A stretch of DNA of 64,000 nucleotides from Octopus bimaculoides. Lineage: Eukaryota. The notes below the pieces were generated by a model, which had not been told where the DNA came from, searched no databases, and was given only the letters and a program-made list of their open reading frames with translations. The DNA is taken from NCBI RefSeq assembly GCF_001194135.2, contig NC_068990.1, positions 61,443,252-61,507,251 of the forward strand. Reading direction: 5' to 3'. Made by a program: the position numbers and the translations under genes. Shown in pieces: positions 1 through 64,000 of the stretch (within the stretch, counting starts at the first letter, position 1; each line of letters opens with the position of its first letter).

Positions 1-1031
1 GTTCACTGATGAAAAGAAATTTGACATCAAATAGACAGCTTGAATGAAAGAACTTGCAGAAGATGGCTTGCAAAATTCAGAAGTAGAGATTTCAGCCTTG
101 AAGATGAAGATTAAACAGGACGTCCAGTTGAGTCTGATGATAAGCTCCTTGAGGCATTACTTGAAGAAAATCCTGCATTATCAGTTGAAGAATTGGCAAT
201 AAAGCTTAGTTCAAACCATACAACTGTTCTTCATCATCTTCAACAACTTGGAAAGGTTCCTAAACTTGGAAAATGGGTGCCTCATTAATTGTCCAAAAGG
301 AACCGCAAATCCCGAGTTGGCATCTGCTCTTCTCTCTATTCTCGCAAACTTATTTCACCCTTTTGGATAGACTTGTGACTGGTGACAAAAAATGGATCTT
401 CTATTGAAATGTTAAACATCGTAAACAGTGGCTTGGTAAAAAGAAAAAAGTTCAACCACAACCGAAAAGGGAACTTCATGGAAAAAAGGTTCTTCTCTCT
501 ATCTGGTGGGATTGCAAAGGAGTAATTTACTTTGAATTGTTACCACCTAATGCAACAATCAATGCTCAAGTCTACTGTCAGCACTCAGAGCATTTGAACC
601 AAGCTTTGAAGAAAAAAAAACCCGCTTTAGTGAATCGAAAAAGAGTGATGTTTCATCAGGACAATGCGCAACCCCACACTGCAAAGATCACATCACAAAA
701 GATCGAAGAGCTTGGTTGGGAAAAATTTCCTCATCCACCTTAATCTCCTGACCTTGCTCCTTCAGACTACCATTTGTTTCATAGTTTAGAGAATCATTTG
801 GGGAACATAACTTTTGCAAGCCAGGTGGAGGTCGAAACTGACATTTCAGAGTTCTTCCCCTTGAGACCAAAAAAGTTTTACATTGATGGGATTAAAAAGC
901 TTGTAAACAGATGGAAGGAAGTCATAGATAATCAGGGAAAGTACATTGATGATTAAATTTCAATTAAATATAACATTTGATCACTTGTTTTCTTTATTCA
1001 AAATTCAGACAGAATTTGTGGGATGCCCTGA
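1..1031 (+). mobile_element. mariner (DD34D) transposon, degraded transposase and 3' TIR; 5' end lies outside the window
   Basis: Frameshifted translation shows KWVPH, VTGDKKWIFY, HQDNAQPH...HPP*SPDLAPSDYHLF (34 residues between the 2nd and 3rd D) and a C-terminus ending KYIDD* at 956. The end CAGACAGAATTTGTGGGATGCCCTGA is followed by TA at 1032-1033. Confidence 0.93.
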
Positions 1032-1260
1032 TAGTTGGAAGGCCCCCATCATCCAGCTCTTACAACAGTTATGCATTTAAAGTGTGCAGGTGAATGGGTA
1101 TGAAAAAGAATGTATGAATATGGCAGATAGAACGTGTTGATATTTGTGTTGGTGTATGTAAAGAACAGGCATAAAAAATTAGAATGTAAAACCAAAAGAA
1201 ATGCAATGTAAACGAATGAAAGTAAAACGAGAAATATGAACTGTGCAATATATACCCACA

Positions 1261-1311
<51 letters not shown>

Positions 1312-1989
1312 AATCATCATCATTAGCAGCAGCAGCATTTAATGTCCATTTTCCATGCTGGCATGGGTTGGACAGTTTGACAGGAGCTGGTAAGCAAGAG
1401 AACTGCACCAGGCTCCAATTGTCTGTTTTGGCAGGGTTTCTATGGCTGGATGCCCTTCCTAACACCAACAGCTTTCCAGAATGTGTTGGATACTTTTACA
1501 TGACACTAGTATGGGTGCTTTTTTATGTGGTACTAGCACCTGCAAACCTGCAAGACTAGGAATGCTCAGCTGATGAAGGAAATGGGTACTGAAATGGAAA
1601 ACCTCAAAACCATGTGATAAGTTTAGGAAAAGTTCATATAAACATGTGTGCATGTGGAATCAAGGTGTAAATAATTGATTCTAGAATGCAAGATGCAAGT
1701 GGTGTGTCTCTTTTCAAGCTGTTTTCCTTAATTTGGTCACTGCATCTGCTACCCTGAACTGGAAAGTATCCAAATTAGTCTTGTGGAACCCACTTCATGG
1801 TGATGTAAGAAGAGAACATCATCATATGTACATCGACAACTCGATCACAGACAGGACCTTGAGGTAGTGATATTGGACTTTGAGGTGTGGCAAATGGACT
1901 CTGTTGCTGTGGCCTGGGTTGGAACCCAGTCATAATAATAATAACAGGCATCCATATTTTTGGCAGTGTGATCCTTAAAGCTGTGAAGC

Positions 1990-2345
1990 AATTGTTTGAG
2001 TGCTGGACATAAGAATTATGACTCAACAATTTGGGGAGAAGCTGAGTTTAAATGAATCGTGTAGGATCTGTTGTCTTAGTAAAAGAGAATCAAAATGGAG
2101 GCAAGATATAAGTAAGCATGAAATTGTAAAGCCATTGACCAGAAGAATGCAGGAGAAATGATAGCATTAATATAGACATGTGATATGAATGGATAATTAA
2201 TGTAGCAGGAAATGTGCTGGATGCTGGCAGTGGAATGCACTCAAGACAAAGTGATGAAGTTACATCTCAAAATGCTTGGCCTCACTGGTGAAACTGTAAG
2301 AAATCTTAATATACTGCACTGTAGACGACCTATTCAACCCATGTT
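1990..2345 (+). mobile_element. possible BEL/Pao integrase C-terminal remnant
   Basis: Degraded translation CWT*EL*LNNL...RVGSVVLVKEN...GLTGETVRN...RRPIQ resembles the BEL/Pao integrase tail (W..EYL..L, VGDVVLVKE, RPIQ). Many stops. Confidence 0.3.
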
Positions 2346-2787
2346 AGCATCATATTCTGGATGATGTAATTGTTTTTGAGAATAAAATTCCACAAATCAG
2401 TTCCAAATAAGATGTCCCTTAATAGTGTGAAAACAAAACAAAAGATTGCTAAATATTAAATGTTGGAATTGATGTTAACATTGAAAATATCAAATTTTCC
2501 TCAAATGTCAATATGTTGGGTGACAAATATCATAGAACATTTAAATGCCACAAGTTGAAGTGGTGATTTATAAATGTAGTGGAGAAGGCTTTATAGACAG
2601 GAAGTGGGAGATAAAGACAAAGCAAGCACCAATAAAGACAATTGTTTATGAGAAGAGAAAATATTTTCAAATTGTTTCTTTAACGCTGATATAGCGATTT
2701 ATTTTCAGTTTTTCTTTGTTTTCTTTTTACATGTTGTTATGAGTGAAATAGTTTGTTGGGTCCTTTATCAAAATCTTTTATTGTATC

Positions 2788-3201
2788 TTTTATCTTTCGC
2801 TTGTTTTAGTCATTAGACTGTGACCATGCTGGAACACTACCTTAAAGAATGTTTTTAGTCCAACAAATTGACCGCAACACTTATTATCTTTGAAGTATTT
2901 ATTCTATCAGTCTCTTTTGCTGAATCCTTAAGTCATGGGGATGTAAACACATCAACACCAGCTGTCAAGCAGTGGTGGTGGTGGGGGAACAAGCACAGAC
3001 ACAATCACACACACACACACACACACACATACACATGATGAACTTCTTTCAGTTTCCGTCTACCAAATCCATTTACAAGGCTTTGGTTTGCCCAAGGTTA
3101 TAGTAGAAGACACCTGCCCAAGGTGTCACGCAGTGGGACTGAACCCAGAACCATATCTTTGGAAAGCAAACTTCTTTCCACACAACCACTCTTGTGCCTA
3201 T
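2788..3201 (-). mobile_element. SINE family A (tRNA head + body + internal CA/TA microsatellite + tail)
   Basis: Reverse complement matches the copy at 10222-10645 (B-box-like GGTTCAGTCCC, CTTGGGCA, GTAGACGGAAACTGAAAGAAG). Confidence 0.88.
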
Positions 3202-3778
3202 CTGGACCATTACTTAATACCAAGTTAGAGGACTTTATTAATAAGTATCTTCCCCTTAATAGATGCTCAACCTTGAATTCAGAGCAAATATTTTGATCAG
3301 AAAGACATACGTTTCTTCACTAGGAGACTGACACAATGGTTATAATGTTTTAGACTAATGATCATCATTTAGTGTCAAATCCCTTTAATGATTACAACTT
3401 TAACCAGATTGCTTCAGAGTTTCAAATAATTTTCAATATAATTAAGATTTTGGAGGGTCTTAGTAAAACATCTCTAACTTTATATATTGGTATAGTATGC
3501 TGGCATTGATTAACTTGAATATTTTACAATATTATTTATGTTAAAGTAAGACGTTTTTTTTTTAGAGAGATCTTAATTCAAGTATAAACAATTTTTTGCT
3601 GACAGTCTCAGACAATTTTCCTGTGACGCATACTATGTTTTATGTTTCCATACTTGTTTCAGAAGAATTTTGTAAATAGATTTGTATTAATCAAACTTAT
3701 TACAATACTAGAGTCTGTCTTTTGGTTAATGTTAAATAATTATGTTATCATAAGTGACTAAACCAGTTTTCTGAATAT

Positions 3779-3900
3779 CACAACTATAATAGTTCACTAC
3801 ATGGCACCATTATAGCACTTCTCTATATACCACAACTATAATAGTTCACTATATAAGACCACTATAGCAGTTCTCTTTATACCTCAACTATAATAGTTCC
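3779..3900. repeat. 52-bp minisatellite, about 2.3 copies
   Basis: CAACTATAATAGTTC recurs at 3781, 3833 and 3885. Confidence 0.85.
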
Positions 3901-3904
3901 TTAC

Positions 3905-4345
3905 ATATCAGAATTTTATTACTTCCAGCTCTTTGCATACAACTTTCTTTCCATTCTATACATAAGAGCACTATATCTTTTCTCTACCAAGGATATATCA
4001 TTTGTGTAGATGAAGTCGTCATCAGCTTTATCTCGTATCCATGAATTTAGTTTCTTCTTTGCTGAGTGCTTCCTTTATGGTGATGGTGTTGATGACTATG
4101 TAGACCAATTCTTGCATGGAGGAGTCAACGGCATTAACTTCATGGTAATGTTGGTGGAGGACAACATTGATTTTGCTGAGCCTTTCTTTCCTGTCGTTTG
4201 ATTTCTTCCTTTTCTCTTCTAGTGGTTTTGAAATTTTTGGTTTTGATGGTGATGGAACACTGCCACTTGATAAGGTCTTATGTTTGTGTTTCAAATGATT
4301 TAGGCTCAAGTGTAGTGGCTTTCAGTGTAGTTTTAAGTTGGTCTT
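3905..4345 (-). pseudogene. unidentified degraded coding remnant
   Basis: Two frames give protein-like text (SSGSVPSPSKPKISKPLEEKRKK; KKKLNSWIRDKADDDFIYTNDISLVEKRYSALMYRMERKLYAKSWK*) broken by stops and frameshifts. Confidence 0.4.
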
Positions 4346-4399
4346 TGTATAAAAATGTATAAATATTGATAATTAAATGAAAAAATATAAATGATTTCC

Positions 4400-4626
4400 A
4401 CGTGGCTGTTGCCAGTACCGCCTGACTGGCCTTCATGCCGGTGGCACGTAAAAGCACCCACTACACTCTCGGAGTGGTTGGCGTTAGGGAGGGCATCCAG
4501 CTGTAGAAACTCTGCCAAATCAGATTGGAGCCTGGTGTAGCCACCTGGTCCACCAGTCCTCAGTCAAATCGTCCAACCCATGCTAGCATGGAAAGCGGAC
4601 GTTAAACGATGATGATGATGATGATG
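4400..4626 (+). mobile_element. RTE-LINE 3' tail copy ending in (ATG)n
   Basis: Contains GGTGGCACGTAAAAGCACC...GGTTGGCGTTAGG(G)AGGGCATCCAGCTGTAGAAAC...GGACGTTAAACGATGATG, the same sequence as the 3' UTR of the LINE at 29650-31811. Confidence 0.9.
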
Positions 4627-4870
4627 AATTCTTTGTAAAACATTTTCCAAGGAGCCTGGCAAATGACTATGATTTTAATGTTAGTTAGGTATATTATGCG
4701 TTGTTTTTTAAGTTCAATGCATACATTAATGATTAAAGCTATTAGGACCATGAATTTAATTTCATGACACATAAAATTTAGTTGAAATGGAAGCAGAAAT
4801 TAAACTGCCTCCATAAGTGTGTGTACAATTGTGTATGCTTCATCGTGTATATTTCCACATACCTCCATTA

Positions 4871-5091
4871 TGAGGGGGTACTGAAAAGTTCCTGGTTTTG
4901 AGTAAAAGAAAATACAGGAAGATCAGTTAATTTTGATTTTATTCAACATATTCCCTTCTTCGATTCACACACTTATAGCAGTGATCCTTCGGTTCTTCTA
5001 AGCCCTGTACAAGAACTCAGAAGGTTGGGTCTCCAACCAGGCCTTTTATGATACCCTTAAAGCCAGGAACTTTTCAGCACCTGCACCCTTG
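4871..5091. mobile_element. mariner-type MITE
   Basis: Termini GAGGGGGTACTGAAAAGTTCCTGG and CCAGGAACTTTTCAGCAC...CTTG are inverted repeats, with TA at 4869-4870 and 5092-5093. Confidence 0.8.
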
Positions 5092-5840
5092 TATAATAGT
5101 TTCGAACATAACATTACACATACAAGTTTTCTACATTATACATTATAACAATTCTTCTTGGTACTGTTTGCAGACAGGTATTTTAAAATTTTGTTTTTCC
5201 TTATTTAATCAAAGACAAAAAATAAATAAATAAAAAAGGAAAAAAATCAATGTTGAAGATTAAATATCTCAACTAAATATTTTCTTTTATCACTAGATAC
5301 CTCATACAAGCACCAGCTTGTGTATTTTTGAAAGAGGGTAAGAGTAATAAGACATATTTTGGCACAATTTGATCTAATAACATGAGACATGAGAGCTATC
5401 ACCTAAGCATTTTTGTTATATAGAATCTGTTTTTTTTTTTCTCAAGAGATATCCCTGAGATCGTTGCTGGATGACAAAATAGTTTTGATGTTTGCAAAAG
5501 CAGGCAAGGGAATGACTTGTGAGTGCTGTCTTCTCATCAAGATTTATTGTAAAATTGATGGCCATGTAGAACAGACTCTTAGAATTACTAAATATTTGTA
5601 TTACCGACCTTGAAGAAGAATATTTTTATTACAAAAACCGTTTGACTAAGAACTGTCTTCTAAAAATGGAACCCAAAGAAGAACTATTGACATTTCAAGA
5701 AATAGAAAATGGAAAAAAAGAATTAGGAAAGACAGAAAAAAATCTTTCCACACATACAGACATATGAGTGCTTAAATAAAGTCATATGGAAAATTCTGTG
5801 CAGGAATACACATGCAAACACACACACACACATGCACATG

Positions 5841-5883
<43 letters not shown>

Positions 5884-6042
5884 ACGCATATATGCTTGTA
5901 CACACACACACATATATATGCATGTACATACACACACATGCACACATTTGCACAGATGTATATATACATGCACACACACATCTACATGCACGTACATTCA
6001 TACACACATACATATATACACATATACATATACATGAAAGTG

Positions 6043-6372
6043 CATGGCTCAGTGGTCAGACCATCAGGCTCACAATCATGAGGTAGTGAGTTCGATTCCT
6101 GGACCAGGCTGTGTGTTATGTTCTTGAGCAAGACACTTTATTTCACATTGCTCCAGTTCATTCAGTCATAGAAATGATTCGCGATGTGACCAGTGCCAAG
6201 CTGTACTCGCTTTGCCTCACTCTTTAATAACATCGGTCATATGGAGAGAGGAGGCTGGTTTGCATGGACGACTGCTGGTCTTCCATAAACAACCTTGCCT
6301 GGACTTGTGCCTCAGAGATTAACTTTCTAGGTGCAATCCTATGGTCATTCATTACCGAAGGGGGTCTTTATC
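6043..6372 (+). mobile_element. SINE family C (tRNA-derived)
   Basis: A box TGGCTCAGTGG, B box GAGTTCGATTCC, then GTTCTTGAGCAAGACACTT. Other copies at 15280-15520 (-) and 51700-51925 (-). Confidence 0.85.
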
Positions 6373-6677
6373 CTTTACCGTTTACATATACATCAACATA
6401 ATCGATTTAACATCCACCTTCCCATGCCTGGGTGGATTGGACAGAATTTGTTGTTTGGAGCAGATTTTCTACAGCCAGATTCCATCCTTTTCTGTCACTA
6501 ACTCTCACTTGTTTCCAACAAAAGTAATAATTCCTCATGGCCATATATGCTTCGGTGAAAAACTAGAAATGTATGACATTATAGGTGTGATGGTGAAATA
6601 CATTTAGAACTGTCATGTGATGTCAAAACAAGGACACACATGCATACACATACATACATTAATACATACATTCATAC

Positions 6678-6712
<35 letters not shown>

Positions 6713-6789
6713 ATATATAATATACATAATCATCATAATATAAGATCCGTTTTCCATATTGGCGTGTGTTGGACACAAAATATTTACAA

Positions 6790-7092
<303 letters not shown>

Positions 7093-7750
7093 GACTTTCT
7101 GGAAGAACACAATCTGCAACGTGTTTCAGCAGACAATCCAGAAGTAGCCTGCATAAAACCTTTCCTAAAACAGAAAGCAATGATATTCCCCTATAGTTAC
7201 CACAATCATTCCTGTTGCCCTTTCCCTTATATAAGACCACCATTACTGTATCTCTCTAGTCCTTGGGTACAGATTCACTATCCCATATCCTGCCAAACAA
7301 GGAGTGAAGTTGCTGCAGAAGTTTCTCACCACCATGCTGCAACAACTTTGCATGAATGCCATCCATACCCGGAGACCTTCCATTATTCAACCTTGAGACA
7401 GCTACTGCAACTTCTTCCAGCATTGGTGGTTTTGCGAGAGCCGCCTTCACGGGTAACTCAGGAATGAGATTGAGAATATCCTCACTAACTACTGACTGCT
7501 GATTCAAAAGTCCATCAAAATGTTCTCGCCACCTTCACAGAATTCCTTGTGAATCATGAAGAAGTTCTTTATCATCCTTGCTTCGAAGTGGTGTCATCAG
7601 AGAAGAAGTCGGGCCATAAACTTCTCGCAAGAGACCATATAACAGCTTTGTGTTATTGGAATCTGACGCTGCCTTATCTCATCAGGCTTCTTACTCCACC
7701 ACGTATCCCTCATCTGAGAGAGCCTCCACCTCACACGTGATTTTACATCC
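7093..7750 (-). mobile_element. RTE-clade (BovB-like) LINE ORF2 fragment
   Basis: Translations RWREHFDGLLN, NGRSPGMDGIHAKLLQHGG and VVLYKGKGNRNDCGNYRGISLLSVLGKV (pre-RT to RT domain 1). Confidence 0.92.
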
Positions 7751-8149
7751 TTGAGTTCCCTATGTAACACATACTCACATGCATATACATACAGTTTCGT
7801 GTGTGCATACACACACGCATATATATGTAGGGAGAAATACAACCTCACACACACTCACACAGATGGATAGGGGGAAGAGTGTGCGTACTTGTCCATATAT
7901 GTGAGTGTGTATATATAATATACATATGTATATGGATGTGCAGATGACATTATTGGTGTGATGGTGAAACACATTTAGAACTGTCATGTGATGTCAAAAC
8001 AAGGACACACATGCATACACATACATACATAAATACATACATACATACATACACACACACACATACATATATATATAATATATAATATACATAATCATCA
8101 TAATTTAAGATATATATATATGTATATATATATATGGGAGAATATACAA

Positions 8150-8314
8150 AAAATAACAACAGACGAGGACAGGTGGTGTAAATAACAAAAGTATATATTA
8201 GTATGACGCTCGGGAATACGGAAAGTCTTTGACGTTTCGAGCTACGCTCTTCAACAGAAAGAATACGGAGACAAGGAGAAAAACACGGAGAAAAAAAATT
8301 GAATAGTGTTCAGT
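8150..8314 (-). mobile_element. Penelope-pLTR-like repeat with a minimal hammerhead-like motif
   Basis: Minus strand reads TCTTT CTGTTGA A GAG-CGTAG-CTC GAAA CG TC AAAGA. A more decayed copy is at ~48300-48430. Confidence 0.5.
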
Positions 8315-8555
8315 CNNNNNNNNNNNNNNNNNNNNNNNNNNNNNNNNNNNNNNNNNNNNNNNNNNNNNNNNNNNNNNNNNNNNNNNNNNNNNNNNNNNNN
8401 NNNNNNNNNNNNNNNNNNNNNNNNNNNNNTATATATAAATAGATAGATAGATAGATAGATAGATATGGTGTAGCCACCTGGTCCACCAGTCCTCAGTCAA
8501 ATCGTCCAACCCATGCTAGCATGGATAGCGGACGTTAAATGACAATGATGATGAT

Positions 8556-8606
<51 letters not shown>

Positions 8607-8641
8607 GTGTGTATATATGTATATGTATGCGTGTGTGAATG

Positions 8642-8678
<37 letters not shown>

Positions 8679-9295
8679 ACATGCTTGTGTGTGTGTATGC
8701 CTGTATATGTCCAAGCGTTGAATCTTAAAGACCAGCTAAAATCAATCGCATGTGTAACCAGCCATGAACAACAAATCAGCAGTACAAAGAAATAAAATAC
8801 CAATCCCTTTAAAATGGCAACTTTTTTACTAGTACCAGAATCACCACCCCACTACATCTACACATTCAAAGCAGTCTGCCAGTGGCCCTTTAGCAACAAA
8901 ACACCCTGATAAGCTAAGTGACTACTACTAAATTTAAGCCTTGACAGATAGATAGGATGTTCTTGAAGCTGAGGATTTTAAACTTACAGAGACAATATTT
9001 ACATAACGCCTGAGGAAACACAACTAGATCTCATAATGCAGGGAAACAGCTGCATAATCAAGTACCTGCATGCCTGGAGAACTACACTGCATAGAAACAA
9101 TTGTAGTGATTGAAAATAAATGTCCAACCGCACCCCTTCTTGTTGACTCCAGTTTCTTCAGTTACCTATTCACATACAACAGTATGTATAATACTACTAC
9201 TGGATAGCACAGTGTAAATCTGAAGATGGACGAGCTCTGTTCTGTTCTCTACTACAGAACATACCATAACTATATATTTAGAGAGAGATAGAAAT

Positions 9296-9692
9296 GGCAA
9301 GTTTCTTTCAGTTTCCATCCACCAAATCCAAACTCACAAAGATTTGGTCAGCTCAAGGCTGTAGCAGAAGATACTTGTAAGGCGGTAAGCTGGCAGAAAT
9401 GTTAGCACGCTGGGCGAAATGCTTAGCAGTATTTCATCTGTCTTTATGTTCTGAGTTCAAATTCCGCTAAGGTCAACTTTGCCTTTCATCCTTTCGGGGT
9501 CGATAAATTAAGTACCAGTTACGCATTGGGGTCAATGTAATCGACTTAATTCCTTTGTCTGTCCTTGTTTGTCCCCTCTATGTTTAGCCTTTTGTGGGCA
9601 ATAAAGAAATAAGAAGATACTTGCTGAAGGTGCTGTGCAGTGGGAATGAACCTGGAACCATGGGGTTGGGAGGCAAGCCTCTTACCACCCAG
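9296..9692 (-). mobile_element. SINE A half interrupted by a nested SINE B
   Basis: The SINE A body resumes on either side of 9378-9611. Confidence 0.8.
9378..9611 (+). mobile_element. SINE family B inserted into SINE A
   Basis: GGCGGTAAGCTGGCAGAAATGTTAGC...TTCATCCTTTCGGGGTCGATAAATTAAGTACC, flanked by a 12-bp TSD AGAAGATACTTG (9366-9377 and 9612-9623). Confidence 0.9.
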
Positions 9693-10221
9693 CACTTTTC
9701 CTGTAGGAAATTCAAGAGGAGGCATCATGAATTTGCTCAGGGATATCCACTGGATGAAAACTAGAGAGCAACGGACACTCTCCCACTGATATTCCCAGCT
9801 TGTCACCAACCGTTGTTGTTATCTTCCACGTTTGTTGCTCAAAACACCATTCATCATCCAAGACATTTTATGTTTGAAAATTATTCATAAACCGAATTGT
9901 TGATGATGAGAAGCATCCATAAACCGAAGTTCCAATGAATATGTGATAGGCTTCCACACAGTTTCTGTCTACCAAATTCACTTAAAAGGTATTGGTCAAC
10001 CCATGAGGCTTGCCAAAGATGCCATGCTATTGGACTCAATCTGAGACTAAGTGGTTGCAAAATAAATTTTATGAGCATACAACCACTCCTGCATAGAAGT
10101 CTGGTGGTGATTGTTTGTGAGATGTAAAATGATGTGTGTGTGTGTGTGTGTGTGTCCGTGTGTGTACGTCCATGAGTAATTGTGAGGGAGGTGGTGTGGA
10201 AGCATGCATGTGAGGCTGTAT

Positions 10222-10645
10222 GAGTGGCTGTGTGGTAAGAAGCTTGCTTACCAACCACATGGTTCCGGGTTCAGTCCCACTGCGTGGCACCTTGGGCAAG
10301 TGTCTTCTGCTATAGCCTTGGGCCAACCAAAGCCTTGTGAGTGGATTTGGTAGACAGAAACTGAAAGAAGCCCATCGTATATATGTATATATATATGTGT
10401 GTGTGTGTGTGTATGTTTGTGCATGTATGTTTGTGTGTGTGTGTTTGTTCCCCCCCCCCCAACATCGCTTAACAACCGATGCTGGTGTGTTTACATCCCC
10501 GTAACTTAGTGGTTCGGCAAAAGAGACCAATAGAATAAGTACTAGGCTTACAAAGAATAAGTCCTGGGGTCGATTTGCTCGACTAACGGCGGTGCTCCAG
10601 CATGGCCACAGTCAAATGACTGAAACAAGTAAAAGAGTAAAAGAG
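10222..10645 (+). mobile_element. SINE family A, near full length
   Basis: tRNA-like head GAGTGGCTGTGTGGTAAG...GGTTCAGTCCC, internal (TA/TG)n, tail GACTGAAACAAGTAAAAGAGTAAAAGAG. Further copies or fragments at ~11860-12250, 15645-15850, 16135-16520, 18960-19350, 21700-21850, 22390-22680, 25085-25435, 27063-27215, 38020-38200, 38530-38680, 43795-43890, 44590-44810, 60360-60470 and 60910-61080. Confidence 0.92.
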
Positions 10646-10939
10646 ATATGTATGTATGTGTGGTGTGTGTCTGTAAAAGTGTTAAGGAATCACTATAAAA
10701 TAGCATGTACAAAGTGGAAGATATCTGTTTGTGTTTGTGCATAAACAACAGCAAGTATGGCTTGGGATATGTTTTCCAGATATGGAGCTGTGAAGTTAAC
10801 ACTGAAGGGTTAAAACAGTTCAAAACTCTAAAAATTGAATATGAGATTAAAGTCAAATAATGCTCAAGATGATAATTTTCCAAGACAAGATGAAAATCTA
10901 AGAAGGTGATAAAAATTTACAAAAAAGATAAATACTGAA

Positions 10940-11085
10940 GATGCTGGTACTCACTCAACTGGTACTTATTTTATTTAACCCCAGAAGGATGAAAGACAAA
11001 GCTGACCTCAGTGGAATTTGAACTCAGAATGTAAGAATAGATGAAATTTTGCCCAGCATGCTATATTTTCTGCCAGCTTGTCAAC
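10940..11085 (-). mobile_element. SINE B fragment
   Basis: Reverse complement contains AAGCTGGCAGAAA...GAGTTCAAATTCC...TTCATCCTTCTGGGG. Confidence 0.7.
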
Positions 11086-11860
11086 TAATGTGCTGCAACT
11101 GCTTCTGGTTTTGTGAATCTTGGTGGGTTTTTTTCCTTTTTTTTCCTTTTTTTTTTTGTTGGAGTACTCATAGCGGAGTGCTGGAAACTTTCTTGCAATG
11201 AGTTTTGTATTGTATTTAACACATCCATATAAGACATTGAAGCCTCCTGTGGATTTTCAATAGATTCGATGACTTTTACTGCTTTTGATACCACATTATC
11301 ATACACACAGCATACGAGGGTGAAAGATAAGTTTGTTAGAGCTATTACAAAGAATAATTTCTTTCAGATAGTCTCTTGTAACATCCTGTTCTGGATAATT
11401 GACTATTCAGTGACAGCTCCGTCAGCTGCGGCAAATTGACATCTGTCCTTTAGGAAGTTATAAAGCTACTCTTCTAATTTACCCACTATACTGAGGTCAC
11501 GAAATTTGCGGTATAATCTTCTGTAATCAATATTAGCAGAAGCCATTGCAGACTCTTAATATATCACATCTCCATTTGATTGGTTAAAAAAAAACTGATT
11601 TTGCATCCTGTCATGATGCTCCAGCCACTGCATAAGGTAGCTTCTGCTTGGGCAACAATGATTTGAACATGATCAAGATTTTATATCCAATTTCTCCCAG
11701 ATGATTTGCTCTATGACCTTGTTGATATATGATTGCAGATATACAAGCCTGCAAATTTTGGCATCTGTTCTACATACTTCTCAATAGACAGAGTGTATTA
11801 AGTCAGTAAATAAGAATTCAGTTCAAATCGATTTACACTGATTCTAGTTTGGAGAGGCTT
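11085..11860 (-). pseudogene. unidentified intronless degraded coding sequence (~250 codons)
   Basis: Stitched frames: YLQSYINKVIEQIIWEKLDIK...YLMQWLEHHDRMQNQFFFNQSNGDVIY*ESAMASANIDYRRLYRKFRDLSIVGKLEE*LYNFLKDRCQF...QDVTRDYLKEIILCNSSNKLIFHPRML/YDNVVSKAVKVIESIENPQ...PTKKKRKKK. Confidence 0.5.
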
Positions 11861-12075
11861 TCTCTTTTACTTCTTATCTGTTACTTGTTTCAGTCATTCG
11901 ACTGTGGCCATACTGGGGCACTGCCTTGAAGAATATATTTTTAGATGAATTAATCAATCCCATTTCTGTTATAAGCTTGGGACTTATTCTTTCAGTCTCT
12001 ATTCCTGAACCACCAAGTTACAACACCAGTTGTTAAACAGTGGTAGGGCACAAACACACATGTGCACGCATGCAC

Positions 12076-12122
<47 letters not shown>

Positions 12123-12574
12123 AGGCTTCTTTCACTTTCCATCAGCCAAATCCATTCATAAAAGTAGGGGACAAACACAGACACAAAGACACAAAGACAC
12201 ACACACACACACACACTCACATGATGGGCTTCTTTCAGTTTCTTATTTCTTTATTGCCCACAAGGGGCTAAACATAGAGGGGACAGACAAAGGGATTAAG
12301 TTGATTACATCGACCCCAGTGCGTAACTAGTACTTAATTTATCGACCCTGAAAGGATGAAATNNNNNNNNNNNNNNNNNNNNNNNNNNNNNNNNNNNNNN
12401 NNNNNGACACACACACACACACACACTCACATGATGGGCTTCTTTCAGTTTCTTATTTCTTTATTGCCCACAAGGGGCTAAACATAGAGGGGACAGACAA
12501 AGGGATTAAGTTGATTACATCGACCCCAGTGCGTAACTAGTACTTAATTTATCGACCCTGAAAGGATGAAATGT

Positions 12575-12662
12575 ATTAAATTTGTTGTTTATTTTGTCCC
12601 AAAATATGAAGTAGAGGTGCATCTTATGTGTGAATGTGTCTTTTATGCTAGTGAATACAGTA
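12575..12662 (-). mobile_element. possible pogo/Tigger-like terminal fragment
   Basis: Reverse complement begins TA-CTGTATTCACTAGCATAAAAGACAC, resembling pogo-type TIR starts. Confidence 0.3.
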
Positions 12663-12709
12663 TAAAATTTATTATGCATATATTCACATTTGTTAGTGTG
12701 AGTTAATTA

Positions 12710-12940
12710 ATCTCCCTGTCAAGAACATTCCAAACATATTAGTCCTTAGGATTTAAAATCAATGAGTTTAGAGGCCACACTTTTGGTGTTGCATGATTGT
12801 GCTGATTGTGTGACATCTATTCTTGGATTATGTGAGCTTTGTGAAAAGGTGCTGATCCTTGTTGATAAACACGTAGCCGTCCACTGCATATTTTACCAAT
12901 CCTAGACTTAATAACAACTGTTTCCAGCACCTCAGCATAT
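12710..12940 (-). mobile_element. maT/DD37D transposase remnant
   Basis: VLETVV...RVYQQGSAPFHKAHIIQE*M...WPLNSLILNPKD*YVWNVLDRE, with 37 residues between the mutated 2nd D position and the 3rd D. Confidence 0.8.
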
Positions 12941-13085
12941 GGCATTACACCAGTTACAATGACAAGGGTTCCGGTTGATCCGATCAATGGAACAGCCTGC
13001 TCATTAAATTAACAAGCAAGTGGTTGAGCACTCCACAGACATGTGCATCCTTACTATAGTTCTCTGGGAGATTCAGCCTGATACA
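12941..13085 (-). mobile_element. SINE family D 3' fragment
   Basis: Reverse complement matches the 3' part of 32225-32602 (GTGGAGTGCTCA...CAGGCTGTTCCATTGATC). Confidence 0.8.
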
Positions 13086-13129
13086 GAATCTGCCAAGAAC
13101 TGGAGCAACGGGAAATAAAGGATATTATT

Positions 13130-13266
13130 TACATTATTTACATTGGACGGATATGTGTCCTCATCTTGTTTGCTGTTACCACAACGTCTTGGCTGATATA
13201 CCCTCCAGCCTTTAACAGGTGTCCTGGTAGAATTTTGAACCCAACCCTGGGTTCTCATTCCTAAGG
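13130..13266 (-). mobile_element. Penelope-pLTR-like fragment with a decayed minimal hammerhead; partly duplicated after the gap (13440-13520)
   Basis: Minus strand reads ACAC CTGTTAA A GGCTG-GAGGGTATAT-CAGCC AAGA CG TT GTG, with a perfect 5-bp stem II but a mutated core. Confidence 0.5.
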
Positions 13267-13727
13267 TATACATACATACATACATACATACAGATTAATA
13301 TAAAATACATACATACATGCATGCTTACATACATACATATATATGTACATACATGCATACATACATACATACATACATACATACATACATACAAACATAA
13401 ATGTATACATNNNNNNNNNNNNNNNNNNNNNNNNNNNNNCTTGGCTGATATACCCTCCAGCCTTTAACAGGTGTCCTGGTAGAATTTTGAACCCAACCCT
13501 GGGTTCTCATTCCTAAGGTATACATACATACATACATACATACAGATTAATATAAAATACATACATACATGCATGCTTACATACATACATATATATGTAC
13601 ATACATGCATACATACATACATACATACATACATACATACATACAAACATAAATGTATACATACGTACATACATAAATATATACATACATTGAAATTTCA
13701 ACAACATGAACAGGGTATTTTTGTATG

Positions 13728-14105
13728 TATTATTGGTGCACTGGGATATGTAACACACTGCATAAATACCAGTCTTGAGAAATTAGGTTTCTCAAAGCCA
13801 GAAAAGAGAAAGTTGATTTGAAGACTACAGATCCAAGCCCCTGGAACTGTAAAAATCTGTAAAACTTTCCAGAAGTTTATCATTTAAGTATATATGAGCA
13901 TCTCTGGATATGCAACTATATGTATGAGAATGCATACGTAAAACAAAACATACAAATCTATGCATATACATACATACATACATACATACACACAAAAATA
14001 CCCTTTTGATGTTGTTGAAATCCCAATGAAAGAGCCTTGGATCTAGGTTAGAAACCAACGCTTTCTCTATTGGCAAGAAATCTTGACATAAAACTGAATA
14101 ATGAA
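13728..14105 (+). mobile_element. RLE-type (R4/Dong-like) non-LTR retrotransposon 3' end
   Basis: IIGALGYVTHCINTSLEKLGFSKPEKRKLI*RLQIQA.GTVKICKTFQKFII* plus a 3' UTR shared with the copies at 20732-21540 and 59120-59450. Confidence 0.8.
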
Positions 14106-15097
14106 ATACATGCATGCATGCATGCAAGCACACACATACACACATGCATACATACATACATACATACATAAATGGATGCATACATAAATACATACATACA
14201 TACATACATAAATGCATGCAAACAGACACACATACATACTTATATATACAGACACTCACACACATGTACATGTTCTGTTGATTCCAACTTGTTATGTTGA
14301 AATCCTGTCAAGATGAACTTTTCCTTTCATCCGTCTAGAGTCAATAAATTTAATACCTGTTATGCATTAGGGCTGATTTAACCGATCGCTTATTCCCTCA
14401 GAATTTCTAACTCTGTGCCTAAATTAGAACTTATCTTCACCACAAACACACAAACACACACACTGATACACACACACACATATGTTCAAGCCAGAAAGGA
14501 AGAAACTAAGAAAGTAAAAATTAAAAATAGAAAAAGCAAAATGAAAGAAAGGTTGATAATATGAATACTAATTAATTATTGTTGGAAAGTTTCTTGTCAA
14601 TGGTTTGTGAGATCACTTTCCTATGTTTTCAGCATTTGCAGAGTTTGTTCATGTTTCCATTCGAAAAACAATAAAAAAAAAATAAATGTATTTGCTACTA
14701 TTATCTGTACATTGACTTATTATGTGAGACTTAAAAGATAAGGAATGTTTTTTTAATGATATTAATAAAATATTAAATTAAGAATTATTTTCTATTAAAT
14801 ATGAGACTTAAAAGATAAGAAACGTTATTATTGTGGTATTAAGAATTTTTAAATAAATTTAAAATAAAATTACAGTATTCCAGCGTTGGCTGTATTAGCA
14901 TTGATGTGTATAGAGAATATGATGTGTAAACGTTTGTGAAAAAACAAATGGGAGGCTACTTATGAGGAAATATATTAACAAATGTATCATCTATCTTGTC
15001 TGACATTTTTACATTTGTAAAATGACTTCCAATTTCATATTTGTATGCATGCACAAACCCACATACAACACATACAAACACAAACACACACACACCG

Positions 15098-15139
<42 letters not shown>

Positions 15140-16522
15140 CCATTTAACATCCATTTTCCTTGATGGCATGGGTTAGAGGGTTTGGCTGGGATTAGTAAGC
15201 CAGATAGCTCCACCGGGGTTCTGTCTGTTTTGGCTTGGTCTCTATGGCTGGATGCCCTTCATAGCACTAACCACTAAAAGGTAAACCTTCTCGTCTCATG
15301 CCAACTCATAAGGGCCAGTTTCTCAGGTTCCATGGTGTATAAATTCCCCACCAGGACGGGACGCCAGTCCATCAGAGGATTGCTCATTTTTGCCAGCTGA
15401 GTGGACTGGAGCAATGTGAAATGAAGCGTTTTGCTCAAGAGCACAATGCGTTGCCTGGTCCAGGAATCGAAACCATAATCTTACAATCATGAGTCCAACA
15501 CTCTAACCACTAAGCCATGCGTTTCCACCCTCACCAACCACTCCATAGAGTGCACTGGGTGCTTTTTACATGTCATCACCAGCATGGGTGCCTCACATGT
15601 ATCACCAGCATGGGTGCCTTTTATGGATATAAGCACAGGCATGGCTCTGAATTTAAGAAGTTTGCTTCCCAGCTATGTCCCCCCCCCCCCAGGTTCAGTC
15701 CCACTCTATGGCACCTTGAGCAAGTGCCTTGTACTATGTCCTCAGGATAATTGAAACCTTGTGAATGAATTTGGTAGATGAAACTCTGTGTGTGTGTGTG
15801 TGTGTGTGCGCGTGTATATGCATGTGTGTTTGTGTGTGTATGTGTGTGTGCGTATGTGTACCTTTGTCTTGACATCAATGTTATGATCGTAAAGGAACAT
15901 CACTGTCATACAAGTAGTGTTGTTTATAGTCTTCCATGAAAACCTGTTCCATCATTGGGAAATATTACCTTACTTGGAAACAGTTAATTGTTGGCAATGA
16001 GCAAGGGATCCAGCTGTAGAAAATCTGCCTCAACAAATTCTATTTCAATAATGACATGATTGTTGTATAATATTATAACCCTATAATGATGGGAAGCCAA
16101 CTGTCTAAATAATCAGTCTTCTATAAAGTTATAGCCGTATGGTAAGGAGTTTGCTTCTAAATCACATGGTTCTGGGTTCAGTCCTACTGTATGGCGCAAG
16201 TGTCCTCAGGTCAAGTAACATCAGGTCAACTAAAGTCTTGTGAGGATATTTGGCAGATGAAAACTGAAAGAAGCCTGTCATGTGTGTGTGTGTTTGTGTG
16301 TGTGTGAATGGGTGTATACATATCAGCATGCGTGTGTGTATGTGTGTGTGTTTATCTCCCACCACTGCTTGACAACCGATATTGGTGTGTTTACATCCCT
16401 GTAACTTAGTGGTTTGGCAAAAGATATTGAAAGAATAAGTATCTGGCTTTGAAGAAAAATAAGTACTGGGGTTGATTCGTTTGACTAAAAAAATTCTTTG
16501 AGGCACTACCTCAGCATGGGTC

Positions 16523-17005
16523 TACCCTTTCCACAAGTACCCTCCACCATTTGAGCTTGGCACTTCTTTATGCAGCCGTCCTCATCTATATGCAAGATCA
16601 CAAGATGAATTTTTCAAACTGTTCCATCAGATGAGATGGTTGGATTCTATCCATAGTCTCTGTTGGTCAAGCTTGAATGTGCAATGATGGTTGCTTCTGT
16701 TAGGGCTCCATGGAAGAGGTGCTCAAGGTCTCTATCAGCATGACCCTCTTAGGTATAGTGGCTGGAGAAGATGAAGGGATGGTGGAAACTAAATGTTTCC
16801 AGTATGATGCTCTGGTGCTGGTATCACATAAAAAAGCACCCAGTACTCTCTGTAAAGTGGTTGGCATTAGAAAGGGCATCTAGCTATAAAAACCAAGCCA
16901 AAACAGACTACGGAATCTGGTGTGACATATGACCTTACCAGTTTCTGACAAACTGTCCAACCAATGCCAACATGGAAAACGGACATTAAGTGATGATGAT
17001 GATTA
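16523..17005. mobile_element. rearranged RTE-LINE 3' end: an inverted RT C-terminal piece plus the sense tail
   Basis: Minus strand 16523-16620 encodes IDEDGCIKKCQAQMVEGTCGKGRP, as in the LINE at 30.6 kb. The plus strand continues into the AGGGCATC tail and (ATG)n. Confidence 0.5.
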
Positions 17006-17039
17006 CCACAGTCTCTGAGATGCCCTATATTTTGGTGGC

Positions 17040-17930
17040 CTATTCTTTACACCAACCATCTAAACTTCAGGCATCTTTTCAATACTTCAGATATTATAAA
17101 ACAGTAATGATACTCCCGCAGTCATGTCTATATATGTTTTTAATATTCCTCATCAAATCTAGGAGCCTTTCTGTAATTTTTTAATTGTTTAACGATTCAA
17201 CCTATTTCTCCAACAGATATTTTATGTATAACCAATTCCTGTGTCTCATGTGATTTGGGAATTATCAACGCATTCCTCCCACTAAACCTTGTTTATGTCT
17301 GTATCGAAATGCTATTTCCATCTTCCCTGGATGTTTATATCAGATATTATTAGTTTCCCATCAATTCTAAACATAACCTATTTGATTCTTTACATTGCAT
17401 GTAATCTCAAGTATTTTTCTATAAGTGTTTTTGATTCATACACTGCCTCCTGCATCAAGTAATTTATCTACTTCATCAGCATTCATTTCCAAGAATCTTC
17501 CTTTATCTCTTTTTGGACACATTTTCACCTCTCTGTTGAGACACCAATATTTTGCTATTTCCGCTTTTCCTTCCATTTATTCCTTCTCTGACTTCCAACA
17601 ATTTCTTTTCATTCCCTTTGTACCTCAATAACTCATGTTTCATCCAAAATCCATTTCATTCTTTTTATCTTTTTTCTGGCCATAACAGCTTTGTCTACAT
17701 TTTGGTATATTTGCTTAATATTCTCCACGTACTATTGATTCTAACTTTCAGTTACAGATTCATCTTTTATTCTATCATCCTTTAACTTTCTTTTACCAAA
17801 TCTGGTAAACCCTTCCTTCTCTTCTCTTTCTTTCATTTCTAACTGAAATATCTCTATCACCAACTTGTGGTCACTTTTCACATCTGCACTTCAACATTCT
17901 TTCAGGAATTATTTTATTTTGCATAACCAA
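17040..17930 (-). mobile_element. old RTE-clade LINE ORF2 fragment
   Basis: Degraded translation includes ARKKIKRMKWI and LNREVKMCPKRDKGRFLE, typical of the RTE endonuclease-RT linker. Confidence 0.55.
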
Positions 17931-17962
17931 TTTATCAAAGTATTATCTATTTCAATATAATT

Positions 17963-18007
<45 letters not shown>

Positions 18008-18934
18008 NNNNNNNNNNNNNNNNNNNNNNNNNNNNNNNNNNNNNNNNNNNNNNNNNNNNNNNNNNNNNNNNNNNNNNNNNNNNNNNNNNNNNNNNNNNNN
18101 NNNNNNNNNNNNNNNNNNNNNNNNNNNNNNNNNNNNNNNNNNNNNNNNNNNNNNNNNNNNNNNNNNNNNNNNNNNNNNNNNNNNNNNNNNNNNNNNNNNN
18201 NNNNNNNNNNNNNNNNNNNNNNNNNNNNNNNNNNNNNNNNNNNNNNNNNNNNNNNNNNNNNNNNNNNNNNNNNNNNNNNNNNNNNNNNNNNNNNNNNNNN
18301 NNNNNNNNNNNNNNNNNNNNNNNNNNNNNNNNNNNNNNNNNNNNNNNNNNNNNNNNNNNNNNNNNNNNNNNNNNNNNNNNNNNNNNNNNNNNNNNNNNNN
18401 NNNNNNNNNNNNNNNNNNNNNNNNNNNNNNNNNNNNNNNNNNNNNNNNNNNNNNNNNNNNNNNNNNNNNNNNNNNNNNNNNNNNNNNNNNNNNNNNNNNN
18501 NNNNNNNNNNNNNNNNNNNNNNNNNNNNNNNNNNNNNNNNNNNNNNNNNNNNNNNNNNNNNNNNNNNNNNNNNNNNNNNNNNNNNNNNNNNNNNNNNNNN
18601 NNNNNNNNNNNNNNNNNNNNNNNNNNNNNNNNNNNNNNNNNNNNNNNNNNNNNNNNNNNNNNNNNNNNNNNNNNNNNNNNNNNNNNNNNNNNNNNNNNNN
18701 NNNNNNNNNNNNNNNNNNNNNNNNNNNNNNNNNNNNNNNNNNNNNNNNNNNNNNNNNNNNNNNNNNNNNNNNNNNNNNNNNNNNNNNNNNNNNNNNNNNN
18801 NNNNNNNNNNNNNNNNNNNNNNNNNNNNNNNNNNNNNNNNNNNNNNNNNNNNNNNNNNNNNNNNNNNNNNNNNNNNNNNNNNNNNNNNNNNNNNNNNNNN
18901 NNNNNNNNNNNNNNNNNNNNNNNNNNNNNNNNNN
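18008..18934. other. assembly gap (one of about 20 N runs, most flanked by microsatellites)
   Basis: N bases. ORFs crossing such gaps are artefacts. Confidence 0.99.
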
Positions 18935-19157
18935 ATATATATATACATATATATGTATGTATTCTCTTATTATTTTATTTGCTTCAGTCATTTTACTGCA
19001 GCCATGCTGGAGCACCACCTTATAGGACTTATTCTTTGTAAGCCTAGTACTTATTCGATCAGTCTCTTTTGCCAAACTGCTAGATGACAGAGATGTAAAC
19101 ACACCAACATCGGTTGTCAAGCAATGGTGGGCGGAAAACACAGACACAGATAGACAG

Positions 19158-19192
<35 letters not shown>

Positions 19193-19621
19193 ACAAGCCT
19201 CTTCCAGTTTCTGTCTACCAAATCCACTCATGAGGCTTTGGTCAGCCTGAGGCTACGGTAAAAGACACTTGCCCAAGGTGCCAGGCAATGGGGTTAAACC
19301 CAAAACTATGTGGTTAGGAAGCAAGCTTCTTACCACACAGCCATGCCTACACCTATATGTATATGTATTCATATATACATATATGTACGTAAGATTTTTC
19401 TTTGTGTTTGATTTAAATTATTCTAGAGAGTGTGTAAGCTGGTTGCTAACAAAGCAACAAAACTTTTTGAGTTAAGAGAGTTCCTGGTAAATATGTGGTT
19501 GAGATGGTATGTTGATTGGACTGTCAATGTATATACCCAAGTGTGTGCATCTATTCAAATAAGAATCTCACATGGAGAATGTTTGGAATTTTCTGTGTAT
19601 ATGTATGTATGTATGTATATA

Positions 19622-20018
19622 CTCTTTTACTCTTTTACTTGTTTCAGTCATTTGACTGCGGCCATGCTGGAGCACCACCTTTAGTCGAGCAAATCGACTC
19701 CGGGACTTATTCTTTGTAAGCCTAGTACTTATTCTATCGGTCTCTTTTGCCGAACCACTAAGTTACGGGGACATAAACACACCAGCATCGGTTGTCAAGC
19801 GATGTTGGGGGACAAACACAGACACACAAACATATACATACATACATATATACATATATACGATGGGCTTCTTTCAGTTTCCGTCTACCAAATCCACTCA
19901 CAAGGCTTTGGTTGGCCCGAGGCTATAGTAGAAGACATTTTGCCCAAGATGCCACGCAGTGGGACTGAACCCGGAACCATGTGGTTGGTAAGCAAGCTAC
20001 TTACCACACAGCCACTCC
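19622..20018 (-). mobile_element. SINE family A, near full length
   Basis: Near-identical to the reverse complement of 10222-10645. Confidence 0.93.
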
Positions 20019-20731
20019 NNNNNNNNNNNNNNNNNNNNNNNNNNNNNNNNNNNNNNNNNNNNNNNNNNNNNNNNNNNNNNNNNNNNNNNNNNNNNNNNNN
20101 NNNNNNNNNNNNNNNNNNNNNNNNNNNNNNNNNNNNNNNNNNNNNNNNNNNNNNNNNNNNNNNNNNNNNNNNNNNNNNNNNNNNNNNNNNNNNNNNNNNN
20201 NNNNNNNNNNNNNNNNNNNNNNNNNNNNNNNNNNNNNNNNNNNNNNNNNNNNNNNNNNNNNNNNNNNNNNNNNNNNNNNNNNNNNNNNNNNNNNNNNNNN
20301 NNNNNNNNNNNNNNNNNNNNNNNNNNNNNNNNNNNNNNNNNNNNNNNNNNNNNNNNNNNNNNNNNNNNNNNNNNNNNNNNNNNNNNNNNNNNNNNNNNNN
20401 NNNNNNNNNNNNNNNNNNNNNNNNNNNNNNNNNNNNNNNNNNNNNNNNNNNNNNNNNNNNNNNNNNNNNNNNNNNNNNNNNNNNNNNNNNNNNNNNNNNN
20501 NNNNNNNNNNNNNNNNNNNNNNNNNNNNNNNNNNNNNNNNNNNNNNNNNNNNNNNNNNNNNNNNNNNNNNNNNNNNNNNNNNNNNNNNNNNNNNNNNNNN
20601 NNNNNNNNNNNNNNNNNNNNNNNNNNNNNNNNNNNNNNNNNNNNNNNNNNNNNNNNNNNNNNNNNNNNNNNNNNNNNNNNNNNNNNNNNNNNNNNNNNNN
20701 NNNNNNNNNNNNNNNNNNNNNNNNNNNNNNN

Positions 20732-21540
20732 TTTGAATCAGCTTTCTCCTTTCTGGTTTTGAGAAACATAATTTCTCAAGATTGGTATTTAGGCAGTGTG
20801 TTACATATTTCAGTGCCCCAATAATTACAGGTATAAACCTGAACTTGTAATCTGGATAGAGTAGCTGTAGATTCCTCAATAGTTCAATGTAGGTATTTTC
20901 TTTTTTGCTGATCTTTAACTTTATGCTGGGCAGCCGATTTCCACAACTGTATACAGTTTCTCTTCTCTAACCCAAATTGTTATGTCAGATCTATGTATGT
21001 ATGTGTGTGTGNNNNNNNNNNATGTCATTATTCAGTTTTATTTCAAGATTTCTTGCCAATAGTGAAAGAGCTGGTTTCTAACCTAGATCCAAGGAATTTC
21101 AACAACACCAAGAGGGTATTTTTGTATAAATGTATGTGTTCAGATTTGTATGTTTTGTTTTATGTGTGTATTCTCATGTGTATAGTTGCTTGTCTAGACA
21201 GGCTCATATATACTTAAATGATAAACTTCTTGAAAGTTTTATAAATTTTTACAGTTCCAGTGATGGCTTGGATCTGTAGTTTTTGAATCAGCTTTCTCCT
21301 TTCTGGTTTTGAGAAACATAATTTCTCAAGATTGGTATTTAGGCAGTGTGTTACATATTTCAGTGCCCCAATAATTACAGGTATAAACCTGAACTTGTAA
21401 TCTGGATAGAGTAGCTGTAGNNNNNNNNNNNNNNNNNNNNNNNNNNNNNNNNNNNNNNNNNNNNNAGTTCAATGTAGGTATTTTCTTTTTTGCTGATCTT
21501 TAACTTTATGCTGGGCAGCCGATTTCCACAACTGTATACA
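20732..21540 (-). mobile_element. RLE-type (R4/Dong-like) retrotransposon 3' end, apparently duplicated around gaps
   Basis: SDITIWVREEKLYTVVEIGCPA (PD..E-like endonuclease) and RNLQLLYPDYKFRFIPVIIGAL. 20732-20880 recurs identically at 21283-21420. Confidence 0.8.
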
Positions 21541-22561
21541 GTTTCTCTTCTCTAACCCAAATTGTTATGTCAGATCTATGTATGTATGTGTGTGTGTGTG
21601 TGTGCGTGTGCGTGCATGTGTGTGTGTGTATGATTGTGTGTGTGTATGATTGTGTCTTTGTGCTTGTGCATGTGCTCACTTTCACCATGTGACAATGTGA
21701 GAACTGGTGCTGGTTTGTTTACATCCCTGTAACTTAGTGGTTCAGTAACAGACCAACAAAATTAGTACCAAACTCCAAAATAATTCCTTCAATTAAACCC
21801 TTTAAAGGGGTACTCCAGCATGTCCACAGTCCAATGACTGAAATAAGTAGAAGGTCAAAAATAGAAGATAATGAAAATATTTACTATTAACTATTATAAT
21901 AGTAATAATTATTCCTGTCACTAAAATATTATTAGTTATAGGTCTACTGAGATGCCATATCCTTCATATGTATCATTCCATGCAGGTCATTCTCCTCATG
22001 ATCTTTCCAATTAAAATATGAAATGGATGAACAGAAAGAAAAGAAGAAAGAACTGAAGAAATACATACAGTTTACTGTGTACTCTCATTCCATCTAATTG
22101 AATTATGCGTTATCAAGAATGCATTTAATCTATTAATTATTAATTATAAATTATTAATAAGATGGTTACTAAATAACCACTCTATCCTGTGTTTACAATC
22201 GATGATTAATTCATTTTGTTTATTAAATAAGTAATAATTATCTGTCGTAAAGATTTTGAGTGTCTCACATGTGCATAAACAGCACTGTTGTCCACCTTCC
22301 TGGTATGGTATGGTATGGTATGGCATGGTATGGTAGAAATTATAATACTCCGATGCATCTTAAATTTAATGCCACATGCATATAAGTGCAGGCATGGCTG
22401 TATGAAAAGAAACATGCTTCCTGACCACTTGGTTTTGGGTTCAGTTCCACTGTGTAACACCTTGGGTTGGGTAAATGTCTTCTATAATAACCTTGGGCTG
22501 ACCAAAGTCTTGTGAGTAGATTTGGAAGACTGTAACTGAAAGAAACCTGTCGTGTATGTAT

Positions 22562-22598
<37 letters not shown>

Positions 22599-22701
22599 CG
22601 TGTCCGCGCGCATGCATGTGTTTTTGTGTCAGTGTTAGGCCACCACTTCCAGCTTGACAACCAGTGTTAGTGTGTTTACATCCTCCATATGTGTGTGTGT
22701 A

Positions 22702-22780
<79 letters not shown>

Positions 22781-23409
22781 ACATATATGCAGACAGACAG
22801 ACACACATATACATACATATGTACATAAGAAAATATATGCATGCATACTTCCATTCATAAATACATATATATATATCATTTATTTTACAGTATCTCAAGT
22901 ATGACAGTTTGAAATTGAATGAAACTTATCTTTTCTTTACATTAAGCAATAAATATAATATAGTTGAATTATTGAAGAATTGGGAAATTGAATATTATTT
23001 TGCAGATGAAGAAACTGAAATCCCAATGGGAAAATAATGAGGTTTTCTTGCAATGAGTATGTGTTTTATTTATCATATGTTGTATTGTTCCATGTGTAGG
23101 TGATAAAAGGAGAGACAGGGAAGTAGTGAAGATGACACTTTGTATGAATACATACTTGACAGAAGGATCACAGTTCAAGAGATTGCATAAGAAGAAAACA
23201 ATTGGAACCGGTGTAGCAAGTGACATTAATTGTAGAGAAAAGAGGGATGGGCGGGGTGCTGATGAGTTAAAAAAAATGGGATGGCAAAAACAGAAGCAGT
23301 TATTTGTGCTATTTTATGTAAGATAGGTACCAGTTATTGTTCATGTTGTTTAATTTCCCTCCAGTTCAAATCGCATTGACCAAACCAAATCAAACATCGC
23401 AAGTATTTC

Positions 23410-23549
23410 ACACTCTGTAAAATGGTAGAAATTTTAAAAATGCATCCAGCTATAGAAACCAGGACAAAACAGATAATGTGGAACTTGGTGCAACTCCCAA
23501 CCTTGCCAGCTCCGGTCAAACCATCCAATCCTTGGAAAATAGATGTTAA

Positions 23550-23591
<42 letters not shown>

Positions 23592-24366
23592 NNNNNNNNN
23601 NNNNNNNNNNNNNNNNNNNNNNNNNNNNNNNNNNNNNNNNNNNNNNNNNNNNNNNNNNNNNNNNNNNNNNNNNNNNNNNNNNNNNNNNNNNNNNNNNNNN
23701 NNNNNNNNNNNNNNNNNNNNNNNNNNNNNNNNNNNNNNNNNNNNNNNNNNNNNNNNNNNNNNNNNNNNNNNNNNNNNNNNNNNNNNNNNNNNNNNNNNNN
23801 NNNNNNNNNNNNNNNNNNNNNNNNNNNNNNNNNNNNNNNNNNNNNNNNNNNNNNNNNNNNNNNNNNNNNNNNNNNNNNNNNNNNNNNNNNNNNNNNNNNN
23901 NNNNNNNNNNNNNNNNNNNNNNNNNNNNNNNNNNNNNNNNNNNNNNNNNNNNNNNNNNNNNNNNNNNNNNNNNNNNNNNNNNNNNNNNNNNNNNNNNNNN
24001 NNNNNNNNNNNNNNNNNNNNNNNNNNNNNNNNNNNNNNNNNNNNNNNNNNNNNNNNNNNNNNNNNNNNNNNNNNNNNNNNNNNNNNNNNNNNNNNNNNNN
24101 NNNNNNNNNNNNNNNNNNNNNNNNNNNNNNNNNNNNNNNNNNNNNNNNNNNNNNNNNNNNNNNNNNNNNNNNNNNNNNNNNNNNNNNNNNNNNNNNNNNN
24201 NNNNNNNNNNNNNNNNNNNNNNNNNNNNNNNNNNNNNNNNNNNNNNNNNNNNNNNNNNNNNNNNNNNNNNNNNNNNNNNNNNNNNNNNNNNNNNNNNNNN
24301 NNNNNNNNNNNNNNNNNNNNNNNNNNNNNNNNNNNNNNNNNNNNNNNNNNNNNNNNNNNNNNNNNN

Positions 24367-24440
<74 letters not shown>
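23410..24440 (+). repeat. RTE tail copy ending in a (GAC)n microsatellite that spans an assembly gap
   Basis: ATGCATCCAGCTATAGAAACC...GATGTTAAACGACGACG, with GAC repeats at 23550-23591 and 24367-24440. Confidence 0.8.
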
Positions 24441-24442
<2 letters not shown>

Positions 24443-25041
24443 TAAGGATTATTTCAGTTACATAATCTTTAGTTGGTTCAATTAACAATACTCCTCTTAT
24501 ACAATTTGTCTATGCTTGTGAGATGCAAATGAAATCATAAAGCTGCATTTTAAGGCATTGGGTCAAGACTAAAAATGTGAAGACTTGGTAAGGCAATAAC
24601 TCAAGCATTTTTTACTGTGAATTTGTTGTTATAGGTAGATCTTACTGTAATATATAACTAATTTTTGTATTATTCTATTTATCATACTAATTAATTATGA
24701 ACTGCTATTATTTCTTTATAACCTATTTTCAAATGTTTAATTATTAATTAATAATTAAGAAAATGAATTTTTTAAAGTGCAAAAAATATTTTAATTGCAT
24801 TATTTTTAAATTTTTAATAGAAGTAACGAGTAATAACAAATAGAAGTAATAAAATTTTTAGTTTTAATAAAAGCTAATATTTTCTAAATCTAAATATTTT
24901 ATTTGAAATTTTATCCTTAGCTGCAATATTTTAAGAAAAAAAATTTTTGTTCTATACTTTACCTGATGTAATAACTTGTCCTGTAATTTTCCAAGTTTAT
25001 AATGTTAAGATTATTATTACGCTTGCTCACATTTTCCCATG

Positions 25042-25089
<48 letters not shown>

Positions 25090-26284
25090 GATGGGCTTCT
25101 TTTAGTTTCTGTCTACCAAATCCACTCTCAAGGCTTTGGTCTGCCCAAGGTTATAGTAAAAGAGACTTGCCCAAGGTGCCACGCTGTGGGACTGAACCTA
25201 GACTCACGTGCTTGGGAAGCAAGCTTCTTAACACACGCACCCACACATACACATGCACACATATATACACATGGACAATGGACTTCCATGTAGTTTCAAT
25301 GTACTAAGTTCACTTGCAAGGCATTGATCAGCTCAGGGCTATAGTAAAAAAATATGCTTGTCCTGGGTGTTGCACAGTGAGACTGAACCTGGAACCGTGT
25401 GGTTGTAAAATGAGCTTCTTAACCACACAGCTATGTCTGCAAATAGTGGAGTGAATTTAGAGGACTATAATCTCTTGTATAAATTTATCGGGCAGCCTTA
25501 TGGGTCCATGCAAGAAACTGATACTGCCATGTAGAATGCTTAACCCATTACCTACCAGTGATCTCATATGAGATCACTTAAAAATTACAAATTTCGTAAT
25601 TTTCTGTCAATATTTACACATATCTAACCTTTTTTGCTATATCTACTAGGTATATTTCTCTGATATTCAAATGAGGTTTGCTAATGTTTCACCCAATATC
25701 TCGCATATTTCTATTTAAAATGTTATTTTGAAATGTTATTTTGATCATTCCAGCGTGTTTCTAAGGCTGTTTTATGCTAGAAATCAAAGTTTCATAAAAA
25801 AAATTCCAGTTAATAAAATTATGGAAGGTATTGGGTTAAGGTTCTTTTGATGAGCTTGTGTATTGGTCACTCTCTTCTTTGCCACTCCAGATCATATCCC
25901 TACCCACAGCTATCAGGGCACAGATTGCTTCCCGCAAGTGCAAAGTCTGCGAGTCAGAGTGGCTGTTCCAGTGCATTTCCCTTACTGTCCTCTGGGGCAA
26001 TGCCTTTTCCATTTTGTCTGCTGGTGCCATGACAAATGTTTCTATTTTGTGAGAGGCACGACTCTCCATTAACCATTTACCTATAAGTCTGAATAATAAA
26101 TCATAAGAACTGGCGATGTAGGTTGGGTGGGGAGTGCTAAGCAGTAATAAGTAAAATTGTAATGTTATTATCAGTCTGAATATGTTTGACGCACGTTCGA
26201 ACTGGGGAACAAGCCACTCACTGTGTTTTGTCACGGAGAATGTATCTTTCTTGTAGACAAATGGTGTATATACACGTAGATCAG

Positions 26285-26376
26285 CTCGCAGTACCATCTA
26301 CCTAGACTGAGATGTTAACATTTCGGAGCAGTTGTCTCCTCATCAGTCACAGACACTAAGCAGATGGCACTGCAAG
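26285..26376 (-). ncRNA. extended type I hammerhead ribozyme with an intact catalytic core
   Basis: Minus strand: GCAGUGCCAUCUGCUUAG ugucug UGA CUGAUGA GGAG acaacug CUCC GAA AUG uuaa CAU C^ UCA gu CUAGGUAGAUGGUACUGC. All core nucleotides are present. Stem II is 4 bp, stem III 3-4 bp, stem I is 3 bp + internal loop + 18-21 bp. The AUC cleavage site lies between 26311 and 26310. Confidence 0.9.
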
Positions 26377-26612
26377 TAGAATTAAGAGATTACCTCTCTT
26401 ATGCTTTTCCAGTCACCGTACGATGACTGGCAGTGCTATATGGTGGCTCACTGTCAGTAAATTACGGAGGGTGAGAGCTAAGCAGTAATAAGTGAAATTA
26501 CATTGTTATCATCAATTCAAATATGCCTGATGCATGTTCGAACTGGAGAACAAGCTACTCACATTTTGTCATGGAGAAAAGCATAAGAGAGGTAAGCTCT
26601 TAATTCAGCTCA

Positions 26613-26698
26613 CAGTGCCATCTGCTTAGTGTCTGTGACCAATAAGGAGACAATTACTCTGAAATGTTAACATCTCACAGTTTAGGTAGATGGTGCTG
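26613..26698 (+). pseudogene. inactivated inverted copy of the same hammerhead
   Basis: Same stems, but the core CTGATGA reads CCAATAA (26639-26645) and stem II is GGAG/CTCT. Confidence 0.85.
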
Positions 26699-26934
26699 CA
26701 AGCTGATCTAGGTGCATGCATGCCATTCGTCAACAAGTGAGGTATATTCTCTGTGACAAAATTCAGCGAGCAGCTTGTTCTCTAGTCAAACCATTCATCA
26801 AGCATGCTTGGACTGATAATAACATTGCATAAGAACTGGATACCACAAAATAACAAACAGGAAGCCATCAACTCCGTGTTTGTTAGAGCTTGTGTTTGGT
26901 GCAATCTTTATATTTCTATAGAACCTATTGTATG

Positions 26935-26973
<39 letters not shown>

Positions 26974-27022
26974 TCACATGCACACACATTCACACACACA
27001 CATATACACAAATATATATTAT

Positions 27023-27063
<41 letters not shown>

Positions 27064-28224
27064 AAAGGGCTTCTTTCAGTTTCTGTCTACCAAATCCAAT
27101 TACAGCACTTTGGTTTGCTCAGAGATATAGCAGAAGACACTTGCCCAAGGTACCATGCAGTAGAACTGAACCCAAAGTCATTTGGTTGGCCAGGAAACTT
27201 CTTAACACACAGCCATACCATACCTTATTTCATGAGAGTGATTGAACTTTCATCTTCTATATCACTTCTTCAACACAGAAAGAACCTATAACTTATTCAT
27301 GAGTATAACATGTGGCATTAGACTGAGATTTATATTTTCACCTTGACTGCAATAACCAAATGTTATTCCTGGAGACATAAGTTGATATTTTCTTCTTCGC
27401 CTTCAAACACCACTTTCATTCATTCATTCATTTTTTTTTTACTGTTTTACTGCCATTTTTTAATATTCTATGATAAATATTTTTTTAGATATTTTGTTAT
27501 TTGGTATTTTCTGTTTCATAAACGTACTATCTATGTATACCATATTTCCTTGACATACAAGCCAATGTAGTATATAGTGTAGACATTCAAATATTGCTGC
27601 AATCTTTCCAAATCGTGTTACATTTCACATGGGATTTTCAGTCCTCCAAACTTGTCTTGGTAAATACGACAACCAAGAATTTTGACTGTAAATTTTGGTC
27701 TGAAAAATTTGAATTGCATTTCAGAAAATACAGTATCATCATCATCGTCGTCATCGTCATCGTCATCATCATCATCATCACCATTTAACATTCATTTTCC
27801 ATGTTGGCATGGGTTGGATGGCTTGACAGGAACTGGCAAGGCCAGGGACCACACCGGGTGCCATAGTCTGCTTTGGCTGGGTTTCTATGGCTGGAAGCCT
27901 GCCCTTCCTAACACCAGTTGTTGTAACAATTTTATTTCATATAGGTTATGAGGCATGTGAAATTTAAACTTCATCATCTTATTATATAACAAGCAAATCA
28001 TGAACTTTTAGAAGAAATAACAAACACAGACAGACTTCACACCATCACCACCACCACCACCACCACCATCATGTCACATCTATTTTTCCAATGAATGATA
28101 CACAGTCAAGGATGTTCTTTATTCCTGTCAAAGAAAACTGCTTCAGTGCCTCCATAATGGTTATGACAAATGTATGATACACACATAAGCAAAGAATGGC
28201 AATTTTTCTCTGTTGAGTACATAC

Positions 28225-28703
28225 TAGGGTTCTCAACCATGATCCATATGACCCTTAGGGTCCATGGAAGATTTTGTTGTCAAAATTTATGAGCATTAAA
28301 TTGCAATTACAGTTAAGCTCACCATCTTCAGTTTATCACAGGAGAGATTACCCCCATCAATTTGCCATGAAGAAAGTTCACTGCGAGGAAAGTCCACCGC
28401 GAGGAAAGTTTACCAAGAAAATATATCCATAGTATCTCACCATTAATAATTAAAAACTATTTTATTGAAAAAAAAAAAAAAACCTTGTGAATTGATGATG
28501 GTGAACTTTCCCTGTGGTGAATCCATGACGAAACTGCTTATACTTCTATAAAACACAAAATATTTTAATAATTTTTTTGATACAATTCCTAATAATATTT
28601 AATTATAAAAAAGAGGAAAAGAGCAAATGGCTTTGAGAGTTCATTCAAGTAAAACAGGAATCAAAGGGGTCCTTGAGTAGAAGAAAATGGTTGAGGAACA
28701 CTA
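28225..28703. mobile_element. hAT-like MITE carrying a nested repeat (28310-28525, also present inverted at 37300-37520)
   Basis: Ends TAGGGTTCTCAACC / GGTTGAGGAACACTA. No clean 8-bp TSD. The nested part has repeated GTGAACTTTCC-type motifs. Confidence 0.5.
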
Positions 28704-29249
28704 ATTACAGAAAGAGAGAGAGAGGGACAGTGTGCTACAGAGAAACTTGACCAACCTATAACAAGCATGGAAAAATAGATGTGATATAATGATAATGATA
28801 ATGATGGTGGTGGTGGTGGTGATGGTAGTGATGGTGACAGTGATGGTAGTGGTGGTGGCAGTGGCAGTTGTCGTGGTGATGATGATGGTGGTGGTGGTGG
28901 TGGTGGTGGCAGCAGTGGCAGCGGCAGTGACGATAGTGACAATGATGATGACAACAATGATGCCAGTGCCCATGCTGGAGGCACTAGCAGCAATGCTGGA
29001 CAATGGTGGTTAGAATAAACTCGTTTGGGAAAGAAAATGCTATTAGCTAGACATAGCTTAAAATATTCTTAGAGTGATAAAACCCACTTTTGCTGCCACT
29101 TGCTTGCTGCGTCTAAGCTCTACTGATTTGTGGAGATAAAATGAATTCATAGCTCCTATCTCAGTTACAAGCTTGGAACCCTGATAATCCGTTACAGCAT
29201 TTAACCAGTGTACCTATTCATTTAGATCACCAGTGTACTAAAACTCCAT

Positions 29250-29315
<66 letters not shown>

Positions 29316-29317
29316 TA

Positions 29318-29643
29318 GATGTACTTGCATAGCAAGTGACCTGATCTGAGACTGTGTGCTGAAACAAAAGCAATTGCAGCATGGAAGGTGCTTATAAGCC
29401 ATTTAAAAACACAAAAAAAACAGTTAGATTCACTTCAACATTTAAATTTAATTTGCCAAAATATTTTCTTCACTTAGAGACCGCGACCTGTTCACTGACA
29501 AGGAATTTTTTCAGTGAACAGGTCGCAATCTTAAAGCAATGAAAATATTTTGGTAAATTAAATTTAAACGTTGAAATGAACCTAACAGTTTTTGTGTGTT
29601 TTTAAATGGCTTATAAACACTTTCCATGCTGCAATTGTGTTTG
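29318..29643. mobile_element. fold-back palindromic element; right end truncated by an RTE tail
   Basis: Arms pair across 29371-29637 with a centre near 29504. A right-half-only copy at 36145-36333 supplies the missing end. Both copies abut (TA)n. Confidence 0.8.
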
Positions 29644-29649
29644 TATAGG

Positions 29650-31809
29650 TCGTCGTCGTCGTTGTCGTTTAACGTCCGCTTTCCATGTTAGCATGGGTTG
29701 GACGATTTGACTGAGGACTGGTGAAACTAGATGGTTACACCAGTCTCCAATCTGATTTGGCATAGTTTCTACAGCTGGATGCCCTTCCTAACGCCAACCA
29801 CTCAGAGAGTGTAGTGGGTGCTTTTACGTNNNNNNNNNNNNNNNNNNNNNNNNNNNNNNNNNNNNNNNNNNNNNNNNNNNNNNNNNNNNNNNNNNNNNNN
29901 NNNNNNNNNNNNNNNNNNNNNNNNNNNNNNNNNNNNNNNNNNNNNNNNNNNNNNNNNNNNNNNNNNNNNNNNNNNNNNNNNNNNNNNNNNNNNNNNNNNN
30001 NNNNNNNNNNNNNNNNNNNNNNNNNNNNNNNNNNNNNNNNNNNNNNNNNNNNNNNNNNNNNNNNNNNNNNNNNNNNNNNNNNNNNNNNNNNNNNNNNNNN
30101 NNNNNNNNNNNNNNNNNNNNNNNNNNNNNNNNNNNNNNNNNNNNNNNNNNNNNNNNNNNNNNNNNNNNNNNNNNNNNNNNNNNNNNNNNNNNNNNNNNNN
30201 NNNNNNNNNNNNNNNNNNNNNNNNNNNNNNNNNNCTGGCAACGGTCCCGCTCGAAAGATTTCATGTGTTGCCCGCACATGGGCCAGTCCAGGAGCACTGG
30301 CAACGATCTCGCTCGAAAATCCTACGACGGCCCCGCACAATAGCCAGTTCAGGGGCACGGCAACGATCTATTTCTATTACACTTGCCTCAACAGGTCTTC
30401 GCAAGTGGGGTTTAGTGTCCAATTTTAATTTAACTCGATTTCGATTTCACTTGCCTCAACAGGCCTACGCAGTGGAGTTTAGTGTCCAACTTAACTTGAT
30501 TTCGATTTCACTTGTCTCAACAGGTCTTCACAAGTTGAATTTAGTGTCCAATGAAGGAAGGAAGGTATGCATAACTGGACTGGCTGGGTCTTAGCTTGGC
30601 TTGCCGGGTCTTCTCGCGCACAGTATATTTCCAAAGGTCTCGGTCAGAAGTCATCGCCTCGGTGAGGCCCAATGTTCGAAGGTCGTGCCTTACCACCTCA
30701 TCCCAGGTCTTCCTGGGCCTACCTCTTCCACAGGTTCCCTCAACTGCTAAGGTGTGGCACTTTTTCACACAGCTATCATCATCCATTTTCGCTACATGAC
30801 CATACCAGCGCAGTTGTCTCTCTTGCACTCTACAACTGATGCTTCGTAAGTTCAACTTTTCTCTCAAGGTACTGATACTCTGTCTAGTATGCACACTGAC
30901 ATTACACATCCATCGGAGCATTCCTTGCGAGCCTATGCATGTCCTCAGCAGTCACGGCCCATGTTTCACTGCCATGAAGCATGGCTGTTCGTACACATGC
31001 GTCATACAATCTGCCTTTTACTCTGAGAGAGAGACCCTTTGTCGCCAGCAGAGGTAAGAGCTCTCTGAACTTTGCCCAGGCTATTCTAATTCTAGCAGCT
31101 ACGCTTTCAGCGCACCCACNNNNNNNNNNNNNNNNNNNNNNNNNNNNNNNNNNNNNNNNNNNNNNNNNNNNNNNNNNNNNNNNNNNNNNNNNNNNNNNNN
31201 NNNNNNNNNNNNNNNNNNNNNNNNNNNNNNNNNNNNNNNNNNNNNNNNNNNNNNNNNNNNNNNNNNNNNNNNNNNNNNNNNNNNNNNNNNNNNNNNNNNN
31301 NNNNNNNNNNNNNNNNNNNNNNNNNNNNNNNNNNNNNNNNNNNNNNNNNNNNNNNNNNNNNNNNNNNNNNNNNNNNNNNNNNNNNNNNNNNNNNNNNNNN
31401 NNNNNNNNNNNNNNNNNNNNNNNNNNNNNNNNNNNNNNNNNNNNNNNNNNNNNNNNNNNNNNNNNNNNNNNNNNNNNNNNNNNNNNNNNNNNNNNNNNNN
31501 NNNNNNNNNNNATAAATAGGAGGGGGCTGAGGACAGAACCTTGGTGGACCCCTACCTCCACCCGGAATTCTTCACTGTACTCTCTGCCAATCCTCACCTT
31601 ACTGACAGAGTTTCTGTACATGGCTCGCACAGCTCTCACTAACCATTCTTCTATCCCTAGTTTCCTCATTGACCACCAGATGAGAGATCAGAGGACCCTG
31701 TCAAAGGCTTTCTCCATATCAACGAAAGCCAGGAACAGAGGTTTATCCTTGGCTAGGTATTTCTCCTGAAGCTGTCTTACCAGAAATATAGCATCAGTGG
31801 TGCTTTTCC

Positions 31810-31811
<2 letters not shown>
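29650..31811 (-). mobile_element. 5'-truncated RTE-clade LINE: RT domain, C-terminus and full 3' UTR
   Basis: GKSTTDAIFLVRQLQEKY...AFVDMEKAFDR, VGVHQGSVLSPLLF, RQLRWYGHV, VEGTCGRGRPRKTW. The 3' UTR runs into the dispersed AGGGCATCCAGC tail and (GAC)n. Confidence 0.95.
30375..30552. repeat. three ~60-70-bp tandem units inside the LINE 3' UTR
   Basis: TTCACTTG(C/T)CTCAACAGG...TTTAGTGTCCAA occurs three times and is absent from the copy at 45098-45405. Confidence 0.8.
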
Positions 31812-31854
<43 letters not shown>

Positions 31855-32224
31855 CAAATACCAGGGTTTGGCACTCTATTACTTTAGTCTCTCAACACCT
31901 GGCATAGAACAATTTCTCCCTTCTCCCCTTTTCCATTTAGTAGAGGAAGTTTTTTCCTTCTTCCTGTTCTTTTCTTTTTCTTGTCTTGCATTTTACTAGG
32001 CGACCTCAAATGTATACTCTGTTAAGTGGTTGGCATCAAACCATAGGAACCATGCCATAATTGACATTGGAGCTCAATGCAGCCCGATGTCTCACTGCAT
32101 CCTGTCAAACCATCCGAATCATGCTAGCATGGAAAATGAATGTTAAATGATGACAACAAAGACAATGAGAGGGAGAGAGAGAGAGGTTTATTCATTTGTG
32201 AAGATAGTGCTATATAATCAGTGT

Positions 32225-32602
32225 GGAGGTGCAATGGCCCAGTGGTTAGGGCAGCAGACTCACAGCCGTGGGATTGCAGTTTCAATTCCCAGACCAGGCG
32301 TTGTGAGTGTTTATTGAGCAAAAACACCTAAAGCTCCACAAGGCTCAGGCAGGGTGTGCTTGCAAGCCTTGCTGTACTCTCTTACCACAAGTTTCTCTCA
32401 CTCTTACTTCCTGTTTCTGTTGTACCTGTATTTCAAAGGATCAGCCTTGTCATACACTGTGTCATGCTGAATCTTCCCAAGAACTACGTTAAGGGTACAC
32501 GTGTTTGTGGAGTGCTCAGTCACTTGCACGTTGATTTCATGAGCAGGCTGTTCCATTGATCAGATCAACTGGAACCCTCATCGTTGTAACCAACGGAGTG
32601 CC
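32225..32602 (+). mobile_element. SINE family D (tRNA-derived), full length
   Basis: A box TGGCCCAGTGG, B-box-like GTTTCAATTCC, and a 3' part shared with 12941-13085. Confidence 0.82.
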
Positions 32603-33699
32603 ACAATATAATCAGTGAACAAATTAAGTTATTTTTTCTTTACTCACTCATTGTGCTAGTAAAACCATGTATGTGTATATGTATGTACATATACATGTGT
32701 GTTTGATCTGAATGTTTTCTCTATGTATCTTAAGACTTGGATATATATAATGNNNNNNNNNNNNNNNNNNNNNNNNNNNNNNNNNNNNNNNNNNNNNNNN
32801 NNNNNNNNNNNNNNNNNNNNNNNNNNNNNNNNNNNNNNNNNNNNNNNNNNNNNNNNNNNNNNNNNNNNNNNNNNNNNNNNNNNNNNNNNNNNNNNNNNNN
32901 NNNNNNNNNNNNNNNNNNNNNNNNNNNNNNNNNNNNNNNNNNNNNNNNNNNNNNNNNNNNNNNNNNNNNNNNNNNNNNNNNNNNNNNNNNNNNNNNNNNN
33001 NNNNNNNNNNNNNNNNNNNNNNNNNNNNNNNNNNNNNNNNNNNNNNNNNNNNNNNNNNNNNNNNNNNNNNNNNNNNNNNNNNNNNNNNNNNNNNNNNNNN
33101 NNNNNNNNNNNNNNNNNNNNNNNNNNNNNNNNNNNNNNNNNNNNNNNNNNNNNNNNNNNNNNNNNNNNNNNNNNNNNNNNNNNNNNNNNNNNNNNNNNNN
33201 NNNNNNNNNNNNNNNNNNNNNNNNNNNNNNNNNNNNNNNNNNNNNNNNNNNNNNNNNNNNNNNNNNNNNNNNNNNNNNNNNNNNNNNNNNNNNNNNNNNN
33301 NNNNNNNNNNNNNNNNCAAGTAAAAATAAATACAAAAAACGGTTTTTTTTTGTATGATTGTGTATAGAGGAATATATTATTTTGTTTAAAAGAGTTCCAA
33401 CACTGTCTGTTTTTTATGTTTTATTTATATTCCTGCAGAACCAATGTGGGATATAGAATATGGAATATACAATATATAATATAATATACAATATATAATA
33501 TAAAATAAAATAAAATAAAAATAGATGGCACTATGAAATAAAGAATTGAATGTAGATGAAATATTGAGTGTTCAATATAAAGGATCAAATATATAAATAT
33601 ATAAAGGCGACTCGAGTTTCAGGGTTATTTCCCTTTGTCATGGCCGGTATGACAGACTCAAGAAGACCTCCCCAACACAATAGAATTGGTATCCTAATA

Positions 33700-34080
33700 C
33701 CAAAGTGCCATGTAAAAAAGCATTGGTGTTGGTGTTGGTGCCACATAAGTATTGCCGGTCATGGTGCCATGTAAAAGGCACTGATGCTGGTGCCTCGTAA
33801 AACGTACTGGTGATTGTGCTACGTAAAAAAGTACTGGTGATGGAGCCACTTGAAAAGCACTGGTGATGGTGCCACATAAGAAGCACCCAGCATAATCTGG
33901 AAAGAGGTTTGTATTAGTAAGGGCATCCAGCTGTAGAAACCAAGCCAAAACAGACTATGGAAGCTGGTGCAGCCCCTGGCCTTGCCATTTCATGTCAAGC
34001 TGTCCAACCAATGTCAGCATGGAAAACAGACATTAAATGATGATGAGGATGAAGGTGGTGGTGGTGGTGGTGGTGGTGGT
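33700..34080 (+). mobile_element. RTE tail copy with an expanded array of GGTGCCACGTAAAAAGCAC units
   Basis: About 7 degenerate ~25-30-bp units precede AAGGGCATCCAGCTGTAGAAAC. Further tail copies at ~1340-1520, 8466-8555, 15140-15280, 27780-27920, 32040-32160, 34310-34495, 38275-38510, 43140-43240, 44815-44975 and 56960-57323. Confidence 0.8.
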
Positions 34081-34447
34081 GATGATATACACGTGTGTGT
34101 TTGTGTGTGTATGAATGTGTGCATGAATATATACATGTAACAGGTTACCATGTAATTTTTATCAACTTTCTCACTGGTTAATTCATGGCTAAAATAAAAG
34201 AAATCATTTTTGCCCGCAGTGTCATACTGTGGGTTCGATCAAAATCTGGAACAAACAGTATGATCACATGACTAACTTCTTCATTGCAGGACCACTCAAC
34301 TGATCAGAGGTACAGTGGATGCTGTTAGGAAGGGCATCCAACCATAGAAATCAAAAACCAAATCAGACTGGAACCTGGTGTGGCGCTCCAGCTTGTCAGC
34401 TCTGGTCAAACCATCCAACCCATGCCAGCATAGAAAATGGACATTAA

Positions 34448-34495
<48 letters not shown>

Positions 34496-35022
34496 TTGAT
34501 GAACCAACTATGCATAAATTTATATTCTCATACTTCATCTGTTGAAACATTTTACCCTTTCATCTTTCTAGACATACATGTGTGCTCCTTAAGTTCTATA
34601 GTCTTGTTCTATAATGATCAGAGCCAAGGCCATGATGGAGCACTTTATAATGTGGCCGCAACTCCTACACAACACACACACATGTAAATACGGATAACAC
34701 GGAAATAGACATCTTGTCTCTTTGCCACAAGTGTTATTGGGAGAGGTAAAAAATAAACTGTCTAACCTTAAATATAAAATCAATACATTAAATTTGAAAT
34801 TAATCAAAAAGTTGAAAAATATTTTGCATCATTTTTCTTGAATCTGAAGAATTATGTACGTAAAAAAAAAAAATGAAATTTGAAAATTATATGTGTATTT
34901 ATGAAGTTATGTCTGTATATGTGTGTGTGATGTGTATGTGTGTAGTGTGGATATGATGTAGATGTATTTATGCGTATATGTATGTATGCATGATTATGCA
35001 TATATATATATGTGTGAGTCTG

Positions 35023-35057
<35 letters not shown>

Positions 35058-36624
35058 ATANNNNNNNNNNNNNNNNNNNNNNNNNNNNNNNNNNNNNNNN
35101 NNNNNNNNNNNNNNNNNNNNNNNNNNNNNNNNNNNNNNNNNNNNNNNNNNNNNNNNNNNNNNNNNNNNNNNNNNNNNNNNNNNNNNNNNNNNNNNNNNNN
35201 NNNNNNNNNNNNNNNNNNNNNNNNNNNNNNNNNNNNNNNNNNNNNNNNNNNNNNNNNNNNNNNNNNNNNNNNNNNNNNNNNNNNNNNNNNNNNNNNNNNN
35301 NNNNNNNNNNNNNNNNNNNNNNNNNNNNNNNNNNNNNNNNNNNNNNNNNNNNNNNNNNNNNNNNNNNNNNNNNNNNNNNNNNNNNNNNNNNNNNNNNNNN
35401 NNNNNNNNNNNNNNNNNNNNNNNNNNNNNNNNNNNNNNNNNNNTGTGTGTGTGCATGTGTGTGTGTGTTAGTGTCTCCATATGTACGCATGTGATTTGAT
35501 AATCTCATATTACTAAAATGAAATACAAAACTATGAAAATATTTTACAATTTTGCAATATAAGTCTAAAGTTACTGAAAATTCCAGTTGACTGAAATGTC
35601 ATGCAGACACATTAATACAGATCTGCCAATTCAATTGAACGATCCAGTTGTTTTCCTAGTTCTTATTCGAAGGGCTTTTCACTTCTCTCATTTAAAAGAC
35701 TTTTTCTTTTTTTTTTTTTTTTCCACGTTCATAAATTTATAATTTCAGATAGTTTCATAAACTAAATCTTATTTTCACTTCTTTTATATTATTAACATTT
35801 TTCATGCTGGCGTAAGTTGCTTAGATATGTGCAAATTCTGCACTTTTATATATGTTCTTCAAAGACTGGCCTCATAAAGTTAGTTTGACAAATGTATGAA
35901 AGCATCAAGATTCCACTGTTCTTTTATTGGTTTCAGTCACTGGACTGAGGTCATACTGTAGCACCACTCTTAAAAGATTTTATCAGGCATAGAATTGTAG
36001 ATATTTTAGCTATGATATTTATTCTATCCACCCCTAATAAGTGAATCATTAAGATACCCACTGGAGTTAAGCAACCCAACTTGATGCACTGTTGTAGAGC
36101 AATATACACAAGGATATATAATATATGTATAGTGATGCAGCACAGAATTTTGTCAGTGAACAGGTCGCGGTCTCAAAGCAACGAAAATATTTTGACAAAT
36201 TAAATTTAGATTTGAAGTGAATCTAACGGTTTTTGTGTGTTATTTTAAATGGTTTATAAACACCTTCCACGCTGCAATTGTTTTCGTTCCAGCACACGAT
36301 CTCAGATCAGGTCACTTGCTATGCAAGTACATCTCCACAATATATATATATATATATATATTTACATATTGCTGCTATTATAGAAAATGTTCTAAGTCCA
36401 AAATGTTGCTTTTTCAGAAAACGAAAACATAATTCCACCATTCCATAGCAAAACTGTTGTTCTACACTTTGACAATTTCTAATATCTTGGTATCTGAAGC
36501 AGTTGGAGATATGAGAGTCTGACCAAAAGAACCAGCTATTGGAAGTAAAAATAAATATTGAAAAAAACACATTTGGCCAAATTTGGACATACAACAGTTT
36601 AACATAATAGTAATAATGCGCGCG

Positions 36625-36673
<49 letters not shown>

Positions 36674-37113
36674 NNNNNNNNNNNNNNNNNNNNNNNNNNN
36701 NNNNNNNNNNNNNNNNNNNNNNNNNNNNNNNNNNNNNNNNNNNNNNNNNNNNNNNNNNNNNNNNNNNNNNNNNNNNNNNNNNNNNNNNNNNNNNNNNNNN
36801 NNNNNNNNNNNNNNNNNNNNNNNNNNNNNNNNNNNNNNNNNNNNNNNNNNNNNNNNNNNNNNNNNNNNNNNNNNNNNNNNNNNNNNNNNNNNNNNNNNNN
36901 NNNNNNNNNNNNNNNNNNNNNNNNNNNNNNNNNNNNNNNNNNNNNNNNNNNNNNNNNNNNNNNNNNNNNNNNNNNNNNNNNNNNNNNNNNNNNNNNNNNN
37001 NNNNNNNNNNNNNNNNNNNNNNNNNNNNNNNNNNNNNNNNNNNNNNNNNNNNNNNNNNNNNNNNNNNNNNNNNNNNNNNNNNNNNNNNNNNNNNNNNNNN
37101 NNNNNNNNNNNNN

Positions 37114-37145
<32 letters not shown>

Positions 37146-49954: not shown

Positions 49955-51068
49955 AAAAAATGTATATTTAACAAATAGCGGTTGCTGATTGAGGGATGAA
50001 TCAAATGTAAAGATCATCAAAGAAAGACTTGGTTCTGTTTCCTTTGTATATACATATCTACATATATCATTGTATTTCATATGTATATACATCTATTGCG
50101 ATTCTGCCCTTTAGTGCCTGTGGAATCTGTTAAGTTAAAATGTTAGATTTGAATTCGATGCATCTAACAGAAGTTGGTTGAAATATAGAGTTCTTTAAGC
50201 TTAGGAAGTAAATGGAGAATAGATGTTGGACACACTTATCCATTATTACATCTCAAATCTGACACTGTCTGTTGTAGCTCTTTCTTTCTTTCTTTCTTTC
50301 CTTTAACTAAGTAAATGTATCGCAATTAGAGCATTTCTAATTTATTTTTGCCATACAGTTTATTTGAATTCTATCTTCTCTAAAATCGTTGATCGTCTCG
50401 ATATTTGGACAGAGCCTGAGTAGATTTTGTCTGAAGCAGCCATTGATATTTGCATCATGAAAGCTTTTGTTTTTCTGCCTTTGAGCAGTCTTTGTGTTCT
50501 GTGAACAGCAGCCTGAGTTGTTCTCTCATCCTGCTACACCTGTGTATGCTAAATTCTGTGAGAGAGAGGTTTTGAAATATGTGCTGGGATTCTTGAAAGC
50601 ATTCCAACGTAATGTGTATTAATGTAATGAATGAAAATATGCCAAAATTTGTATGCACCGTTGCTGAATATAGCAATGTGTATGAGATCGTTTCTTGGAT
50701 TCATAGCCAAGAATCGAAACCTTAACCTAGATTCTCTTATGCGATCTTTTTCTATGTTTCGATGTTAGCACTTGGAAATTTATGAGGTCACCTGTCAAAC
50801 TTATCTTGGTTCCTTTGTTTGAGTTAGAATTCTATGGTCATTTGGAGATTATGATAGATAAGACATATTTTGCTTTGTTCTCGAACATACATTCAGTTTT
50901 TCCCAAAGTTATAAATAGGAACTCTATGAGAAATCAGTGGTCAGTTTTCCTCTATTTCCACACACTGTATGGCTTTAATTTCTAACAAGTGGCTTTTCTT
51001 AACAGACTACTACAGCCTTATATACTGACCCTACATGCAAATAAAAAAACTGTAAACAATATTTTTTT

Positions 51069-51265
51069 CTTAATGTGACAGTCCCCTGAAGGGAATAATA
51101 CTATTGTTGGTTAGACCTAGGAAGCTGCACTGCTTCCTAGGTCTAACCAACAGTAGTATTATTCCCTTCAGGGGACTGTCACATTAAGTTGACAGCATAC
51201 AACTACTTCATCGTATCACTACTGTATAAATCTCTCTGAGAGATTTAGAAATGTATTATTTCTAA
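51069..51265. mobile_element. short member of the 42.7-kb palindrome family
   Basis: 57-bp arms (56 of 57 complementary) around a 6-nt loop at 51069-51188, then a flank ending in the TAAATCTCTC-T-GAGAGATTTA hairpin. Confidence 0.88.
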
Positions 51266-52258
51266 AAATATTTTTTTCTTTTCCATGTTGAGTAGTATGC
51301 TGTCTCACAGAGTTTGAACAACTTGACTGTAACATCACCTGTTACATTTGGTGACCCCAGTTCAAGAACAGCAGCCTTCTATTACATTTGGAGGCCTCAG
51401 ACTAAAGAATGACAGCCTCTGTTATATCTTTTTTTACTCTGTATCAAAACACAACCTTTGTTGCGAGTGTATGCTGTGAGAAGATGCATAGATGTCATGG
51501 GATGATTATCATGCTAGTATTAATAGCATGTTACATGACTGCCGAAAGGCCTCGTATGTGTGGGTCTGCAATCCGCTAAGAGTTGTAAAGTAGTAGAATT
51601 TTGAAGAATAACAACTAAAGTAAATTTGGAAAAGAAAATTTCTTTCTTCGATTTATAACAAACAAAATAACAAAAATGCTAAATAGACCTTTTTCAGTTA
51701 TAAATGACCATGGGATAGCACCTAGAAAGTTTTCCTCTGAGGTACAAGTCCAGGCAAGATTCTTTAGGGAAGACCAGCCTCTCCTCTCCATGCCACCGAT
51801 GTTATCCAAGGAAAAGGCAAAAGCCAATATAGCTTGGCGCCAGAGATGTCGCAGCTCATTACAACAGCCGAGTAAATTGGAGCAACAGGAAATAAAGTGT
51901 CTTGCTCAAGAACACAACACAATCCATTAAATATATGGAAAGTGGTATTGTGGTGTCTAGACAAATACTTGGTCTAATTCATGATGCTTTGTGCATGCAC
52001 TAAAGTTATGTATCAAAATACCACCAAGATGTAATGAATGAAAAATCTGTGCTGGCCCCAACTGAGGAGAGTGACCGAAAGAATATTGGCAGTTGACGAC
52101 CCAGTTGTAAAGTTGTGTATGGGGATGGAATGAGTGAAGAGGGCACCCTGTATCAGGTCAGTACTTTGGGTCTGCTATATAAGCCTGTATGGGGATCCAA
52201 GCTAGAGCAAAGTCAAAGACTATTGTGGGTGGCAGACACACTAGCTATGCCATGGCCT

Positions 52259-53861
52259 TGTAGTGAACCCTGGTGGCTATGACGGGAAGCAAAATAGAAA
52301 AGGGATTTAACAAGAGTAATCTTTCTTGAGCTTCTAGAATGTTCGAGAGCTTTCTGGATGCTTCCGGTTTACGTGGAAGTTGGGGGACTTCCAGTTCATC
52401 CCTTATATAAAGGAAGGAAATTCTAAATTCGTGCCACTCCATGTCTGTCTACCTTTAGGCTGGCATTGAGTCAAGCCACCACATTTTACACCCGCTCGCA
52501 CACACATTCCCCTCACTTACTTGGAGACATGTGACTGCAAACAGAACATATTCATGTAATGTTATAAGCTTTCCTTCAATCAACCTTGTATGCTAACGCA
52601 TTACCTCCAGTAATAAAACTGTTCTTTGCCATAATCATGAGTAACACTTCCATACCAGCTTATTCCGGCAACGCTAAGCTATGGTTTGCACAGCTTGATT
52701 CTTATTTCACAGCACATGGTATCCAAGCCGCTCAGCAGAAGCTACATGTGCTTATTAGTGGCATTCCCGCCATATTAGCAGACACCGTTAAAGATATAAT
52801 CACAAATCTTCCACAAGGCATGACCTACGATGCTTTGAGAACCAAAATACTATGAAGAAATTCCATATCAGGAGAAAGCCGCTTCCATGCATTGTTACAG
52901 GATGAGAACCTGGGTGATAGAACTCATCCGCATATAGCTTCGTCCGCATATAGAATAATGAAATTTCCTCACAGACCCACTGTGGTTGATTTGGTTATTG
53001 CTTCATCGCCTTCTCGACAACAGCCTAATAATAGAAACAAAGACCAGATGCACCGCAAACACAACACACCTCTAAACCTTACATCACAAGAAATGGCAGA
53101 ACAGTACATTAGCCACAAAAATTATTCAGAACTACGTACATTTAACAAACTGTTTGTTATTTCTTTTACAAAGAACGTTATTCACAAGCATTGTTCCTAT
53201 GCATGTTTTCACATTGTATTTTTATTTTGCCATGTTTTGCATTTAGTTTGATGTGCATAATTGTGTAGCTAAAGGTTACTGAGCCAAACTCTGCAATTAT
53301 ATTCAGTATCTATCATGATGCATGTATTGATTTTTCTATTTTACTACTTGTTTTACTACATGTTTCTGCTGCCTCGTTTTGCTTTGTATCTGCCCTGGAT
53401 CACTACAATGATTCTGCTTATCGACTGCTCGTCTGAGGAGGGAATTATGTAATGAACCCTGGTGGCTATGAGGGAAGGTAAAATGGAAAAGGGATTTAAT
53501 GAGAGTAATCTCCCTCGAGCTTCTAGAATGTTTGAGATCTTGCTGGAAGCTTCCAGTTTACATGGAAGATGGGGATTTCTGGTTCATCCCTTATATAAAG
53601 GAAGGAAATTCTAAATTCACATCACTCCGTGTCTGCCTAGCCTTAGGCTGGCATTGAGTTAAGCTGCCGCATTTTACGCCTGCTCACGCACACGTTTGCC
53701 TCACTTATTTGGAGACACATGACTGCAAACAGAACATATTCATGTAATGTTATAAGCTTTCCTTCAATTAAACTTATATATTAACACATTACCTCCAGTA
53801 ATAAAAGTTATGACTTATTACAAGTGTCTTGTGAATTTCTATTTTCTTGTTGTTACAAACA
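52259..53861 (+). mobile_element. internally deleted Gypsy (CsRn1-like) LTR retrotransposon
   Basis: LTR-like direct repeats at 52259-52618 and 53448-53806(-53861), both starting TGTA. PPT GAGGAGGGAA at 53435-53444. Gag remnant in between. No TSD seen. Confidence 0.88.
52637..52925 (+). pseudogene. gag: Gypsy gag N-terminal remnant
   Basis: MSNTSIPAYSGNAKLWFAQLDSYF...KDII...YDALRTKIL*RNSISGESRFHALLQDENLGDR matches the CsRn1/Mag-type gag pattern (LWFAQ.E..F, YD.LK..L, LL..E.LGDR). Confidence 0.85.
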
Positions 53862-54555
53862 AGATGGTGACTCCTCTTTCACTCATACTGACTAAATTAT
53901 AGTGTGTCAGTCGATATTACCACCAAAAATGGATAACCCAGACATCACTATAGCCTCATTATGTTTGAACGAAAGTACTATAATGATGAGTAGACTGAAA
54001 GGAAACCATGATTTCGGCAAACCGTGGATATATGCTTAGCATATGCCCAAAATGGAAATGAATCAATCTGCCAAAGTTTGAGAGATACTCATTGAGCTGC
54101 CCTGCGTATATCCAAGCAATGTTGTCATTTTATACACATATAAAAAGATATGGTTTGTGCTGTATACAGAGATGTATATGGGTTGCATTGTAATACTGGA
54201 ATCCTGTCTCCAAATTCACAGGGAAGTGTAGAAAACAACCACCAAGTTTAGAAATAGAGAAAATAAACTGTCTTCAGCTATGAAAGATTAACAAAAGAAA
54301 ATTAACTTATAAACAAAAGTCTATATATTTTCAATTGATAGTGTTCTTTATTTGTATTCAATTTAAGAATATATATAAGGACTAACAGCTGGGTATATTG
54401 TTACATAAATGGATCCAAGCATCACTTTAATGTATATGGTGCCACAAGAATTCTAAAAGGGTGGGTAGTTTCTCCCAGAGTTCAGTTGTATTGGTTTAAG
54501 CACTATTTAATGTGTCCAAGAAATTCCAAAAATCACTTTCATTATCTGTAATTTT

Positions 54556-55001
54556 AAAATGCACTGAGAATAGTTAAAATATTTTTTTATTAATATATTT
54601 AAAACTTTAACTGGTTTCACAGTTTACACTGATTTTCAAAAAGTTCAAAGAGAAAGACTTGGCTTATGTCACAACTGTCTTTGCTTCTGACTAGTGTTTG
54701 GAGTTTGCCCTGTTTTTATAAGGAGTTCATGGCTCAAATTAGTATATATTTTGAATAGGATTTGATTGGTAGGGGATAGTCACATGACTGGTCTTAGAAA
54801 CTTTTGTAGGCTCCCCGCTACATCCGTGCATTAGCATCAAGTAAAATAGGGCAAACTTCAAAAACTAGTCAGAAGCAAGACAGCTGCAACATAAGCCACA
54901 TTGTTCTACATGAACCTTTTGAAAATCAGTGTAAACTGTGAAGCCAGTTAAAGCTTTGAATATATTAATAAAAAATATATTGATTATACTCAGTACATTT
55001 T
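54556..55001. mobile_element. fold-back MITE with ~160-bp arms
   Basis: 54556-54716 pairs with 54843-55001 across a ~125-bp spacer. Confidence 0.8.
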
Positions 55002-55384
55002 CAACTTCTATTTTTCCTATATTTCTGCATGTGTGGTATAAAATAAGTTTGTTTTATATATCTATATATTCTTTTACTAGTTTCAGTCATTTATATATGT
55101 TATTTATTTAAAGGACACAACACATGTCTTTAAGTACTACTAATAGCTTTATATGTTGAAAAATATCTCAAATATATTCATCAGACACAAACTACCTATC
55201 ATAACGAACTAAAAAAATTGAATAAGAGAAGAAATGCGTAAAAACCGAGAAGGCAGCATACAGAAAATGCAGAAGGTTAAAAAATGGAAAACGAAACACA
55301 AAAGCTAAAATGGAAAAAGTAAAAAATAAAAAAGTAAGAGTTGTCCTCATTAGACCTTAAGTTATAAGGCTGGAAAGATATCAA

Positions 55385-56880
55385 CAAGTTAATCTGGAAA
55401 AGGATGAATTTTCCAATTCTTCAAAATATATTTATATATATGCTTGCAACTGCTGAAAATTTCAGACCTAGATTTCAGTAGAGAGTTAGGGATCTTAGAT
55501 CTGAACAGGACCTGCACTCTTTCAGCTAAACAAAGCTTACATTTATTCGATCCATTAAGATAATGTATAATTTCTCAATTACTTTCCACTTAATCACATA
55601 CGGTCTTTCATTATCTTTCATACTCCATGCCTAGCTATCCAACTTAGTAGCTTTGTTTTTGTCGTTATGTTGGAAAGAGGCTATATGATTGGCATAGTGC
55701 TTTTTAAATTCTCCTTCACATAATCCAATATAGGTCTTCTACTCCGTTGTATTATTATTAAGGTTGTAGTAACTTCTGCCTCATATATGATAAATTTAAT
55801 CGTTACAACTGGATTTATGCTCTTGTTATTGACCACATGTAACAATACTCTTCATACTGGGGTAGCAGCTATATGATAATTTCCCAGAATGCCTATCAAA
55901 TATTTTCCTGTTTCTGTGAGTTGCTGGAAAGTGTTTTTCTAGGAGAGATAGGAATATTTTTAGCTATACTAGTTTTTATATTAAGGGAAAAGAGAGGGGC
56001 AAACCAAATAATTTTCCTTGACCTATTTCTTAGGTCACTTATTATTATTATTATTATTATGAATACTAGAAGGCTTATGTATTACTTTATCTTTGATGCC
56101 ACTAGATCTATTATTATCATTCTTATTAGTATTAGAGGTATTATATATTAAATTATTTTTTAAGCCATTAAATGCTTGGGCATTGTTATAGTTGGGGTCT
56201 GCTTTCTCAAAAATGTCTTTAGCAGAAGAGAGATTAGATACTCTGTTACTGATATTAACTATCAAGATTTTAAATATTACAGGAGGGTGACAAGATTGTT
56301 TATGTATATATGTGAATTTCTCATTAGGCTTACGGAAAGGCTTATATGATGATTTCACATCTAGGGAAACATGTAAATAATCAACTACAGACAGATTAGT
56401 AGCTACTCTAATTTTAAGGCCTAATTGATTAAAGTTAGAAATCTATCAAGGGTGTGACCATCACACCCATAGGAAATACCTAAACTGTCGTCTCAGTATG
56501 GACAAAAGTCATGAGATGGGTACTTATATCTCAATGTATATAATATAAACAGACCCACAAGATCACAGGCATCAGCACTATCATATAAGCCCGTAGATAC
56601 ATCAAATAGTTTGTCATTATGTGACTTTTTTTACCCATGCTAACCCTTTACTGAACAGTAGTGTTTTCCTTGCATGCTTGATAAAATCTAGGTCCATACG
56701 ATCAACATATGGTTTAACAAATTCAATAACTTTATTAAGCAGTAATCCAGATATAGAGGGATAAAAGTCTTTAATATCAAACTGGGTAAATTTAGCCTTA
56801 TTCTTATTCTTAATATTCTTAAACTGCTATTCCATTGTTGAAGCCTAGTTGTTTCTCTAATTTCATTACTAATGTTTCTA
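55385..56880 (-). mobile_element. 5'-truncated Penelope-like element (RT + GIY-YIG), degraded
   Basis: KFTQFDIKDF.PSI, KHARKTLLF, FDVSTGLYDSADACDLVGL, YKPFRKPNEKFTYIHKQSCHPP, IIWFAP.FS, KTYIGLCEGEFKK.YANH, NGSNKCKLCLAEK, SEIFSSCKH. Confidence 0.93.
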
Positions 56881-57424
56881 AGTATATACATACATACATA
56901 CATACATACATACATACATACATACATACATACACACATATATACATATATACATACATAAGTGAAATCGTGATGGCACCTGTACCCAGCGTCACTTTTC
57001 TGGCACTTGTGCCCGTGGCATGTGTAAGTACTTTCGAGCAAGATCGTTGCCAGTGCCCCTGGACTAGCTCTTGTGCAGGTGGCACATAAAATATACCATT
57101 TTGAGCTTGGTCATTGCCAGTACCGTCAGACTGGCCCTCGTGCCATGGCACATAAAAAGCACCCTGTACACTCTCGAAGTGGTTGGCATTAGGAAAGGCA
57201 TCCAGCTGTAGAAACTCTGCCAGATCAGATTGGAGTCTAATGTAACCATCTGGTTCGCCAGTCCCCAGTCAAATCGTCCAACTCATGCTAGCATGGAAAG
57301 CGGATGTTAAATGATGATGATGATATATAAATATATATTAATAGAAGTCACAAAAGTGACAGAGAGTACTTACTAGCACTGCTTTTGCCCAAAATAGGAG
57401 TTAAAACAACTCAAAAGCCAGTGC

Positions 57425-57640
57425 TTTTGTGAATTATTAAGTCTACCTCAATGCCATAGCAACTGAGGTAGGCAGGTGCAGTCCACCTCAGCCTTTGGGC
57501 TGGCTAGTGCCCATTCGCCTTTGCTATCACAAGGCTTTTTTGGAGCTGGATTTTCTACAGGGAGCATGCCCTTGCTTGCCCCCAACCTCAGTTTTCTAGA
57601 CATGAGTGGTCCTGAGACCAAGGCCTCTTCCACAATTTTT
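57425..57640 (-). mobile_element. probable different RTE-type 3' UTR/SINE fragment
   Basis: Minus strand GGGGCAAGCAAGGGCATGCTCCCTGTAGAAAA echoes the AAGGGCATCCAGCTGTAGAAA tail motif. Confidence 0.35.
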
Positions 57641-57667
57641 AAGAAATGTGGTGGAAAACTAATTCGT

Positions 57668-57761
<94 letters not shown>

Positions 57762-58086
57762 AAGTATTCATGGACCTGTTTGGCAAATGGTTAAGATAAT
57801 AGTTACACTAGTATCAATTTCATTTACCATTTTCAATTGCTTTTATTAGCTGTTTTAACCTTCTCCTGGTTTTGGTTCCTGTTATTACAACTGAACCCAT
57901 ATATGTGTGTCTTGGTACTTCGTAGCACAAGTGAATGCAAAGACACTTTTAAGTATGAAATTTGATGTAGAGTATTTCAATATTGGTTCAAAACATTATA
58001 AGTATTCCAATGCAATCTATGTAATTTATCGACAAATGAGCTATGGACAAGTGTGTGTGTACTCTTATCAAAATAATGAATTGATG

Positions 58087-58202
58087 TCATGGTGCAGTGT
58101 GAAGACGAGATGCTGCTGCCATGTGTTGCTGATGCTGTTGTTTTTGTTGTTGTTGTTCTTGATGATGTTGATAACGAAAAGAAGATGTCTGTGACAATGT
58201 AT
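58087..58202 (-). CDS. candidate terminal coding exon, Gln/His-rich
   Basis: Acceptor CTTTTTGTCTTCATTCTTCCCAATACAG, then (x)TLSQTSSFRYQHHQEQQQQKQQHQQHMAAASRLHTAP*. AATAAA on the minus strand at 57842-57847. No upstream exon was identified. Confidence 0.4.
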
Positions 58203-59119
58203 CTGTATTGGGAAGAATGAAGACAAAAAGTACATTTTCTAAATAAAAATATTTCATTAACAAATAAATTATTGTTGTTATAGTAACGACCGAGTGAAAC
58301 GAAATGTTTTATGATTATTTGATTTTCACAGAAGTTTTTGTTTTATTTTTTATTATTCACCGAAGAATGTATTTTTTCTTTCAGTATCGACCGAGGGGTG
58401 GAGGTGGGGACGAAATGTTTGAGATAACTTCAGTTTAAGAAAACCATTGGTAATCTTATTTTAGATTTTTATGTGTGGATTTCTAGATGAAGTGACTGCT
58501 GTTTCTAGCTTGTAGCATGACAACTGAGTCATCTTCCTGTGCATTTACAATGCTCAGAGTTGGATTGTATTTTGATTTGATTGGGATGTAATGACTATTT
58601 CTAGCATGTTGAGTAAGAATTTGAAATAATTGAATTTTATGCAATATTTCAGAGATGAAATATACTGAACTATAGAATGTGAAGTTGAATAGTTGGTGTA
58701 TACTGGAAATGGCAAACAAATATACAGAACACAGAATGCAAAAAGCAAGAGTGTTAATTGTTCAGCATAATACACACACACTCACACCCCCCCACACACA
58801 CAAACACACACGCACACATAAAATAAGATTAAAAAATTGCACATAAGGATGACAAAGGAACACATGGAAGATTCACACACAAGACTTGGACATGCTTTTT
58901 CCTCATAACAATTTCACGCCTTTAATGATAATATTGTTTATTTTGGTGGCGTAAAAGGCACCAGGAATAAATGAGTGAGTGTAAAAGATGCTGATAAAAA
59001 CAAGTTGGATACAGGCAGTTAATATAAATATAAATATGCATATAAAATAAAGGCCTTACAGCTATGAGACAGCATAAGAACAACACATACGCACACATGT
59101 ATGTATGTGTGTGTGTGTG

Positions 59120-59450
59120 ATTATCCAGTCTTATTTTATTTCAAGATTCTTGCCAATAGAGGAGCCAGTTCCTAACCTAGATCCAAGGCTTCTTCATTGA
59201 AATGCTAAAAACATCAACAGGGTATTTTTGTATGTATGTATGTATGTATGTATGGATGGATGGATGTTTATGTGCAAATTGTTTTGTATATGTATTCTTA
59301 TGCATATAGTTGCATGTCTAGACATGCTCATATATACTTCAATGATAAACTTCTGGAAAGTTTTATAGATTTTTACAGTTCCAATGATGACTTGGAACTG
59401 TAGGCTTCAAATCAGCTTTCTCCTTTCTGGCTTTGAGAAGCCCAATTTCT
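59120..59450 (-). mobile_element. RLE-type (R4/Dong-like) retrotransposon 3' end
   Basis: EKLGFSKPERRKLI..LQFQVIIGTVKIYKTFQKFI and the shared 3' UTR. Confidence 0.8.
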
Positions 59451-60464
59451 CTACGTATAATGAGATATGCACTGAAAAAGATAAACTAGTGATAATTTAA
59501 TTGCATAAGACAACAAACACTGAAATGGAATAAAATAATATAGTTTGATAATTATTCACAATACTTCAATAGCTGAAGCATGAAAACAGAGATGGTGATG
59601 GAGAAACTGGGTGATGAAAACGATAAAAAATATTGAAATTGTCAGATATTTAAAAAGAGATGACTAAGAAAGAAAAATTATAATAAAAAAAAGGACGTTA
59701 AGAAGCATAAAGTTTGAATTGAAGATGGGGTGAACTACATTTGTAATTTTACTGATTTTTAAAATGGGAAATGAATACTTCAAACAAGAATTCTACAAAT
59801 GTATACTTCAAATCACAAGAAAAGAAAGCATACATGGCAAAAGTGATAGTCACCTTCTGCACATGCACTGTAAAAAAAATAAAGCCCAGAAAACTTGAGG
59901 GAGGAAAAATAGATACATACTATACTCATAAATAATTATCTATGCGAACGTGTGTGTGTGTGTAGAAAAATCAATAACATACACACACCTATGAGTGTTG
60001 TAGTTTGCTTGATGCATTGAGGATGCGTTCAAATCATGGAGTAGATGGAACACGGACAACTGAAGAAAGGAAATATTCTTTATGTTGCATGTCTCATTTC
60101 TCTGTTTGTTTTTTTGTTGTTCAAAAAAAAAGTTCGTTTTCTGCCTTCGTCTTTACGTTTTCGTTTCTCATTGCGTTTAACGTTTTTTGTGATGTCCTGT
60201 ACCCATATATGCATGTATGTATCCATATAAATGTAGGTATGTACATATATATATGGATATATGCACGTATTTATATATTATTTACGTTATTATATATATA
60301 TGTACATGAACATATATAGATGTGACTGTATATATATACATGAACATATATAGATGTGACTGCGTGGTAAGAAGCTTATTTCCTAACCATATGGTTCCAG
60401 GTTCAATCCCACTTCATGGCACCTTGTGAGTGGATTTGGTAGATAGCAACTGAAAGAAGCCTGT

Positions 60465-60514
<50 letters not shown>

Positions 60515-60799
60515 TATAAAGATAAATTAAATATAGAGATATACTATTGACAATCCAATAATTTATATTACAATATTACTTTAAATACTATGACTATAAC
60601 ATAACATAATATTATATAACATAACTAATTGTAAAAACCATAAAATTGTTTTGACTTATATATTTTTTCTGATATACATAATTACAGTTCTGTTATATAT
60701 AAAGTCACTTCAGTGTCATGGTTTAGAAAAAGATGAAATTCCGTGTGAAAAGACGGCTGGATTGTATATATGTATGTTTATATTTGTGTGTGTGTGTGT

Positions 60800-60908
<109 letters not shown>

Positions 60909-61223
60909 TGTGTCTGTGTTTGTCTCCTCGCCATCGCTTGGCAGCTGATGTGGGTGTATTTGCATTCCTGTAATCTAGCAGTTCAGCAAAAGAGACTGCT
61001 AGAATAAGTCCCTGGGGTTGATGTTTTTGACTAAAGGTGGTGCTCCAGCATGGCTGCAGTCAAATGACTGAAACAAATAAAAAAAATAACAAAAACCAAA
61101 AATCTTGAAAAGTTACCTTTGAAATATTTAATTAGTGTTGATATTTTGAGTTAGAACTGCTTTGCAAAGGTTTTAAAGAATGATATATATATATAAATCA
61201 TGTGCTGAAGTCTCTAGAAAGTC

Positions 61224-61337
61224 GGATCCTTGTGTGTGATAATGGAATTACACATGTTTAAAGGCATAAAAATGTGCAGCTACACAAAATCTACACATTT
61301 AAATGCATAGTAATTCCATTATCACACACAAGGATCC
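61224..61337. repeat. 114-bp element with perfect 27-bp TIRs
   Basis: GGATCCTTGTGTGTGATAATGGAATTA / TAATTCCATTATCACACACAAGGATCC. Confidence 0.8.
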
Positions 61338-61593
61338 AACAATTTTCCACTTTCTCATTTAAAACTCTTGAAAAGGAGTTCTAACTCGAAATATCAGCAC
61401 TGATTAAATATTTCAAAGGTAACGTTTCAATACCTTTGTTATCATTGTTATTTTATATATCTAACATTCTATCTGTATTGTATTTACTAGTAACGTATCT
61501 ATTTTCTAGATAATCTGCAATGCCACAGGTAAACTACAACACACACACTATCTCCCCTCACACACACATGCACACACACGGACACACACACAC

Positions 61594-61989
61594 CTCTTTT
61601 ACTTGTTTCAGTCATTTGACTGTGGCCATGCTGGAGCACCACCTTTAGTTGAGCAAATCGACTCCAGGACTTATTTATTGTAAGCCTAGTACTTATTCTA
61701 TCGGTCTCTTTTGCCAAACCGCTAAGTTACGGGGGACGTAAACACACCAGCATCAGTGGTCAAGCGATGTTGAGGGGACAAACACAGACACACAAACATA
61801 TACACACACATACATATATATATACATATATATGACGGGCTTCTTTCAGTTTCTGTCTACCAAATCCACTCACAAGGCTTTGGTCGGCCCGAGGCTATAG
61901 CAGAAGACACTTGCCCAAGGTGCCGCGCATTGGGACTGAACCCGGAACCATGTGGCTGGTAAGCAAGCTACTTACCACACAGCCACTCC
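61594..61989 (-). mobile_element. SINE family A, near full length
   Basis: Near-identical to 19622-20018. Confidence 0.93.
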
Positions 61990-63699
61990 TACGCTTATAC
62001 CTAAGTACGATGTATAAATATGTATATGCTTGTCTGTATGTGATTGTACTTGTATTTGTGTTCGATACAACATTTAAAAGCAGCATTATGTCAAAAAAGT
62101 CTCTTTATTAGCTACTCAATACTTATAGCATAATGGGCTAAACACCAGGCTATAATAAATGCTTGGGGCTGGGGTTTATATGGCTTACTAGAAACCTTAT
62201 ACAATGGTGCCCCAGCATGGCTGCAATCCAATGACTGAAATTGCTAAATTAATGAAAGAATACTTGAATCTAGTATTTGGGCTCACTTAATCCAAAACTG
62301 TCTTTCATATCTGCAATTTCATGTAACATGTCTTCATACAGGAATACCAAACATGTGTACAAACAATGAATAATGTCTAAAATTGATAGAGACATTGAAG
62401 TTTTATGTACCCTGACTTATGTACACTACCCACACACACATACACACACATGCACATGAACACAAATACACACACACTTACACACATGCATGCTTGTATG
62501 TATACGTTTGTTATACAAAGACAGATGCCTATTGCACATGTTGGTATGAGCATACATGTCCACAAAAGCAAAAAAAACACCCAGTATTCATTCATACAGG
62601 AAAGTTTAACCCTTCAGTTGTATGATTTCTGTCTCTCTCACATGCATGCATACACACACACACACATACATACATACATACCCACACACATACATATATA
62701 TATAGAAACATATACATATGCATAAACCTATGTGTGCATACATATATAAATATATATCTATGTATGTATGCATATATACACATATATATATACATATACA
62801 CATATATATGCACTTACATACATTCACACACACTGTTTGCTTACTTATGTAATGAAACGCTTGCTCGTACACACATACACACATCCACTCACACGCATGA
62901 AAATGTTTAGAAACATTAACAATTCATGTTTTTTTTACACAAGTCCACGTACACACACACATCCAGAAACAGACCAGCATTTATACACACACATTACTTA
63001 TACTCTCTCTCTCTTTTTCACAGACTCTTTGTCTTTCACTCAATGTTTCTTCCTCTCTCTCTCTCTCTTTCCCTTTCTGTCTATAAACAACACGACATTG
63101 ATCCAGCCTACCCACAGGGTCTCCACGTCACAGTTCTATCTCTCTCTTAATATTTCTGTGCGTTTCATAAAGCACATTGATATAATCAATATTTGAAATC
63201 CTACATAAGCAGAAAAGTCATGAACCATATATAACGTTATCAATAAATGTTAACAGTACAACTAACAGAACAATGGTTCCATGCAATCCATTGTATATCT
63301 GCAAGACAGTAGGACCAACTAACTGAGTTCTTCAGTACCAACACACCACTGTTCATTTATGTCTTTCATGCTAGACATGAATACAATTCAACTGACACTT
63401 TAGGATTCGTCGTCGTTGTTGTTGTTGTTGTTTCTGCTGTTGTTTAGATTTAGATCAGTTCTGACTTATGAAGATCAAAAGGCTTTTTCAGAATGTGGCC
63501 GACTGTCTCACTGGTTCTGTTTTTCAGAAAAATGGAAAGTCACATTGCATTATGCAATATAACCTTCCATATTTTAAAAGGCAGTTTCGTTTGATCTGAA
63601 TGAGATTTGGCTGTTATTTCTAACATGTAGTGTGTCCATGCAGAGAATCCAATCATTAATGCTTGTTTTTGATGATGTTTAGCCACAGATTAGACTTGA

Positions 63700-63900
63700 T
63701 TAAGTAGAATCATGATCAAAGATGTTCCATTCATGACCACCCTGACATTTTTCAGGCATACACCTTTTAATGTCTTCCACATTTAAAATGACAGTGTGAT
63801 TTGAGCAAGATTTGGCTACCGTTTCTAGTGTGGTGTGGGGAGTGACTGTATCAAGACTACTTTTTTTGTTTGGCATTTTAATAGAAAAAAAAAATGGTGG
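63700..63900 (-). mobile_element. possible Tc1/mariner-superfamily transposase C-terminal remnant
   Basis: VILNVEDIKRCM...QGGH.WNIF loosely resembles transposase ends of the V.ENF..R...C....GGH...I type. Confidence 0.25.
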
Positions 63901-64000
63901 AGCAGACAATATGATACAAGAAATCCCTAAAATTAACGTTTGACATAAGCAAGCTATGAAATAAATTATGTAAGTGCTTGGATATGTGAAGTCATTTTAA

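What the first reader, a model, noticed from the sequence alone, without database searches (positions are those of the whole stretch)
26136..26788. Retrozyme / Penelope-pLTR-like non-autonomous retroelement: ~341-nt structured unit in direct-plus-inverted arrangement
Seen: segment A recurs at a 341-nt period (26136 and 26477). At 26578 the sequence flips into an inverted copy of 26198-26409, at a GGA(G)AAAA microhomology. Besides the hammerhead, the unit has three further hairpins: TAAGAGA/TCTCTTA (~26383-26401), CCAGTCA/TGACTGG (26409-26430) and CAGTG/CACTG (26431-26453). Established: partial tandem pLTRs with an inverted 5' extension typify Penelope-like insertions, and animal retrozymes are a few hundred nt, highly structured and yield circular RNAs. 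Inference: this is a genomic copy of a ~340-nt ribozyme-processed, possibly circular, RNA replicon mobilised by a Penelope RT. It is the best candidate here for an undescribed system.
Basis: partly seen in the sequence, partly recalled or inferred. Interest (0 to 1): 0.82.

Follow-up and report, generated by a model that had tools for sequence, protein, structure and literature searches.

The report
Decayed hammerhead-ribozyme retroelement insertion in octopus
This is an old, mutated 714-bp insertion of a small non-coding mobile element that carries a self-cleaving hammerhead ribozyme. It is an animal "retrozyme" laid down in the pattern typical of Penelope-like retrotransposons, a kind already described in other animals, though I found no report of it in octopus.

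Summary
A 341-nt unit is present as 1.3 head-to-tail copies (26129-26578), followed by a 254-nt inverted copy (26576-26829). The whole 714-bp block (26114-26827) is flanked by a perfect 12-bp target-site duplication, CATAAGAACTGG. The element's sense strand is the minus strand. There the unit carries the only hammerhead-descriptor match in the 64-kb window (expected 0.007), and it folds far better than shuffles (z -5.6, against -1.5 for the other strand). The ribozyme has the canonical animal type I architecture: helix I 6 bp, helix II 4 bp, short palindromic helix III.

Partial tandem plus an inverted 5' copy plus a long target-site duplication is the published signature of Penelope-like element insertions. 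There is no ORF, so the element is non-autonomous. This matches animal non-LTR retrozymes, described in 2020.

The locus is a fossil. The copies differ by about 20%. One hammerhead has lost 2 nt of helix I and the other has three core mutations. Only one sense-strand ribozyme exists, so this locus cannot release a monomer.

Copy number, circular RNA and the link to an octopus Penelope family could not be tested. It is a new member of a known kind, not an undescribed system.

The parts
26102..26113 (.). Left copy of the 12-bp target-site duplication, CATAAGAACTGG
   Evidence: (D8). It is identical to 26828-26839. 0 of 5000 shuffles gave a shared word of 12 nt or more.
26114..26128 (-). 15-nt 3'-terminal tail that does not match the unit. 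Together with 26129-26157 it makes 44 nt that are present at this end only.
   Evidence: Compare the 30-40 bp one-sided 'tail' reported for PLE insertions (PMC8557442).
26129..26469 (-). Full 341-nt unit (unit 1), sense on the minus strand
   Evidence: Linear fold -103.2 kcal/mol, z -5.6. Circular fold z -4.7. The plus strand gives z -1.5 and -1.2.
26305..26353 (-). Type I hammerhead of unit 1: UCUGUGA-CUGAUGA-GGAG(ACAACUG)CUCC-GAA-AUG(UUAA)CAU-C17 | UCAGUC. The predicted cleavage site lies between 26311 and 26310. The core is intact. The helix I 3' strand lacks 2 nt (CA), leaving 3 bp.
   Evidence: Descriptor scan. Alignment. Weak Rfam hammerhead-clan match of 14.7 bits, E 0.72.
26279..26382 (-). 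Stem of about 17-21 bp that carries the hammerhead at its tip
   Evidence: z -5.4. It was picked up as spurious mir-458-like matches.
26383..26453 (-).
26470..26578 (-). Partial unit 2, the 3'-terminal ~110 nt of the unit, joined head-to-tail to unit 1. It carries no hammerhead.
   Evidence: 82.6% identity to unit 1 over 109 nt.
26573..26580 (.). Direct/inverted junction with GGA/AAA microhomology (GGAGAAAA)
26576..26829 (+). Inverted copy at the element's 5' end. It corresponds to unit positions ~61-314 and its sense is on the plus strand.
   Evidence: I1, I2; 81.3% identity to unit 1 over 252 nt.
26632..26681 (+). Dead hammerhead of the inverted copy. Helix I is intact at 6 bp (CUGUGA/UCACAG). 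The core is CCAAUAA instead of CUGAUGA. C17 is at 26674.
   Evidence: relaxed-core scan, the only hit in the window; expected 0.07. No Rfam match.
26828..26839 (.). Right copy of the 12-bp target-site duplication

Best explanation
The region 26114-26827 is one old insertion of a short (341-nt), non-coding, hammerhead-bearing retroelement in an octopod genome. It is an animal non-LTR retrozyme, that is, a non-autonomous dependant of Penelope-like elements (PLEs).

Inferred life cycle:
- Tandem units are transcribed.
- The canonical type I hammerhead cuts multimeric RNA into unit-length pieces after C17 (AACAUC|UCACAG). Its short palindromic helix III (AUGUUAACAU) favours cleavage when two ribozymes pair as a dimer.
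- In other animals these pieces are circularised by an RtcB-type tRNA ligase.
- A PLE RT/GIY-YIG endonuclease supplied in trans copies the uncut multimer or the circle into the genome.

Inferred events at this site:
- Staggered nicks 12 bp apart gave the target-site duplication.
- The top-strand 3' OH primed a cDNA that ran 1.3 units, so the template was longer than one unit and uncut at the ribozyme site.
- The bottom-strand 3' OH primed a second cDNA in the opposite direction, in a twin-priming-like way, and gave the inverted 254 nt.
- The two cDNAs were joined at GGA/AAA microhomology.

Since insertion, the three pieces have each drifted about 10-13%. Both hammerheads are now defective, and the locus cannot release a monomer.

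Shown: the repeat anatomy, the target-site duplication, the hammerhead motif, the strand-specific fold, the absence of an ORF, and the decay. Inferred: the RNA processing, the circularisation, the PLE enzyme and the priming steps.
For: The perfect 12-bp target-site duplication abuts both ends.

The only hammerhead-descriptor match in 64 kb lies in the unit (expected 0.007). The only relaxed-core match is its inverted copy.

The helix sizes are I 6 bp, II 4 bp, III 2 bp plus A15.1-U16.1 with the 4-nt palindromic loop UUAA. This matches the published 'canonical metazoan type I HHR' of tandem repeats, not the min-HHR of PLE pLTRs (PMC4209133; PMC7229834).

Two copies of the ribozyme domain co-fold into the double hammerhead with a 10-bp intermolecular helix III, at -30.0 kcal/mol against 2 x -11.6.

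The sense strand folds with z -5.6 (linear) and -4.7 (circular), against -1.5 and -1.2 for the antisense strand.

Partial tandem plus an adjacent inverted 5' copy plus a one-sided tail is the published PLE insertion pattern. Non-autonomous PLE derivatives are reported to give head-to-tail multicopies (PMC8557442).

A unit size of 341 nt, 41.5% GC and a target-site duplication above 4 bp all fit retrozyme features. Mussel units are 350-390 bp.

No ORF in the element has a Pfam match, and there is no RT or GIY-YIG in 105 open frames of the window.

The host is an octopod (best named hit Octopus vulgaris). Octopus genomes carry abundant Penelope elements, with an expansion at JC ~0.2 (PMC13282606; PMC8967140).

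Divergence among the three pieces is star-like, with 9, 7 and 11 unique changes in 80 shared columns, as expected for one event followed by neutral decay.
Against: Only one insertion is visible. There is no second copy in the window and none in any reachable collection, so 'family' status is unproven.

Rfam gives no hammerhead match at gathering score. It gives only 14.7 bits against a cut-off of 48.5 in a narrow search.

Neither hammerhead copy is intact on its own. The functional motif is inferred by combining the two copies.

The tandem is only 1.3 units, whereas described retrozymes are usually dimers to large multimers.

The 12/12 identity of the target-site duplication is somewhat unexpected if each piece has decayed about 11% (roughly 0.06 probability). 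The template may therefore already have been heterogeneous and the insertion younger.

No PLE ORF lies nearby, although 5.3 kb of the window is assembly gaps.
Confidence: 0.75

Rival explanations
1. This is not a separate non-autonomous family. It is a one-off rearranged or internally deleted insertion of an autonomous octopus Penelope element. On this reading the 341-nt unit is that element's pLTR/terminal region, and the head-to-tail junction arose by template switching during this single integration.
For: Retrozyme consensus sequences are sister to the pLTRs of PLEs in Xenopus. PLE insertions are heavily 5'-truncated and complex. Octopus has many Penelope copies of similar age. Only one copy is seen here.
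Against: The sequence upstream of unit 1 is the unit's own 3' end, not ORF sequence, so the copied template already had a 341-nt period. The hammerhead has the canonical architecture of tandem-repeat retrozymes rather than the min-HHR described for metazoan PLE pLTRs. The unit has a compact strand-specific fold.
Confidence: 0.17
2. The block is a foldback or long-TIR DNA transposon, or a local inverted duplication, and the hammerhead-like motif is a coincidence.
For: Inverted arms of about 250 bp flank a 166-bp centre, with a flanking direct repeat.
Against: The ends are asymmetric: 44 nt are present at the left end only. A 341-nt direct period is superimposed on the inverted arms. A 12-bp target-site duplication is long for DNA transposons. 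The expected number of chance hammerhead matches is 0.007 per window, and the motif recurs in the inverted copy. The fold is strand-asymmetric.
Confidence: 0.04
3. The block is an assembly artefact of a gap-rich short-read draft, with reads from a tandem array mis-joined into a tandem/inverted chimera.
For: The window has 15 gaps totalling 5324 N. PLE tandem/inverted structures are known to trouble shotgun assemblies.
Against: There is no gap within 1.7 kb of the element. The three pieces differ by about 20%, so they are not collapsed or duplicated reads. The block sits between unique flanks with a perfect target-site duplication.
Confidence: 0.03

Closest known systems
Animal non-LTR retrozymes (Cervera & de la Pena 2020, PMC7229834), for example the 350-390 bp units of Mytilus galloprovincialis and the 220-240 bp units of Acropora
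   Same: The unit is a few hundred nt long, non-coding, low in GC and arranged head-to-tail. It carries a canonical type I hammerhead, has a target-site duplication above 4 bp, and gives a highly self-paired RNA. It co-exists with PLEs in the host lineage.
   Different: Only 1.3 units are present, plus an inverted piece. Both ribozymes are mutated. No evidence of copy number or circular RNA is available. No retrozyme report for cephalopods was found in the held library.
Penelope-like element insertions (pLTR partial tandems with an inverted 5'-truncated copy and a one-sided tail; Evgen'ev & Arkhipova 2005; Craig et al. 2021, PMC8557442)
   Same: It shows a partial tandem, an inverted copy abutting the 5' end, extra sequence at one end only, a hammerhead in the repeated part, and a variable-length target-site duplication.
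   Different: There is no RT/GIY-YIG ORF. The repeat period is 341 nt instead of about 3 kb. The hammerhead is of the canonical type, not the minimal pLTR type.
Classical hammerhead satellites and SINE-like repeats: newt satellite 2 (~330 bp) and Schistosoma Sm-alpha (cited)
   Same: The unit is about 330-340 nt and carries a type I hammerhead with a short palindromic helix III that favours dimeric cleavage.
   Different: There is no detectable sequence relationship. Here the element is a dispersed single insertion rather than a long array.
L1 twin-priming inversions (own knowledge, not tested here)
   Same: An inverted 5' segment is joined to a direct 3' segment at microhomology inside one target-site duplication.
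   Different: A different retroelement class and endonuclease are involved. Here the template was multimeric or circular.

Membership tests
Animal non-LTR retrozyme | Unit of about 150-450 bp repeated head-to-tail | tested here: met
   The period is 341 nt with 1.3 units. This is shorter than the usual dimer-to-multimer arrays.
Animal non-LTR retrozyme | Canonical type I hammerhead in the unit (helix I ~6 bp, helix II ~4 bp, short palindromic helix III) | tested here: met
   measured against the definition. The core is intact in unit 1 and helix I is intact in the inverted copy. Neither copy is intact alone.
Animal non-LTR retrozyme | No ORF, LTR, PBS or PPT; GC below 50%; target-site duplication longer than 4 bp when present | tested here: met
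   ORFs wholly inside the element are at most 39 aa; the one longer frame (153 aa, 25836-26297) runs out into the flank and has no Pfam match. GC is 41.5% and the target-site duplication is 12 bp.
Animal non-LTR retrozyme | Highly self-paired unit RNA | tested here: met
   z -5.6 linear and -4.7 circular on the sense strand, against -1.5 and -1.2 on the antisense strand.
Animal non-LTR retrozyme | Many genomic copies or arrays | not testable with these tools
   There is one insertion in the window. The reachable collections hold no cephalopod DNA and gave nothing.
Animal non-LTR retrozyme | Expressed as unit-length linear and circular RNA | not testable with these tools
   This needs RNA-seq, northern blot or RNase R. 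This locus has only one sense-strand ribozyme, so it cannot itself yield monomers.
Penelope-like element (autonomous) | ORF encoding RT plus GIY-YIG endonuclease | tested here: not met
   None is present in the element or in 105 open frames of at least 75 aa in the window.
Penelope-like insertion architecture | Partial tandem (pLTR) with an inverted 5'-truncated copy adjacent to the 5' end | tested here: met
   against the description.
Penelope-like insertion architecture | 30-40 bp tail at one end only | tested here: inconclusive
   44 nt (26114-26157) are present at the 3' end only. Of these, 29 nt belong to the unit and 15 nt are unmatched.
Hammerhead ribozyme (Rfam clan CL00010) | Covariance-model score at or above gathering | tested here: not met
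   No hit at gathering. Hammerhead_3 scores 14.7 bits against 48.5, E 0.72, in a 91-nt search. Nothing was found for the inverted copy.
Hammerhead ribozyme (Rfam clan CL00010) | Conserved core C3-A9, G12-A14, A15.1-U16.1, H17 | tested here: met
   Unit 1 at 26308-26349 on the minus strand. The inverted copy fails at U4, G5 and G8.
Hammerhead ribozyme (Rfam clan CL00010) | Self-cleavage | not testable with these tools
   This needs in vitro transcription of monomeric and dimeric constructs.

The most novel reading that the evidence does not exclude
Octopods may harbour a lineage-specific, so far unreported family of canonical-hammerhead retrozymes. Its insertions would carry the full Penelope integration signature: partial tandem, inverted 5' copy and a long target-site duplication. 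If that signature holds genome-wide, it would be direct anatomical evidence that PLE machinery, not LINE machinery, mobilises animal retrozymes. The 2020 paper left this point open, and so far it is supported only by co-occurrence and pLTR phylogeny.
Probability: 0.35. Interest if true: 0.45.

Novelty: new member of a known kind. Interest (0 to 1): 0.25.

Why it matters
Taken alone, this is a dead transposon copy with no likely effect on the host. Its modest value is twofold. First, it extends hammerhead retrozymes to cephalopods, for which I found no report in the held library. Second, this single insertion combines a retrozyme-type unit with the integration scars that typify Penelope-like elements. 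A genome-wide survey of such scars could test which enzyme mobilises animal retrozymes.

Tried and rejected
1. Rfam at gathering score on the whole window gave nothing. Rfam at E<=10 on 1.1 kb gave only spurious mir-458, mir-297 and bicoid matches, caused by the long stem and the microsatellite. Narrow searches gave one weak hammerhead-clan hit.

2. I searched for further copies in four ways, all without result:
- BLASTN of the unit and of the whole element against the window found only the three pieces.
- A six-frame pseudo-protein of the element searched against 5.8 billion predicted proteins gave no hit at E<=0.1. This method is insensitive for short non-coding repeats.
- Exact-pattern scans of JGI metagenomes (two patterns) found nothing.
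- An exact-pattern scan of GTDB genomes found nothing. None of these collections is expected to hold cephalopod DNA.

3. I tested for a linked PLE ORF by scanning 105 open frames of at least 75 aa against Pfam. There was no RT/GIY-YIG. Only a mariner transposase fragment and one DUF7041 match appeared. I could not resolve the DUF7041 coordinates.

4. I tested for an ADAR-editing signature in the divergence. A/G and C/T differences are equal (19 and 19), so it was rejected.

5. I tested for tRNA-like or SINE origin of the unit. ARAGORN found nothing. The bacterial promoter/terminator scan is irrelevant for a eukaryote.

6. The 153-aa ORF 25836-26297 that crosses the left junction has no Pfam match and is taken as spurious.

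7. An apparent extension of the flanking repeat beyond 12 bp (D8: 22 nt at 82%) was judged to be AT-rich chance similarity. The right-hand part matches the unit 16/16 and is therefore element-derived.

Full report
**Context.** The window is a gap-rich draft of a eukaryotic genome with 33% GC. It has 15 N runs totalling 5324 N, and it is full of microsatellites and a SINE present in at least 12 copies. A LINE-derived ORF at 30541-30921 (minus strand) has as its best named relative a predicted protein of Octopus vulgaris, at 84% identity. I therefore take the host to be an octopod. This is an inference from one TE protein.

**Observation.**
- A segment recurs at a 341-nt period: 26129-26240 against 26470-26578, about 80-83% identical.
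- From 26576 the sequence is the reverse complement of 26158-26409.
- The switch lies in GGAGAAAA (26573-26580). That stretch overlaps GGAGAA of the direct copy and GGAAAA of the inverted one.
- The three hairpins are at the stated coordinates.
None of 5000 shuffles of the end windows gave a 12-mer.
- The flanks are unique in the window, and no assembly gap lies within 1.7 kb.

This is a discrete insertion with a target-site duplication.

**Orientation and ribozyme.** A structural hammerhead descriptor finds exactly one site in 64 kb on both strands, at 26308-26349 on the minus strand. The expectation is 0.007. Read on the minus strand it is UCUGUGA-CUGAUGA-GGAG(ACAACUG)CUCC-GAA-AUG(UUAA)CAU-C17, with the predicted cut between 26311 and 26310.

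With a relaxed core, the only hit is the homologous site in the inverted copy, 26633-26680 on the plus strand. The two copies are complementary in their damage:
- Unit 1 has an intact core but lacks 2 nt (CA) in the 3' strand of helix I.
- The inverted copy keeps a 6-bp helix I but has CCAAUAA in place of CUGAUGA.

Together they imply an ancestral motif with helix I of 6 bp, helix II of 4 bp, and a short helix III capped by a palindromic 4-nt loop. That is the published definition of the canonical metazoan type I hammerhead, which needs a second copy to cleave well (PMC4209133; PMC7229834). In silico, two copies of the ribozyme domain co-fold into the double hammerhead with a 10-bp intermolecular helix III, at -30.0 kcal/mol against 2 x -11.6.

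Rfam support is weak. There is nothing at gathering score, and only 14.7 bits against a cut-off of 48.5 in a 91-nt search. I report the covariance-model criterion as not met.

**RNA structure.** The ribozyme sits at the tip of a 17-21 bp stem in both copies. The 341-nt unit folds far better than dinucleotide shuffles on the minus strand (z -5.6 linear, -4.7 circular). It does not on the plus strand (z -1.5 and -1.2). This asymmetry agrees with the ribozyme orientation: the sense strand is the minus strand.

**Anatomy in the sense orientation, 5' to 3'.**
1. Target-site duplication (26839-26828).
2. Inverted copy (26829-26576), covering unit positions ~61-314.
3. Partial unit (26578-26470), the last ~110 nt of the unit.
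4. Full unit (26469-26129).
5. A 15-nt unmatched tail (26128-26114).
6. Target-site duplication (26113-26102).

[quoted passage not shown] The same paper reports non-autonomous derivatives that give head-to-tail multicopies.

Because the sequence upstream of unit 1 is the unit's own 3' end, the copied template had a 341-nt period and no ORF. The element has no Pfam-matching ORF. No RT or GIY-YIG frame was found among 105 open frames of the window. The element is therefore non-autonomous.

**Mechanism (inferred).**
- The cDNA runs through the ribozyme cleavage site of unit 1, so the template was an uncut multimer or a circle.
- A top-strand 3' OH at the left target-site duplication primed the 1.3-unit cDNA.
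- A bottom-strand 3' OH at the right target-site duplication primed a second cDNA that became the inverted piece. It started only ~44 nt upstream of the other start on the unit.
- The two cDNAs were joined at microhomology.

The enzyme is presumed to be a PLE RT/endonuclease acting in trans. Octopus genomes carry abundant Penelope elements, with an expansion near JC 0.2 (PMC13282606; PMC8967140). The 2020 retrozyme paper names PLEs as the leading candidate mobiliser, and a 2026 preprint places retrozymes next to PLE pLTRs.

**Age and state.**
- The three pieces differ by JC 0.20-0.27.
- The pattern is star-like, with 9, 7 and 11 unique changes in 80 shared columns.
- The transition:transversion ratio is about 4:1.
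- A/G and C/T differences are equal, so there is no ADAR-type strand bias.

This fits one event followed by neutral decay of about 10-13% per piece. The perfect target-site duplication is then mildly surprising, at roughly 0.06 probability. A heterogeneous template and a younger insertion remain possible.

With one damaged sense ribozyme and one dead antisense one, the locus is a fossil. It cannot produce a unit-length RNA.

**Comparison with what is known.** The unit meets the testable retrozyme features set out in PMC7229834:
- unit size (341 nt; mussel units are 350-390 bp);
- head-to-tail arrangement;
- canonical type I hammerhead;
- no ORF, LTR, PBS or PPT;
- 41.5% GC;
- target-site duplication above 4 bp;
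- a highly paired RNA.

Copy number and circular RNA could not be tested. It is not an autonomous PLE, because the ORF criterion is not met. I found no paper in the held library that links retrozymes or hammerheads with octopus or cephalopods. The cephalopod occurrence may therefore be unreported, but the kind of element is well known.

**Limits.** No cephalopod genome or transcriptome is reachable with these tools. Searches for further copies returned nothing and are uninformative about copy number. The main rival is a one-off rearranged copy of an autonomous Penelope whose pLTR is this unit. It cannot be excluded without the genome, and I give it 0.17. The foldback transposon and assembly artefact readings are unlikely, for the reasons given in the rivals section.

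**Verdict.** This is a decayed insertion of a known kind of element, and interest is low to moderate.

Noticed in passing
window 27067-27215; also 25093-25236, 10225-10373, 61837-61998, 3043-3188, 19859-20014, 41445-41595, 19197-19358: A ~150-nt SINE-like repeat occurs at least 12 times in the window at 75-84% identity. Two copies in direct orientation bracket the region of the finding, about 1 kb away on the left and 0.2 kb on the right (D2, 43).
   Followed up: partly
window 26938-27061: An (AC)n run is followed by a (GT)n run, forming a near-perfect ~120-bp palindrome 100 bp to the right of the insertion. PLEs are reported to prefer microsatellite targets. The insertion itself is not inside the repeat.
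   Followed up: no
window 408-740 (+): A mariner-type transposase fragment: Pfam Transposase_1, E 5e-28.
   Followed up: no
window 30541-31669 (-) and 6881-7243 (-): LINE reverse-transcriptase fragments. The first is interrupted by an assembly gap at 31120-31511. Its C-terminal part is 84% identical to a predicted Octopus vulgaris protein.
   Followed up: partly
window, coordinates not resolved: One of 105 open frames of at least 75 aa matches Pfam DUF7041 (E 6e-12). Ten candidate frames re-scanned individually were negative.
   Followed up: partly
window 26195-26202 and 26536-26543: The palindrome GTTCGAAC, which resembles a Pol III B box or T-loop, is conserved in unit 1 and unit 2 but lost in the inverted copy (AGTCAAAC). 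ARAGORN finds no tRNA-like structure.
   Followed up: partly
window 25836-26297 (-): A 153-aa ORF crosses the left junction of the insertion. It has no Pfam match and is probably spurious. The left flank 25860-26040 is richer in GC than its surroundings and is unique in the window.
   Followed up: partly
window 26279-26382 (-) and 26603-26708 (+): Sub-threshold Rfam mir-458 matches (20-24 bits against a cut-off of 59) are caused by the long stem that carries the hammerhead. They are not evidence of a miRNA.
   Followed up: yes

What the first reader, a model, noticed from the sequence alone, without database searches (positions are those of the whole stretch)
26285..26376. Apparently intact extended type I hammerhead ribozyme on the minus strand
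Seen: the full core CUGAUGA (26346-26340), stem II GGAG/CUCC with a 7-nt loop, GAAA, stem III formed by the perfect palindrome AUGUUAACAU, and cleavage triplet AUC. Stem I has 3 bp, an asymmetric internal loop (UGUCUG/GU) and a further 18-21 bp with G:U wobbles. Established: natural fast type I hammerheads use a stem I bulge that docks on loop II, and they occur in Penelope pLTRs and in animal retrozymes (newt satellite 2, schistosome SM-alpha). Inference: this is a cleavage-competent ribozyme. The palindromic stem III would allow it to work as a monomer or a dimer. I cannot tell whether this family is already described in cephalopods.
Basis: partly seen in the sequence, partly recalled or inferred. 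Interest (0 to 1): 0.9.

Follow-up and report, generated by a model that had tools for sequence, protein, structure and literature searches.

The report
Decayed hammerhead ribozyme retroelement in octopus
This is a real type I hammerhead ribozyme sequence carried by an old, short, non-coding retroelement insertion in an octopus-like genome; it is a known kind of element, and this copy has a complete catalytic core but a damaged stem I.

Summary
These are core CUGAUGA 26346-26340, helix II GGAG/CUCC, GAAA, palindrome AUGUUAACAU, C17 at 26311, and a 21-bp closing stem.

The bare motif is expected about 0.01 times per window by chance. Its position inside the closing stem, and inside a repeat, argues against chance.

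The hammerhead lies in a 341-nt unit. The locus holds 1.3 tandem units on the minus strand plus an inverted 5'-truncated copy on the plus strand. A 12-bp direct repeat (candidate target-site duplication) flanks both. This matches animal retrozymes and Penelope-like insertions.

The inverted copy (HH2) has a dead core, CCAAUAA, but a perfect 6-bp helix I. HH1 lacks two bases (CA) there.

No Rfam hammerhead model reaches threshold. The best match is 14.7 bits against a gathering score of 48.5.

I could not reach any paralogue outside the window, so I could not test covariation. Cleavage is untested.

Verdict: a new member of a known kind, of modest interest.

The parts
26114..26827 (.). Whole composite insertion: an inverted 5'-truncated copy plus 1.3 tandem units.
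   Evidence: Repeat anatomy. Bounded by the 12-bp direct repeat.
26102..26113 (+). Left copy of the candidate target-site duplication, CATAAGAACTGG.
   Evidence: Exact 12-mer shared with 26828-26839. No shuffle of 2000 reached 12. Local alignment score 17 against a shuffle maximum of 16.
26828..26839 (+). Right copy of the candidate target-site duplication, CATAAGAACTGG. It begins exactly where homology of the inverted copy ends.
26285..26376 (-). HH1: type I hammerhead with a complete core and a 21-bp closing stem of helix I.
26340..26346 (-). HH1 core C3-A9, CUGAUGA.
26325..26339 (-). HH1 helix II, GGAG/CUCC, with the 7-nt loop ACAACUG.
26311..26324 (-). G12 A13 A14, helix III palindrome AUGUUAACAU (A15.1 at 26321 to U16.1 at 26312) and C17 (26311). 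The predicted cleavage is between 26311 and 26310.
   Evidence: read directly from the sequence.
26306..26310 (-). HH1 helix I 3' strand, UCA + GU. Two bases (CA) are missing here relative to HH2.
26377..26469 (-). The unit upstream of HH1. It holds a hairpin CCAGUCA/UGACUGG and an AAGAGA/UCUCUU leader.
26114..26284 (-). Spacer and 3' segment 'A' of the full unit. This is the 3' end of the insertion on the minus strand. There is no poly(A).
26470..26578 (-). 5'-truncated upstream tandem unit (spacer + A), 80% identical to 26129-26240. Period 338-341 nt.
   Evidence: (D6).
26576..26827 (+). Inverted 5'-truncated copy of the unit (leader, HH2, spacer, part of A), 81% identical overall.
   Evidence: (I1, I2).
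26609..26702 (+). HH2: the same ribozyme with a dead core CCAAUAA (26639-26645). It keeps a perfect 6-bp helix I (26633-26638 with 26675-26680), loop 1 UGU/U and the closing stem.

Best explanation
The locus is an old, single insertion of a short (341-nt unit), non-coding retroelement that carries a hammerhead. It is of the animal 'non-LTR retrozyme' type and was most likely mobilised in trans by a Penelope-like element.

Inferred mechanism. A multimeric or circular RNA of the element was processed by its canonical type I hammerhead. That ribozyme had helix I of 6 bp, helix II of 4 bp, and helix III of 2 bp plus a palindromic UUAA loop. It cleaved after C17. The RNA was reverse-transcribed for more than one unit length at a nicked target. 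This gave 1.3 tandem units, an adjacent inverted 5'-truncated copy and a target-site duplication.

Since insertion the copies have diverged neutrally by about 11-28%, depending on the segment. HH2 lost the core through three transitions. HH1 kept the whole core but lost CA from the 3' strand of helix I.

HH1 is therefore a relic. It may still cleave slowly in vitro as a minimal hammerhead.

Shown: the sequence features, the repeat anatomy, the flanking direct repeat and the differences between the copies. Inferred: the direction of the changes, the mobilisation route and the activity.
For: - Complete core and type I topology.
- The motif sits inside a 21-bp closing stem, z = -6.0.
- A unit of 338-341 nt is repeated in partial tandem, with an inverted copy.
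- A 12-bp direct repeat lies at both outer borders.
- There is no ORF with homologues, no tRNA-like head and no poly(A) tail.
- The unit is 42.5% GC. The inferred circular monomer folds at z = -4.3.
- HH2 shows the canonical 6-bp helix I. All three one-sided changes in the helices keep pairing as G:U.
- At two CpG sites HH1 has CpG where HH2 has TpG or CpA, so HH1 keeps the older state there.
- Literature. Metazoan type I hammerheads have helix I 6 bp, helix II 4 bp, and a short helix III with a palindromic loop (PMC4209133). Retrozyme repeats are 170-400 nt, have low GC and have TSDs longer than 4 bp (PMC7229834). Penelope-like insertions are partial tandems, often with an adjacent inverted 5'-truncated copy (PMC8557442). 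Retrozymes are proposed to derive from PLEs (bioRxiv 10.64898/2026.07.22.740005). Hammerhead pairs on opposite strands 100-700 bp apart are noted in PMC4209133.
Against: - No Rfam hammerhead hit at threshold.
- Only two copies exist, both in this locus. There are no compensatory changes.
- No other family member is in the window or in 20 kb of Octopus vulgaris sequence. I did not find the family in the collections I could scan.
- I could not establish the copy number in the genome.
- The left flank just outside the 12-mer also resembles the element's end. The 'TSD' could therefore partly reflect insertion into an older related sequence.
- Only one sense hammerhead is present, so a monomer cannot be excised from this locus.
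Confidence: 0.75

Rival explanations
1. HH1 is a fully functional ribozyme kept by selection. Either it is a live retrozyme copy or it has been domesticated, like the intronic hammerheads of amniotes. In this reading the 6x2 internal loop is a real docking site for loop 2.
For: All six differences in the core, helix II and loop 2 are compatible with change on the HH2 lineage only. The leader + HH half is more conserved than the 3' half: 87% against 74%, Fisher p = 0.01. Penelope hammerheads of D. virilis work, weakly, with a 2-bp helix I (PMC4209133).
Against: - The sister copy shows that the 6-bp helix I is the family's form, and HH1 has a 2-nt gap there.
- The hammerhead-compatible fold is strongly disfavoured.
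- There is no partner ribozyme on the same strand.
- The copies are 11-28% diverged, as expected for neutral decay.
- No host gene context was found.
Confidence: 0.08
2. The hammerhead-like motif is a coincidence inside an unrelated hairpin or inverted repeat, such as a MITE arm or a miRNA-like hairpin.
For: The bare descriptor occurs by chance about once per 100 windows. The only Rfam matches over the whole hairpin are weak miRNA-type hits: mir-458 at 24 bits against a cut-off of 59. There is no covariation.
Against: - The core sits in register between the strands of the stem.
- HH2 adds an independent hammerhead-specific feature, a 6-bp helix I next to the core position.
- Helix III is palindromic, helix II is 4 bp and closes with G10.1-C11.1. 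Neither was required by chance.
- The context is a 341-nt tandem/inverted unit with a TSD.
- A 50-nt loop is too large for an animal pre-miRNA.
Confidence: 0.05
3. It is a SINE-like element of the Schistosoma Sm-alpha type. That would be pol III-transcribed and LINE-mobilised. Alternatively it is a fragment of satellite DNA made by unequal crossing-over rather than by retroposition.
For: Hammerheads occur in Sm-alpha and in newt and cricket satellites (PMC6155905). A GTTCGAAC stretch in segment A resembles a B box. LINE RT fragments lie nearby.
Against: - ARAGORN finds no tRNA-like sequence.
- There is no poly(A) or simple-repeat tail at either 3' end.
- The tandem-plus-inverted composite with outward-facing 3' ends and a flanking direct repeat fits Penelope-type insertion (PMC8557442).
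- Only 1.3 units are present, not an array.
Confidence: 0.1

Closest known systems
Metazoan non-LTR retrozymes (Cervera & de la Pena 2020, PMC7229834), e.g. mussel repeats of 350-390 bp, coral repeats of 220-240 bp, axolotl repeats of 330-350 bp
   Same: - Type I hammerhead.
- Unit of 341 nt in head-to-tail arrangement.
- GC 42.5%.
- No ORF, LTR or poly(A).
- TSD longer than 4 bp.
- Short helix III with a palindromic tetraloop.
- A structured monomer RNA.
   Different: - Only 1.3 units are present, with a single sense ribozyme, so no monomer can be released here.
- HH1 has a 2-nt gap in helix I.
- An inverted copy is attached.
- Copy number and circRNA expression are unknown.
- I found no description of a cephalopod family in the papers searched.
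Penelope-like element insertions and their pLTR hammerheads (PMC4209133, PMC8557442)
   Same: - Partial tandem plus an adjacent inverted 5'-truncated copy.
- 3' ends face outward.
- Hammerheads lie on opposite strands a few hundred bp apart.
- Helix III is palindromic.
   Different: - No RT/GIY-YIG ORF is present.
- The period is 341 nt, not 3-4 kb.
- The ribozyme has the canonical sizes (helix II 4 bp, no extra base between A9 and G10.1, a real helix III). It is not the min-HHR form.
Schistosoma Sm-alpha and newt satellite 2 hammerheads (Rfam Hammerhead_1, RF00163)
   Same: Type I topology, the same invariant core, and an internal loop in helix I followed by a closing stem. The newt ribozyme acts as a dimer through a weak helix III.
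   Different: - It does not reach the Rfam score.
- The loop sequences differ. Whether they can make the known loop 1-loop 2 contacts could not be tested.
- The closing stem is unusually long, at 21 bp.
Hammerhead_1 annotations in the giant squid genome (PMC6962438: 235 loci above the Rfam cut-off)
   Same: This shows that type I hammerheads have already been recorded in a cephalopod genome.
   Different: Those loci pass the Rfam threshold and this one does not. Their sequences and repeat context are not described, so the relationship is unknown.

Membership tests
Hammerhead ribozyme, type I | Invariant core: C3 U4 G5 A6 N7 G8 A9, G12 A13 A14, A15.1-U16.1, H17 (not G) | tested here: met
   CUGAUGA 26346-26340, GAAA 26324-26321, U16.1 at 26312, C17 at 26311. 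HH2 fails this test with CCAAUAA.
Hammerhead ribozyme, type I | Three helices around the core with helix I open-ended, and G10.1-C11.1 closing helix II | tested here: met
   Helix II is 4 bp with G-C at 10.1-11.1. Helix III is 3 pairs including 15.1-16.1. Helix I is 3 bp followed by 21 bp.
Hammerhead ribozyme, type I | Covariance-model score at or above the Rfam gathering cut-off (RF00163 and the rest of clan CL00010) | tested here: not met
   No hit in the window at gathering. None at E<=10 on 701 nt. The best clan member on 67 nt is Hammerhead_3, at 14.7 bits against 48.5.
Hammerhead ribozyme, type I | Helices supported by compensatory changes among relatives | tested here: inconclusive
   Only two sequences are available. 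There are 0 double-sided changes, 3 one-sided G:U-preserving changes and 2 broken pairs in the outer stem of HH2.
Hammerhead ribozyme, type I | Mg2+-dependent self-cleavage 3' of position 17 | not testable with these tools
   This needs in vitro transcription. Thermodynamic modelling gives a low share of the active fold.
Canonical metazoan type I hammerhead (PMC4209133) | Helix I 6 bp and helix II 4 bp, with interacting loops 1 and 2 | tested here: inconclusive
   Helix II is 4 bp in both copies. Helix I is 6 bp in HH2, but in HH1 it is only 3 bp (or 1+3 bp with a 2-nt bulge). The loop contacts cannot be tested.
Canonical metazoan type I hammerhead (PMC4209133) | Short helix III (1-2 bp beyond 15.1-16.1) capped by a 2-4 nt palindromic loop | tested here: met
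   U-A and G-C pairs plus the UUAA loop. The whole AUGUUAACAU is a palindrome, identical in both copies.
Metazoan non-LTR retrozyme (PMC7229834) | Short tandem repeat unit of about 170-400 bp, low GC, no ORF/LTR/PBS/PPT | tested here: met
   Period 338-341 nt. GC 42.5%. The only ORF has no homologues or domains. However, only 1.3 units are present.
Metazoan non-LTR retrozyme (PMC7229834) | At least two same-strand hammerheads, so that a monomer RNA is released and circularised | tested here: not met
   There is one sense ribozyme only. The second copy is on the other strand and its core is dead. This holds for the locus, not necessarily for the family.
Metazoan non-LTR retrozyme (PMC7229834) | A multi-copy family in the genome, expressed as small circRNAs | not testable with these tools
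   No eukaryotic genome or transcriptome could be searched. There is no further copy in the window or in L001. The collection scans were empty.
Penelope-like element | An ORF with RT and a GIY-YIG endonuclease between pseudo-LTRs | tested here: not met
   There is no such ORF within the insertion 26114-26827 or next to it. The 341-nt period excludes a full element.
Penelope-like element | Insertion architecture: a partial tandem plus an adjacent inverted 5'-truncated copy | tested here: met
   The description is in PMC8557442.

The most novel reading that the evidence does not exclude
This is the first glimpse of an undescribed cephalopod retrozyme family that Rfam models miss. It would have a 341-nt unit and a canonical type I hammerhead with an unusually long closing stem. 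Intact master copies elsewhere in the genome would still make circRNAs. The single-event composite here (tandem + inverted copy + TSD) would then be direct structural evidence that retrozymes are inserted by the Penelope-type mechanism.
Probability: 0.3. Interest if true: 0.45.

Novelty: new member of a known kind. Interest (0 to 1): 0.25.

Why it matters
Hammerhead-bearing retroelements are already known across invertebrates, so the locus does not change the general picture.

It has some value in three ways.
1. Two decayed sister copies together let the family's ribozyme be reconstructed.
2. A retrozyme-type unit is shown here with the full Penelope-style insertion signature. This bears on the current proposal that animal retrozymes are non-autonomous Penelope derivatives.
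3. Rfam models miss both this motif and a second hammerhead-like motif in Octopus vulgaris, so cephalopod hammerheads are probably under-annotated.

Tried and rejected
**Rfam**
- At gathering on the whole window: nothing.
- At E<=10 on 701 nt: only weak hairpin or miRNA-type hits.
- On 67 nt: Hammerhead_3 at 14.7 bits.
- On HH2: nothing relevant.

**Search for paralogues**
- blastn of the unit against the window found only the local copies.
- My own covariance model from HH1+HH2 found nothing else in the window or L001.
- Two pattern scans of metagenome contigs and one of viral contigs were empty.
- A protein search with the 153-aa ORF that starts in HH1 was empty. That ORF is probably spurious; its only Pfam match is DUF5900 at E = 0.09.
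- I did not scan genome contigs, because it holds bacteria and archaea only.

**Orthologous locus**
- The best protein hit of a nearby LINE fragment led to O. vulgaris OX597824.1. That locus shares only dispersed repeats with the window and is not orthologous.
- No host gene was found in the window to anchor synteny.

**Other tests**
- tRNA-like head for a SINE model: none.
- Literal sequence search in papers: no relevant hit.
- An autonomous Penelope-like element is rejected by the 341-nt period and the lack of an ORF.
- A miRNA hairpin is rejected because of the 50-nt loop and the weak scores.
- I tried to classify a distant RT-like remnant as a possible autonomous partner. The result was unresolved.

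Full report
**1. The observation**

- Closing stem of helix I: 26376..26356 pairs with 26305..26285. There are 21 contiguous pairs, four of them G:U.
- Internal loop: UGUCUG (26355..26350) opposite GU (26307..26306).
- Three core-proximal pairs: UGA (26349..26347) with UCA (26310..26308).
- Core CUGAUGA: 26346..26340.
- Helix II: GGAG/CUCC with the 7-nt loop ACAACUG (26339..26325).
- GAAA: 26324..26321.
- Palindrome AUGUUAACAU: 26321..26312.
- C17 at 26311. The predicted scissile bond lies between 26311 and 26310.

The 92-nt RNA folds at -42.8 kcal/mol, z = -6.0 against dinucleotide shuffles.

**2. Is it more than chance?**

I wrote a hammerhead descriptor that requires CUGANGA, helix II, GAAA, helix III closed by A-U, H17 and helix I. 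It finds only this site in the window.

In 400 simulated windows of the same first-order composition, the motif with these helix sizes appears 0.01 times per window. A looser version appears 0.055 times. The bare motif is therefore not decisive when many windows are screened.

Three things make chance unlikely.
- The motif sits in register between the two strands of a 21-bp stem.
- It lies inside a repeat unit.
- The sister copy carries an additional hammerhead-specific feature (section 5).

**3. Covariance models**

- No family reaches its gathering score in the window.
- With permissive thresholds on 701 nt, only weak hairpin-type matches appear: mir-458 at 24 bits against a cut-off of 59.
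- On 67 nt the best clan member is Hammerhead_3 at 14.7 bits (cut-off 48.5, E = 0.53). It aligns only CUGAUGAG...CGAAA in the wrong topology.

**4. Repeat anatomy**

The hammerhead (HH1) is part of a unit with a period of 338-341 nt. On the minus strand the order is:
1. a 5'-truncated unit (26578..26470: spacer and segment A);
2. a full unit (26469..26114: hairpin-rich upstream part and leader, HH1, spacer, segment A).

Directly abutting its 5' end is an inverted 5'-truncated copy on the plus strand (26576-26827). It carries a second hammerhead, HH2 (26609-26702).

The composite is flanked by an exact 12-bp direct repeat, CATAAGAACTGG, at 26102-26113 and 26828-26839. The right-hand copy starts exactly where homology ends. 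No shuffle of 2000 gave a shared 12-mer.

Other features of the insertion:
- no poly(A) at either 3' end;
- no tRNA-like sequence;
- no ORF with homologues or domains;
- a unit of 42.5% GC, whose inferred circular monomer folds at -96 kcal/mol, z = -4.3.

This matches published descriptions.
- Animal non-LTR retrozymes are type I hammerheads in repeats of 170-400 bp with low GC and TSDs longer than 4 bp (PMC7229834).
- Penelope-type insertions are a partial tandem, often with an inverted 5'-truncated copy next to the 5' end (PMC8557442).
- Hammerheads on opposite strands 100-700 bp apart were noted in PLE-rich genomes (PMC4209133).

The 341-nt period excludes an autonomous Penelope-like element.

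**5. What the sister copy shows**

HH1 and HH2 differ by 13 substitutions, 12 of them transitions, and by one 2-nt indel.

HH2:
- The core is CCAAUAA (U4C, G5A, G8A), so it is catalytically dead.
- C11.1 has become U.
- Helix I is a perfect 6-bp helix, CUGUGA/UCACAG. It is followed by a 3x1 internal loop (UGU/U) and the closing stem.
- This is the canonical metazoan architecture: helix I 6 bp, helix II 4 bp, and helix III 1-2 bp plus a palindromic loop (PMC4209133).

HH1:
- It lacks the CA (HH2 26678-26679). Only 3 contiguous pairs remain, or 1+3 pairs with a 2-nt bulge.

Direction of change:
- At two CpG sites HH1 has CpG where HH2 has TpG or CpA. This points to HH1 keeping the older state there.

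Helices:
- Three one-sided changes keep pairing as G:U. Two pairs are broken in the outer stem of HH2. There are no compensatory changes.
- Two sequences cannot give covariation evidence.

**6. Can HH1 still work?**

- The hammerhead secondary structure scores -36.4 kcal/mol, against an MFE of -42.8. In the MFE, CUGUGA pairs with UCUCAG. This draws U16.1 and C17 into a helix.
- In the nearest-neighbour ensemble, the share of hammerhead-compatible structures is about 1e-5 for HH1 and 7e-3 when CA is restored. The model ignores core and tertiary interactions, so only the ratio is informative.
- A transcript running through the whole locus would pair HH1 with the antisense of HH2 in a roughly 250-bp imperfect hairpin.
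- There is no second sense copy for dimer formation through the palindromic helix III.
- Minimal hammerheads, and the D. virilis Penelope ribozyme with its 2-bp helix I, do cleave weakly in vitro (PMC4209133). Slow cleavage at high Mg2+ therefore remains plausible. Fast physiological cleavage is not supported.

**7. Age**

Identity between the direct and inverted copies is 91% in the leader, 86% in HH, 76% in the spacer and 72% in segment A. The tandem segments are 80% identical.

If the flanking repeat is a TSD, all copies arose in one event and have since drifted. This is an old relic. The 5' half is more conserved than the 3' half (p = 0.01). I cannot explain that with two copies.

**8. Organism and literature**

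- A nearby LINE fragment is 84% identical in protein to an Octopus vulgaris entry. The window shares many dispersed repeats with an O. vulgaris chromosome segment. A cephalopod origin is therefore reasonable.
- In the papers I could search, I found no description of a cephalopod hammerhead family.
- The giant squid genome paper lists 235 Hammerhead_1 hits (PMC6962438).

**9. Limits**

No eukaryotic genome collection was available. The pattern scans and protein-based searches were empty. I could not determine the family's copy number, its consensus, its covariation or its expression.

**10. Verdict**

This is a genuine type I hammerhead sequence within a retrozyme-like, Penelope-style insertion. 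The core is intact but helix I is damaged. It is a new member of a known kind, of modest interest.

Noticed in passing
L001 (Octopus vulgaris OX597824.1) about 19470-19545, minus strand: A second, unrelated type I hammerhead-like motif: ACCU|CUGAUGA|GAACC-AAAUAA-GGUUU|GAAA|AUCGAU|U|A^AGGU. It has the palindromic helix III AAUCGAUU and a closing stem AAUGAUG/CAUCAUU. It lies in a segment of about 230 nt between two (TA)n tracts. The chance of at least one descriptor hit in 20 kb is about 7%. The fold has z = -2.9. There is no Rfam hit.
   Followed up: partly
window 55600-56830, minus strand: A frameshifted remnant of an RT-like ORF (FTQFDIKDFYPSI, LYxDDSLG, KFTYIHKQSCHPP), followed by a GIY-YIG-like stretch (YIGLCEGEFKKHYANHIASF). 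There is no Pfam hit, and the word-index search was empty. Exhaustive phmmer finds 1949 cluster representatives. Homologues of 600-700 aa also have no Pfam family. The only other signal is a weak retron-RT NCBIfam match. It might be a Penelope-related autonomous element, but it remains unclassified.
   Followed up: partly
window 115-953, plus strand: A mariner/Tc1-type transposase remnant (PF01359, E = 5e-28).
   Followed up: partly
window 30541-31669 and 6881-7534, minus strand: Fragments of LINE-type reverse transcriptase, interrupted by assembly gaps. The closest named protein is from Octopus vulgaris, at 84% identity.
   Followed up: partly
window 25100-25240, 25300-25440, 27062-27210 and many other places: A high-copy SINE-like repeat. 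The same family occurs in the O. vulgaris locus at 75-92% identity. ARAGORN found no tRNA in 25000-27500.
   Followed up: no
window 26089-26113 versus 26813-26839: Beyond the exact 12-mer, the left flank resembles the terminal element sequence of the inverted copy: CTGAATAATAAAT against CTGATAATAACATTG. This could reflect microhomology at the target, a longer decayed duplication, or insertion into an older related fragment.
   Followed up: partly
window 26285-26409 versus 26158-26284: Between the direct and inverted copies, the leader + hammerhead half is significantly better conserved than the spacer + A half: 87% against 74%, p = 0.01. Within the hammerhead, the substitutions cluster in the core, helix II and loop 2. 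This is unexplained.
   Followed up: no
window, 15 N runs (e.g. 18008-18934, 23592-24366): The window contains 5324 N in 15 assembly gaps, many of them next to microsatellites. Repeats near the gaps may be incompletely represented.
   Followed up: no
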